A DNA stretch of 64,000 nt from Antechinus flavipes. Its lineage: Eukaryota. Positions 1-64,000 of this stretch are shown piece by piece. The position numbers and the translations under genes are program-made. The notes below the pieces were generated by a model. It worked only from the letters and a program-made list of their open reading frames with translations. It was not told the origin of the DNA and searched no databases. The stretch spans positions 185,504,001 through 185,568,000 of the forward strand of contig NC_067401.1 of assembly GCF_016432865.1 (NCBI RefSeq). Reading direction: 5' to 3'. The number at the start of each line of letters is the position of its first letter. Positions within the stretch are counted from its first letter, which is position 1.

Positions 1-52
1 GTTTTCACCTCAACCTACTCAGGAGCCCCAAATCCCAACTGTTATCACTCAC

Positions 53-245
53 CCGGTGCCCTGTCCGGCGGCGCCCGTCGCCCCCCACAGAGACGGACCT
101 TGGAGAGCAGAATCAATATCTGTTTCTGACACAAGGACTTAGTACCCCTCGGACACACTCGCCGTTGGGCTGACACCGGTCGGCTTGTCCCAGGGTCTCG
201 TACCTCTCTTTTCTGCCGGATCAGACTGCTGGCCAGCGCCGCCAT
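53..245 (-). CDS. FGF11: FGF11 (FHF3) coding exon 1A, 193 nt, phase 1; remainder of gene lies beyond the window start
   Basis: Translates [64 protein letters not shown], the recognisable FGF11 N-terminus. True ATG at 245 (ORF-track start at 251 is TTG). Donor G|GTGAGT at 53/52. Confidence 0.97.
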
Positions 246-1575
246 CTCCAACCACCTTCCCTCCCTTTAGGGGACAGTCGAATCTCCCTATGATGTCCCT
301 TAACTCTGCCACTCTCACAAAGGAGATATACAACCCAAACTATATGAAGGTTCTTCAATAGGACACAATCCTCAAGCTGGCTCCCAGAATGTTCTCCCCC
401 ACAATTGAAAACAGTGTACCTCCAAATTTATCCCAGATACTCCCTTGTGCGTTCCTGGGTTCTTTGCCGTCAAGTAGTAGTACCCCAATAAGCCCTCCTA
501 AATACCTCAAAAGGGATCCTTTCAATTGCCCTTTCCCCCTGTAATCCCTAAACTTGAAGGGAATCCTTAAACTCTTCTTGGTTGAAGCTTTGTAATTGTC
601 CAGCTCTTGGAGTTAATTCCCTTGGTTCCCCTTCCTCATAGCCCCAGCTTTTCTCTCCTTTCCTTCACAGTCCTGGCCTTGAATCGATGTAACTCCAAGG
701 TTCTTGTTTTTCTGCACCTCTCCATATAATCTCTGCTGCCCAGACTTTGTAGACCTTAATTCACTATAGGAGATGACAGAAATGAATCTCACAATTCCAC
801 CTTATCAGATAAAGAAATCTAGAAAGGGTGAGGACTACAACATCCCCAAATCATCTATCGCAGCAATACTTGGTGCAGCAGCTGTGAGGTTAAAGGGAAT
901 TGGGGGTCCTCTTTGCCTCCCCAATTTGGAATGTATCTTCTACCTCTTCTCATCACTCTCAAAACCTATAGCTCAGAACTTCTGGGAGGTTCCATTTGCT
1001 AGGGTCCTGAGCTTCTTTCCAAATCATCCCCTTTTTCATTAAGTCAACATTCTTTACCACCTCAAACCCCGAAAGACTCTAGTTTCTGTATCCTCTAAAC
1101 TTATCCTTACCTCTACTTCCCTGGCGCTTTAAAACGTGCCCTTCCAGCTCCAGCACGTTAGGGGTTATCAAGGTGCAGTGGGTATGGAAGGTCCCTTCTT
1201 ACATCCTGTCACCCCAAAATAGTGAGTCTTTAACTTCACTCTGGATATCTCACAAAATATTATTGGGGAGTCTTGATGCAGTCTTCCAAAATATGGAGCT
1301 ATTTGACCTCCAGCTAGCTATTTGAAAGTGTTGTACCCCACTTTCTCCTTGGTACTCCCCAGATTAACTTGTCTTTTGTACTTCCTTTCTAGCGGTACTG
1401 CACTCCCCAAGATCCCCTTTCACGTTCCTTAAGCAATTACTTGCACCCCACTTTCTTTCCTGAGACCCCCAAACCTGTCCTGTTGATCCTGCTGCCGGCA
1501 GTGATGGATGGCTCAGGCTCTCATTCTCCTCCCTCACTGTCCCCCTGTCAGCAGAGGGTTCCCCGCGCGATTCAC

Positions 1576-1830
1576 CTCGACGCTCTCTATCCCTCCCCCC
1601 AAGGAAATAGGGGTGGGTTTACAGGGAGTCCCTAGTCCCCCGATGGCGGCGCTCCAGGCCTCAGCAGCAGGATTGACTGGAAAGCAAACCCAAGCAGCAG
1701 AAGCAGTAACGGCAGCCGTAGCGGCAGCCGCAAACTCGCGTCCTGCTCCCCCACCTCAGCCTAAGAACCCTACCCGAGGGCGGGACAGGGGGCGGAGACA
1801 GCATTAAAAAAAAGGGAGGGGGGCGGTGGA
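1576..1830 (-). promoter_or_regulatory. CpG/GC-box-rich segment, putative upstream promoter and non-coding first exon of FGF11
   Basis: Local CpG cluster, GGGCGG boxes near 1789 and 1820, GCA/GCG triplet runs, and a consensus donor AG|GTGAAT at 1576/1575 on the minus strand. No ATG in phase. Confidence 0.35.
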
Positions 1831-2494
1831 AAGGGACTCCTGGATCTGTTAGAGGACCTGGAAATATAAGTGGTTGGGGATATAGGGAGGGAACAAACAA
1901 GCTGGTGGTGGGAAGCTAGTCATAACTCCCAGGAGGGGGAACTAGGTGCAGAGCTTTGACTCGGGGGGAGAAAAGAGACAAATGTCTAGGTCTGCATGAG
2001 AAAAGGGGTAGGGGCTAGCTGAAGATAGAGCTTTTTAGCTGGGGGCGGGGAGTGCATGTGGAGCAGAGATGGGGAAGGGACCCATTGCCAGGGAGTGGCA
2101 AACTGTTCTATTTCCAACCTAACCAATTGGCCAAGCTCCATCTTTCCTCTCTCATGCTGTGTCAGCATCTCCCCTTCACCCTTTTACTTGGCTTCCACCT
2201 AGGGTCGTAATTAGAGAAATTCTAAGAGGTTGTGAGAGGGTAAGATAGACAAGGAAGGAATGAGGAGTCCCTGGATCAGGGTTTTGATAGCAGATGTATA
2301 CATTTTGGGGTGGAGGTGGTGGTAGTGAGGACGGGATTAAACATCTTTTTTTTTTTTCAGGGGCAGAACCAAGACATCCAGCAGACTCGGAAAATTCGAG
2401 GACTAGGTCTCCCGGAATGAGTTATGTCACCGGTTAGAGAGAGACGGGAATGAAGGTTGAAAAAGAACCAAGATTCTGTCTCCATCCAGCCGCA

Positions 2495-2500
2495 TTTATT
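2495..2500 (-). terminator. AATAAA polyadenylation signal overlapping the TMEM102 stop codon
   Basis: Minus strand reads TTA AAA TAA A; TAA stop is 2498-2496. Confidence 0.5.
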
Positions 2501-3805
2501 TTAATGACCCCCCGCCCACCACCCCACCCCCTTTCCGCGCAGTCTTGGCCTCCTCCACCGCAGTTCGGAGAGCCCCCACAGGGTCCCCCCGGAGTCGGGC
2601 GAGAGCCCCGGCTAGCTCTGTGGCCCTTTCCCCGACCGCCAGTTCCTCTCCTTCCAGAAAGTAGTGGGGCAGTGCCCCAGCCTCGAGCCCGCGGCTTAAT
2701 TCGTCAAGCAGCCCCAGACAACAGGCCCCGGTATTCTCCGGCCGCCCCAAATAGAGGGCTGGAAGTCTCTCGCAAGCCCAGTAGAGCAGAGTCCGCAGAA
2801 GGTAGGGAGCCGCGCAGCCGGCCCCGGCCACCAGGGGGCGCAGCAAGGCCTGGGCAGCTGCGTGTGCTTGGAGCAGAGGTTGAGGGATACGGGCCTTGAG
2901 CGCCAGTTCCTGGCGGGCAAAGCAAATCCGCCAGTGGAGCCCATCCTTTTTGGCTCTGTAGCCCGGCACAAGGTAGTAGGCGGTAGGGCCAGCGGCCACG
3001 GAACCCATCCAGGTGTACGTCCGGGTTTTCCCCGGCCAACCGGCCACGGAGACCCCTGGCACCAAGTCAAAGAGTAAGAGCCGAGAGGGAGGGCCCGGTG
3101 TAGACAGAAGGATAGTAGTGACTCCCGCATGGCGGGAGGCATGGACCAGGCGCAGGGAACCGGGGTCCGGGTTCAAGGAGACAGCTACAGCAGACAGCAA
3201 AGAAAAAAACCAGGAAGCTACTTGGGTGGGGCATAAAGCGGGCCAGTTTTCTTGAGCGCCCCGCCCCTCAGGCTCTTGGACTGGCTGTCCAGGGAGTTGC
3301 TCTGTGACGTCACTGTGCGGATCCTTCAATAAGTCTATTTTTTCCGAATCCCTCAAGTCACCGCGCCGCTCCTCCGCTGGCGACTTGGGATCAAAGTCTT
3401 CCAGCAACGGCGGGAACGCCGCCGCCGCAGTCTCGGACATTGTGACATCACACGGAAGTTTCTCCAATGGGCACGCCTCTTTTACAGTCCCCTTCCCGCC
3501 CAGCCCCTCTGGGGCGAAGGGCTTTAGGCAGTCGTGCCACGCCTCCAGGACTGAGGCCCCGCCCACTGGCGCTTGAAGGCGGAGCCACGCACTGCCTGAC
3601 TCCAGCTCAAGGTAGGGCCTCACTCCTTTACAATCCAGCCAAAGCAACGGTATCAGGAGCGTGAAGCCAGCATCGTAGTGGGGTCCCCGGACGTAGGGGC
3701 CCAGGGATCCAGGCCCCAGATCAAGAGAGCCCTCGCGGACTCCGCCGCGGAGGAGCAGAAGCTCTGTTCGCTCAGGAACCCGGGGGTCCCGGCGGTGGAT
3801 GAGAC
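2496..3805 (-). CDS. TMEM102: TMEM102 last coding exon (1310 nt); Mab-21/cGAS-like nucleotidyltransferase-fold protein
   Basis: Acceptor ctcag|GT at 3806/3805. Reads GLIHRRDPR...[10 protein letters not shown]...[14 protein letters not shown]...[20 protein letters not shown]...CCLGLLDEL...ARKGGG. With exon 3908-4121 gives 1524 nt = 507 aa + stop. Confidence 0.96.
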
Positions 3806-3907
3806 CTGAGTATAAGGGGTAGAGGGTCAGTAGAGACTCTCTATAGGATAGAAACCAAGTATGGAACTACTGGAAAGAGGATAGGAGGGCCCAAAGGTGA
3901 CACTTAC

Positions 3908-4121
3908 CGAGCAGAGAGAAGACAAAGTCCTTAGCCCGGAGGAGGTCGGCCCCGGGCTTTGGCCCGCTGTGCCAGCTCTCTTGAACCTCGAGCTCTTGGA
4001 TCAGTTGAGTGAGCTCCTGCAGCTGAGCTCCAGAGCAGAAGTCTAGGTCCGTGACAGGACGAGCAGGGGCTGGGGGTGGCGGACCCCACCAGGGGGTACT
4101 CCCCCAGACCGCGGAAGCCAT
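3908..4121 (-). CDS. TMEM102: TMEM102 first coding exon (214 nt, phase 1)
   Basis: [44 protein letters not shown]...KDFVFSLL; donor G|GTAAGT at 3908/3907; 102-nt intron. Confidence 0.96.
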
Positions 4122-4457
4122 ATGGGGCTGAGGCTGGGGACACGGCCGGGAGGGGGGGGAGAGAAGGGAAAATGGGGCTCAGTTCATTCTAGAACTCCTT
4201 CCTCGTCAACCTAATTACTAGAAACTCCTACGCCCAGGTCTTTATTTAAATGTAAAGTGCAAATATTACCCTCCCCCAACATGCAAACTCTCTAGTCCTC
4301 TAAGTAGCAGTTAGACCTGACAAGTAGTTTTGGGTTTTTTTAAAGCTGTTTTTCTTCCCGCCCCTACCCCAACTTCAGCCCCGGATTCACTGCAGTCCAG
4401 AGCCAGACACATTTTTTTTTTTTTTTTTTAATCTGCCTATCTGTTCCCTTAGCTTAC

Positions 4458-4520
4458 CGGCTTTGGGTGGGGAGGGGTTGATGGCAAAAGACCTCAGGAG
4501 ACCGCCCGGAGGAAAAAGAA
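4458..4520 (-). other. Putative 5' non-coding exon of TMEM102 (upstream boundary approximate)
   Basis: Donor CG|GTAAGC at 4458/4457; polypyrimidine tract + CAG acceptor at 4134, 12 nt upstream of the ATG. Confidence 0.4.
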
Positions 4521-5100
4521 AGCTGGAGAAAGCTTTGGAGAAAATCTTATGGGTAACTTCCTTGTCTCCACTTGGACACGCCCCTTTTACCTGAGGTTAC
4601 ACCCTTCTTTGCTTGGACTGTTCACTCGGAAAGTTCTGGCCCCACCCCGTTCCTTGGTTCCTCTTCCCTAGCTACTGGATCCAAAGACATTTTTGAGTCG
4701 TCCAAGAAAGTCTGTCATCATCCTTACCTACTATTCATCCAGTTTTTCCCAGTAAATATTGTGTTCAGAATTCACTTTATAGGAAGGCTAGGGGTGCATG
4801 CTAGAAGAATTCTGTGTACTTAAGCCATGCCTGGGAGATCTCTTTTTAGGCCAGTTGGTCCTCTGCTGCTCCCTACTGTGGTGTTACGGTAGTGATGGCG
4901 TATAAACATATAAGACAGATAAACTGAATTTTATAGTTTCCAGGGACCTCCGAAGCCATCAAGTCCAACCCTAACCTCAAATGTAGTTCTCATTATAAAA
5001 ATATTGTACAATCATCTTATAGGTTTTGCTTTTAAGACTTCTTATGAGGAAGTAGTAGTCCAGGTAGTCCATTCCAATTTTAGACTGCTCTTAATAGGAA

Positions 5101-5220
5101 GAGCTCCTTGGTGGCACAGTGGATAGAATACTGGGCCTCAAAGTCAGGAAGACTCCAAATTCAGCCTCAAACACTTATTGTGTGACCGTGAACAAGTCAT
5201 TTAATTCTGCTTGCCTCAAA
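5101..5220 (+). mobile_element. tRNA-derived CORE-SINE fragment
   Basis: GGTGGCACAGTGGATAGA A-box-like head followed by CORE sequence (tgtgtgacc...caagtcatttaa). Confidence 0.7.
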
Positions 5221-7244
5221 ATTACTCAAAATGAACTGGAAAACCACTCCAGTATTTCTGATCCTTCAGCCAAAAATATATACACATCCAAAAGGGGGTC
5301 ACAAAGACTTTCAAATGACTAGACAATTAGGGAGGTTTGTTTTTTTTCCTGACATTAAGCATTTTTATAAAGTACCTTTGAAACTTCCATCCATTGATCT
5401 TGATTCTGCCCTGTAAAGCCAAACACAACTAATCATCTCTTTTCCAGGTTTAAACATCCCCAGTTCCTTTTACTGATTATTAGCTCAAAGTATCCTTCCC
5501 CATGTTGGTTGCCTTTCTTTGGATCATTATAGTAATAATAAACTTATAATATTTATATATATGCTTTAAGGTTTCCAAATCACTTTGTACTTTTACATTT
5601 TATCAGAATAACCCTGAAAGTTAGCTTATTAGAACAATTTTAGAGGTAGCTATTTGTATCTTCATTTTGCAGGTGAGAAAAATAGAGAGCCAGAGGTTAA
5701 ATGATTTAGTATGGGTCACAACCAAAAGTATTTGCACTCATATTTCAAATCACATTTATCTTGACTATCTTGTGCTATATCCATTGTGCTACCTTGTTGC
5801 TTCTAATTCCCTCTATCTCATCAATATCCTTCCTAATCGAACACAATAGGCAATGTCTAATCAGGGTGACTTTTATTCTTGGAAACTCTTGCCTTAATGA
5901 ACCCTAAGATCCCAGAATATATATATTTTTTGTTTGTATGCTAATTTATCACACTCATTTTACAATCCATAAAGTCTCCACACCCCACAATGAGGGATTT
6001 TACAATTCAATAAATCCCATTCCCATCAAATTTTTTTCTGACAAACTGCTAGTATTTGTTTAATTGGTTGATTAAATATTTATCAGTTAGATTGAACCGA
6101 GGCTTAACCTATTAAGAGTCTTGACTATCATTCAATATGTAATCCTTTCAGATCTCTGTCATCTATAAATTTGGTAAACATGTCATCCATCCTTGGATTG
6201 ATAAAAATATTAAACATATATCTCTAGGGCATTTCACTGTTGACTTACTGCTAAAGATTATAGAAACTATTAATGACTAAGTCTTATTCCTGAACCAGCA
6301 TTGAATCTATCTGTTGATATAACTACCAGCTTATACCTCTCCATCTCACATATATATGCCCTCTTTCTGCAGCTCTCCCCTTTTCTACAGTTTAAGATAT
6401 CACTGACTAGCTCAGTTCCCTGGTTTCCCTATTATAATCATGGTCAGAACTAGGAAAACTTCTCAGCCTCAGTTTCCCTCTTTGGATCTAGAGAACCAAA
6501 CCTGGAATCAGGTTCAAATGCTTCTCAAAATGTGTGGTCATGGGTAAGTCAAAATTTCTGAGTGTCCCAAGCAATTTTCCAAGAGTTTTAAATTATAGAA
6601 AGTTGTCTTTATTGATAAGAGAAAATTGGCACACTAGAAAGGTCCCTTTAAATTCAATGCTTTGACAGAAAAGCAAGTGTTTGTGGTAAACTAGCTAAAC
6701 CAGATGGGAAAGGTCAGGACCATAATGTGCTCAGAGGAGAGGATAAGGTCAGCCTGAGTTCAGGGCTCCAAATAGGTACTCTTTAATCTAGACACAGCTC
6801 TCTGTGAATTGTAATGAGAACATAAAGATTAGGATATTATTAGAAGCAGAGTAGTGGTAGGCAGAATCAGGCTACTGAAACAGAAATTGATGTTCACCAT
6901 TGATGACCAGAAGTCCGAGTAAACCATCCAAATTAGTATCACAGACAGATCTAAGAGACAATGCTTGTAAAGGGATAGGCTACTGGAACTGAGAAAATGG
7001 AAGGATGATAGCAGAAACTCAGCAAATGGGAAAACAAGGACAGAACGAAGGGAACCCCCCAACAAAGGAAAATCACTGTTGTCTTCAGGGAAAGTTCAAA
7101 TCCCACTTGCTTTTTGTGGTAGTGGTGTGGTGCCCCGCTGGTAGTACTTTCTCTACCCAGATTACCTTTACCCTGTACAGCTCTTGTATGTACCTGGTTA
7201 TTTATGTCTTGTCTCTGCACTAGAATGGATGCCTTCCCCTCCCC

Positions 7245-7375
7245 CTGAAGCAATTGGGGTTAAGTGACTTGCCCAGGGTCACACAGGAAGTGTTAAGTGT
7301 CTGAGGTCAAATTTGATCTCAGGTCTTCCTGACTTCGGGGCTGGTACTCTGTCCACTGTGCCACCTAGCTGCCCC
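7245..7375 (-). mobile_element. WSINE1-type marsupial SINE
   Basis: Reverse complement of ggggcagctaggtggcacagtgga...gacacttaacacttcc...gaccctgggcaagtcacttaaccccaattgc. Confidence 0.85.
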
Positions 7376-8810
7376 TAGAATGGATGCTTTTTGATGGCAA
7401 AATAGCTTTGCCTTTTTTTGCATTCCTAGAACTTAGCTGAGTGCCTGACACTTAATGGTTAACAAAAGACTTGACAAGGAACAAGACTTGATTTTCCTGT
7501 CCTTTTATATTCAAAGGACTCCAGGTAGAAACCACCTACTAGCTTTGAGCAAAATCCTTTGGCTGGCTTTGGTTCTCTGTTATGGGTCATAAGATTTATA
7601 ATAGGCAAGAGACAAAATGGACCATAATCTCTCTTTTACAAGTAGGGAAAATGACTTGCCTAAAGTTGAACCAGAGACTGGATTTTAACTCAGGTCTTCT
7701 GGTTCCAGAATCCAGGGATTTTTGTACTATGCCTCATAGAGAAGAGGCAGCTGAGAATTAAATAGGCACTTCAGTCAAGATTAAAGACTTATGTTGTGGG
7801 TCTAAGTATCCAGATAAATATTTTGCTGTCTTGGAGGAAGAGAAAAGGGGGAAGGGAACAATCACTTATTAAGCACCTACAGTGTTGCCAGGTGCTCTGC
7901 TTAGTGCTTTGCAAATCTCATTTGGTTCTCCCTACAACCCTATGAGGTAGGTTATCATCCCCATTTTGCAAAATAAGCTGACAGAGACGTCAAATGACTT
8001 GATCATGGCCATATAGCTAGTAAAGATCTAAGTTCAAATTTGAACTTAGGTCTTACTGACTCTTGGCCCAGTACTTTTATCCACTGAGCCCCATAGCTGA
8101 CCTCTAATGAAGGGTCACAGAGCTCTTTCCCCAACTCTTCTCCTCTCTGTCTCGGAACTAAACTAGAGGCCCTAAGGAAATGTGGATGGCAGCTGGAGGA
8201 TTCTGTCTTCTCAAAGGAAGCAGATGGAGCCCAGAATTGGGAAAGGGAAGAGAAAGTCTTGGACCTTGACAGGTGAAGGGACTGATAGAATCTACGTTTA
8301 GGGTGGTCTCTGTGCTGTATTTTTAATAGTAGAGCAACCCCAGAGCTCAGTTCACTGGGCCTTATTGTAGGATAATCTATGCAGTTGAAAGAGCATTGTA
8401 TTTTACACAATCACAGAATTTGAGAGCTGGAAAAGACTTCATTGGCCATTTAGTTCAACCCAATTGATTTAAATTTGAGATCAATAGAGCCACCTTCAAA
8501 TTCTGGCTCTGCTACTTACATGGGTGACCTTAGGCAAGTCCTCACTTTGAAATCGTGAAGTTCCATCAGATTATCTGTAAGTCCTCTCTAGCTCCAAATC
8601 CTATCGTCCTATGTGTTCCACCTCTGTGCCACCTCCCTCCCTCAGCCCCATAGAGGCCATTTGGCTGCATAATAGGATCCGAATAAGATAGAGGTGTAAG
8701 AAAGGGCAGTTACCTCAAAGATCTGGTCCAGACAATTCTCTGATTATAGACACTAATCAGGTTTGGGGTTTCACTGCACCTGAATACCACCATGCAAATC
8801 TGTTTCCTTT

Positions 8811-8955
8811 TTATACCTGTCCCTTTATTGCTGTGCTTTTCTCCCAAGTCTTCGTCATGGACTGGTATCCCCAGTCTTCCTTCTGCCTTTCCTTGGAACA
8901 GTCAAAGGGGTTTCAGGGCCTTAGGAAACCCTGGGGACATAGCTTCTGGCTTGTT
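8811..8955 (-). pseudogene. SPEM3: Out-of-frame ancestral C-terminus of SPEM3 (two +1 shifts)
   Basis: Shifted frames encode KPEAMSP... and ...KEDWGYQSMTKTWEKSTAIKGQV* (stop 8813-8811), resembling the SPEM1 end EWVYYSME* in this window and the recalled human SPEM3 end KCEALSP...KEWGYQNVM. Confidence 0.7.
8824..8829 (-). terminator. AATAAA, probable SPEM3 polyadenylation signal
   Basis: First minus-strand AATAAA I saw downstream of the SPEM3 stop. Confidence 0.5.
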
Positions 8956-10083
8956 CCTTGTTTAGTCTGAGTTGCCTGGCATCAAAGACCACATGGCCTG
9001 TCGCCAAACCAGATCCCTTGCTCAGAGGCATCTGATGGAGGGATGACCGATTCTGCATGGGCATTTCCATAGACTTGTACCCCCAGTTTTGGTTCCATCT
9101 TTGGGGGCAATGGATCTGAGTGACAGTGGAGACCTCTGGTAATTTCTGCATATCACAAGCCTTATCACCCTTTGAAACCTCAATAGTTTCTACAAAAACC
9201 TTTGAAGGCTGTTTTTGGTACAAATGAATCTGGCCAGGTAGGAGGATTTCAGAAGAACAGGGTGACCGGGAAGGAGTATGGCAGGAAAAAGTGGGGTAGT
9301 CAGAAGACTGTAAACAGGCAGAATTTGGGGAATGCAGAATCTTCCTCTCAGAATAACCTTTATCAGTACGGGACTTGGAGTTACAGGAGAGTGTGCCCTT
9401 GTTCCTTCCTTCAGGAAAGCTGGCTCTCTGCTTCCTATATTCTATGTGCTCCACAGGGTCGTCAACAGGGAAAGTGGGCGGATTGGAGGGCCTCTCCGGG
9501 GTCTGGGAGACTGGGTTTTGGCCCTTCTCACTGAGCTCTCGAAGAGAGCCTCCGCCTGTGGAAAGGGACAAAGCTTCCACAAATCCCCCCAACTGGCAGT
9601 TTGGGCCTTTCATCTTTCTGGCATCATATACCACATGGCCAGCTGGGGGATGAGGAACAGAGGAGGAGAGGAAAACCTGGCATGGCTTCTGAATGCATCT
9701 GGCAGATTGGGACTCTATTTCCTCACTGTTCCTTGAGCTTTGAGGCTTTTGGCCAGGGTAGAAAAGGGTCTCAGGGCGCAGGAGTGGGGTAGTACTCACT
9801 CCAGCAGACTGAGAATGGGTAAACTTTTCTGCCTTGGGCACCAACCCTTTCCCCTGCTTCCATAGTCCACGGGAGATCTTTGGGTCTCCAGAGTGGCCAC
9901 ATTGTGGTGGCAGCCATCGGCACTTTGAGACCTTCTCATCATCTGTGTCTGGGGCCCAGTCCAGGCTGTGAGAAGGGTCCACCAGGCAGGTTTGATGCTG
10001 ATGGGTATGGGGAGAGCCCCGAGGGATTAGGCTCTTGGGATCCATGGTGCAGCAGATGCAGGTTGGGTGGCATCGTTGCCGGT
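8921..10083 (-). CDS. SPEM3: SPEM3 exon 3 (1163 nt to the as-read stop)
   Basis: Acceptor ctctcag|AC at 10084/10083. Reads CICCTMDPK...DWAPDTDDEKVS...PPQCGH...GHVVYDAR...GHVVFDARQ, matching recalled SPEM3 motifs. Confidence 0.88.
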
Positions 10084-10231
10084 CTGAGAGAGGGAGAAGG
10101 GAGAAGTTGGGGCTAGGGAAGGAGAAACCTTAGTTTTAAGGGAAATTTGGTTCATTATAGGAAAGGGGAGGAGGAGAAGGATAGAGGACAAGGGAATAGA
10201 TTCAAGTTGCCTCCCTAGGCCCCACACTCAC

Positions 10232-10289
10232 ATTTTTCCCAAAAGTGATGGAACAGTATTCGGAGGGAGGCTTTCAAATGACGCCAGAG
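10232..10289 (-). CDS. SPEM3: SPEM3 exon 2 (58 nt)
   Basis: ccccag|CTC...AAA T|GTGAGT; LWRHLKASLRILFHHFWEK (recalled human LWKHLKSSLRILFRHF). Confidence 0.92.
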
Positions 10290-10539
10290 CTGGGGGTTTA
10301 GGGAGAAGAGAGGATAGAGGATAGAGTGAACAAGGGTAAATCCAGGTGACTGAACCTCCAGGCTCAAATAACTATGTGTCTTCTAGTTCCCATTTTTGTT
10401 AGCCCCACTTCTACCCCCTCCCTCCCCTCAAGGATCCAAAATATCCTGCCTCCCTCAGTACCCAATCTCCCTGTTTTCCCTCTCCTTAATCCCTACCTCC
10501 CCCCATCCCTTGCTGTATCTACAGGGACACTAGGCCTCA

Positions 10540-10823
<284 letters not shown>

Positions 10824-11720
10824 AGGGTGGGAGATGAATAAAGGGAGCTCACATCAGGTCTCCCTCAGTTTTAGGCCCCTTAGGGCCTCCTGTTCCTTAG
10901 CAGCCAGTTCCAAAAGCAGCAGCTTCTACCAGGGCTTCTGGGCTGACTCATTCATTCAAATAACCAATTATAGAACCACAGAACATAGAATATCAGAGGT
11001 GGAAGGGACTTGAGGCACTATTTAGTTCAACTCCTTCAATTTACAGGTGAGGAGAACTAAGGTCCAGTGGCTTGCTAAAAGTCATAATTCCTAGTGGCAG
11101 AGCTGAGATCAGAAACCTGACCATCCATTTGCATTCTTGAAGCTATGCTGCCCTAAGTTTTTAAACCAATAGTAGATATTTTGGTGGCTTACTCAGGTTT
11201 GGGCTCCAGAGTCAGCTGATAGTTTTGGGGGGTTTTTTGGGGGGTGGAGACAGCAGAGAAAAGTCTCCTAGTTTGCTATATCTTAACCTTGAAGCATCTA
11301 GGCCTCAGGTCTCCCTATAGGAGAATACTGGGACTTGGGAACATCATCTTCTACAACCCCAATAGATAAATATAATCCCTAATAGAGGCAGAGGAAAGGA
11401 GCAGAGAGTTGATGGGGTCCTCTAAATACATTGGAGGATAAAATCCAAGGAGGAAGGGAAGGGTGATAGGATCCTAGGGTATCATTCTTGGCCAGTTCGG
11501 ATGATCAGGTAAGAAATTATTAAGTCTTATTGGCAGGGGACATTGCCTTGCTTGCCTTCCTATCACTTGACTTAGTAACCATGGCTAGAAGGATGGAAAC
11601 TTGTGGACTGGGTAATGGTCAAAGAATCAAGTCTTGGGTATAACACCTACCAGACTTCCCAAGCCAGGGTCTCCTGACCTTCCCTACCAAAGATGGAAGC
11701 ATGAAATCCCTGTTGGCCTC

Positions 11721-11726
11721 TTTATT
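11721..11726 (-). terminator. AATAAA, probable SPEM2 polyadenylation signal
   Basis: 57 nt downstream of the SPEM2 stop. Confidence 0.55.
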
Positions 11727-11783
11727 CCCCACTCCATCTCTGTCAGTGTCTCTCCCGACATGGATCAGCTGTCCTCAAAGTTT

Positions 11784-13099
11784 TCACTTCAACCTCCCAG
11801 CCTTGGTTCTGTGTAGAGAGTGCCAGGATGAGGAGGGACCCATGCGGGGTTTGGTAGGAGAGCAGGAAATGGCCTCACCTCGGCGCCCAAGTCCTTCCTG
11901 AATTTGTCGCTTCAGCTCCTGGCTATCATACACTTGATAGTTAGTAAAACCCCCTGGGTTCCTACTAAGCGGGATGAAGGCAGGTACTCGGCCTGGATCG
12001 GGGGCTGGAGTTCTGGCTGTCACACAGGCTGAGACATAGGACAGGGGTTGAGAGACCTCAGGTATCAGATTCTCATTTGGGGCAGAGCACTGGTTTTGTG
12101 TTTCATGGATGGGGAGTCTGGTGAAGGAAGGGGATGAGCCTAGTGTGATCCGGGGAGGCAATGGCTCTCTATGCTCTCCATCCCATCGTTTTATCTCTGA
12201 CCTCTCCCGGCTGCTAAAGGGCAAATGTCCTGCTGAGACATGGGTCCGATTCAGGGGGTTGTGTGCTGGGATGAGGGGCACTGTGGCACGCCGCACTGAC
12301 TGTCTCGGCACAACATTCTCAGCATAGCTTTGGAGCTCAGGGCTTCGAGGTACAGACTGGGGAGTCTTGGAGACACTGGTCCCCCTACCTCCATCGCGGG
12401 CCCTTTGCCTCAACTCCCAACCATCATAAAAAATCTGGCCACTTTGAGGAAGGGGTTTGTAAGTGCCAGGCATCCAAGATGGATTGGGAGGGAACCTGTG
12501 TCTGAATTGTGGTGAAGTGGGATTCGGTCCTGGTTCCGTGTTCTCCTTTAGGTTTTGAGGCCAGCTATTTGGAGGTGACTGATAATAAGTCTTTAGCCTC
12601 AACTCAGACTTTGCTTCCACCCTTCTGGGAGCCTTCTGGTCTTGAGGAGAGAGATTGGGTCCTCTTGGACAGTAACTGCTCCAGTATCCCCTGTAATGCC
12701 TGATATTTCCAGGATGAGAAGTTGTCTGCTGGTAGTTGGACTGTTGGTTCCAGGCCTCTTTATTGTCATCTAAGTCTGTGTCCCAGGTTTCTTGGTGACA
12801 GAAGGAATTGGGTGAGTTTGCAGGTGAGGGAGGAGGGGGTGGGGGCAAGGATGTTCGAGGGTGGTGGTGATATTGAAGATGGCGTTGGCGGCCACGATTT
12901 CGGCGACTGCGGCGACATGCCTGTTGGCTTCCCCAATAACTGCCATGGCAACTTCCTGAGTGTTGATGACGGCAGCGATGTCGCTTGGATGCAGGGTGGG
13001 TCACATTTAGAGCCACGGGGTCCAAGGTGCAGTGGATGCACAGAGTTGGGACCCCTGGTGGCTTCTTAATGGAAGGCTGGGGCTTCATGGGAATCTTAC
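11784..13099 (-). CDS. SPEM2: SPEM2 (C17orf74) exon 3 (1316 nt)
   Basis: Acceptor cccaatag|GT at 13100/13099. Reads CIHCTLDPV...PRRVEAKSELRL...PPNPSW...FIPLSRNPGGFTNYQVYDSQELKRQ...SLHRT, matching recalled SPEM2. Total CDS 1512 nt = 503 aa. Confidence 0.93.
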
Positions 13100-13332
13100 C
13101 TATTGGGAGTAGGGCAGTGAATTTGGGGAGAGGGATTGGATAGCTAAATACACAAGTCCCTTGTGGGAAATAATTGTGGTCATTGTGTGGGATGTTGGGG
13201 GCCAAAGGGCCAGATTCTCAAGTCCCTTTGAGAATGCTTTCAGAAAGCAGGCAGGTGACAAGGACTGGGAATGTCAGAGGATATAATGTCAGAGGAAGGA
13301 AATCAGAGTCTCTTCCCAGACCCCACACTCAC

Positions 13333-13390
13333 CTTTAGGTTGAAAGAAATCAAATGTTCGGTGTAGGGACCTCATGAGACTGCGCCAGAT
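13333..13390 (-). CDS. SPEM2: SPEM2 exon 2 (58 nt)
   Basis: ccctcag|ATC TGG...AAA G|GTGAGT; IWRSLMRSLHRTFDFFQPK. Confidence 0.9.
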
Positions 13391-13615
13391 CTGAGGGATA
13401 GTGGTGGGGGTGGGGGATCAAAGAAGATAATGGGTGTAAAAGCGTATTTTGCTAAGGCTATTATTGTTTAATAAAGACCCAGGCCCCTGTTCCCTCCCTG
13501 TCTCCTCTCCTCCCTCTCCCAATCATCAAGCTCCCACAGCTATTCTATCCCACTCTCCCAGTATCCACCCTTGTTTAGAAGCCCAGGTAGCATCTGACCA
13601 GGGCCCATCCCTGAC

Positions 13616-13753
13616 CAGAATCATCACATTGATTCCAAGGTTGAGCAGGATGATGAGGCTTAGGAGTAGAAGGATCAAGTCTACAGGATCAAGATTTCTT
13701 GTCGGCCTATGGCCAGAGTGCATCTGTGGCCCATGCTGGGCCTTCTCGGCCAT
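13616..13753 (-). CDS. SPEM2: SPEM2 exon 1 (138 nt), TM helix
   Basis: Strong Kozak ccaccATGG at 13753; MAEKAQHG...DLILLLLSLIILLNLGINVMIL; donor CTG|GTCAGG. Confidence 0.88.
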
Positions 13754-13878
13754 GGTGGGGGGTCCCGGGGTCACCTTGCCCCACCCGGGGCCCTGCCCAC
13801 AGCTCATACATGCCAAGAGCTAGGAGGCTAGTATTCCTGTGTGAAGGCAGATGTGGTTCCTGAAGGAGGTAGGGTTGG

Positions 13879-13912
13879 GTCATAATAGGGATAGGCAGTG
13901 GGGGTCACAATG
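13879..13912 (-). promoter_or_regulatory. Paired GTCA(C/T)AAT motifs upstream of SPEM2
   Basis: GTCATAAT at 13879-13886 and GTCACAATG at 13904-13912 (plus-strand reading). Confidence 0.55.
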
Positions 13913-13943
13913 AAGAGTAAGCTGCTGAGGGCTCTGATCCTTT

Positions 13944-14305
13944 TGAAATGGACAAATCCCTCCTTTCCCCTTTGGGCCAGAAGAAGAAAGTTTGCTTAGT
14001 TAGATTGGGGATCTCTTTTGTATTTCAAAAGACCGGCTCAACAATGCCCTTAAGGTTATCTGTTCCAGGTGGGTGGTGCTCGGGTGGTGCTCAAGATTGA
14101 TCTAATATCTGCTCGAACCCTGTTGTAAAATGCTAATCACAGATTCCAATGTAACATAGCCGAACAGAAAAAAACGTTTATAAAAGCTGTCCTTAGTGCT
14201 GTGAAGGTACGGAATTTTGACCATTCCGTCCTGAGCTCCGTACCAAATAAATCCTAAATCTTCCTCATTGCGGCTGTCTTGAATTTTATTGCCTGGTCTA
14301 TTTCA
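13944..14305 (+). mobile_element. Gammaretrovirus-like (ERV1) 5' LTR, 362 bp
   Basis: Termini TGAAATGGAC...GTCTATTTCA (9/10 inverted repeat), TATAAAA 14179-14185, AATAAA 14246-14251, PBS immediately downstream. Confidence 0.85.
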
Positions 14306-14307
14306 TT

Positions 14308-14325
14308 TGGAGGTCCTACCGAGAT
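14308..14325 (+). promoter_or_regulatory. Retroviral primer-binding site, tRNA-Gln type
   Basis: TGGAGGTCCTACCGAGAT, one mismatch from the Gln PBS TGGAGGTCCCACCGAGAT used by endogenous MLV-like viruses; 2 nt after the LTR CA. Confidence 0.88.
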
Positions 14326-16055
14326 AAGCCTTTGGCTCAGTCTGATGGCCAGTCCCTCTCCCTGGAGGGCAAAGGGGATTACGGATCCTAGGGGGTGGCC
14401 ACCGAGAGATCTTTCTCGGCCCCTGGTGTCCAGTAATCTCTCTTCTGCGAACCAGGAGAGTGAGACCCAAATTTTGAATTCGGTCCAAAATTGGCATAAA
14501 GCATTCTGATTCTGAGGGGCCCCTGCAGCTGCATCTGCAGTTGCCTGTCTGTTTGAGTACTCCGGATTCTGTGTGGGTGGTGGCTCAGCTGGACGCAGTG
14601 TTTACAGCCCTCCCACTGACTCTTCGTGGGACGCCACCGTGAGAGTCCTGACCTGGTTCTGGAAGACTAGTCTGTATGTTCTGTGTGTGATTTGACTGGT
14701 GTTCTGTGTGTTCTGTATGATTTGTCTGTCTAAAAGCTTTGTTAGTTTCAGCATTTAGAAGAGTAAGTCTGTCTGAGTACCTTTTGGGGTACCATCTGGT
14801 TCTGGTTCTGGTCATGGTTATATGTTAACTGTGTAGTCTGTGTGATGTGTATTCTATGTTCTGTGTGATTTGTTTGTTATGTTGTTGGTTGGAAAAATTT
14901 TAAGAACAACGTTGCAACTGTGCTTAGTGAATTGGAGCTCCACGTGTGTCTGTGTTAAAAGTTAGCAAGCTTGTAAAAGATAAGAATTCAGCCTCTGTGT
15001 TGCAGACTTAGAAAATATCCAGAAGTTTGCAAAATCTTTCTCTCTCCCTCTCTGTCTCTGGCTGACTGCAGCAGCCTGTGGGAAAGGGGGGAGAAAGGAA
15101 GAAATAAAAAGGAAATTAAAAAAAAATAGATTGAAAGGGATCNNNNNNNNNNNNNNNNNNNNNNNNNNNNNNNNNNNNNNNNNNNNNNNNNNNNNNNNNN
15201 NNNNNNNNNNNNNNNNNNNNNNNNNNNNNNNNNNNNNNNNNNNNNNNNNNNNNNNNNNNNNNNNNNNNNNNNNNNNNNNNNNNNNNNNNNNNNNNNNNNN
15301 NNNNNNNNTTAAAGGAAAGAAGTTTGAATGGAATATCTAGGCATTCTCTGTGAAGGCAGAGAAAAGCACTAAATGGGTTTGGAAGTTCACAGAAACCCCT
15401 TTTGGATTCTGAAAGGGGAAAAGGGAATTAAACTTCTCTCTCTGGGGGTGGAGGTCTTGGAAACAGCTCCTAGTCTGTTTGCTGATTTAAGAGCTTTGTT
15501 AAGTTTTAAGAACAATGATTAAGGAAAATTTGCTTGTGATTTTAAATTTTTTTTAAGGAAAAGCCTACTAGAGTAAAGGGCAATAAAAAGCTCTGAAGAT
15601 AAGATGCTAATAGCTGTTAAAAGAAATGTGGTAGAAAAGAAAAAAAAACTTTTTAAAGACAGCTGTATTAGTTTGATTCAGTTTGTTACCTTCTGGAATA
15701 TATTGAGTTATTTGTTAACATAAGTTATACTTTAAATCCAGCTCTGCTGGACATGTATGGGTTTTTATGGAGGTTTGGGTTATTCACTATAGTGTGAATC
15801 TTACAGGTTTTTGAAGAAATGCAGATGATTCGGGAAGGACTGATTTGTAGGGGCAATTAGAGGTTTGCATGGTTTAAGGAAGGTGAAAGACTTTTGGGAG
15901 TAGGTAAAGAGGTGGGGGAGGGAGCCACCCAACCCTCACTGTCTTCTACTACTATACTAAAGGAGCATCTGAGTAGGAAAGTTCTTTAAGGAGATTGTTT
16001 AAGTATGTAGCTAGAGGGAAAGAGAAAGTTGGAAAGGAGGGATTTGTCCATTTCA
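14326..16055 (+). mobile_element. ERV leader/non-coding internal region (spans an assembly gap), ending in an inverted copy of the U3 terminus
   Basis: CpG-retaining leader after the PBS with tctgt-rich repeats; no gag ORF seen; 16031-16055 is the exact reverse complement of 13944-13968. Confidence 0.6.
15143..15308. other. Assembly gap (166 N)
   Basis: Run of N. Confidence 1.
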
Positions 16056-17341
16056 CTTTCACTTGTTTATTTATTTGTCTTATGGTATCTCCTGTAGGTG
16101 CCTTGATAAATCTTTCCATCTCTTCCCATTAATCTTGAGCATCATTATCCTTCTCCTCAGGGAAGTAGCACTACCATCTTCCCAGGTACCAAAATTAGAA
16201 TCACTTAAAAGATTTCTCCTTTTCTTCTTGCATCTAACATCTGTATATTTGTTTTTCTTATTTTGCTGCTATATTGTTCATTTGACTGTGTTTTGTGTCA
16301 TTTTCATGCTATAGCATTGTGTTTGTTAATAATTGTCCATATATGCTAATGCCCAGAGATAAGTTATACTTCATATATGGGCCTATTGATAAGTTATTGC
16401 TACAGTTAGCTTTTTTTTTGTTATTTTGCCATGCTTATTGATTTTGAATGATTGATAGGCCTATGTTATATAGTCTGTTGGTAGTGAGGCATGTTGTCAC
16501 TTTAATATCCTCCTAGATGATGGTCTGTATAACTGTGTCTATTGCATTTACTGTTAATGTAGTTTTAGTTTCAATGATACTGAAGGATGGTTACCTGGGA
16601 TACCAAGAAAATTATTCTTATTGTTTTAAAATACTCATGTTGGTGTTTATACTATATTTTTATTTACAGGTTTTGGACCTGCTCCAGTTGATCCTTGCAA
16701 GGAATTGTAGAGTTTTGGTTCAGAGGAGGAATGTAAGCCCTGTCCCAAAGCCCATTGATATAGAACTCTTCTCATTAATGGCAATGAATATTCACACCCT
16801 ACAAGAGATGGAAGTGTGGAATTAGAATGGAGGAGATTTAGCCTTCTCTAGTGGTCTTTGGAACTCTTCCAGCTCTTACTCATGTTGGGCATTTCTGGCA
16901 TCCAGCTTCAAGAAGATGTAAGATGCCAATCTTATTTCATTTTGTGGAAGGAAAAGATTTTGAGAAGAAATAGGAGAGACTGGAAGTTCCTATTATGTCC
17001 TTGTCCCCAACTTGCCACATTAGAAATCAGAGAGCTTTCCCTTGGGTGAGATCCAGGACACTTTCTCTTGGTTGAACTTAATTACCTTGCTCCCAATGGA
17101 AGAACTTCACTCTGTATTGCCTGGTATTTATTCTCCTATGTATACTTTTTTCTGATTTCTGTTTTGCTACCAATTAATAAATAGGTGTCTTTAATATTCA
17201 TTAGGTACACATCTTTGTTGGTAGCTTCCAGCCCCAACTTCTGACTTCTCTCCTAGTAGAAATTAAAATCTCCCTTGAAGAAAGGTGGGAGAAAAAGCCT
17301 TCTTTTGTTGTTGTTATTTTGTTTAAATTTTAGCACTTTAT

Positions 17342-18030
17342 ATTTTTTTTCTTTTTAAAGCTTTTTATTTTCAAAACATATGTACAGATAATCTTTCAAC
17401 ATTGACCTATGCAATCCTTGCATAGCCTTATGTTTCAGATTTCCCCATCTTCCCCTCCCACCCTTTCCCCTAGATGGCAAGCAATCCAATATATGTTATA
17501 CATGTTAAAATATATGTTAAATCCAATATGTATAAACATATTTATACAATTCTCTTGCTGCACAAGAAAAAATCAGATCAAAAAGGAAAATAAAGGAGTA
17601 AGAAAACAAAATGCAAGAGAACATCAACAAAAAGAGTGAGAATGTTATGTTGTGATCTACATTTAGTTCCCACAGTCCTCTCTAGGTGTACATGGCTCTC
17701 TTCATTAAAAAATCATTGGAACTGACATCAGTCATCTCATTGTTGGAAACAATCACGTTCATCAGAATTGATCGTTGTATAATGGCGATTGCCCTTGTAT
17801 AATGATATCCTGGTTCTGCTCATTTCACTTGAAATCATGTTCATGTAAGTCCAGGTCTCTCTAAAATCATCCTCCTGATCGTTTCTTCAATAGTATTCCA
17901 TAGTCACATTGACTGTGTAAGTCAATTCTCCAACTGATGAGCATCCACTCCGTTTCCAGTTTTTTGCCACTATGAAAAGTGCTGCCACAAACATTTTTGC
18001 CCACGAGGGTCCCTTTCTTTTCTTTAAGAT
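17342..18030 (-). mobile_element. LINE-1 3' end (ORF2 C-terminus + 3' UTR)
   Basis: Poly-T followed by marsupial L1 3' UTR; minus strand carries a frameshifted KGKGP-CAK-FVAALF-VAKNWK-like ORF2 tail. Confidence 0.85.
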
Positions 18031-18226
18031 CAAAGAGCCTTTTTTTGAACGACATAGCAATACATCACCCTGTGCTGCAGGTAGGGAAAAAAGCCCTCAT
18101 TACACAGGCCTTACCACATGGAGGGGCCCTCTTTCTACACATGCTATATCTGTTTCCATAATACAATTCTGGAAAAGATCTCCCTTCATCCCTGACAATA
18201 ATGGCTGCCAAACTGGATTGCAAAAG

Positions 18227-19203
18227 TGTTGTAATATCAAGAGTTGTTGGAAATACACGGGAGCCACCTGACAGTGGCTGCTGGCGATCCAACCCAGACC
18301 TGCAGAATGGATCTCCTCTTGTGAAAGGATGATAGATACAAGTGTACTGAGAGGCTGTTGTGTTGTTTGAACTCTCTCCTCTTCCCTCTGCCTCCAATTT
18401 ATCTCAATCCCAGTCTGCAACACATGTGTTGGTAAAGGGTGCCCTGCAGCTCCTTCAGATGTTATGATCCACAGCTGTGGAGGCTTTAGGAGAATTGACC
18501 TATCCCTATGCCCGTTTTTTGTTTTTTGCTGTTATTCCTCCCTCCTCTTCCCCTCCCCCACCCCAGCATGGTCCGCACACTGAGAAATACAAGCAGCCCT
18601 ATCACCTCTGGATGGTTGTAGCAGGTATTGATCTTATCATGGAGACAAATTTTCAAAGGGAGAAGAGGATTGTAGTCAGAACAGGCAATTAAGTTTCTCA
18701 TCAGTCTTCTGGCTCTGCCCTTTGGTATACTGGCCCATTTGATTACCCTGACTAAAAAAGTCTTACCAGGACTCTTTTTTCCTTTCCTTCCCCGAGGGTT
18801 ACCGAAGGAACTCTGGAAGGATCCTTCTCATGAACAGCTCTGGTTCTTGTAATTCTTATACTTCTTTTGCCTCACGTTCAGGTGCCATATGTTGTAATAC
18901 CGGGAGCTGTTGGAAATACACAGGAGCCATCTGACAAGTGACTGCTGTAGATCCAACCCAGAGCTGCAGAATGGATCTCTTATGAGAGGAGGATACAAGG
19001 AGACTGAGAGGCAGTTGCTGTTCTCTGACCTCTCTGACTGAGAGGCTGTTACATTGTCTGACCTCTCTCCTCTTCCCTCTGCCTCCAGTTTATTTCATTC
19101 CCAGTCCATAATACCTGTGTCAGCAGAAGCTGCTCTGCAGCTCCTTCAGATGTTATGATTCACAGTTGTGGAGGCTCTCAGAGAATTGACCTGTCCCTTA
19201 ACA
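18227..19203 (-). mobile_element. Miniature betaretrovirus-like (ERV2) provirus: 5' LTR 19203-18890, internal ~380 bp, 3' LTR ~18510-18227
   Basis: Two homologous LTRs ending ...ATTACAACA, Lys-type PBS at 18887-18870, A-rich PPT near 18530-18510, perfect 6-bp TSD CAAAAG at 18221-18226 and 19204-19209. Confidence 0.9.
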
Positions 19204-20127
19204 CAAAAGCCTAGTCTTCTCACTCTCACCTCTTAAAATTCCTAGTGTAGCCCCCTCCTCCTTTAAAGCCATTTCTCTAATCTGCATTTACAATCTTTGG
19301 TTTGGAGGCCACTTACTGAGTTCTGGGGGCACCCAGAAGTTTTGGGTTTCTAGTACTATTGCTCATGACTCCCAACTGGTGTGATTCCCATTTATCCAGC
19401 TAAAGTTAATTAGCTCATTTTAAAAAGATATTTACAAGGAAGAGAGTAAGTAAATGTTATAGAACATTTCCCCTAAAACCTGAGGCACAATCTCCCACAA
19501 GTATACACAGTGACCATGGGGAAAATGCAGTCAAACTTAAGAGTACAATGGTAATGATGCACATTCATAGAGAATACATGTGACATGTCTTCCAATCCCT
19601 GGACCTGGAAGTTCTTTTCTATATGGACTCCTCATGAAGTGTCCCTTAGGAGTAGCTTTCTACTTGCTACATACCTGCCTCCCAGGACTTTCTAGAGTTC
19701 AGGGTCAATATTTCTTTCTGCCATGAGGAGTAGCATTCTTTGATGTTTAGAGCTGTTCATCTTCAATAGTCTTGTTGGTTTTGCTGCAGCTACTTTCACT
19801 ACTGTTAGTCAGTACCATTCTGGTAGTCACTGCCAATATTGCCATTTAGATTCAATGGAACACACCTCCCATCCTTTCAATAAAAAAAAAAGGTGTTGCC
19901 TGGCTATGCATACCTTGAAATTGCTGCTTGGTCATCTCAAAGAAGAAATACTAAAGAGATAGGGACAGACCTGTATTCATGATCATCATTGTCTGGGGGC
20001 ATTCAGAGCAAACACCTTTCTCTTCCCTGATTCTAGGCTAGAAAGCAGCTCAATGTGGTTTTACACTTCTCACCAATTCAAAGGAAAAAGACTATTGAAA
20101 GGTATGTCATCCATGTATACTTATTTT

Positions 20128-20303
20128 GTATTTAATTTATACTTTAGCATATTTAATATGTATTGGTCAACCTGCCACCTGGGGGAGGATGTGGGAGGAA
20201 AAAGGGGAAAAATTGGAACAAAAGATTTGGCAATTGTCAATGCCGTAAAATTACCCATGCATATAACTTGTAAATAAAAAGCTACTAAAAATAATTTAAA
20301 AAA
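20128..20303 (+). mobile_element. LINE-1 3' terminal fragment
   Basis: ...aaaattacccatgcatataacttgtaaataaaaagct... followed by A-rich tail. Confidence 0.8.
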
Positions 20304-21644
20304 GAAAGGTATGTCATCCCTTTTATAAACTCACTCTATTTTAATTCCGAAATCCCTGAAGCATCAGTTTTTCCAGCTTCATAGCTAATTGTTATTTTAA
20401 AATATTCATGTAATTTTGGTTTTAATTCTGTATTTAAACACTAGGATCATTTGTGAAATGGTAGGTCTCTTACCTATAGTTTGCTTTTTCTTTTTAAATA
20501 TGCAATAAATTTAACATAACTTTCAGAGTATTTCTACTTTTTTGTGATTCCTCTTGACTTTTCTCTTATGGGAAGAGAGGAACCCAGTTTCTTTCCACTC
20601 TTCTCCTTAAAAACAAATATATATAGTCAAGCAAACCAAATACCCGTGGCCATGTCTAAAAATGTATATTTCCTTTTGCATCTTTAAGTCCCTCACTTTT
20701 CCCATAGAATCCTCTAAATGTTCATGTCCTGAGGCAAAATCCTGGACTCTAAACCCTGGACTCTTCATGTGTCACGCCTTTTTAATGGATGTATATCAAC
20801 TTAGAAGGAGATAGAATGCCCCTAGGGATTTATCCACAGTTCTATATTGTTTAACATGTGCCTCAAAGACCTAAAAGAAGGTGGGGTGAGTATGCTTTGG
20901 CTCACTGAGGGAAGGCTCCCTCAGAGTTCTAGGATATCACTTCTTTAAGGTCATCAGCGCAAACGCCACCTAATGTGTTCTATCACTGTTAGCTAATTGC
21001 TAAAGTCCCAGTTCCATTTAACTCATAGGCATCATAGCTTTTACAAATGGATATTTATTTTGAAGACCTAGCAAAAACAGAAGTCTAAATATTTCCCCTG
21101 CAATATAAGGACAATACTCTCTCCTATATCACTTCAGTCTCTAGGGAGAGGGAGTTCATTGATCCTCATCAAGTTTATTTCAAAAATCTCTTGTTAGATG
21201 AGTCATTGGTTATATATGCTGGGGGCATATGAGCTAGGCAGGCTACCTTTACCCGGGGCCATCAATGAAAGAGTAACAATTCAGGCAGAGATCCAATTAG
21301 AAAAGTAGCTTAAGGCCTAAGTATTGTTCTGAAGTCAATTAAAGAGACTGCCATTCACTCAAGGTATAAGCCAACCTGAATCTGGCCTTCCTGCCTACTG
21401 GTCATGGTCTAGATTTCTTCATTGATTGACCAACAAAAGGTCCCAGGCACAACTCACTTGGTCATTGTTTTGGGCCCTGAGTGTCTCAGAGTGAATATAA
21501 ATATAAAAGTAATACAATTGTTATTTTGATGAAAAAAAAAAAAGCCCAGAGGGTCTTCCCCTCTCAAAATGATTCCCTTTTTTACTTTTGAGTGGGGGAA
21601 AGGAGAACTAGGTGAAAAAGTTCATTCTTCACCTCTTTTCTTTC

Positions 21645-21860
21645 ATACTTAGCCTTAATCACTGAATGGGTGGTTGCCTCAATCAAACAGACCTGTTAAA
21701 AACCTTAGCTTAAAAAGGCCAAGGTTCCCCCACTGCATCCAGGACCTTCTCAAGTCATCTTGATCTATATCTGTCACTGGAACCAAGTGCTTCCAGAGGA
21801 GAAAGCAAGGCAGGTGACTTTGCATTAGTCCTCCTTTTCTCCCTCAAATCCATTTAACTT
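21645..21860. mobile_element. Marsupial RTE-derived interspersed repeat fragment (WALLSI-like); related copy near 37985-38215
   Basis: Shared cactgcatcc...ccatc...agtcat...tga(c/t)...ctgtcactg...ggagaaag...gactttg(c/t)a...ctc...aaat pattern in both places; family name is tentative. Confidence 0.45.
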
Positions 21861-22494
21861 GATGTCTACACCTTTCTGATGTAGTGGTACTCTCTACCTA
21901 TGCTCCAATGTTAGTTCAATGTATCTCCATGTCCCAGAAACAGTATTTCCACATGTGGGAAATTGTATCAGCAAGACAAGCTCTGATGCCCTTTGCTTGG
22001 AATTTCTATATTAGATATTGCTTGCTCTTAAAAAAGATAATTGATCATCTTTTTAAATGCTCCCACTTAATACTTTCAGAAAATCATGAAGCCATATGAA
22101 CTGATGAAAAGTGAAATGAGAAGAGCAGGAGACTACACAGTAACAGCAAAAATGTACAATGATCAGCTGTGAATGACTTAGCTATTCTCAGCAATACAAT
22201 GATACAAGACAATTCTGAAAGGCTCATAATGAAAAATGTCATCCATCTTTATCAATTTTTTTTTTTGGTGAGGCAAAGGGATTGAGTGACTTGCCCCACA
22301 GGGTCACACAACTAGGAAATAAGTGTCTGAGGCTGGATTTGAATTCAGGTCTTCCTCTATTTAGCTACTCCAGTGCTATCCATCAGAGAAAGGACTGATG
22401 GAATCTGAATACAGATGGAGGCTTATTTTATTTTATTTTTTGCTTTATTATTCTTGGGGGTTTTTTGATCTTTGTTTTCTTTTGCATCATGATT

Positions 22495-22720
22495 AATTTA
22501 GAAATATGTTATTCAGGATTGCACATACATAATCTATATTAAATTGTTTACCTTCATATACTATAACATATTTAACATGTATAAGACTGCCTGGCAGCTA
22601 GGGGAGGGGGTGGAGGGAAGGGAAAAATGGGAACATAAGTGAGTGCAAGGGATAATGTTGTAAAAAAATTACCCATGCTCATACATACTATCAATAAAAA
22701 GTTAGAATAAAAAATAAATA
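22495..22720 (+). mobile_element. LINE-1 3' fragments
   Basis: ggggagggggtggagggaag...aaaaaattacccatgc...tcaataaaaag A-rich tail. Confidence 0.75.
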
Positions 22721-22965
22721 AAATTGTTTGCCTTCTCGAAGAATGGGGAGGTAAAAGAAAATATGGAACTAAAAATTTAAAAGAGGAATATTTTTAAATT
22801 CTTTACACTTGAGAAAAAATAAAAATTAATAGTAAAAAAATAAAATGGTCTTGTTTCTCTGTGCTTTTTTCCCTATCTTCTCTATTTCTCTATATGCTTA
22901 AATTTTTGAAATATTTATTTTTTTCTTTTGGTATCATTGTTGAGATTCAGTGCATGGCAGGAAGT

Positions 22966-23560
22966 TGTGGGAACCCCCTTTTGGGCAGCGCAGTTCCTTC
23001 ATAAATGAATTTAACCCAAAAAGTTAAACTGGCAAAAAAGGTTTATTATTGGCATTGGGAAGTCAGACTTTGCTAGAAAGACTGAATTCCCTGGTGGCAA
23101 GGTTCTGACAGAGGGATATAAAGTTTCTAGTGGAAAAATCCTATCCTAGCTGAGAAATCCCGGCAGGAAGGTAAAGAGGGCATAGTCCTGTTAGGGAAAT
23201 AGGTGAGAAAGATAAAGATGGAGTAACACTGAAAAAGAATGTCATTTCAGCGGGCAAAGGGTTGCTGCCATGCTAAGGGGAGAAGGAGGTTCCTTGGAAT
23301 GGCATATTAGGTCTTCTGCAAGGAGATGGATTAAAGGAAACTTGTTTTATGAGCAGCTCTTGGGTGAGGGCTGGGAGCAGTTTGAGCTGGAATCAGAATA
23401 GAAAATCTTGGAATTGAATGAGTGTCTCTGGGCTAGCTCAGGCTAAGTAGGAATAGTCCTGGACTCAACCTGTCCCACCCAGATAACAGAATGAAACCAT
23501 TTTATCTTAATTTCCTGGGGTAGGTCACTCAGGGGAGAGCTTAGTGTTCCCCCCAAAGTC
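22966..23560 (-). mobile_element. Solo LTR (ERV1-like family shared with copy at ~39949-41060)
   Basis: Minus strand contains ttcccaatgccaataataaac poly(A) block and ends ggggttcccaCA; same block on plus strand at ~40770-40870. Confidence 0.7.
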
Positions 23561-24069
23561 AGAGAGAGAAAAAAAAGAGTTTTGGAGCTCCCTCATTACT
23601 ATCCTCCATTGTCTCCCAATTAAAAACAGGTGAAAAACCATGTATGATGAGTAATTTAGTAAAACATGCATATAGAAAACATCCAAAAATATATGTTTTC
23701 CTTCATACCTAGAATCCATTACACCTCTGTCAAGATGTTGATCACAGTTTTTTAAGTCTTTGAAAATTACTTTTCTTAGCCCGGAGAAACTTAAAAAAAC
23801 TGTTGCTGAGTGAATTGAACAGAATCAGAAAAACACTGTACAGAGTAACAGCAGGTTTATGTGATGATCTACCATGAAAGTCTTAGCTCTTCTTAGATTT
23901 ACAGTGATCCAAGCCAATTCCAATAGAATTGGGATAGAAAATGCCATTGACATCTGGAGAGAGAACCATAGAGACTGAAAGAATGAAGCATATTTTTTCA
24001 CCTTTTTTTCTCTGCTTTTTTTTTCCTTTATGGTTTTTTCCCTTTTGTTCTGATTTCCTTTCACAACTT

Positions 24070-24613
24070 GACTAAAATGGAAATATGTTTAAAATGATGT
24101 ATATATATAACCTATATTAGATTGCTTTCTATCTTGGAGAGCTGTGGGGAGATTGGGGAGGGAGGGAAGGATAAAAAAAAAAATTTGGAACTCAAAATCT
24201 CACAAAAGTGAATGTTGAAAACTATTGCTACATGCAACCAGAAAATAAAATACTATTGAACTAAATATTTTTCTTTGTAATGCCATTATGTAAATTATTA
24301 TTCTCACTTTACTCTTTAATTCATACTTCCCAGAAGGTTCATCATTTATTAGAGTACAATAATATTCTACTACATTCAAAAATATAACTTGTCCATATAT
24401 TTATTTCACATATTTATTCCTCAATTAATGGATGCCCCTTTAATTTCTAGTTATTTTCTTCTTTTTTCTTTTCTTTTTTATTTCTTAAGGATCAGAAAGT
24501 TTGTTTGGCTTGTCACTGCCATTAACAGTATTTTCTTTCTTAAATCCAACTCTCCCTATCCCTACCTGTTTCCCTGTTAAGTCTGATATATTTATATACC
24601 AAACTCTTTTTAG

Positions 24614-24671
<58 letters not shown>

Positions 24672-25650
24672 AACATACTATTGTCCCAGTTCAGGTAAGA
24701 ATGGGCTATTTGATGTTCTTCCAATCACTTCCTTCTCAGTGTTTATAAAATTCTCACCCACCTCAATTAAGAGAATGGTAAATTTCATCCCTTCCTTCTC
24801 TCTACACCACTGCATCCATTTTTTACTCTCCACTTTATTTTCTCAAAACCCTCACAGTAGACCTAACCCACTTTCAGATCCTGTTTATCTTAACTTCCTT
24901 GAAGACATTAAGGATGTGAAGGAATATATTTTTTTCTTCTATTAGAATATGAGCCTTTCTTCATAATACAGTTCCTTCCAAATGCTGAAATAAATTTACC
25001 TTCCTAAGTTTCTCTTGATTTTTGTGTTAGCATTTCAAAATTCTTTCTCTGCTCTGGTTTTTTCCTCTAGTCAGTGGCTTTTTGAAATATATTCCAAGAT
25101 TTCTTCTTTATAGCCAAAGCTTCTAAGCCTTATGTGAATCCTGACTTAGCTAACTCCTTGGTACTTCAGCTTTTTCTTTTTGCCTATTTTGTAGCATTTC
25201 TTTTTGACACAAAAGCTTTGGAAGATATTCCTAGAACTTTGTTGGGGGGGGGGGACTTTTTAAAGGAGTTGATCAGAACATTCTTTCTATTTTAGCTTTC
25301 CTCTCTGATTCTAAAAGATCTGATTAATTTTTGTTTATGATTTTTTTTTGGTAAAGACTTTTAAAAAAATATTATGTTTTTTTAAGGGAGTCTTTTGATT
25401 TAAATATTTTCTCCCAGAAGTATTTTTAAGTCAGTTGCTTCTGATGGTAGCTATCTTAAATTTTCTTTTTTTTTTTTATCTTTGATTTTTTTTGTTTTAA
25501 TTTTTTTGGCCATATTATGCATCATTTATATTTGTTCTGTTTTACTTTTTTAAGGGTAAGGTTTGCCATTTTTTTCAAAGTTATTTATTCTCCTAATTCT
25601 TCTAGAAATTTTATTTCACTTTTTAAATCTCTTGCTTCATGTTGTCTAAG
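24070..25650. mobile_element. Cluster of older LINE-1 fragments in both orientations
   Basis: L1 3' UTR on plus (24070-24262) and T-rich antisense L1 body fragments (24330-25650). Confidence 0.6.
24616..24669. repeat. (GT)n microsatellite
   Basis: ~27 perfect units. Confidence 0.98.
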
Positions 25651-27789
25651 TAGGGAAAACCCATTATTTTCCATTTGATTCTCTGCTTGTAGTTATCATA
25701 GACTTTACTCTTCCTACATAAAGATAAATTATTGTTAAGTGCTTACTCTGTACCAGGTATTATGCTAAATGTTGGAAATACAAATTTAAAAAAATTCTAT
25801 TTTCAAGAAGATTATATTCTAATCAAAGACAAAACATTAAAAAATTGAAAAGAGTGTGTGAGAGTTATTAATTTGTTATTTTCCAAGTTAATATGCTATC
25901 AACAGGGATCTATTTCTTCTATCTGAATTTGACACCACTGCTTTAAAGCAGGGATTCTTTATTCTTTCTTTGCCTAAAAAATGCCAGACACATAGTTAAT
26001 AAATACTTGTTGAATAATTGATTAATTTGCATCTTCAGATGTGTCTTGTATTCTTTTGATATTATAAAATCTCCAAAGTGGATCTTCCCTGATCCAACCC
26101 TGCAATAAAGGATTTCATATTTTCTTAGTGTCCATTATTCTTGCTATTCTCTGCAGTGAATAGAAAGGCTATATAAATATTAAATGTTGAGACCTCGCTC
26201 ACATACAAAACCATTCTACTAGAACTAATACTAGTAGAATTATTCCAAATAAAAGACAAAAATACCAAATGGATTTCCTGGCTCTACACATAAATAGATT
26301 CTACTTCTCTCTTGTTATGTAGAACCCCATTAGGAAACTCCAGATATACAATATGTAACTCAAATATAGACAGACCATATCCTTACACGAGTGCTAGAAA
26401 TGTCTCCAGTAATCTTCATAAAACAACTGGAATAGAATTGTTACCTTGGGATCCAGTGTCAAGTACATCAAGCTGTCAATGCTTTCAATCCATTGGTACA
26501 CAGAGGCCTATCAGTCCAGTTGGAAAGGAACAAGGAAAGATTTATGGGCAGAGATTTTTTAGGAGTCTGGTGTCCAAATCCTCTGTTCTGATATATTTTG
26601 GTAACCATCTAGCAAACAAATCTGATTTTGAATAAATCTAACATGCATGAGAATCTTGTCTATAATTGTAGCAATATTACTATTCTATTTGAGAACATAT
26701 CTTTTATTTGGTTTCTAAATTAGGTGGCCCCTGCCTCTAAAACTAGATCTCTCTCTTGTCCTTTTATAAGCTGTCACTTTGAACAACAATTTGATTCCCA
26801 GATTCCTTGGCTCCTTCCATGAGATCTGTTTGATCTGAGTTAACAGCTGTTTTGGTCTAAGTAGCTTATTGTAGAGGGGGTTGCTTTGGGCCACTGATTA
26901 TCTATCTCATTCACCTTTGAGTGTTCTCTCAAGTCATTCTTTCATATTTCCTTTCCCATTCAACCTGATCAAGTTGTAGGACCTGGGAGTTCCTGAAGCT
27001 AATGGTGGAATAGTTGTAGTTTGAAATTTAAAATATCTAATTCCTAATCCCTTGGGTCAATTTTTTGTAATTTATATACTCCATGTTTGGTCAGTGGTCT
27101 CTGGAACAACTTATCTGATCTTAGTACAAAGTTAGAGAGATTCTCTTTGTCTTGTGAATAGATTCACAATGATACATGCTCTTTATACTATTAGAAGTAC
27201 CAAATTGTTTAATTCAACAATTGTGAACATTCTAATATTGTCATTTGCAATATTGTATTGCCGGGTAGCTATGTAGTCTTAAAGACAGATCCCCTCAAGT
27301 TCTCTAATCACTTGATCCTCTTAGCCATCCCTGCTTCATATCTAGTGGTAATTTGAGTCAGGTACCAAATGTATCCTTCCCCTTGAAAATAATCATTTTT
27401 TTGTAGTGGACACACTTGGATTGTACTGCTTGATTGTTAGCATGACTCAAAGGCTGAGACTAAACCTCAGCTGGTATCAGACATTTGAATGAGAGAGTAT
27501 TACATTCCCTAGCAGGATCTTTCATAATCCACAATCCATCCTGCATTCTCTTGGACTGACATCAGAAATGATCAGAAAAGGAAGAATTAGTAATTAATTT
27601 CAAAGTGCCCCATTTTCCAGTTATTTCTTTTTTTAAAATTTAAAATATCTTATTGCTAAAAATGTTAATCATTATCTGAACCTTCAGCAAGATGTAATCT
27701 TTATGCTGGTAGAGGGTCTTTCCATGATATTGATGGCTGCTGACTAATTAGGATGATGGTTATTGGAGGCTGAGGTGCATGGCAATTTC

Positions 27790-28575
27790 TTTATTTTTAA
27801 AAAATAACAGCTTTTTATTTTCAAAATACATGCATAGATAGTTTTCAACATTCACCCTTGCAAAACCTTGTGTTCCAAAATTTTCTCCCTTCCTTTCCTC
27901 TACCCGCTACCCTAGATAGCAAGTAATTCTAATATATGTTAAACATATGCAATTTTTCTATACACATTTCTACATTTGTCATGCTGCAGAAGAAAAATCA
28001 GCTCAAAAAGGAAAAAAGGAAAGAAGCAAACAAAAAAAAACTATGAAAATACTATGTTGTGATCCATATTCAGTCCCCACAGCCCTCTTTCTAGATACAG
28101 ATGGCTCTCTTCATTGTAAGTCCTATTGGAATTAGCCTGAATCACCTCACTGTTGAAAAGAGGCCTATCACAGTTGATCATCGCATAATCTTCTTGTTGC
28201 TATGTACAATATTCTTTTGGTTCTGCTCATTTCACTTAGTATTAGTACATATAAGTCTCTCCAGGCCTTTCTGAAATCATCCTGCTGATAAATTTGTAAT
28301 AAAACAATAATATTCTATAACATTCATTTACCATAATTTTTTCAGCCATTCTCTAGATGATGGGTATCCATTCAGTTTCCAATTCCTTTACACTACAGAA
28401 AGGGCTGCTATAAACTTTTTTGCACATGTGGGTCCTTTTCCCTTTTTTTATGATTTCTTTGGGATACAAGCCCAATAGAGACACTGATGGATGGAAAGAT
28501 ATTCCCAGTTTGATAGCCCTTTGGGTATAGTTCCATAATCCTCTCCAGAATGGTTGGACCAGTTCATAACTCCTA
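27790..28575 (-). mobile_element. LINE-1 3' end, same subfamily type as 17342-18030
   Basis: agctttttattttcaaaa...cccctagatagcaag...cacatgtgggtccttttccc. Confidence 0.85.
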
Positions 28576-28581
28576 GGTGTC

Positions 28582-28715
28582 TTTTTTTTTCTCCCTGAGG
28601 CAATTGGGGCTAAATGATTTGCCCAAGGTCACACAGCTAGGAAGTGTGTTAAGTATCTGAGACCAGAATATGAATTTCAGGACTGGTGCTCTACCTACTA
28701 CACCAGCTAGCTGCC
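28582..28715 (-). mobile_element. WSINE1-type SINE
   Basis: T-tail + gaggcaattgggg...cccaaggtcacacagctaggaagtg...ctagctgcc. Confidence 0.8.
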
Positions 28716-29415
28716 TCCATCCCAGGTATTTCTTTAGCTATATGGGGAAGCACCCAAGTTTCAAAAAGGCATATAGGTTTATATTTGTTCTCTTTTCTGA
28801 ATACCTTCCCCAGAATCCTAAATCACATCAGAGTCAATAGCAAAGTGCAAAATTCTTTTAGTGTGGTACCCTTTTAACACTTCATAAGCATACCCCAAAC
28901 AAGTAGTTCTTGGTGAGGGCTCATACAGAATCCCTGAATTCAGAGCCATCTAATTTAGCCCATAAACAAAAGGAATCTTCTCTATAACATACCTGACCAG
29001 GAGTTATCCAGGAGTTATCTACTCAACGACCTTAAATGAGGGAGAATTCACCACCTCCCATTCTACTTTTTAACAACACTAATTGCTAGGAAAAAAATTT
29101 TTTTCTGACATCAAGCTTATGTTTAGTTCATTAAAATTACCATCTATTTTTCACGGTTTTATCTTTTTTTTTTAATGTGTTTATTCTTGGTGGAGAAATC
29201 ATTTTGTTGAAGAAAAAAGCAACAAAAGGATTAGGTCTGGTCCTATGCTTTAATTGGTGTAGGGAATACCTGGATGAGGAAACTCACTGACCTAGTGGAG
29301 GTCAGCACCAGCTCTCCATAGCAAATCCCTAAAGAATTAAAAGGATCATTGGAGAACCCAGGTCTTCTTGACTCTCTTATATAGGTTTAAAAAGAAGGGC
29401 AAACACAAAGAAACC

Positions 29416-29547
29416 NNNNNNNNNNNNNNNNNNNNNNNNNNNNNNNNNNNNNNNNNNNNNNNNNNNNNNNNNNNNNNNNNNNNNNNNNNNNNNNNNNNNN
29501 NNNNNNNNNNNNNNNNNNNNNNNNNNNNNNNNNNNNNNNNNNNNNNN
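29416..29547. other. Assembly gap (132 N)
   Basis: Run of N. Confidence 1.
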
Positions 29548-29609
29548 AAATTACCCTGGCATTGGTTCTGTCAATAAAAAGTTATTAAAAATAAATAAAT
29601 AAATAATGT

Positions 29610-30390
29610 ATTGGAAATCAAACAGAAGAGAATAAGGGAATGAGAGGAAAGGAAATGGAGGCATCTATTGTAAACTGCCTTCTCAAGTTATTTAGTGGGA
29701 AAAAAGAGAGGAAAGATGTGAGAAGATAGCTAGTGGGGATTTGTGAGTCAATTGAGGGTTTTTGGATGTTGGGAGAAACATGAGCATGTTTGTAGGCAAT
29801 AGGAAAACAGCCAAGGAAAAACGGAAGAATTAATGAGAAAATATGAATGTTAGAACAGGCAATCTGGTGGGATGGAATGAGATAAGTAGTTTAGGTAGAA
29901 GGATTTGTTTTAGCAAGGAGAAGGGCAACCTCATTATGTGTGATAGGTGTGAGAAGAAGTTGGTAGCAGAAGGCATCTGTGTGATATGAGACAGGGAGCT
30001 CTCTATGCAATGCCTTAATTTTTTTCAGTTAAGTATGAGGCAAGGTTCTTACCTTTAACATCATCTATCTCTTCTCTTTTCATCTAGTCTCTGAAAATAA
30101 GGTAGCTCTTTTATTTAATTTGCCAAGGCCAATCTGTATATATCCTCTCCATTCCTTTCTCCAGCATATTATTACAACCTCAGTCATCAATCTCTTTTTA
30201 TCTACTAGTTCCTTTCCTATCACCTTCAAACATTACTAAGTCTCCTTCTTAAAAAAAATTCATTAGTTGCTAACATCCCCAGAAACTATTATTCAAATAC
30301 CCTACCTTTTTCAGCCATAATCTTAGAAAAATTATCAAAATGATTCAATTGAGCAAAATTCTTTTTTCTGAGTTACCCATTATTTCCCAC
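29610..30390. mobile_element. Ancient L2 fragments in inverted arrangement (minus ~29610-30060, plus ~30060-30390)
   Basis: gggagaaacatgagcatgtttgtaggc (antisense L2 ORF) then tgccaaggccaatc...tagttcctttcctatcaccttcaaacat (sense L2). Confidence 0.55.
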
Positions 30391-31239
30391 CAACCAATCA
30401 TAAGAGTGAATACCTGAAATTCATGACTGTTTTGTACTTGGATGACCAGGAAGTCCCTTCCTGAATCACTGCCTTCTCATGACAGAGTGCCTTGTGTAAC
30501 TCAATGAAACCATAAACTATGCCATGCAGAATTACCCAAGATGGACAGTTCATAATGCAGACTTCTGACAAAATGTGAATCACTGGAGAAGAAAATGGCA
30601 AACCACTTCATTCGTATTTTTGCCAAGAAAACCAGTGGACAATACTAAAATTGTAGAGGACATCAGAAGATGAGTCCCTCAGCTAGAAATATGTCCAATA
30701 TGCTGCTGGGGAAGAGTAGAAGATAACTACAAGCAGCTTCAGTGCCAATGAAGAGACTGAGCCAAAGCCAAAAGGAGATTGAACTGTGTATGTGCCTGGT
30801 GATGAAAGGAAAATCTGATACTGTAAAAATTAGTATTGCATAGGAACTTGGAATATAAAATCTATAAACCAAGGTAAACTGTGGATATGCTCAAAGAAGA
30901 GATGAAAAATGAAATGTAAACATATTGGGTATCAGTGAACCAAAATGAATGAGAATGGATGACTTTAATTCAAATGATCACTACATACATTTCTGTGGGC
31001 AAGAATTCCTTAGAAGAAATAAGTTAACCCTCATAAAAGAATGAGAAAAGTAGTATTGGGATATAATCTCAAAAATGGCCAAATTAAACCTGTTCAAGTT
31101 CAGGGCTGTTCAATATCACAATAACATAAATCAATATCAGAATAACATAAATCAACCACTGATGTCAAAGACGCTAAAATTTATAAGTTCTTGAAGATAT
31201 ACATTTTCTAGAAACAACATCAAAAAAGATGTCACATTC

Positions 31240-32039
31240 TGTAATGTTCTTATTGGTTTTCTGGAGGTCTTGGAGCAGCCTTCATTTCAGCCAAGTAATC
31301 ACCACGAGAATAGCCAGGTGTTAAAGCCCAAAGTCCAAATTCTTTATTGTCTTCTTGCCTTAGACCTAGATTAGCTTTCTTGAGAGCCTTGCAGACCAGC
31401 CTTGGTCTCAGTAGGGGAAGTGCAGGAGGCCAGCCTCTCATACCAGGTGGTATGAGATAAAGTGAATCTGTCTCTGAGTCTGTCCCACTGATATGCTCTA
31501 TTTTAATTACATTATCATAGGTGTGAATCTTTTTTTTTTTTTTTTAATTTTTTATTTAATAATTACATTATATTGACACTCATTTCTGTTCCGATTTTTT
31601 TCCCCTCCCTCCCTCCACCCCCTCCCCTAGATGGCAAGCAGTCCTTTATATGTTGGATATGTTGCAGTATATCCTAGATACAATATATGTTTGCAGAACC
31701 GAACAGTTCTCTTGTTGCGTAGGGAGAATTGGATTCAGAAGGTATAAATAATCCGGGAAGAAAAACAAAAATGCAGATAGTTCACATTCGTTTCCCAGTG
31801 TTCTTTCTTTGGGTGTAGCTCCTTTTGTCCGTCATTTATCAATTGAAACTCAGGTCTCTTTGTCAAAGACATCCACTTCCATCAAAATATGTCATAGGTG
31901 TGAATCTTGTAGAACTATATTAAATACTAAGTACATGTACTGAACTATGCTAAACTACATGACCATTGTCTTATCAATTCCACTGACTTAACACCTCATA
32001 AGAATCTTTGCTTCAAGTAGAGAATTCTGGCCTATAACA
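31240..32039 (-). mobile_element. Solo LTR inserted in the RTE endonuclease region (itself carrying an L1)
   Basis: TG...CA termini, TSD acattc (31234-31239)/acatcc (32040-32045), minus-strand AATAAA near 31343; RTE sequence resumes in register on both sides. Confidence 0.8.
31532..31891 (-). mobile_element. Young 5'-truncated L1 (360 bp) with perfect 17-bp TSD
   Basis: TSD tcataggtgtgaatctt at 31515-31531 and 31892-31908; poly-T tail; CpGs retained. Confidence 0.92.
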
Positions 32040-32404
32040 ACATCCATGGTAGGGGATTGGAATGCTAAAGTTAGAAATCAAATTGGAATAACAAGCAAGC
32101 TTGGCCTTAGAATACAAAATGAAATAGGGCAGAAACTAACAGAGCTCTGTTAAGATAACTCAACCACCCAAAAATATGTGACTATCATTAGATGATCAAT
32201 ATAGAAATCAGATTGATTATATACTTTTCAGCTTAAAGTGGAAAAGTTCTATATAGTCAGTTAAAACAAGAGCTGGGACTGCCTGTGGCTCAGATCATGA
32301 GCAACCACTTCTCCTCCTCCTCCTCCTGCTGCTCCTCTTCTTCTTTCTTCTTTTCATTCTCCTTCTCTCTCTTCTCTTCCTCTTTCTTATTTCCACAATC
32401 TTTT

Positions 32405-32690
32405 GGTTTTATTTTTCCTTAATAGAATTTTATTTTCCCCCAATTACATGTAAAATAATTTTCAGCATTCATCTTTGTAAGATTTTAAGCTCCAAATTTT
32501 TCTCCCTCTTTTCCTTCCTTCCCTCTTCCCCAAGATAGCAAGCAATCTGAATCATTATTCATGTATATATTATACATTATAATTATACATGTGTAATCAT
32601 GTTAAAATATATTTACACATTAGTCATGCTATGAAAGAAGACTCAAAACAAAAGGGGAAAATCACAAGAAAGGGGGAAAAGAAGAGAAAA
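32405..32690 (-). mobile_element. L1 3' UTR fragment inside the RTE
   Basis: ttttccccaattacatgtaaaataattttcagcattc...ccccaagatagcaagcaatctg. Confidence 0.7.
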
Positions 32691-33222
32691 TAGTAAAATC
32701 ATGAACTTGTAGTAAAATTCAGACTTAAAATGAAGACCGTAGGGAAAATCTATTATATAGATATGGTATATATAGGCATGACTTAAATAACATCCCTTAT
32801 GAATATAAAGTGGAGATGATGGATAGATTTAAGGGATTAGATCTGCTAGATAGACTGCCTAAAAAATTATAGAGTATAACAACAAATACATTCCAAAGAA
32901 AAAGAGCAAGAAAGCAAATGGCTGCCTGATGAGCTTTACAAATAGTTGAAGAAAGGAAAATGAGAAAAGGGAAGATATACCTAACTAAATTGCAGAATTC
33001 CACAGAACAGCAAGGAGAAATAAGATTTTCATAAATAAATAATGCAAAGAAGTAGAAGAAAACACTAGAATGAGAAAAACAAGAGATCTGTTCAAGAAAA
33101 TTAGAGCTATCAAAGAAATACTGGGCATGATAAAAATCAGGAATAGTAGGAATTTAACAGAAGAAGAAAAGATTAAGAAGATGTGATAAGAATATACAAA
33201 ATACCTACATAAGAAAGATCTT

Positions 33223-33371
33223 TTTTTTTTTTTTTCCTGAGGCAGTTGGGGTTAAGTGACTTGCCTAGGGTCACACAGCTAGGAAGTGTTAAGAGTCTGA
33301 GGCTGGATTTGAACTCTGGTCCTCCTGACTTCAGGACTAGTGCTCTATCCACTGCGCCACCTAGCTGCCCT
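33223..33371 (-). mobile_element. WSINE1-type SINE inserted in the RTE
   Basis: Full-length with T-tail; 15-bp TSD cataagaaagatctt/catgagaaacatctt (2 mismatches) at 33208-33222 and 33372-33386. Confidence 0.88.
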
Positions 33372-33525
33372 CATGAGAAACATCTTAACATCAATAACCA
33401 TGATAGTGTGGGTACTTATCTAGAGTCAGATGTTCTAGTGAATAAAGTCAAGTGGCTTAAAAAGCATTGTTAACAATAAAGCTAGACTAGAATTCCAGCT
33501 GAGCTATTTAAAACATTAAAAGATG

Positions 33526-33660
33526 GGGGCAACTAGGTGGCACAGTGGATAGAGTACCAGCCCTAAAGTTCAAATCTGGCCTTAGACACTTCCTAGCTAC
33601 GTGACCCTGGGCAAGTCAATTGCCTCTGCAAAACAAACAAACAAACAAACAAAAAACAAC
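33526..33660 (+). mobile_element. WSINE1-type SINE with (CAAA)n tail inside the RTE
   Basis: ggggcaactaggtggcacagtggatag...gaccctgggcaagtcaattgcctc + caaa repeats. Confidence 0.8.
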
Positions 33661-35244
33661 ACTGAAAGATGTTGTTAATGCACTTGCATTCAATATGCCA
33701 GCAAATTTGGAAAACACAACAGTGATCACTATATTGAAAAAGATCCATTTATTGAATAATTATGCTTATTTCATATGCCAGCAAGGTTATGCTTAAGATT
33801 CTGTAAACCAGATCTCAGCAACAGAGAATTACTAGAAAAGCAGGCCGTTTTTTGAAGAGGTAGAGAATAAGAGACCAAATTGCCTACATTTGCTGACAAG
33901 AGAGTTCCAGAAAAACATCTATTTTTGATTCATTGACTAGAGGAAAGCCTGACTCTGTGGATCCCAACAAAATATGGCTAATCTTCAAAGAGATGGGAGC
34001 ACCTGTATATGGGCCTGAGAAACCAGTATATGGGCCAAAAAATAAGAACCAAACATGGAACAACTGATTAAAATTTGAAAAAGAATATGATAAAGCTGTC
34101 TATTGTCCCCTTATTTATTTAACTTATCACATCATGTGAAATTCCAGGCTGGATGAATCAAAAGCTGGAATTAAGGTTGCTAGGAGAAATATCAATAATC
34201 TCAGATATGCAGAAGATATTGTGAAAGTGAAGAGAATTAAGAAGTCTCTTAATGGGGAAGAAAAAGGAGAGTTTACAAAGCTGGCTTGAAGCTTAACATC
34301 AAAAAAACAAAAACAAAATGCTAAGATCTTGGCAACTGGTCCCATCACTTCCCTGGCAAATAGAAGGAGAAGAAATGAAAACAGTGTCAGATTTTATGTT
34401 CTTGGTCTCAAAGATCACTGCAGATGGTGACTGTGGTCATGAAATTAAAAGATGTTTGCTCCTTAGAAGGAAAACTGACAAATTTGAATAGCATACTACA
34501 AAGCAGAGATATCACTTTGCTAACTAAAGCTCATAGAGTCAAAACTGTTTTTTTCTGTAGGAACAGCTCAGAATCAACATTTTTGAATTGTGGTGCAGGA
34601 GAAGACTTTTGAGAATCCCTTGAATATTAAAGAGATCAAATCAGTTAATACCAAAAGAAGTTAATTCAGGATATTCACTAGAAATTCAAACACTAAAGCA
34701 TAGCTACATAATGAGGAGATAGGACCTATTGGGAAAGACCCTGATGGTGGAAAAGATTGAAGGAAAGGGGGGTGCAGAGAATGATATGGAGAGAAAGTAT
34801 CATGCAAATAACTGATATGAACTTCTAGGGATAGTAGAGGATAAGAAGGGCCTAGCATGCTTGGATCCAGAGTCAAATATGACTGAAGGACTGAACACAA
34901 ATAATAATCAGGAAGTGGTGTCAATAGGATGAACCTTCAGTCCCTTGAAGCAATCAAATTCTGGGGATAGTTTCAATATATTTTTTTTTTAATGTATACA
35001 TTTTAATTTATATTTGCTAAATGTTTCCATCTGAATCTGGTTGTTGTTTTGTTTTGGGTTTCAATACTTTTAAAAGAAAAATTTGTTAAACTTGCACAAG
35101 GAAAGATCTTAGAATATTGTTCTTACCATACTTTAGTCCTTGTTGGTAAGGTCCTTAAGGTACTCCAGAGTATTGAGGTTAAAATGCTCCAACAAACCAC
35201 ATGCAAATTCACAATATTCTACTGAACTTTGATTCAATGCATAA

Positions 35245-35392
35245 ACCAGATTAAAATGAATTGGGAAATATTTAACAAAATAAAAATACTATAACATACA
35301 TGTGGTTTTCTCAGTCAATATAGTTCATAGGGACCCATCTATATTTATATGTATCTAGTGGCCCCCATCTTTATTTATGTTTGACACTGTTT
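35245..35392 (-). mobile_element. hAT/Charlie-type MITE fragment
   Basis: Minus strand cagtgtcaaac...ggggccact...tattgactgagaaaaccacat...aaatatttcccaattcattttaatctgg resembles recalled marsupial hAT MITEs. Confidence 0.5.
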
Positions 35393-36197
35393 TCTAGAGG
35401 ATTTTCCACAGAAATATAGTGAGCTTAATAAATTAGGAAATACATGTAAAACATTTTGCCAACTTTAAAGTGCTACATAAATGTTTATTGTTATTATGTC
35501 TAGTGATAACTTCATTCCTTGGGCCTCCTACTAACATTTAAATTTCATCTACATTGTGAACATTTTCTTAAATCCAGACAATCAACAAAACAATAAATTA
35601 AGCATTGATTTGTAGCAATGTCAATTTAAGGTGTAAAATGTTCACACTGAAAATTTAACAATTTGTTCTTGAAAATTTCTTATAGCCCTAACATTTCCAG
35701 TAGTCTGCCAACAGTACCTCCTAGTACTCACTGAAGCCTCATAGAAAGTACTAAAGAAGAAAGAGAAACTAAGATGGATGTAACAGCAAAAACAAAACAA
35801 ACCCAACAATTGGAACAGCTCCCTAAAGATGATTGAATCTGCCTGAAATCTGGTGATGTCTGCATCCTGTGTCTAAATGAGAAATCCATATAATGGGTAA
35901 TGTCAAATCTTTGCCATTAATAGTATTTTTAAAAAGTAAACTTAAGTGGGAGTGACACTAGCAACATCAAAAATATAGCAAAGATGGTGGAACTTCCTTG
36001 TTTTTGTTGTTTAGTTGTTTCTGACTCTTCACAACTGCTTTTGGGGTTTTCTTATTAAAGATACTGGAACAGTTTACCACTTTTTTTGTCTAGCTCATTT
36101 TATAGATTATATGACTTGCACAGGATTACCTATCTAGTAATCGGATTTTAACTTGGGAAATTGAGTCTTCTTGACTCCAGGCCTAACTTGGTAGAAT

Positions 36198-36834
36198 TGT
36201 GATAAAATCTAGACAAGTTGCAGTCTGAGTGAGAAATGATGAGATAGCTGCCATGGGGTGCCCTTCCTAAATGGCAGATCTAGAAAGAACTCTCTGGTAT
36301 TCACCCTTTACCTTCTCCAATCAGATGATCCCCAGTATTACTGGGTATTGAAAACACCTAAGTTTCAGAGTTGATATTATCCTGCAGAATGATGAGTTTC
36401 TGGAGACCACAATGAATTCCAGGAGTGCAATCTATGAGAAAGAACTTTAAGGCTTGCAGAGCACTTTATATAATATTTGAGATTCAGAACACTTCTAGTG
36501 GTGAAGAAGGGTCCCCAAAACTCAAACTCTTTGAAGGAGAAAATTTCCTTCAACTCTTCTGTGAGGGACCCCGCCAGAGGGAAACAAGACAAACAGTTTC
36601 ATTCTGTTATCTAGGTGGGGTCAGTTCAGTCCTGAGCAAAAGAATTCCAATCCTATTCAATTAAAGTTCATATCCTCTACTATCCCTAGAAGTTCATATC
36701 AGTTATTTGCATGATACTTTCTCTCCATCTCATTTAAATTCCTGACCACCAGAAACCTTAATCTCATTTTAGTTCCCTAAATCTAGACCTTATCACCCTC
36801 TACAAAAGGGAACCCCAAAACCTAAACCTCATCA
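36198..36834 (+). mobile_element. LTR fragment (same 3' tandem block as 40915-41060)
   Basis: Starts tgtgataaaat, ends ...aatctcattttagttccctaaatctagacc...aaacctcatCA; boundaries approximate. Confidence 0.55.
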
Positions 36835-37322
36835 GTAGGAGGCCATTAAAACAGAGAAGGAAGCAGGATTCCAAGGTCTGTACTGGAGGTCTCTATGTCT
36901 GACATAAATCACTTCTCCATGAATGGCACTAACACTGGAAGAACACAGGTAAATATGATTTTGAATGTACCATTTCCATTTAAGGCTAGAAGCCCCCTGT
37001 GACCTACCAGACTTGTTAAAGGAATTTTCTTGCACCATTCAACCTGTAATAGGCAACTCTGGACAAAAGATGGTTGTATGATCTTGGGTTATCTGTTCAG
37101 AAGCACTTAGCAACTGTTTTTCAAAAACTGTATGGTAAGTGGCCTTTTTGGTGAATTGCAACGTAGAAGCCTAAAGGCTGCTCATTCTGATTTTTTTGGT
37201 GTCTGCTAAAGAGACTATTCAGTCTGATCTTTGTGGATAGATATCTCTAGATAAATGAGAACCCAAGGAGAGAGAAGTGACTTACTCAGGGACACATAGC
37301 TAGTTAAATGTAAAGTATCTGA

Positions 37323-37465
37323 GGGGCAGCTAGATGCCACAGTGCATAGAGCACCAGCCCTGAAGTCAAGAGGACTTGAGTTCAAATGTGACTTCAGACA
37401 CTTAACACTTCCTAGCTGTGTGACCCTGTGTCACCCCAATTGCCTCAGAAGAAAAAAAAAAAAAA
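37323..37465 (+). mobile_element. WSINE1-type SINE inserted in an older CORE-SINE
   Basis: Full head-to-polyA; TSD aaagtatctgag on both sides. Confidence 0.85.
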
Positions 37466-38785
37466 GTATCTGAGGCTAAATTCAGGTCTTCCTGACTTTA
37501 GGGCCAGTGCTGCCTCACCTACTTTAGGTCTTAGAGAGCTATTATTTGTCCCAACTTGAAAGAGGCAGATGTGGGAAATGGTGGTCATCAGCATATTCAG
37601 GTGGGGAATATGGATTCTCTAAAACCCAAATAAAACTCTGGGGTTCCTTCTTAGATAATAAGAAGTTTAGTCCAGATTGTGCCTGGAATCATCTGGGTCT
37701 TTCCCAAAACTATTCCACAAGGTCTGGCTGCTGGACAGCTTTTTGGAATCACAGAGGAGTTAGTAAGAGGCAAACATCAAAGAGGGATGAGCAGCCCTGA
37801 AGAAGGGCTCACTCAGCAAGTCTTCACACTGGAGATGCTAGACCTCTTTCAATACCCTATACATACTGTCTCAGTAGAAGACTAAACAAGGTTGAAGGAA
37901 ACTGACAGACCTCAAACTCATTGGTGAGTTAGGGAGATATCTACCCCAACCAAGGGAAGTCTGCTCTGGTGGAATGGGCAGATGAGAGCATTTTGTTCCA
38001 ATGGTATTGAAGCAGGTGCTATATAACGCTTAGCGCCTGGTCAGACATTGAAGATGTCAAGATTATCGATTGTATCCCAAGCCATCACCAGTCATTTTGA
38101 CTTCTGTCCTGTCACTGAATTTCAAGAACTCTAGAAGAGATAATGAGACTGATGACTTTGTACAACTCTGCCTCACTTAAATGCATTTGAAGAGCAGCAC
38201 TCATAATGTCATTGGTACCATTTGAAAACAAAAATTCCATGATATTTCTCAAAATTTGAACGTTGGACCCTGGATTTTCTTAAAAGTTGATTTCCCATCT
38301 CTTTGTCCCTCACATAAGCTACCATGTGATTTGTGGTTCCTACCATCAGGGCTGCATCTGGACCAGTTACCATGTTAGCAATGTAATGGTGTAAAATACA
38401 TAATCAATGCCTTCACAGAAGTCTAGGGCTTAACATAAAGTGGCCTTGGTGTGGCAGTATTACAGAAAGTTCTGGTATTCTAGGATAAGGACAGTAAAAT
38501 ATTGGACTCCTTCCAGGTAAAAATTCATCCTGCCTAATTTAAGCCATAGGAATAGTAGAAATGGATTTGATAAGGTAAATAATTCTATGCTAATCCTGGG
38601 TTTGGCTACCTGGTTTACTTCATTGACAAGGTCAAGAATAGTTGCTGTGTTGGAAATGATAATAGTTCAGTCCCCTATAGTCCACTATACGCTGCTGGGT
38701 GCCATTTGATTTCCTCGTAAATAACACTGGATATTTATAAGAACAATTGTTATAACAAAGTACTCCTGCTTCCTTCATATTCATT

Positions 38786-38940
38786 TTTGCTATTGTTCAG
38801 TCATTTCAGTCATGTCAAACTCTTCATGGCCCCGTTTGGAGTTTTCTTGCCAAGATACTGGAGTAGTTTTCTATTTCTTTCCTAACCAGCTCATTGCGTT
38901 AAATGACTTGCCCAGAGTCACACAGCTAACTGTCTGAAGT
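38786..38940 (-). mobile_element. MAR1 SINE (CORE + BovB-like tail)
   Basis: ttgttcagtcatttcagtcatgtc...ttttcttgccaagatactggagt...aaatgacttgcccagagtcacacagcta. Confidence 0.75.
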
Positions 38941-39136
38941 TCAGTTTATCCATCACTAGAGAAGAAATATCTTTTATTCCCTTTGGGGACCTGATATCAT
39001 TCAACGTTAACTACGTGGGTAAATCTAAGGGTTTCCATTTAGCACTACTCACAGTAACATGAAGAGAGATAACTGAAAGGTTCTGCATGGAAACTGATTT
39101 CCAAGAGTTCAGTGTTGTGCCACATTTCCCTTTTAA

Positions 39137-39542
39137 TGTCCTGAACCAGTTTCCCTAATTGTCCTACCTCAGTTATTCTGCCTCAAGCTATAATCATTCC
39201 CTCTTAATGTTTCATAGGATAAAGGTCTTATATCTTAGACATCATTAGAATATCAGGAGCTGCTTTGGTACCTCCCTCCATTACATCATCTTAGGTGCCT
39301 CCCTCTATTATGTTATCCCCATGCTAGGTGCTCCTCCCATTAGGTCATCTCCATCCAGGTACCTCCCTTATTATGTCATCGTTCTTGTTACCCTATAAAA
39401 GAATCTTGTATCAACATTAAAGGCCTCATTCAGCCCTGGGACTAAACCATGGATCCATTTGGTCCCAGTAAATCTCTCCCTTACAAATAAAATATTAAAT
39501 ACTCTCTAATCTCTATCTTGCCTCAGTTTCTCCAACATTACA
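39137..39542 (+). mobile_element. Solo LTR with ~33-bp U3 tandem repeats
   Basis: Four ggt(a/g)cctccc...att... repeats at ~39267-39380, TATAAAA ~39395, AATAAA ~39487, ends ttaCA; 5' boundary uncertain. Confidence 0.65.
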
Positions 39543-39948
39543 CATATAACATTTATCTCCAAGCCCTGTCCTTTAGCTTTTCTGAATGATTGGCCAGGGA
39601 CTTTAGAAGTAAATTTAGCCTTGGGTGGGATTGTAGAGTCTCCATTCTCTTGTGCTAACCTTCCCCATATGGTTTTATGGCACTCCCCCAGGTTCTTTCA
39701 AGTCCCTGTTTCAAGAGTCTTGCCCTATGCTCCCTCTCTGAGATAGTGTTATTGTATTCTCCTCTCCCCATTTCCAGAATATCTATTTATACTGACCTCA
39801 GTATTCAACCAACTCATAACTATTTAGACATCTTACTCAAATCTCATCTATTTATCAGCTCACATCTATATGGTGGTCAGGGAGATCCCTGGCTAAAGCC
39901 TGAAGTCATTCTGGTGGGGCTCTATACAGAAGATGCCATATAATTGTC

Positions 39949-41060
39949 TGTGATACAAGCCATGGGCTATGTGTGACTCATATATAAATCCAATCTATCA
40001 AAATCCTTTAGGAACTTCACTCCTTCTAAGGGGGGACAGACTAGAAAAAAGAATTTGTCTTTATGGGACCAGGTACAAATAATTGCCCATCTCAGCTGCC
40101 TAAAAAGAGACAAAAGGCAGTCCTCATCTGAAACTCTTAATAAATTGAGCTGTTCTGTAATAAATCCTTAGATAACCTGCCCAAGACAATGGAACTCAGC
40201 TGAGTGTCTCAGCATTGGCTCCATTAGACCTGGCTTTCAGGAGCCATTTTTTTTTTTTTTTTCAGATTGAGAGGGGAGCTCTGAAACTTTCTAAAACTCC
40301 TTGAAAGACAGATTCTCCTTGAATCCTGACCTCTGTAAAGATCCTGAGAGAAGGGCACCACCCACCTTGACAACACTCACTACTGATTAAGCTTCCTATT
40401 GAATTAAAGAGACTCATTCAATTCTATTCAAATTCAGCTCAAGCTATACCCAGCCCCATCAAGAGCAACCCCCAGCTTGTAGCCAAGGCTTATAAAAAGA
40501 GCAATCAAACCCTCTCTTTGCAGAGGAGCTAACATTCCATCCTTGGCATAGAAGCAAAACTCTGCCCGCTGGGATGATATTCTCTTCCAGCTTACCCTCT
40601 CTTTATCCTCACCTATTTCCCTAATAAGACTTTATATCTCTCTGTCAGGATTTCTCTACTAGAAACTTTACTTCTCTGCCAGGACTGCTCCACTACTTTA
40701 CTCTCTTTTCAGAATCTTGCTACTAAGGAATTCAGCCTTTCTATTCATGCATAGCAAAGGCTGGTTTTCCAATGCCAATAATAAACTTCTTTTACCAATC
40801 TAAGTTTTCAGGTTGGTAAATTCCTTTACAAAGGACCTCTGCACAGCCAGAAGGGGGGTTCCCAAAACTCTTTACCCATGCACCGAATCCCAAGGGGGTG
40901 TAAGGGAGCTAAACCTCTCCATTTGGTTCCCTAAACCCTGAATCTGCCACTAGACCTTATCATTTGACTCCCTGAACACCAGAACCCTAATCTCATCATT
41001 TGATTCCCTGAATCTAATCTCATTTGGTTCCCTGACCACCCCTAAATCTAGACTTCATCA
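39949..41060 (+). mobile_element. Long solo LTR (ERV1-like)
   Basis: TATAAAAA ~40491, ccaatgccaataataaac poly(A) block ~40770, four atttg(g/a)(t/c)tccct tandem units at the end, terminal CA. Confidence 0.7.
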
Positions 41061-44000
41061 AAGTGACTCATCAGATTTCTGTATGAACTCCTACAACCAA
41101 GCTTCCATTACTTCCTGCTCCCTCAGGGAAGGGAATTCTTCTCTTCAGGTACAATAATAAGGCAATTCTGGAGCCTTTTTTTTTTTTTTTTTTAAACACC
41201 TACCTTCCTTACTTTCACTCTCATTTTTCATGCTTTCAACTTCAGAGGGATATAACAGAACTGGAATCTCTGGAAAATGGGTCAGAGACTGTATGGGAAG
41301 TTTCTGTCTATGGCTTGGTCAGTTCCAGTCACTATCTCCATTAAGCTGTCCTTTAGCTTTCATTGCATGGTCCTAGTTGTTGTGTCTATTCTCTAGTTGC
41401 TAAAAGTGCTGGGCCATTCATTTTAAGTCTTATGTTGGCAATCCAACTGCAGAACACTCAATAGCAACCAAAGTATGCTGGCAGTTTGGGCATTTTTTTA
41501 GCCATCTTTATCCCCTTGGGTGACATCAAGGACACTGATTGATCAAGATATCTTTATTAAGCTAGTTATCCTGATCCCAATGGGAAAGTTTCTTTATTCT
41601 ATATTGTTTGGTACACATTCTTCTATGTATACCTTTCTCTGATTTATGTTCTGCTAGGATTTGGATAAACGGGCTTCTTTACTAGTCACTATATATGTTC
41701 ACCGTAGAACTGTTATTTGGTGGGAAAGAGGTCAAACCTTGGATATAGAGCTTGGGGTCCTCTTAGCCTGCAGAAATGACAGAGTAATCAAAAATTAGGC
41801 AAAACTTGATCATATCTCCTAGACTAACAATAATTAAGGGGAGCAGATACACATATCTCTAGACTGATACTCTATCAGCAGAGTGCTGTCTCTAGCCCTA
41901 ACTTCCTTCTTTCCCTGTTGGTAGGAATGAAAGTCTCCCTTTGAAAAGACTGAGTAAAGAGGAGGCTAGAGACGTCTGTTCTGTCTTCCTCCTTGCCTTA
42001 AGTGGGCCTCACTATACTATTCCTATCAAAGACAGCCCTCTTTGCATTTGAGACCCACCTATCACACTGTATTTCATATATGTGAGTGCTCTGTTAAGTA
42101 GAACTATAACTTTGATCTCTTATCTTTTAAACTCTTATGGTTTGGGTGGTTAATTTTTTTTTCCTAAAAACTGTGACAATTTAATTTCTGTCCTGTGCTT
42201 CTTCAATATACTTTCTCAGGACCAGCCCCAGTGTATTGTATTTTTATTTATTTTGTTGAACATCTTCCAATTTTAATTTCATGTGGGTATCACTTGAGAA
42301 TTCTGTGACAAGATCAAAAGTATGCTATGCAGTCATAATAATCTCACTGTATTTGCAGCATTCTTCTCCAATTCAACCATGAGTCCATCTCCTCTTGTCC
42401 AAATTACCAGCTATTGCAAATGTTAGGGGCAGGTATGATGCTGGCATTTTATTAGTTCAGGTTTGATTCTGGGGAAAAATGAAAGCCTTGTAAGTTAACA
42501 GTTAATAAAAGGAAATTTTCTTTGATCTAACATATCATGGATAGTCAATATGGATACAGTTGTAGTAGAATTCATATCATATATACACTATATATATATA
42601 CATATATATTTATATATAAATACATACATGTGCAACACATATGTGTGTACATACAGACTCCCTGATTCTCCACATAGAAATTGTTCTAGTCGTTAAGGTA
42701 GAATATAGGGATTTGAATGGTCTTTAGACATCCACTAAGTGGAAGGTGCCCTGATTCCATATGGGTAGGTCCTTTTATACATTTATTTAACCAAACCTAT
42801 AACAAGAGAATCATGGGCAAATATACCTTGGGGGTAGTTTTTTCCCATTAGGGAAAACTAGTTGCTGTTGTGAGGAAATTAGAAACCTTGGTAGATATTA
42901 CAGTTGTAAGGTTTCTTTTTGAGGTATGGTCTAACTCTAAAGTTATGTGATTCTATGATTGATTGTTTCCTCTTTCAATTCATCCTTCCACACCAATCCA
43001 AAATAATCTTCCTAAATCACAAGTCTAATCATTGTTACAACCTTGCTCAAAATATGAAATTTGTTCCTTTTTGCCTTTACAATAAAGTATAAAATCTCAA
43101 CATGGCATAAAAAAATCCACAATCTGTCTTCAAATTGCCTTTCAAGTCTTACTTCATATTATTTCACTTCTTTCACACTACATCCCAGCCCAACTGGAAT
43201 ATTTATTGTTTTCTGAACCTTGTCTCTATTCTAGGAATTTGTGGAAACCATTCTCCATACTCATGTACATCTTTCAGAATCCTTGTTCTTCTTCCTCACG
43301 CCTTCATTCATCCCATCCCCAAGCTATGAAGATTGTTCTTAACTATCTTCAAATTTTGCAGGAGAACTTAGTCTGGATTTTTTGCCATCTCGCTCCTTAC
43401 ATAATCTATTCTGCCCTCCAGAAAGACTACAACTTCCTTGACTTGTACCTACTTATTGTTTAATTAAATTACATGGAACTAACATTCCCAACTAAGTCCT
43501 CCCCTTCTTGATTGTTTAAGGAGTCCCCCATTCTAGGGCTGCTGGGGAATGACTCACTTGTTTTCTTCTGCCAAATGTTCTTGCCTGGTCTCTAGATATT
43601 CCAAACACCTTCAAATTTCCTGAAACCCCTCTTTTTAAGCTGGAAATGTTTCTTTGCAGATTCTTCACTATCAGCTAATTTGTCTAATCCAGATCCAAAT
43701 TTCAGCTCATTCATCTCCAGTCATCCTCCTTTATTTTCCCATTACCTCTTTATTCCTGCCAATCCAACTTTTTCCCTTCTTTATCCTCCCAAACTCACCT
43801 CAAAGTTCTCTTTATCCAGAATATCTTCTTTTAATGGCGATGCCCCATACTAATTATTTCTTTATTCTTCTCCTCCTCAGATCTGATGTACTTCCATCAT
43901 ACTGTCAGGAAGAAACTCTGAAATCCAAAACTTGGGAGATGTAAGTGGGATATTAATGTACCTAGTGTAATATCAATACAAGATTCCTGGATTTCAGGGG

Positions 44001-45479
44001 TACAAGATAAAACTCAAAGTGTTGGGCCTACTAGCAATGAAAGATTAGTCCCAATGGAGCTTAAAATAAAGAACAATGCTAATATAAGTCCATGGAAAAT
44101 AGGATTGAATGTAGAAAGACTCAGTCTACACACACCTTTTTAGGAGTGCAGAAGGCAAAAGTTTCTGTCTATATTCTTCCACTTGTGTTATGTGACTGAA
44201 TTGGTCAATAGGGATGATTCCTTGGAGCAAGCACAGATATTCCTCTCTTGAAACCAGTCTAATTGATCATATGAAAGCTGGTTGGGTCTACACCTGACCA
44301 TGTGTGATTCTTTACTGAGGGCTTTGCCCTGTATGATGATAAAGACTCTACTAAAGTAGCTTTTCATTATAGAAGAGCTGATGACTCGGGACTGAAATGG
44401 GAAATGACAAAGCATAATTCAATGCCAAGACAGAATTCAGTGGATCTACAAAAGGAGTAACGTGAAATCTCTCCTCTCTATCATCTCTCTCTTTCTTTCT
44501 ATCTCTGGACTATTACAACATAGTTCCACATATCAAGTAAAGGAGGGTATGATTGCCCTGCCTACCACTCATTGTCCATCAGCTGTGAGCATATGATTAC
44601 CTCTTCTTCTTGTGGTTTGTTTTTTCCTCCTCTTAAGTAAACAAATATTCCAAGGCAAACCAAAACTGTCAGAAACCTTATGAGTCCTGAAAGGTTAGCT
44701 CATCTTGGGAGGACTGGGAGGCAACAGCTACATCATGGACATCATGGACTTCAAGGAGAATGACTCCTCATAAAACTTCCTTGGTCATTTGGCAGCTATT
44801 TTTCTTTGCTGCTTCCTTCTATTATGTGAAAAGGAAAGGTATGGCATGACATGTCCATTTCTAAAGAGCAAGACTTGGTGAAGTTAAGGATAGTTTTATG
44901 TCCAGGGTATGAAATTGAGAAATTTGGGGGGGAAATGGGATTCTATATTTTCAATTATTAGACAGGAAGGAGTGGGGAGTTGTACAACAGCACATTGTGG
45001 ACTGCAATCCAGGGACTCTGGGTGGCATGGTATTCAGAATCTGAAATTCTGGGATGGGGTATCACTCCTGGGAAACCAGGGCTAGGGCTTCATTAGGACT
45101 ATGAGGGCATAGATAGATTAATAGATGTATATTTTCTCTTTTCTAGGATTTGTAATAGGGATACTTGCCTTGAACTGATCTTGCTGTTCCTCATGTAGAA
45201 AGTATTAGAACAGTATATAAGGGGTAGGGAAGAGCAAGGGTTGATGGATGGTATAGGTAGTAAAAGACAAAGGCTGAAGGGGAAGAGCTGTGGGTGGGTG
45301 CCTGACAGCTTTTGTTGGAGAGAAAATGTGACTCTATGTCATACCAGAAAAAGAAGTGGGAAAGACTAGGTTCTTTAGCTCTTGGAGGGTGGAAATCAGA
45401 AAAGTAGGAGATGTATGGCCTTTGGGCTCTGTTGTAGGCATGAATGAGGGGAAAATTATGCCATACCTATTGCTCTTTT

Positions 45480-45620
45480 TTTGGTGATGCAATTGAGGTT
45501 GAGTAACTTGCCCAGGGTCACACGGTTAGGAAATGCTAAGTGTCTGAGACTGGCTTTGAACTCAGGTCTTTCTGAATTTAGGTCTGGTACTCTTTACCCA
45601 TTGAGCCATCTGATTGCCCC
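45480..45620 (-). mobile_element. WSINE1/CORE-type SINE
   Basis: tgatgcaattgaggtt...cttgcccagggtcacac...tttgaactcaggtc...tgcccc. Confidence 0.75.
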
Positions 45621-45971
45621 TCCTCTTCTTTTAAACTGGTATGAGGCAGCATGATTTAGTAGGAAGAGACTTACAATTGGGTCAGTAGATATAGGTTTGA
45701 GGCTCATTCTGCTACTAACTAGCTTTATTATCTTAGACAAAATCAACTCAATGTTTTCAGCCATTCAGCTTCAGGTTCCTCATTTGTAAAATGAGAACCA
45801 TCTTTCTCCATCTCCTTCTCATAGTATAGTGTAAAGAAAGCATTTTGCAAGCCATAAAATACCACATAAACTTTGAATGGGTATTAGATTCTATCACCAG
45901 GAAATCTGCCTTTGGTATCTAGGATCAAGGCATCCCAGACATCAACTACAAGCTATTCCTTATTTTTCCAT

Positions 45972-45977
45972 TTTATT
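45972..45977 (-). terminator. AATAAA, probable SPEM1 polyadenylation signal
   Basis: 13 nt downstream of the SPEM1 TAG. Confidence 0.6.
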
Positions 45978-45990
45978 ATTCTCCATGACA

Positions 45991-46775
45991 CTACTCCATG
46001 GAGTAGTATACCCATTCCTGGCTTGGCTTTTCAGGAGAGTCTGGGGGGCGTGCATGGGGCAAGCTGTCAATACCCCTGTTTTCTTTCCATACTTGCCTCT
46101 TCTTTTCCCAGCTATTGTACATCACATGGCTTGTGGAGGGCACAGAATTGTAACTTAGAGGTTTAACTGTAACCTGGTGGAAGAGCTGGGAGAAATATCC
46201 ATACGTGCCTGATTCTGTATTCTCTCTGCAGCTCTGGGAGTCAGCATTATGTGATGAAGGCTTACTGGGGTACACATAAGCTTTCAGCTCCATCCTGGAC
46301 TTTGCTTCCACCCTCTTGGCTGGTCTTCCCAAGTATTGTTGGAAATGGGTCGCAGGAGATGGGGGACAAGTTGATAACTCTTCCCATTGTGCCTGAGGCG
46401 TTGGAGAATGGGAAACTTTGTCATCTCCAATGGGAAGCTTGGCATCTAGACACTGTTTAGGTTCTGATGAGAAAACTGAGTGTTGAAAGCAAGAGCCTGG
46501 AGGGGTCACGTCAAGAGTCAAAGTGTCCATAGAGCAGTGGTCAGAGAGAGCAAGGTTCTGACAAACTGCAGGATTCCAACGGGCAGCAGAATTAGGAAAG
46601 ACAGAATGGTTCCGACAGATAGGAGATTTCCAACAGACAGCAGGATTCTGACACACAGGAGAGTTTCTATAGACAGGGGGTTCCCGATAGGCAGGTCTCC
46701 ATGTCTGCTTCAGTGCTGGAGGCGTGTGGATGAGCAGTTTCTTAGGAACAACTGGGGCCAGCTTGAGCATGTTAT
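45991..46775 (-). CDS. SPEM1: SPEM1 exon 3 (785 nt)
   Basis: Acceptor ttcttcag|AT at 46776/46775. Reads HCSMDTLTLDVTPP...KSRMELKAYVYP...HVMYNSWEKKRQ...EWVYYSME*, paralleling recalled SPEM1 (RCTMDP, ELGLRAYVYP, IVYDARDMRRR, NWVYRSL). Total CDS 981 nt = 326 aa; position directly 3' of NLGN2 is syntenic. Confidence 0.85.
46546..46689 (-). repeat. Coding 18-bp tandem repeat, 8 units, within SPEM1
   Basis: YREPPV/YRNSPV/CQNPAV/CWKSPI/CRNHSV/FPNSAA/RWNPAV/CQNLAL. Confidence 0.85.
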
Positions 46776-46999
46776 CTGAAGAATGGGAAGGGGAAGGTGA
46801 GTAGAAGACTGGAAAAATGGCATACATCCCTTAGAGGAATGGGAACCATGTCAAAGCCTAGTACTGCAGCATCCAGATCCCTGAGAGGAACCATGAATTC
46901 TTAAGAGGTAGGGTCTGAGGGGAGAAATGATTGGGTCTCTGACCAGAGAAAAGGGAATAAAGAAGTAGCCTGGGATTTACTCAAGACCCTGTTACTTAC

Positions 47000-47057
47000 C
47001 TTCCTGAAAAAAATTATGGAATATTTGGTTGAAAGAGCCCCTAAGGCGGCACCGGAG
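47000..47057 (-). CDS. SPEM1: SPEM1 exon 2 (58 nt)
   Basis: gactcag|CTC...GAA G|GTAAGT; LRCRLRGSFNQIFHNFFQE. Confidence 0.9.
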
Positions 47058-47235
47058 CTGAGTCAGGGAGAAGGAATGAGTAAATATCCAGAGATCCTGG
47101 TTCTCTTACCCCTAAGGACCCTGTAATATGTCTCTAGCCCCTGGCTCTCCCTTCCTCCACCTCTCCCCATCCAAGGTTCTGGTCATCCCTCTGACTTATT
47201 CTCTGACACCCTCCCCAAAGATCCCAGGCCCTGAC

Positions 47236-47373
47236 CAGAGTCACCACATTGAGTCCAATGTTGATGAAGATGATGAGGCCCAGGAAGACCAAGATATATT
47301 CGCCCAGGTTCTGGCAATTTTCAGAACCACGACCTGAACAGGAATGGGTCCCTTGTTGGAAAGGGTTACCCAT
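47236..47373 (-). CDS. SPEM1: SPEM1 exon 1 (138 nt), TM helix
   Basis: atcATGG Kozak; MGNPFQQG...CQNLGEYILVFLGLIIFINIGLNVVTL; donor CTG|GTCAGG. Confidence 0.9.
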
Positions 47374-47461
47374 GATGGGGGGTCCCAGGGGACCCCCCAG
47401 GCCCCCCCCCCACCTTATTATGAATTTGTTCTAGAAGCCAGCAGTTATGGGGGAAAGGTGA

Positions 47462-47489
47462 GTCACAATGGGATGGAGACATCACAATA
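47462..47489 (-). promoter_or_regulatory. Paired (G/A)TCACAAT motifs upstream of SPEM1
   Basis: GTCACAATG at 47462-47470 and ATCACAATA at 47481-47489 (plus-strand reading). Confidence 0.55.
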
Positions 47490-50400
47490 ATCAGATTCCC
47501 AGTTTTAATGGTTTCCCCACCACTAGGGTTCTGCTGCATGTAACCCCAGCTAGACTAAACACTCCTCAAACAGGTCTTGCCCCATATTTCCCCTTTCAAG
47601 TAGGCCAACCTTTATGGTTTCTGCAAACCATAGCCACTTTCAACACCTCCCCTTTTTTGAGGAAGCTCCTGTGATGAATTTCACTGAACCCCAATCTCTC
47701 CTCCCTTACCTTCTTAGCCTCTGCACGATTTGTTTGCGGTCATTTGGACATAGCTGGTTCCTTTCACTTTGGGAGTTGGGGCTAGGGCTCTCTCCTGAAC
47801 TGGATGAGGAAGATGCTGTCCTTTCACAGCACCAGCTTTGCTCTGTCTGATGTCTTCCTATCTGTCCTAGATCCCCTCTCTCCCACCACATAAAGATAGG
47901 CAGAGGAAAATTCTATGATTGGCAGGAGGGCTAGTGAGATGGTACAAACAATTCCTAATAACTAAAATATAGGTTGGACAAGATTATCTCCAAGGTCCTC
48001 TTCAGATTAGGGATTCTGTGCTTCTAAAGGGCAATGATAAGGTAGGTTGGGTCTGGAGGAGAACAGTTGAAGGATTATATAAAGGTTATTTGAAGGGACT
48101 GAGGCTTTTTGGCCTGAAGATGAGAAAGACTTGGGGAAGATGCTAGCAGTCTTCATGTCTTTCAAGTAACTAAGGAATTTTTTCAGCTCTGGAGAGGAGA
48201 GCTAGGAACAAATGAGTGAAAATTCCAAGAAAATTTAGGTTTTTTATGAAAATAACAATTACGGTTACCAGAAATAGGTTGGGCTGCCAAAAGAAGTGAT
48301 TCTCTCTCACTGGAGGCCTTCAAAGAAAAAGCTGGACAACTAACCTGGTCAGATATCTCATTGAAAAGATTCTCTCCCTAGTTCAGGAGTTAAACCAGAT
48401 GCCTTCTAAGCTCCCATCTGATTCTTGACATTCTGTGAAACTGGGTTTTCTGTTTTTGTGTTTGCTGGGAGCAGGTGGAAGCAAAGCTTGGGTACCTACT
48501 TCCTTCAGTCCCAGAATGTTTTTACCTTTCTCTGTAGTGCATTTCCCTCAATAGGAAACTCAGTCTCACTTCCCAAACCAGTCTCCCTCAGAGACCCATA
48601 TATGCACCACCCCCCCCATAGCAGGCATGACTAATAGTTAAACTTTTATATTTACAATAATTCTCTTCATCATCTTTTGCCAGGTTTAAAAATGTGTACA
48701 GAGCTGCTAGGGTAGGGGGTTTGTGGGCAAGGTGGGTAGGAGAGAGATGAAGACTTAGAGGAAAATTGGGGGCTAGGTGGTAGAATCCGTGGCTCAATTG
48801 TGGGATACTCCAGGTCCATACCAGTGCCCCTCTTGTGCCCCAAAGCTGTAAGCATATCTATTGGGTTTCAGGGTTAAGGTCCCTAGAATCTGAGTAACTC
48901 TCCAGAGAAAATGAGGGATTAAAAGGACCAGAAGGTGGATATGGTGAATGTCTATGAGGAAGAAGGCAAGTTCTAGGTCAGAAATTGGGGAGACAGGATG
49001 AGGTTTAGGTTTGGGGTGTTATTGGAAGGGCATAGGCTCCCTCCTGTCCCCAGCTGGTTTGGCACCAAATGCCCCCAAGAAATTGGAGGTGCTATTTTTT
49101 TCATTGTTTCCTCCAAAACCTTAAAAACTTTTGGTTATCTCCCTTTTCAATTCTTCCCCACTAGTGACTCCCAATTCTCCTTTTTTTAGAGTTTTCAAAG
49201 AAAAAAACCTTATTTCACTTTATCACTTTCAAATTCTTCTTGCTAATACCTCCTTCAGATACTTCTGGCAACCCTGGAATGGGTTTCCCTATTTCCCAGT
49301 ATCAGATCCCATGTAATCCCCACATTGTACTAGACCTCTGCTCCCTGCTGAAAAATCTATTTTCAGGTCAATTTCCAGTCCCAAATTCCCCACCCAGCCC
49401 AACCAAGGGCTCAAGGGATCTGAAGGAGAGGGTGGGAAAACAATTAAGTCTATCTTAGGCAAGGGGAGAAAGCAGAAAAAAAGAGACAAGAGGAAAAATT
49501 TAAACCATAAAAAGAGCTGAGGGAAGAGAGGGGTGGAGTGGGAGTGAGTGAGTGAGAGAGAGAGAGAGAGAGAGAGAAAGAAAGAGGAACTGAGGCAGAG
49601 AGAGATGGGTAGGGGCACAAAGTTAGGCCTTCTTATTTTTGTTTACCCTCCCCATATATCTCATCGGCCCCCAGAGCCTCCTCCCTCCCCCTTCCCTGGG
49701 AAAGAGTCCTTGGCACTTGGGGGTAGGGTCTGACACACTTCAAACCCTTAAGTTTGGCACAGATGAATGCTGGTAAGAGAGGTAGGGGGAGGACTGCCCC
49801 TTAGAACCTGGTCTGGGACTTTGGTCAAGCATGCATTGCCACCTTAGTCCCCATATCCACCCCAGCCACCTGTTGATTTCAGTATCTCCGTGAGTGGGAA
49901 GGGGTGTGTGTATCTCCTCCCCACCCCCTAGAATTTGTACAAAATAAAGGGCAACTTTATTATGTTGTCTGCAGCTAACTCCCCATGACTTCTCTTGGCC
50001 TTGAATTTCTTCTTATCCAATGTCCAGGAAGGAATTTGGGACTGGAGTCAGTTCATTGGGGATGAGGGTTGGAAATTGGGGGAGTCCTGGGCAGACAGAG
50101 GCATCCAGATGGAAAAACACACATCCACATGCAGTAACATGTCCACACAGGAAACTTACTTTCCCCATATGACATGTCCATATGGGAAACCGCATGTCTG
50201 ATGCTCACAAGCAGCATGGGTCCACATAGTTGCACTCTTTCCCCTCCCACCCAATGATAAGTCTGTGCCTACATGTGGAAGACTCATGCCTACACAGGAG
50301 AACATGCTTCATCAAAATGATGCCATTAGAAAAAACATGATTCACTGGGTGTCCCTGTGATCACCTTACCCTTCTTTCCTGGGTGTCAATCCTTGGATTG

Positions 50401-50913
50401 GTAGGCATTCCAACTTTACACTGACAGGTATAAAAATGCCTGTTCCCAAGGTTTCCTTTAGAGAGTAAGAGTTTCTGGGGTCCAAACCCTAGAAGGAATT
50501 ACCTTGAGGGGGGGGCAAAAAGTGTCCAGGGTGGCCCCCAAAATCCACTCTGAATGTGGGAAAACATGCCCCATTATAGGAAAATAGACCTCCATGTGAA
50601 AAAGCAGGCCTTAAATGTGAAAACACACTTCCTCACACCATAAGACCTGTGTCCCAGTAGGAAAAGTCATCCCACGACAAGTCTAAAGACTGATGTCCAG
50701 ATAAGAAATTGTATCTCCATGGGCAGAGTATGCACATCTTGATGTGAAAACTTGTGTCCACCTTAATAAGGTGTTTTGACATGCTTGGGTGGGCATCCCA
50801 GTACCCACAATTCTTCTCAACCCAACCCCTAGACTCCATGATCATTGTTGAGTCTCCCTTCCTATCTGGTTTGGGGAGAGCTAAGTGAGGTGCTCCGTCC
50901 CCCAATGCTGCCC

Positions 50914-51787
50914 CTATACCCGAGTGGTAGAATGGGGATGGGGTAGCGTGTTGTTGTGGCTGGCAGTGGTTGGGGGAGGCAGAGGGAAGGGCCCAAAAGG
51001 ATGGAGGGTGGGGGGCGGAGGGGGTGGAGGTGGACCTAAACCACTTGGCAGCAAGGTCAGGGCACCAGGGGCAAGGAGAGGCATGTCGTCTGGTGCCCGA
51101 CGAAGAGCAAGGGTATAATCAGGTGGGCAAGATGGGCGTAGAGTCTCTCCTGGATCTGCCCCTACACCTCCCCCCCGCTTTAGCTGCAATGACACCAATT
51201 CCTCCTCAGGTAGCTCCCGGCCAGCTGTGGGGAGTAGGGGGCCCCCACCAAGCCCTCCTGAGCCTGTGCCCCCAGGTGGGCTGAGCCGCCGGCAACGTAG
51301 CTCCTGTCGTCGGTCCCGCTTGTAGTACAGGGCAGCAAAGGCTAGGATGTTGAGGAAGAGCAGTGAGGCACCAACAGCCACAGTGACACTCAATTCTGTG
51401 GAGTAGTCCCGTGAATCCCCTGGGAAGCGATCATAGGCCCGGGGCCCTGGGTCTGGTTCAGGCTCAGGTGGAGTTGTGGCTGGTGGTGGGGGCCGGCGGG
51501 TACCCGTGGCTCCAGGAGGTGGGCGAGGGGGCCAGCGTGTAGCATAGGGTGGCAGGCGGGTGGTAGTGGATGTGATGAGTTCAGTGTGCAGATTGTGGAG
51601 GTGGGGTACCAGCTCTAGCCAGAAGGCCACCTTGTTGGCACGGTAGTTGTCTCGGACCCGGGGTTTGAGGCCTATATGCAGGTACTGCTTCTCCTTACTG
51701 TTGAACTTGCTCCACACGACCTCCTCAAAGCGGTTGGGCTTGGTGTGGATGAACTTGGTATCCTGGGGAACTGGCTGGTTGGGATCA
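50914..51787 (-). CDS. NLGN2: NLGN2 exon 7 (874 nt): stalk, TM helix, cytoplasmic tail
   Basis: cctgcag|T GAT CCC AAC; [30 protein letters not shown], gephyrin-binding [14 protein letters not shown], poly-Pro, PDZ ligand HSTTRV*. Confidence 0.98.
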
Positions 51788-52642
51788 CTGCAGGGATCGG
51801 GGAAGGAGAGTGGAGGAGTGAGATTTCAAAGGCCCAAAAAGAAAGGCAGTGAGAGAGATAAGAGATTTATCAAATGCAGAGATATGCACTGTGAGAAAAA
51901 TGTTGAAAAGAGAAAGAGATATATGGGAAGATATAGACGAAACCAAGGGAAAAATAAGCAGAAATATCAAAGCTAATAGAGATAGATGGACAGAAGTGGA
52001 TATAAAAGGACTGACAGAATCCAAAAACTTAGAGATACAGAACAAGAGAAAAGGGGAAGATTTAAAAAAAAAAAAAAGAAAGAAATATCAGCATAGCTGG
52101 TGGCAGAATAAATTGGGAAAGAGATATGGAGATGGAAAAGGAGGTAAAGTAAAAAGAGGAAAAGAAAAGGAAAAGGAACAGTGGTGAGTAGAGGAATTGG
52201 GAGAAGGTGAGTAAATCAGAGAAAGATGAGAAAAGAGGCAGAAACAGAATCAGGCAGATAAGAACAGAAAAAAACACATGAAAATGGATAGGTAAAGATT
52301 AAAACAGACACAGAAACACAAAGCCAGAGATGAGTAAAGAGGAAGAAGGAAACAGAGACAGAGAAAAATACATAGGGAGAATCATACGAGAGGATGAACA
52401 CTAAAAAGGGAATAGGCAGACAAACACAGGGAGACAGAAAAAGATAAGTGGAAGGGGAGAAAGAAAAAAAGGAGAAGTGAAAGGACAATAGTGGGGAAAG
52501 GAGGAAATAAAAGGGGAAGAAAAGTGATACACAGAAAAATAAAGAATAGATTCCACCATAGAGAGACATCCTGGACCTCCCTATCCCTTGTTCCTCCTCC
52601 AAAAGTGGACACCCTACCCTCCCTCTGCCTCCTCCCCCTCAC

Positions 52643-53239
52643 CCAGTCTTGGCGAAGTTGGTCCAGTAGGTCATGACAACAGCGCTGAGCATGACATCAT
52701 TCTTGGAGAAGTTGCAGGGAAAGAGATCCGTGGCACCCACCATGGGCACCCCAAACACGTAGGGCAGCTCATCACCATGAGCTGCATCAGCCCACTCAGG
52801 CCTGCCCTCTGCCTGGCAATGATGGTAGAAAGTATAGAAGTAGACAGGTGATTGGTAATCAGCATGAAGCTTTGCGGTAGCCACGGCTGGAGCCACCCAC
52901 TGGTGGTCAGTAAAGAGAGCTAGGAGTGTCTTCCGCCTCATTTCACCATTGTCCCGGTCAGCCCAGTCTGTGTACATGAATTTGATGGTTTCTCGCAGGA
53001 CATCCTTGCCCTCAGGATAGCCATAGAGGTTGTCCACAAAATTGGAGACTGTGAAGTCAAAGGCGCTAGCTGACACACCATCCTCGCTCTCGGCTGAATC
53101 CTCCACAAACTTCAAGCCCTCACCTTGGTTGACACCAATCAGCATGTCATAGTTGAGAAATTCACCCTGCTGCATCAGGATCTCTGGGTCATCTGGGACC
53201 ACGTCACCATCCACCACTGGACCAAAGGCAATGTGGTAG
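52643..53239 (-). CDS. NLGN2: NLGN2 exon 6 (597 nt)
   Basis: ttctag|C TAC CAC ATT...AAG ACT GG|GTGAG; [21 protein letters not shown]...WTNFAKTG. Confidence 0.98.
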
Positions 53240-53379
53240 CTAGAAGAAGAAAGCCAAGACTAGTCTTTAGGAAGATTCTAATCCCTCCTAAGCTGGTGAG
53301 TCCACCAGACCACCAACTCTTCTGAGATCAAATGCTACAGGCTCTTTCTAGGATTCTTATCGTTTAAACATATACTATA

Positions 53380-53700
53380 TACTCCATCTATTGACTCTTG
53401 GCATTTTCACTTTCTCTTACCTGGAATTCCCTGTCCTAGCTTATGCGGCTTCCTTCAAGTCCCAGCTAAAATTTTACCTTCTACATGAAACCTTTCCTAT
53501 TCACCTTAATTCTAGTTCCCTCCCTCTATTATCTCCAATTTATCTTGTACATATTTTCTTTGTACATAGTTGTTTGCATACTATCTCCTCCATTGGATTA
53601 TAAACTCCTTAAGAGTAGGAATTGTCTTTTATCTTTTTTTGTATTCCCAAAATGGTCCTTTAGCCCAATACCTGGCACATAGTAAACACTTGATAAATGT
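53380..53700 (+). mobile_element. L2 3' end in NLGN2 intron
   Basis: cttccttcaagtcccagctaaa...aaactccttaagagtagg...cctggcacatagtaaacacttgataaatgttt. Confidence 0.75.
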
Positions 53701-53773
53701 TTATAAAGTAACTAACTGGATGAGTCCTGTCCCCCCAGACCCTGGGAACCAGGAGCACTGGACTCCCCCATAC

Positions 53774-53966
53774 CGAGCTGGTTGCACATCCTGATCAACA
53801 AGCTCTCGAGAAGGTTTTCTTCGAAGACATTCCACAACCTCAGCATTTTCTTCCTGGTTACAGCCTACCTTGGCTGCCAACAGTTGTGTGTACTTGAGTG
53901 GCTGGTAGTTTACAGACCAGCTGGAAATGGCTGTACCACTCTGGGCAATGGCTTTCTGGAACAGTC
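53774..53966 (-). CDS. NLGN2: NLGN2 exon 5 (193 nt)
   Basis: caccag|GA CTG TTC...GCT CG|GTATG; [23 protein letters not shown]...DVQPAR. Confidence 0.98.
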
Positions 53967-53993
53967 CTGGTGGTGAGAAGTAGGGAAATGCAG

Positions 53994-53995
<2 letters not shown>

Positions 53996-54044
<49 letters not shown>
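53996..54044. repeat. (CA)n microsatellite near the exon 5 acceptor
   Basis: ~24 perfect units. Confidence 0.97.
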
Positions 54045-54047
<3 letters not shown>

Positions 54048-54325
54048 GAAGGACTGCAGTGGATGAGGGAGCTCTGCAGCACTCACAAGCAGCAGGGATG
54101 GGACTAAAGAGACATATTTAGGACTTCTTAGAAGAACTATTTGCAGCTCAGCTAGGGGAGAAGGAGCCAAGAAAAAGGAGGATGTCCCCCAGGGAAATTC
54201 AAATGGGATTAAGGAGAACAGAACAGTGGAAATCTTTGGAGAGGGGAATCAGAAATCCCTGGGATTGGCCTAGGAGGGATCAGGGATGAAGACACCTGGG
54301 TCTCCCTAAAACAACATTCCAGTAC

Positions 54326-54511
54326 CTTCAGAATGATGAGAGAGAATAAGCAGGTTAACACATGAGGCTCCAGCTCCAGAGCCAAAGATGGTAATTCGCT
54401 CTGGGTCACCTCCAAAGTGCCCCACGTTTTCACTGAGCCAGCGCAGTGCTTGGATCTGGTCGAGGAGCCCATAGTTACCCTTGGCAGCCTGGTCCCCTGT
54501 GCTGAGGAACC
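54326..54511 (-). CDS. NLGN2: NLGN2 exon 4 (186 nt)
   Basis: ccccag|GG TTC CTC AGC...GAA G|GTACT; [25 protein letters not shown]...GSGAGASCV (esterase nucleophile Ser replaced by Gly, as in neuroligins). Confidence 0.97.
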
Positions 54512-54762
54512 CTGGGGCAGGGTCAGAGGGTAGGGAAAGAGGGAGATCTCAGGGAGGTGATAGTATCCCCTCGACCCTTCCTGGGAGAAACCTCATCCGC
54601 ATCCCAGGTGACTTAGAGCAAACCCACCAGCCATCTGGCTACCTACAGCCTTTCTGGGCCAGAACATCCCAACCCTGCCCTCCCTTCCTCCTTCCCTCAC
54701 TGTCTCCTCCCATACAGCCTTAGCAAATCCTGCTCTCGATCCCACGGACATCCCGCCCTCAC

Positions 54763-54912
54763 CGAGCACACCGAGCCGGTAGTTGAGCGTGACCACAATC
54801 ACGTTGCCATAAGCGGCCAGGACGGAGCCGTCAAACATGTTCCCCGTTCCCTCCATGTAGGAGCCCCCGTGGAGGAACAGCATCACCGGCTTCTTCCCCG
54901 AGTCCCGGATGT
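54763..54912 (-). CDS. NLGN2: NLGN2 exon 3 (150 nt)
   Basis: ctaccag|AC ATC...CTC G|GTGAG; [38 protein letters not shown]. Confidence 0.97.
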
Positions 54913-55812
54913 CTGGTAGGGGCGGAGCCACAGCGAGGGGTGGGGTCAAGGAGGAGCCGCGGGGATGAGGTGGGTTCGAGGGTGGAGCCACATTGAAAGG
55001 AGGGGTAGAGGGCAAAGACATAGTGAGCAGCCAGGTAGGGACAGAACCACGAAGAGGGGTTGGGTCACGGAGAAAGTCGGGATCGAGGAAAGAAACACAA
55101 GAAAAAAGGGTGTGGGGAGTATATGAGAGACTCCAAGAGAGGGGCAAGGTGAACACAGGTGTTTTAGGGAAGATCGCATTGCATTTGGCTCATAATCCTA
55201 TGTCAGAGGGTGCGGGCTAATTAAGAGGAAAATAGTTCTTTTTCCAGAAAGGCAGACAGAACAAGAGATGCTGGGGCCAGAAGAGTGGGTGAAGTGTAAA
55301 ACAAGACCACAGTTACCCTCCCTGGAGGGCCCTTAGTCCCAGAGAGAACAAGGTGGCCCTTTGAATAATAGGGACCCCAATAATGGATGCACAGCCTCAG
55401 ACCAGGCAGGTGATCCTGATTCTACCCCTGCCCAAATCCAGACTTGGTTCTTTGTGCCTTGCTAGTTTTCTCCTACCTGAAGGGTAATCATGTAATCCCA
55501 TTTCTACGGAAGAGAATATCTCTATATCAGAAGGTCTACCACTTCATGCATGGCCTACCTAACCTCTCAACATAATTTGTATCCCTCAAGTACCCTCTCC
55601 TCATTTCTAAAGGAACCCTTGTTATTAAAATGGAGCAGACCCTTTTGAGATGGGTAAGAGAAGTTACAGGATGTTCATTTCCATATAGGCCTCAGCCTTC
55701 TACTGTTCCTTCAGGAAAATGCAAGGCTGGAAGAGAAGGGTGTCAGGTTCTTGGGTTCTTGGGGGAGGGTCAGCCTCCTCCTCACCCTAATTACTTTCTA
55801 GGGCATCTCTTA

Positions 55813-55826
55813 GTTGTCATGGCAAC
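55813..55826. promoter_or_regulatory. RFX X-box (intronic)
   Basis: GTTGTCATGGCAAC, one mismatch from the palindromic GTTGCCATGGCAAC. Confidence 0.6.
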
Positions 55827-57836
55827 ACCCCCAGCCTAATTAGTTTGGCTGAGGGAATGTTGGGGAGAGGATATGAATGGGCTAGTGAAGTCACCCAGCA
55901 CCCAAACTTCATCAAAAACTCATACTCTCTACATATCTCCTATGGGATAATATATCAATCAATTTACATATCATAAAGTGCTATGATTCTTCTTCACCTT
56001 CCATCTCAAAGGGAATTGGCTAGAGCCTAAGAACTTTAATTCTTCCCTCCACTCTAGGGATCTCTGAGATTTGGTTATCTTGCAAATAGAAGGGATCAAT
56101 TTAACACCAGGAGATTGATTTCTATTCTTTACTCCTCAAAGTTATACAAGCTAACAATCAGGATGGAGGTGACTGTTATCTACTTCTAGGACATCTGCCA
56201 GAAAAACCCAGGAGCTTTCTCAAATCCTTAGTGCCCTTACCTATATCACAATTCTCTAACATGCTCTTCTCCTTCCTGCAGAAACCCCATTCTTCCCCAG
56301 GATCTTGATACTCAAAAAAAAGACACTAAGTCTCTTAAACTTAAACTTCACAAGTCTGACATACTTGCTACCACAAATTTTTATCTACTTGCTTTCTTAG
56401 GTCTCCTTGTTAAAACTTCATCCAATTCCTAAAGTGCACTTCCTAATATAATTTCCTAATCATCTTCAACAAATTGTGGAAACATCTTCCACCTTGCTCT
56501 TGGACAAGACTGAACCATTTCTCATTATCTATACCGTCCTTTGTCTTTTTACCTCCCCTCTCCCAATTCTTCATTCTAGGTCAGAGAAGCATAGAAATGT
56601 CAGAGCTGGAAGGGACCTTAGAAACATCTTCTAATTAAACGATTTATTTCAAAAGAGGAAGCAGAGGCCCAGAGAAGTAACTTTTCTATGTCCACACTGG
56701 GTGTGAGTTAGTGGTAAAAACTACAACTCAGGCCTTCTGATTCACATGTCAATGTTCTTACTAATAAGACTTTCCTGCTTTTTCACTTGCTTTCTATCTC
56801 CATCTCTCCCAACTATACAACATTTCCAATGAAGAACACAAACCCTCCCATCTACCCATCTACCATCTACTATATCACAGGATAGTTTCTTTAAATCAGT
56901 TACCTTCTCTTAAAAACCACATCTGTACCCTCTGTTCCTAGTGCTCATCCCCTCTCCCCAACATGCCCTCCCCAGCCCAGCACCACCACTCTCCCAGTGT
57001 GGGGGGAAAGGGGAGGCAGAGGGGTGCAAGGCAGGGCAGGGAAGGGTAGAGGCAAGGGGCAAGAAGAATTCAAAAACAATAATGACAACAAAAAAGAGAT
57101 CAAGAAAGAAGAAAGAAAGAAAAAAAAAACCCCAAAAGCAAGAAAATTGTGGGCCAGATTCAACAAGAAAAGAAAAAACAAAAACTTTTTTGGGGGGGGG
57201 AGAAAAAGAAAAAAATTATTTTCATTTTCAAAATTTTGCAGCAAAATTTGGGTCCCGTTTATAAAAAGTTCCCACTTTTTATGATTGTTTTCAAATGTCA
57301 CTGTTATCTGAATCTCACTTATTCTCCAGTACTTCAAATTGTGTCAGTTTCTATTTTCTTAAAAAAAATTATCCATTTCCCCCAAACTCTCCCTAATTTC
57401 CAGTTTTTCCAAATTTCCCACTTGACTCCAAATTAAATCCCTCTAAGGTTTTATATTTCTAAAGATGTCTAAAGTACCAAAGTTTTGCCAGTTTCTTTTA
57501 AACTCTAAAAATATTCCAATTTTCTTGATTCTTTTCATGACCCTAACACTATAATTTCTTTCGATGGTCTTTCATTAAAAATCTTTAAGAAATTATTTTT
57601 ATCCACATTTTCAACTGGATCTAAAAACTTATACAATTTTCTTTTTTTTTTGCAAATAAAAAAAAAAAAACCCTTGCTCATAATCCTTTCCTTTCCTCTC
57701 CTTTCCTCTCTGTATGTATGTGCATGTCTGACTATAAAGAATGATTGTAAAGGGACCTTAGGAACTATGAGATTTTAGTCTGGGTAGTTTTGGGTATGAT
57801 AGGCCAGGGATCCTGTGATGTCATTGTCGGCAACCA

Positions 57837-57842
57837 CATGCA
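57837..57842 (-). promoter_or_regulatory. RBFOX element UGCAUG downstream of NLGN2 insert-A exon
   Basis: TGCATG on the transcript strand ~25 nt after the donor. Confidence 0.6.
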
Positions 57843-57866
57843 GCAGCGGCATTTTAAAAAATCTAC

Positions 57867-57923
57867 CTGTGTCTGGCGGGGGCGGATTGAGCGTCGACTC
57901 GTCACGTTTTTTTGTGATCGGAC
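57867..57923 (-). CDS. NLGN2: NLGN2 exon 2, alternatively spliced insert A (57 nt)
   Basis: gtcttag|GT CCG...ACA G|GTAGAT; GPITKKRDESTLNPPPPDT; frame-preserving. Total CDS 2499 nt = 832 aa. Confidence 0.93.
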
Positions 57924-60675
57924 CTAAGACCGGGAACACAAAACAGAGAAAAAAGGACAATTTTGTGGGGAAAGATGGGGGGTGGGTCGGGGAAGTAGTG
58001 GATGGGGGGGAAGGAGAGAAAGCAGAAAAGAGGGTGGGGTGGGAAAGCAGGGGGGAAAAAACGAGCCAAAAAAGCAAAATGTGTTTGCAAGAAAAAGAAA
58101 CCAAGAAAAGATAAAAATGCTTCTACATCCCAATTTTGCTCCCCCCACCTCGGGAAAAAAAAACACACCCAAAAAAGGCTGTTTATTCTTTTTTGTGGGA
58201 GTGGGGTTGGAGGGGGCAGGTGTGGCTAGGCCTGGGGTGGGAGGTAAGTGGGTGGGCTTAAACCTGTCATAAGAGATATGTTGCATTTGATTGGAAAGGA
58301 TTTGTTTCTTTCAGTCTGTTGGCTCATTGCTGGAAAATTAAATGATGTTAGGAGATGGGGCAGGAAGGAAGGGGGAGTTCTGCCTAGGAGACCCTGCTCC
58401 TTATCACCCTTCCCACTCTGCAAATGATAATGTCACCTTTTTCTTTCCTTTCCCAAGTTGAATAGGTATAGGGAAGGGTAAAGTAAAAGGAAACCTAAGC
58501 ATTTCTCTTCAAGAGATGGAAGGCAGGAAGCATGACCCTGTGCCCTCTGTACCACTTGCCCAAGGTTGTTAGGGTTCAGGTCAGCAACAGTTTTACTTCT
58601 AGCATTTCCCTTCCTTCCTGACTCACAAGCCTGGTTTCTCCAACTTCATAGCCCCAGCGCAAGTGCCCCTTTCTTCAAGAGCCCTCTCTTCAACTCAAGG
58701 TGGGATAAACAGAAAAAATGGATAATCTAAGTTTTGTCCTCCCTGTACCATTCCTTTACTTTCTCTCAAGGATTTAAGCCATTCCTTGGGGTACTGTACA
58801 GTTTACCCTCTTCCAAGATACTGCTCTCTTCAAGGAGAAAGTGGAAATTGCCTACTGGAATAGTCCATAACCCTAGACTTCATACCCAACTTTCCAACCC
58901 CATCAACTGTGTCATTCCCAAACCCCACACTCTCAGAGACCCAGATCTGGAAGATGAAGGGGCCTTTTTGTTCTGGGAGAGAGTGCATGGAATGAGAGAG
59001 GTATAGCTCCAGAGAAGAAAGGGGTGGGAATAAGGACTGGAGAGGAATAGAAACCAGGATCCCAGCTCCCAGGGAAAGCCAATCATCTAGCACCATGATT
59101 CATGGGCTAGAGACCACAATTCTGGGCAGATTTCTTGAACTTAAGAAAAAAGTATTCTCTGGTGATGGGACAGGGGAGATGGGTCCTACAGAGTAGGACT
59201 ACTTCTACAGGACAAATAAGTTTGCTTTAGAATAGGAGTACGTCAGTGAAATACCTTTTGGAGGAAGTACAATTTCTGGGTCTGAGTGATATTGTGGAGG
59301 CAAAGAGAAATTTTGAGTGATAAACTGTGAAGTATTTATGAGATAGATTGTTCATGGGAGGAAGTTGGGATACGTTAAAGGAAGTTTTGGTACAAGATGT
59401 ATAGTTAAGGTTGGGATAGTTTGTAGTGTCTAGGCGGTAGGATTGTATGTTTGGAATGGTAAATTATGAGGACATTGGAGATATTCTTATTGAATTGAGA
59501 ATAATGGAGATAAACTGCATATATGTATATGAAGATTATTAGTGGTAGATTGTGCAGGGGGCATTTGTGTGCGAGAGGATTGATGGATATTATGGGAAGC
59601 AATGTTGAGGGGTAAGTTATATGGGCCTATGGTTTAAGTGGAAGATTGTGTGTCTTTGTAGGGACTCTTTGCTAGGATAAGCTAGGGATTCTTTGTGTGG
59701 GTATGAGATATTATAGGGATAAATTGTGTATGTGACGAAGTGGATTATGGAGGTAAGTAGTATGTTTATTGCAGATGAAGGGATTATTTATGTGCTGGGA
59801 AATATATGCATGTCTGGAAAGTGTTAAAGTAGATTTGTGGACTTAGGGGAATATGGAAATAGTTTTATAGGGAACTATGATATATGTTTGAGGAGATATA
59901 AGGGTATGCTGAATATGGGGGAATGTGGAGAATAAATTGGACTTCCATCACAGGTAGTATGGGGTGGGGGAAGGGATTGTCAAAAATAGCTTGTGTACTT
60001 GTATAGATGATATGTAAGAATTGGGGTGCTTTGTGTAAGGAAGTTAAAAAGCATTTAAGGTCTTACTCTGGCTATTTCAGGACTGGATTGAATAAAAAGC
60101 ATTTAGAGAGTAAATTATGAATGTTCAGATAGGGGTTAGTGGGGTTTGGCCCTATGACATATGGTATTTAGAGGGTATTTTCTGCTTCCTTGATAAAGAG
60201 GGTACTGAAGACTGATTTCTTAGCTCAGGTATTTTATTTTAAAGGTAATATAAGTGCCTGGTAGGAACTGTCTGATTTTCAGAGGGCTGTTTAATTTTGG
60301 AGTGGGTAAGTAGTTCAGAAAATGCCTATATCCTTTAGGAATATTTGGTTAGGCAAGCAGGACAGTTGGAAGCAGGTAAAAGAGGAAGGAGAGGGAAATG
60401 GGGAAGGAGAGCCATAGGAGAATTTCCTCAAATAGAAAAATTATCTTTATCAAATAGTTTGGTTTTCTCTTTAGGACAATAGAGAGTCCAAATGGAATAT
60501 TTGCTTATGAAGCGAGTATATATGATGGTGTGGGGCATATAAGTATAATATGTTCTGGGAGTGCTGAAGCATACATACATATATACATATATATAATATG
60601 CTTTGATAGTTTCTGATCATGTATGGGAAATGTTTGCATGTATTTTCTGGGATAAGGATGTGGTGTAAGAAGAGG

Positions 60676-60698
60676 GAGACAGAGAGAGAGACAGAGAA

Positions 60699-60766
<68 letters not shown>
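60676..60766. repeat. (GA)n microsatellite
   Basis: Interrupted GA run in NLGN2 intron 1. Confidence 0.95.
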
Positions 60767-60769
<3 letters not shown>

Positions 60770-60897
60770 TGAATGAGAATTATTTGCCTGGATGAATAAG
60801 TGCCTGTGGGTGGAATATGGGATCTGTATATGAAGGGGCATGTGTATGTCAGACTTAGGAAAGGGGGCAGACTTGTACCACCAGTCTCTGCCCTTAC

Positions 60898-61339
60898 CAT
60901 CCTCAGTGGGTACGTAGAGGTTGAGGTACAGACAGTCCTCACTCTGATTCTGCACGTAGCCAGCGGCAGCCTCCAGGTTGTCCGTGAACCAGACCGGGAG
61001 CATGATGGCTGGGAGGGCGCCGTGGAGGTTCTGGGGGCAGGCAGGCGGGAGGGCGGTAGCGTTCCTCACCCCAGGCCAAGAGGCTGGTGCCTCTGGGGGC
61101 TGGAAGCGTCGGGCCCCCAGAGGGGGTGTGGCGTAGGGTACCCCCAGGAACTGCATCACTGGGCCCAGGATCTCGTTGTTGAGTTCTCTGCGAACTCCCC
61201 GCACGCGTCCATATGCAGTGCCAACCACTGGGAAGCGTTCCTCCCCAGCCCCAGGACCCCCTGGGATACCCCCTATTGGTCCCCCTCCTCCCCTTTGAGC
61301 CCCCACCAGCCCCACCAGACACAGCACCAAGAGCCACAT
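60898..61339 (-). CDS. NLGN2: NLGN2 first coding exon (442 nt, phase 1): signal peptide and start of cholinesterase-like domain
   Basis: [20 protein letters not shown]...[16 protein letters not shown]...[18 protein letters not shown]; donor G|GTAAG. Confidence 0.98.
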
Positions 61340-62066
61340 GCTGATTGGGGGGGACCCCCCTCCCTCCCTGGGATCCCCCCCTCGGAGAGAGAGAGAGTGA
61401 GGGGGGGAGAGGGAGGGAGGTCCCCCCCTCTCCCCAGGGGGAAGGATGGGGAAGGGGAAAAGGGGGAAGGAAAGGGGGCAGGGAGGGAGGGGGAGTTAGA
61501 TCGGGGAGGAGAGAGGTCTGTTGCGCTCCATGGAGAGAGCAAAGGGTGGGGAATGGGGGAGGGTAAATGATAAGTGAGGGAAGATGGCAGGACCTAGAAA
61601 GATAAAAGAGTAGCTTGGGGATGGAGAGACAGAGGGATACAGAAAAAGAAAGACAGGAAAAGGGAAGGAAATATTAAGAGAGAGAAAGAGGGGAGAGAGA
61701 GAGAAAGAAAGAAGAAAGAAGAAAAGAAGAAGAAGAAGAATTAGAAGAAGAAGAAAAGATTAAAATAGAAGCAAAACAGGAGGGGAAAAACAGAGAGAAG
61801 AGAAGTGGTTAGTTAGAACTCAGATTCTGCATTATTCCCATCCCTCCCACCAACCATTCAACCCTACCACCCCCAGAACAGACACTAGACAAGGGATAAA
61901 AGGAGCCAGGTTATGATCAGTAATTAGTTAAGGCACTCAGGAAGGAGCTCAAGTCAGCATAGATTCAGGTCCCTGAAGTCTTACAGCGTAACTTTCTTTA
62001 GGTCCCCACATAGAGCCTCCATACTTCCTATAGCCCCATACTCAGGGACTGGGGAGTTAAGATTTA

Positions 62067-62068
<2 letters not shown>

Positions 62069-62116
<48 letters not shown>
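62069..62116. repeat. (CA)n microsatellite
   Basis: ~24 perfect units. Confidence 0.97.
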
Positions 62117-62120
<4 letters not shown>

Positions 62121-62532
62121 ATTGGTCTGGGGGAGGAAATAGACTTCAAGAAGAAAATAAAAATACCAGTTCATTAATTAGCAGGAAGTGGTGGTTTGTT
62201 TATCTGTGTTAATTACTTTGGAGCTATAATTTAACCACCACAGCAAACTCCCCACTCCCACCCTTAGTCTGAGGTAGTGACTGGGACCCAGTTTCCAAGC
62301 CCCCAGCTTCTTTTCTTCTCCATTGCTCAGTAACCAAGGGGATTTAGTTATCCAGCCCTCCAGCTGTCACCCATCTTCTTTCACATAGCTGCCTTCTTTC
62401 TCTTTCCCCTAAAGTTCAAGGTTTCCAGTGAGCTAGGGACTGGACAACTGAAAGCCTAGATTTCTGACTGGGGAGGAGGGCTTCTATGGGGGTTGGAGGG
62501 GCAATTTCTGGGGATGTGTGATCCTGGTGCTG

Positions 62533-62578
62533 GTTGCCAAGACAACCAGATGCTGCCCCGCAATGTTACCGCGGCAAC
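62533..62578. promoter_or_regulatory. Tandem RFX X-boxes upstream of NLGN2 coding start
   Basis: GTTGCCAAGACAAC (62533-62546) and GTTACCGCGGCAAC (62565-62578). Confidence 0.6.
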
Positions 62579-64000
62579 CAGCTGCAGCTTTAACCCTGGA
62601 AGGAGGCTAGGGGGTGGAGAAGGGGCCATGAAGAGCTTTGGGACCAAAGATACTAAGGTCTCTTACTAAGAATAGGGGTTGGAGGGGTGAGAGGGAGGAA
62701 AAAATCCCAAGGACTGGGACACCAGACTCCTGGTTCCTTGTCACTCCTAGAACTAAAATAAAGGAGCCTGTATTGTTGCGGGGGGAGTAAGATGGGGTGT
62801 CAGAGAAGCCTGAAAGCTCCTCCTCTTGCCCCCCTTGTTGGCCAATCCTAGTATAGCACTAGTGACCCAGGCCTGCAGACTCTGGTGAATAGGTAGGGAG
62901 GGGGAACTTCTGATGCTGAAATAGTGGGGGTGGGGTGAGGTAGAAGGCTTTCAATGAACACAGCAACTACCTCACAGTAACTACCTCTTGACAGTGTTAG
63001 TTTCTACCCAACCTACCCTTCTAAGTTCCCCCCCAAATAACTGGAGGTTCCTCCTTACTGGCATGGGGTTGCCACCTACATGCCTTACCTGTTCCTCAAC
63101 CTCAGTCTAGTACCCCATTCTGCCCTAGATCTAACATTTTCTCTTTTCTAGGGCTAAAACAACCAGCCTGTTTGCCTCCCTTATCTCTTTTCTCCCAGTT
63201 CACTAAGAAAGAACCAATATCACATATTTGTGGATAAAGCACCTGGATCCCTTACAAAAAGCAGAATGTAAGGAAGGGGAAAAATCCAGGATCTGGGGAC
63301 CCAGATACCTGGGTTATTCTTACATACTTCTTCCCTCCCCCTCCTACTGCTAAAGCTGTTTGCTGACAAGGAGATTTCTTTGGGTCATTTTTGGAACCAA
63401 GAATGTGTGCATGCCTGCCAGACAAGCTCTCTGCAAGTGTCAATTTATTCGGGAGATGAGTATACAGGAATTCCCAATACCACTTCAGTCCCATCCCTTT
63501 TCCATCTTGCCTTTTCTGCCCTCCACCCCCCAAACTCAGCTCTCCCTCCTATTCTTTCAGGACCCTACCCACTCCTGGCATTTCATATCCCAAGTCACTT
63601 GGGTCTTGTTTCACTGTTCTCCCATCCCCACCATTCAGCTACTTCTCCACTATCCAATCTCTCTAGTTCTCTCTGCTCTTCTTTCTGCTTCCTTCCCATC
63701 CCATCTCCCCATTTTTGTTTCTTTTTCAGCATTACATCTCTTCCTCCTAAACCCTTCATCGTTCAACACTTCTAATCTTCATTGGTTTTATCCCTTTTCT
63801 ACCTATATTTTTTCTCCCTCTTTATCTCTTTCCCTTCTTTCTCCATCTTTCGCTTTCCCTCTATATCTCTATGCATTTTCCCCTGCATCTCCCTTATGCC
63901 TCAATCTGTTCCCATCTCTCTTCCCTGTCCAGTTTCTTTCTCCATCTCTCTCATTTCTTTCGCCTTCCTTTTTGCCAATATCTCCCTCCCATCTCCCTTT

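Follow-up and report, generated by a model that had tools for sequence, protein, structure and literature searches.

A short provirus-like element with inverted U3 termini upstream of SPEM2 in a dasyurid marsupial

We analyzed a 64-kb stretch of genomic DNA (hereafter, the window) from a dasyurid, a small carnivorous marsupial, in which the gene order is neuroligin, SPEM1, SPEM2, SPEM3 and a TMEM102-like gene, all on one strand. This order is consistent on both sides of an inserted retroviral element that is oriented head-to-head with SPEM2 and whose LTR lies 136–190 bp upstream of this gene (Table 1). According to the available text of PMC10904452, SPEM2 is essential for mouse spermiogenesis. 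The 9-mer between the gene and the insertion is probably a promoter element, as far as its function can be read from the sequence.

Table 1. Features of the SPEM2 upstream region and of the inserted element (window coordinates).
Feature	Position	Strand	Remarks
SPEM2	11787..13807	-	exons 13807 or 13753-13613, 13390-13328, 13121-11787
9-mer upstream of all three SPEM paralogues	13904..13912	-	31 bp from the insertion, intact
Flanking direct repeat, left copy (CTTT)	13940..13943	+	
Left arm of the inverted repeat and left att site (U3 nt 1-25)	13944..13968	+	
Complete 5' LTR (U3-R-U5), TG..CA	13944..14305	+	362 bp
TATAAA box in U3	14179..14184	+	
AATAAA polyadenylation signal in R	14246..14251	+	
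TT spacer and primer-binding site (PBS)	14306..14325	+	17/18 to the tRNA-Gln3 PBS
Non-coding 5' leader, short internal repeats	14326..15142	+	
Assembly gap	15143..15308		166 N; true size not fixed by the N count
Non-coding, C-poor, G-skewed segment	15309..16030	+	ends in purine tract 16013-16028
Right end: U3 nt 1-25, inverted	16031..16055	-	stops at CA, without TT
Flanking direct repeat, right copy (CTTT)	16056..16059	+	

The left part of the element is a canonical LTR, in which the U3/R border would fall ~25–30 nt downstream of the TATAAA box. The LTR ends with ATTTCA, followed by TT and the PBS proper (14308–14325), which was compared with the tRNA-Gln3 PBS printed in PMC1592299; the 64-kb window contains no tRNA genes. 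The termini of the LTR form a 9/10 inverted repeat, with exact sharing limited to the terminal 6 bp, a feature that, like the U3-type base 7 of the right end (see below), goes unremarked in the initial annotation. The start, TGAAA, and the end, TTTCATT-PBS, agree with the att sites that PMC12789967 tabulates for MLV, and each of the two ends departs from the gamma att consensus (PMC3601003) at one position. The CpG observed/expected ratio of the LTR, 0.56, suggests a young insertion. No second LTR and no other copy of the family were found in the window.

The right end of the element is an exact reverse complement of the first 25 bp of the LTR (25/25 positions), and inward of these two arms the similarity is lost, with 22 matches among the next 100 nt. 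Allowing up to three mismatches, the arm pattern occurs twice in the window, compared to 0.00 occurrences expected from 100 shuffles, and when the region was simulated 300 times with an order-3 Markov model, no exact 25-bp inverted repeat arose, the longest simulated one being 20 bp. The arms are bounded exactly by TG on the left and CA on the right, and immediately outside them is CTTT, a direct, non-palindromic repeat; four is the only duplication length between 1 and 20 that fits both flanks, and the chance probability of such matching flanks is ~0.4–1.0%. The window contains 76 exact inverted repeats of at least 18 bp, 7 of which pass a complexity filter, and the 25-bp arm pair alone among these seven has a flanking direct repeat. 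A boundary at 16050 with a 3-bp repeat was considered as well and rejected because this position falls within the arm. The initial annotation of this DNA, namely, a perfect 25-bp inverted repeat that stops abruptly, CTTT on both outer flanks, a canonical LTR with TATA, AATAAA and a Gln PBS, and no normal 3' LTR in the window, is thus borne out in its observations.

The terminal 6 bp of the right arm are the same in U3 and in U5; from base 7 inward, the right end is of the U3 type, and it lacks the TT that follows a true U5 end. The inner 12 nt of the left arm are all pyrimidines, and the duplex of the two arms, as DNA, has an energy of -30.8 kcal/mol, with no unusual folding at the arm regions above that of shuffles (z 0.67, 0.13, -0.45). 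The third position of the duplication is a T, a base that is under-represented at this position at XMRV sites (PMC2857682).

The segment to the right of the gap is probably a continuation of ERV internal sequence. The G-skew is positive on both sides of the gap (+0.30 and +0.39) and flips at the right end of the element, and a skew as high is observed in 3 of 84 control tiles. The pre-gap and post-gap segments show no significant alignment (40 of 200 shuffles score as high), and they share 14 9-mers, a number equaled or exceeded in 2 of 65 control tiles; sequence continuity across the gap is only weakly supported. The leader contains a purine tract (15081–15092) with an 11/12 match to the 12 innermost nt of the right arm, a score that 10 of 500 shuffles also reached when tested post hoc, and the right arm itself lies directly 3' of a purine run. 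Inward of the right arm, there is weak A-rich same-strand similarity to the LTR and nothing else.

The right junction lies inside a contig (15309–29415), 722 bp from the gap. This middle contig is located between two gaps, without a gene anchor found, and its GC content per kb (0.29–0.46) resembles that of the DNA past the second gap. Across the inferred empty site, the GC content drops from 0.56 to 0.34 when 300 bp on each side are compared, with the left 300 bp including a coding exon; a step of this kind occurs at 0.6% of 1199 positions on this scale, at 11% of 1220 positions with 130 bp, and at 2.2% of 1115 positions with 1 kb.

Six-frame translation detected no gag, pol, env or other coding remnant in the element, and the window contains no retroviral open reading frame. 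Pfam assigned none of 15 frames, drawn from the element and from its junction, to a transposase or retroviral family, all matches being sub-threshold and unrelated, and the five weak matches to RNA families in 13000–17000 are all far below the gathering scores. Other copies and an empty allele were sought indirectly at the protein level: the search with the frame that crosses the right junction gave no candidate, a blank that says little given that this frame is not a gene, and the antisense frame across U5, PBS and leader gave six candidates, none with E<=0.1, a result of little weight for a frame that, again, is not a gene.

The assignment to class I (gamma-like) relies on the ends, the PBS and the duplication length because there is no coding sequence for a Pol phylogeny. 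The features of class I ERVs that are present here include a TG..CA LTR with short inverted att repeats, TATA and AATAAA (listed in PMC3601003), a tRNA-complementary PBS 2 nt past the LTR, and a 4-bp target-site duplication. All these features, together with the TT spacer, the Gln PBS, the MLV-like att ends and the insertion at the 5' end of a gene, are shared with MLV/XMRV-type proviruses, from which the element differs in that no 3' LTR, PPT-LTR junction, gag, pol or env is seen and in that its right end is an inverted U3. The representatives of the dasyurid MEGrv 1–3 have LTRs of 451, 486 and 281 nt (PMC11334065), compared to 362 in the element, and because this length matches none of them, no clade is assigned; the arm is absent from the text of the one MEGrv supplementary file searched (0/1), a file in which no sequences were seen. 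The element is not a canonical provirus because there is no second direct LTR with a PPT and the right end is not U5, although the gap could hide sequence, nor is it a solo LTR because its U5 runs into TT and the PBS rather than into the duplication. Without a 3' R, a PPT or any genes, such a copy cannot replicate, and without a second LTR it cannot collapse to a solo LTR.

We propose, with a slight preference that applies jointly to the origin and to the class, that the element is a short gamma-type (class I) ERV provirus, defective from the start, and that a single reverse-transcription mis-jump produced a short DNA bearing a U3 att site at each end; integrase would then have inserted this DNA in a concerted reaction. 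Under this scheme, a fresh PPT-primed plus-strand DNA, ~13–25 nt long, would leave its template, and its pyrimidine-rich 3' end would re-anneal to a purine tract of the leader, either on the second genomic RNA or on plus-strand DNA. Extension of the re-annealed strand, now serving as minus strand, would proceed to the PBS, and the normal PBS-mediated second strand transfer would yield a double-stranded DNA of the form U3-R-U5-PBS-leader-inverted U3(1-25). A join in the reverse direction, in which a paused plus strand copies back the second strong-stop DNA, would give the identical product. Integrase would then trim both U3 ends to CA and join them together at the 5' end of SPEM2, generating the 4-bp duplication.

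The requirements and footprint of integrase are established: MLV integration is characterized by a 4-nt duplication, a preference for the 5' ends of genes and the use of ~16–20 terminal nt by the enzyme (PMC12789967), and 4-bp duplications were found at 13 of 15 XMRV sites (PMC2857682). In HIV, a provirus with an intact 5' LTR and a deleted 3' part is proposed to form via both RNA copies, and 26 of 88 proviruses were asymmetric (PMC9278108). By our own hand count in the supplement of PMC5041404, a canonical duplication is present in none of the 19 HIV rows in which an entire LTR is missing (15 integrated forms and 4 circles) and in one of 67 rows overall.

The two-U3 reading is supported by the exact TG..CA arms, the 4-bp repeat, the U3-type right end without TT and the MLV-type ends, and by the fact that one-ended, host-repaired insertions come without the canonical duplication. 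The jump itself is suggested by the purine tracts of the element that can pair with U3 14–25 and by the position of the arm directly after a purine run, and the persistence of the G-skew across the gap, its flip at the right end and the consistent gene order agree with the whole scheme. Counted against it are the two protein-level searches, which turned up no other copy, the failure of the pre-gap and post-gap segments to align, the GC step between the flanks, the T at position 3 of the duplication, the one-position departures from the att consensus and the fact that a templated insert predicts the identical sequence. Reportedly, Masuda et al. observed in 1998 that U3/U3 DNA integrates in vivo. 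In the literature searched, the coverage of which leaves out most subscription journals, we found no description of a natural two-U3 provirus.

The best-surviving rival, which we consider fairly unlikely, is that a normal U5-ended provirus was inserted first and that one later repair or replication event, for which the att repeat of the LTR itself served as microhomology, removed almost all sequence between the leader and the end of U5, sparing at most its terminal 6 bp, and filled in ~19 nt of U3 copied in reverse; two template switches during reverse transcription, or inversion of the 3' LTR and a subsequent deletion, would have the same outcome. Because U3 and U5 share the last 6 bp and the ends of the LTR are 9/10 inverted repeats, the CA and the duplication can be explained without a two-U3 intasome. 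Furthermore, host polymerases can append viral sequence in either orientation (PMC5041404), and asymmetric proviruses with 3' deletions are common in HIV (PMC9278108). Two template switches are required, however, instead of one, and because base 7 is of the U3 type, one of them must fall within the last 6 bp of the element; moreover, no U5-specific base or other remnant of a 3' LTR is left. The proposal in the initial annotation of a defective DNA with two U3 ends is the best supported (TG..CA, 4-bp repeat, LTR-TT-PBS, no 3' LTR), but is not unique in the sequence that it predicts.

Alternatively, two viral DNAs, or a larger inverted product, might each have supplied a U3 end to one intasome, with host joining and trimming after concerted insertion leaving at least 2.1 kb plus 25 bp. 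This possibility, which appears unlikely, accounts equally well for the 4-bp duplication and for two exact U3 ends. A remnant of 25 bp is not far from the 16–20 nt covered by integrase (PMC12789967), and PMC2857682 mentions concerted integration of two donors in vitro. It requires, nevertheless, two DNAs per complex and two truncations, and the similarity stops sharply at 25 bp, with only the weak A-rich LTR similarity further in.

An assembly artefact, that is, a misplaced middle contig or a chimeric right junction, is improbable. The gap within the element, the lack of a gene anchor between the two gaps, the non-alignment of the segments around the gap and the GC step are all compatible with it, and 25 is a common k-mer or overlap size. 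Misplacement alone, however, cannot create the odd junction, which lies well inside the contig; the matching CTTT would be a rare coincidence, and the gene order and the GC content of the middle contig, similar to that of the DNA past the second gap, also speak against an artefact.

A further reading follows the second proposal of the initial annotation, in which the 25-mer is internal and base-pairs with the beginning of U3 in the genomic RNA, like the cyclisation sequences of Ty1 and HIV-1; the 25-mer would then be a constant part of the family, and the present copy would be truncated right after it. The stability of the duplex and the natural partial complement of U3 14–25 at 15081 are in line with this idea, but the match ends exactly at the att CA, and what comes next is the duplication and then DNA of different composition, with opposite skew and a non-viral appearance, so that truncation at that very base and a chance duplication would be required; the arm regions, furthermore, show no unusual folding. 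This reading is not supported by the present copy, and we consider it very improbable. A one-ended insertion, in which integrase joins only the left end and a host polymerase copies U3 backwards and joins the right end, is similarly very improbable: the pathway is documented, with viral DNA appended in either orientation (PMC5041404), but canonical duplications are rare in it (see the hand count above), and the exact stop of the copy at CA would go unexplained. A non-autonomous Ginger-like DNA transposon, or a TG..CA-ended insertion sequence from bacterial contamination, can be practically dismissed: perfect TIRs, TG..CA and a 4-bp duplication are common to Ginger, IS3 and IS481 (PMC2836005), but the left arm simply opens a full LTR that is followed by a PBS, transposase or integrase matches are missing from all 15 frames, arm length, terminal motif and target are unlike those of Ginger, no match to prokaryotic mobile DNA was found in 72,556 plasmids or 50,697 phages, and the arm has none in the bacterial and archaeal genome collection. 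On logical grounds we also rejected autointegration, which would place the U5 end, not internal sequence, beside the inverted U3.

The asymmetric-LTR HIV-1 proviruses share with the element an intact 5' LTR and a large deletion that reaches the 3' end, and are attributed in PMC9278108 to misalignment during reverse transcription that uses both RNA copies. Their deletions, as described there, end within a normally oriented 3' LTR, whereas here an inverted U3 replaces U5; the same text states that the assay used is blind to proviruses missing U5. The aberrant one-ended integrations (PMC5041404) also have one normal end and another that is truncated and joined to viral DNA, sometimes reversed, but they usually involve long host duplications, deletions or inversions rather than a canonical 4-bp duplication and an exact CA.

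Ginger1 and Ginger2 (PMC2836005) share with the element TIRs with TG..CA and a 4-bp duplication. Their TIRs, however, are ~40–270 bp long with a TGTNR terminus, compared to 25 bp and TGAAA here, their targets are CCGG, CCGT or RTATAY instead of CTTT, and they encode an integrase-like transposase, whereas the element has no transposase and is a single copy as far as seen in the 64-kb window. Hence the TIRs called DNA-transposon-like in the initial annotation are so in shape only. TIRs, its authors suggest, might be derived from oppositely oriented LTRs, through a chain of events that they call unclear (PMC2836005).

Engineered U3/U3 substrates, namely, HIV att-exchange mutants, Ty1 and avian mini-donors, indicate that integrase accepts two U3 att ends. 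These are laboratory constructs, whereas the element described here would be a natural germline case.

Our verdict is that the element is a real, dead-end variant provirus, single as far as seen. The weight of the case is limited to that of one non-coding, non-mobile copy in a gapped assembly, with an inferred mechanism, and the product of the mis-jump is most likely a one-off copying error that was still cleanly inserted by the viral integrase. If real, it is natural germline evidence of a clean two-U3 insertion by a retroviral integrase, and evidence that a single error of reverse transcription can make an LTR element TIR-bounded. For the host, it places a young LTR head-to-head with SPEM2, close to its start, in a form that is not reducible to a solo LTR. 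It is also conceivable, although we find it rather doubtful, that reverse transcription in retroviruses yields two-U3 proviruses repeatedly and that these have been overlooked. Having no LTR pair and no right-hand U5, such proviruses would go uncounted by common assays, and the whole class, if recurrent, would be invisible to LTR-pair finders and U5-primed assays. One plus-strand mis-jump would then convert an LTR element into a perfect-TIR DNA with exact att ends, and the same jump 3' of the integrase gene would place a promoter and integrase between TIRs in one step. This is the layout proposed for the transition from LTR elements to DNA transposons (Ginger1), of which this locus would, if the scheme is true, be a natural germline example.

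The two arms of this defective gamma-type ERV copy, 13944-13968 on the left and 16031-16055 on the right, are exact reverse complements over 25 bp, and the next 100 nt inward match at 22 positions. CTTT stands outside both arms, and among duplication lengths from 1 to 20 only 4 fits; on both points the initial annotation described the locus correctly. When up to 3 mismatches are tolerated, the window has two occurrences of the arm sequence and 100 shuffles have none. No inverted repeat of 25 bp arises in 300 Markov simulations of the region (maximum 20), and the chance of a 4-bp flank match is ~0.4-1.0%. The window has 76 exact inverted repeats of at least 18 bp, 7 of which are not low-complexity; among these 7, a flanking direct repeat is found only at the arms of the element. 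The inverted repeat with its flanks is a genuine feature of the assembly, not a product of chance.

A whole LTR forms the left end; after its terminal ATTTCA come TT and an 18-nt PBS that is identical at 17/18 positions to the tRNA-Gln3 PBS given in PMC1592299. The canonical LTR with TATA box, AATAAA and Gln PBS recognized at the outset is therefore upheld, as is the lack of a normal 3' LTR, given that no second LTR was found within the window. At its start (TGAAA) and end (TTTCATT) the LTR agrees with the MLV att sites listed in PMC12789967, and each end differs at one position from the gamma consensus of PMC3601003. The two LTR ends form a 9/10 inverted repeat with identity limited to the terminal 6 bp. 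At the right end of the element, position 7 is already U3-type and the U3 sequence extends to position 25, so this end is not worn U5; it terminates at CA, without TT. The CpG observed/expected ratio of the LTR (0.56 vs 0.05-0.13 for three older repeats within the window and 0.07 for 16056-45000) suggests a young insertion. No retroviral or transposase family matches were detected among 15 open frames, and no credible match to RNA families was found. Short repeats occur inside the element, namely an 11-nt tandem duplication in U3 (14069-14092) and, within the leader (14653-14880), several repeats of 10-13 nt.

Coordinates of the element's LTR, the gap inside the element and the neighbouring features
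Feature	Position	Strand or detail
Whole LTR, left end of element	13944-14305	TATAAA at 14179, AATAAA at 14246
Assembly gap	15143-15308	166 N
CATTGTGAC copies upstream of SPEM genes	10791-10799, 10815-10823, 47462-47470	-
CATTGTGAC copy of SPEM2	13904-13912	-
SPEM1-like gene	47373-45994	-
Carboxylesterase-family gene	50.9-55.2 kb	-

Continuity across the gap is favoured by the G-skew, which is +0.30 before the gap and +0.39 after it (3/84 control tiles reach such values) and becomes negative at the right end of the element, and by the 9-mers that the two parts have in common, 14 on the same strand and 4 on opposite strands. Against continuity, equally many 9-mers are found in 2/65 control tiles, and the local alignment score of the two parts is equalled by 40/200 shuffles. 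The post-gap segment has no match to anything else in the window; it would resemble the interior of class I ERVs, non-coding and poor in C, and is probably viral. The part of U3 around the TATA box (14126-14197) has a weak similarity to 15600-15672 on the same strand (67% over 76 nt; score 18, the maximum being 17 among 200 shuffles and 15 among 84 tiles); both stretches are A-rich, and the similarity is possibly due to chance.

Concerted integration is recognized by what is seen here, two exact CA ends flanked by a 4-bp repeat that is direct and not palindromic. Duplications of 4 bp are typical of gammaretroviruses, which prefer the 5' ends of genes (PMC12789967), and 13/15 XMRV sites carry a 4-bp duplication, with T at duplication position 3, as in CTTT, under-represented (PMC2857682).

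We propose that two U3 ends are reached most directly through a single illegitimate step. A short plus-strand product is prone to pause and dissociate. Plus-strand synthesis starts from the PPT, its first base being U3 nt 1, and RT adopts alternate orientations there for primer extension and subsequent primer removal (PMC3185511). U3 nt 14-25 consist of pyrimidines only, and purine tracts that match them occur in the element interior; the tract at 15081 matches U3 14-25 at 11/12 positions (reached by 10/500 shuffles in a post-hoc test), and a purine run immediately precedes the right arm, 7% of internal 20-mers being equally purine-rich. Short plus-strand DNA from the PPT would re-anneal in the leader of a second RNA and be extended as minus strand to the PBS, whereupon ordinary second strand transfer would complete a blunt duplex, U3-R-U5-PBS-leader-inverted U3. 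Such U3/U3 DNA is reportedly accepted by integrase. Having no 3' R, PPT or genes, the product would be a dead end. Comparable use of both RNA copies has been proposed for asymmetric HIV proviruses (26/88; PMC9278108). We consider this route, a single mis-jump to two-U3 DNA followed by integrase insertion, somewhat likelier to be true than false.

The original suggestion of a defective DNA with two U3 att ends inserted by integrase is favoured by the two exact U3/CA ends and the 4-bp direct repeat, but an identical sequence is predicted if a normal provirus was later deleted and ~19 nt of U3 were copied in reverse via the shared terminal 6 bp. This later deletion, which needs two switches, appears unlikely. 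Rather less probable is that two DNAs, or a larger inverted product, were trimmed following insertion, even if 25 bp is close to the 16-20 nt covered by integrase (PMC12789967). An assembly artefact is improbable, given that the junction lies 722 bp within a contig and the 4-bp duplication would have to be a coincidence. One-ended integrase insertion allows host polymerases to append viral DNA in either orientation (PMC5041404); by our hand count in the supplement of that article, the canonical duplication is kept in 0/19 rows with the whole LTR lost and in 1/67 rows overall. With this duplication so rare in one-ended insertions, either both intasome ends were U3 or the duplication is older than a later rearrangement, and we regard one-ended insertion with host repair as very unlikely. 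Equally slim is the chance that the internal 25-mer serves as an RNA cyclisation element, the other reading initially offered. A DNA transposon or bacterial IS is hardly conceivable, with no matches in plasmids, phages or prokaryotic genomes and without the defining features of Ginger.

The minus-strand gene order is the carboxylesterase-family gene (presumably neuroligin), SPEM1-like, the element, SPEM2, SPEM3-like and a Mab-21-domain gene (which we take to be TMEM102); this order being consistent, the scaffold is orderly overall. The top matches of the left neighbour are dasyurid proteins named SPEM2, and its large exon is 98.5% identical to an Antechinus flavipes model and 93% to Sminthopsis. 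The LTR is head-to-head with SPEM2 and starts upstream of it, 136 bp from the start codon of the dasyurid models and 190 bp from the start codon also present in other marsupials. No gene anchor was found in contig 15309-29415. GC is 0.56 in the left 300-bp flank and 0.34 in the right one; only 0.6% of 1199 positions show such a step, and the step at 130 bp is matched at 11% of 1220 positions. This counts mildly against the flanks having been simply joined, and is explained in part by the coding exon on the left. The ~30 kb of AT-rich, repeat-rich DNA between SPEM2 and the SPEM1-like gene (16056-45993) far exceeds the other cluster spacings and contains a second assembly gap (29416-29547). In the first exon of the SPEM3-like gene (10549-10743, minus strand), the ATG expected from paralogues seems by eye out of frame with the hydrophobic segment, and the ATG at 10743 is in the tblastn frame, possibly due to a frameshift or an alternative start.

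The window contains 5 copies of the 9-mer CATTGTGAC, where 0.32 would be expected, 4 of the 5 copies being upstream of the three SPEM paralogues, and that of SPEM2 is intact, 31 bp from the insertion. It presumably resembles SOX and half-CRE sites and could act as a promoter element in spermatids. In mice, testes lacking Sox30 no longer express Spem1 (PMC5732304).

A further LTR element, small and older, lies at 18227-19203 on the minus strand and served as the normal LTR-pair control; its two LTR-like repeats share 76% identity over 312 nt, with ~380 bp between them. It has TG..CA ends, a 6-bp duplication (CAAAAG) and a PBS-like stretch that is decayed and presumably Lys-like, and it resembles a class II ERV with an internal deletion. 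An inverted 68-nt pair (34780-34847 and 36667-36734; 97% complementary, 1819 nt apart) is far more alike than the surrounding repeats, possibly reflecting a small inversion or gene conversion. At 16050-16062, the right att end and flank read TTTCAC twice in tandem, probably by chance, with microhomology possible.

The element works like a gamma-type provirus; by the tests applied it is neither a canonical provirus nor a solo LTR, nor is it a Ginger transposon. Two indirect searches with translated, non-genic frames yielded no other copies. It could not be placed among the dasyurid clades of PMC11334065, where a term search of the supplement gave no match and the deposited sequences may bear on placement. 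No description of a natural two-U3 provirus was found in the literature searched, a coverage that leaves out most subscription journals, including older retrovirology, the likeliest source. It is doubtful that TIR-bounded proviruses are a recurrent, overlooked class. The TIRs of Ginger1 might derive from two opposed LTRs, through a chain of events called unclear (PMC2836005). The locus suggests a one-step alternative to two opposed LTRs for the origin of TIRs, although the element has no integrase.
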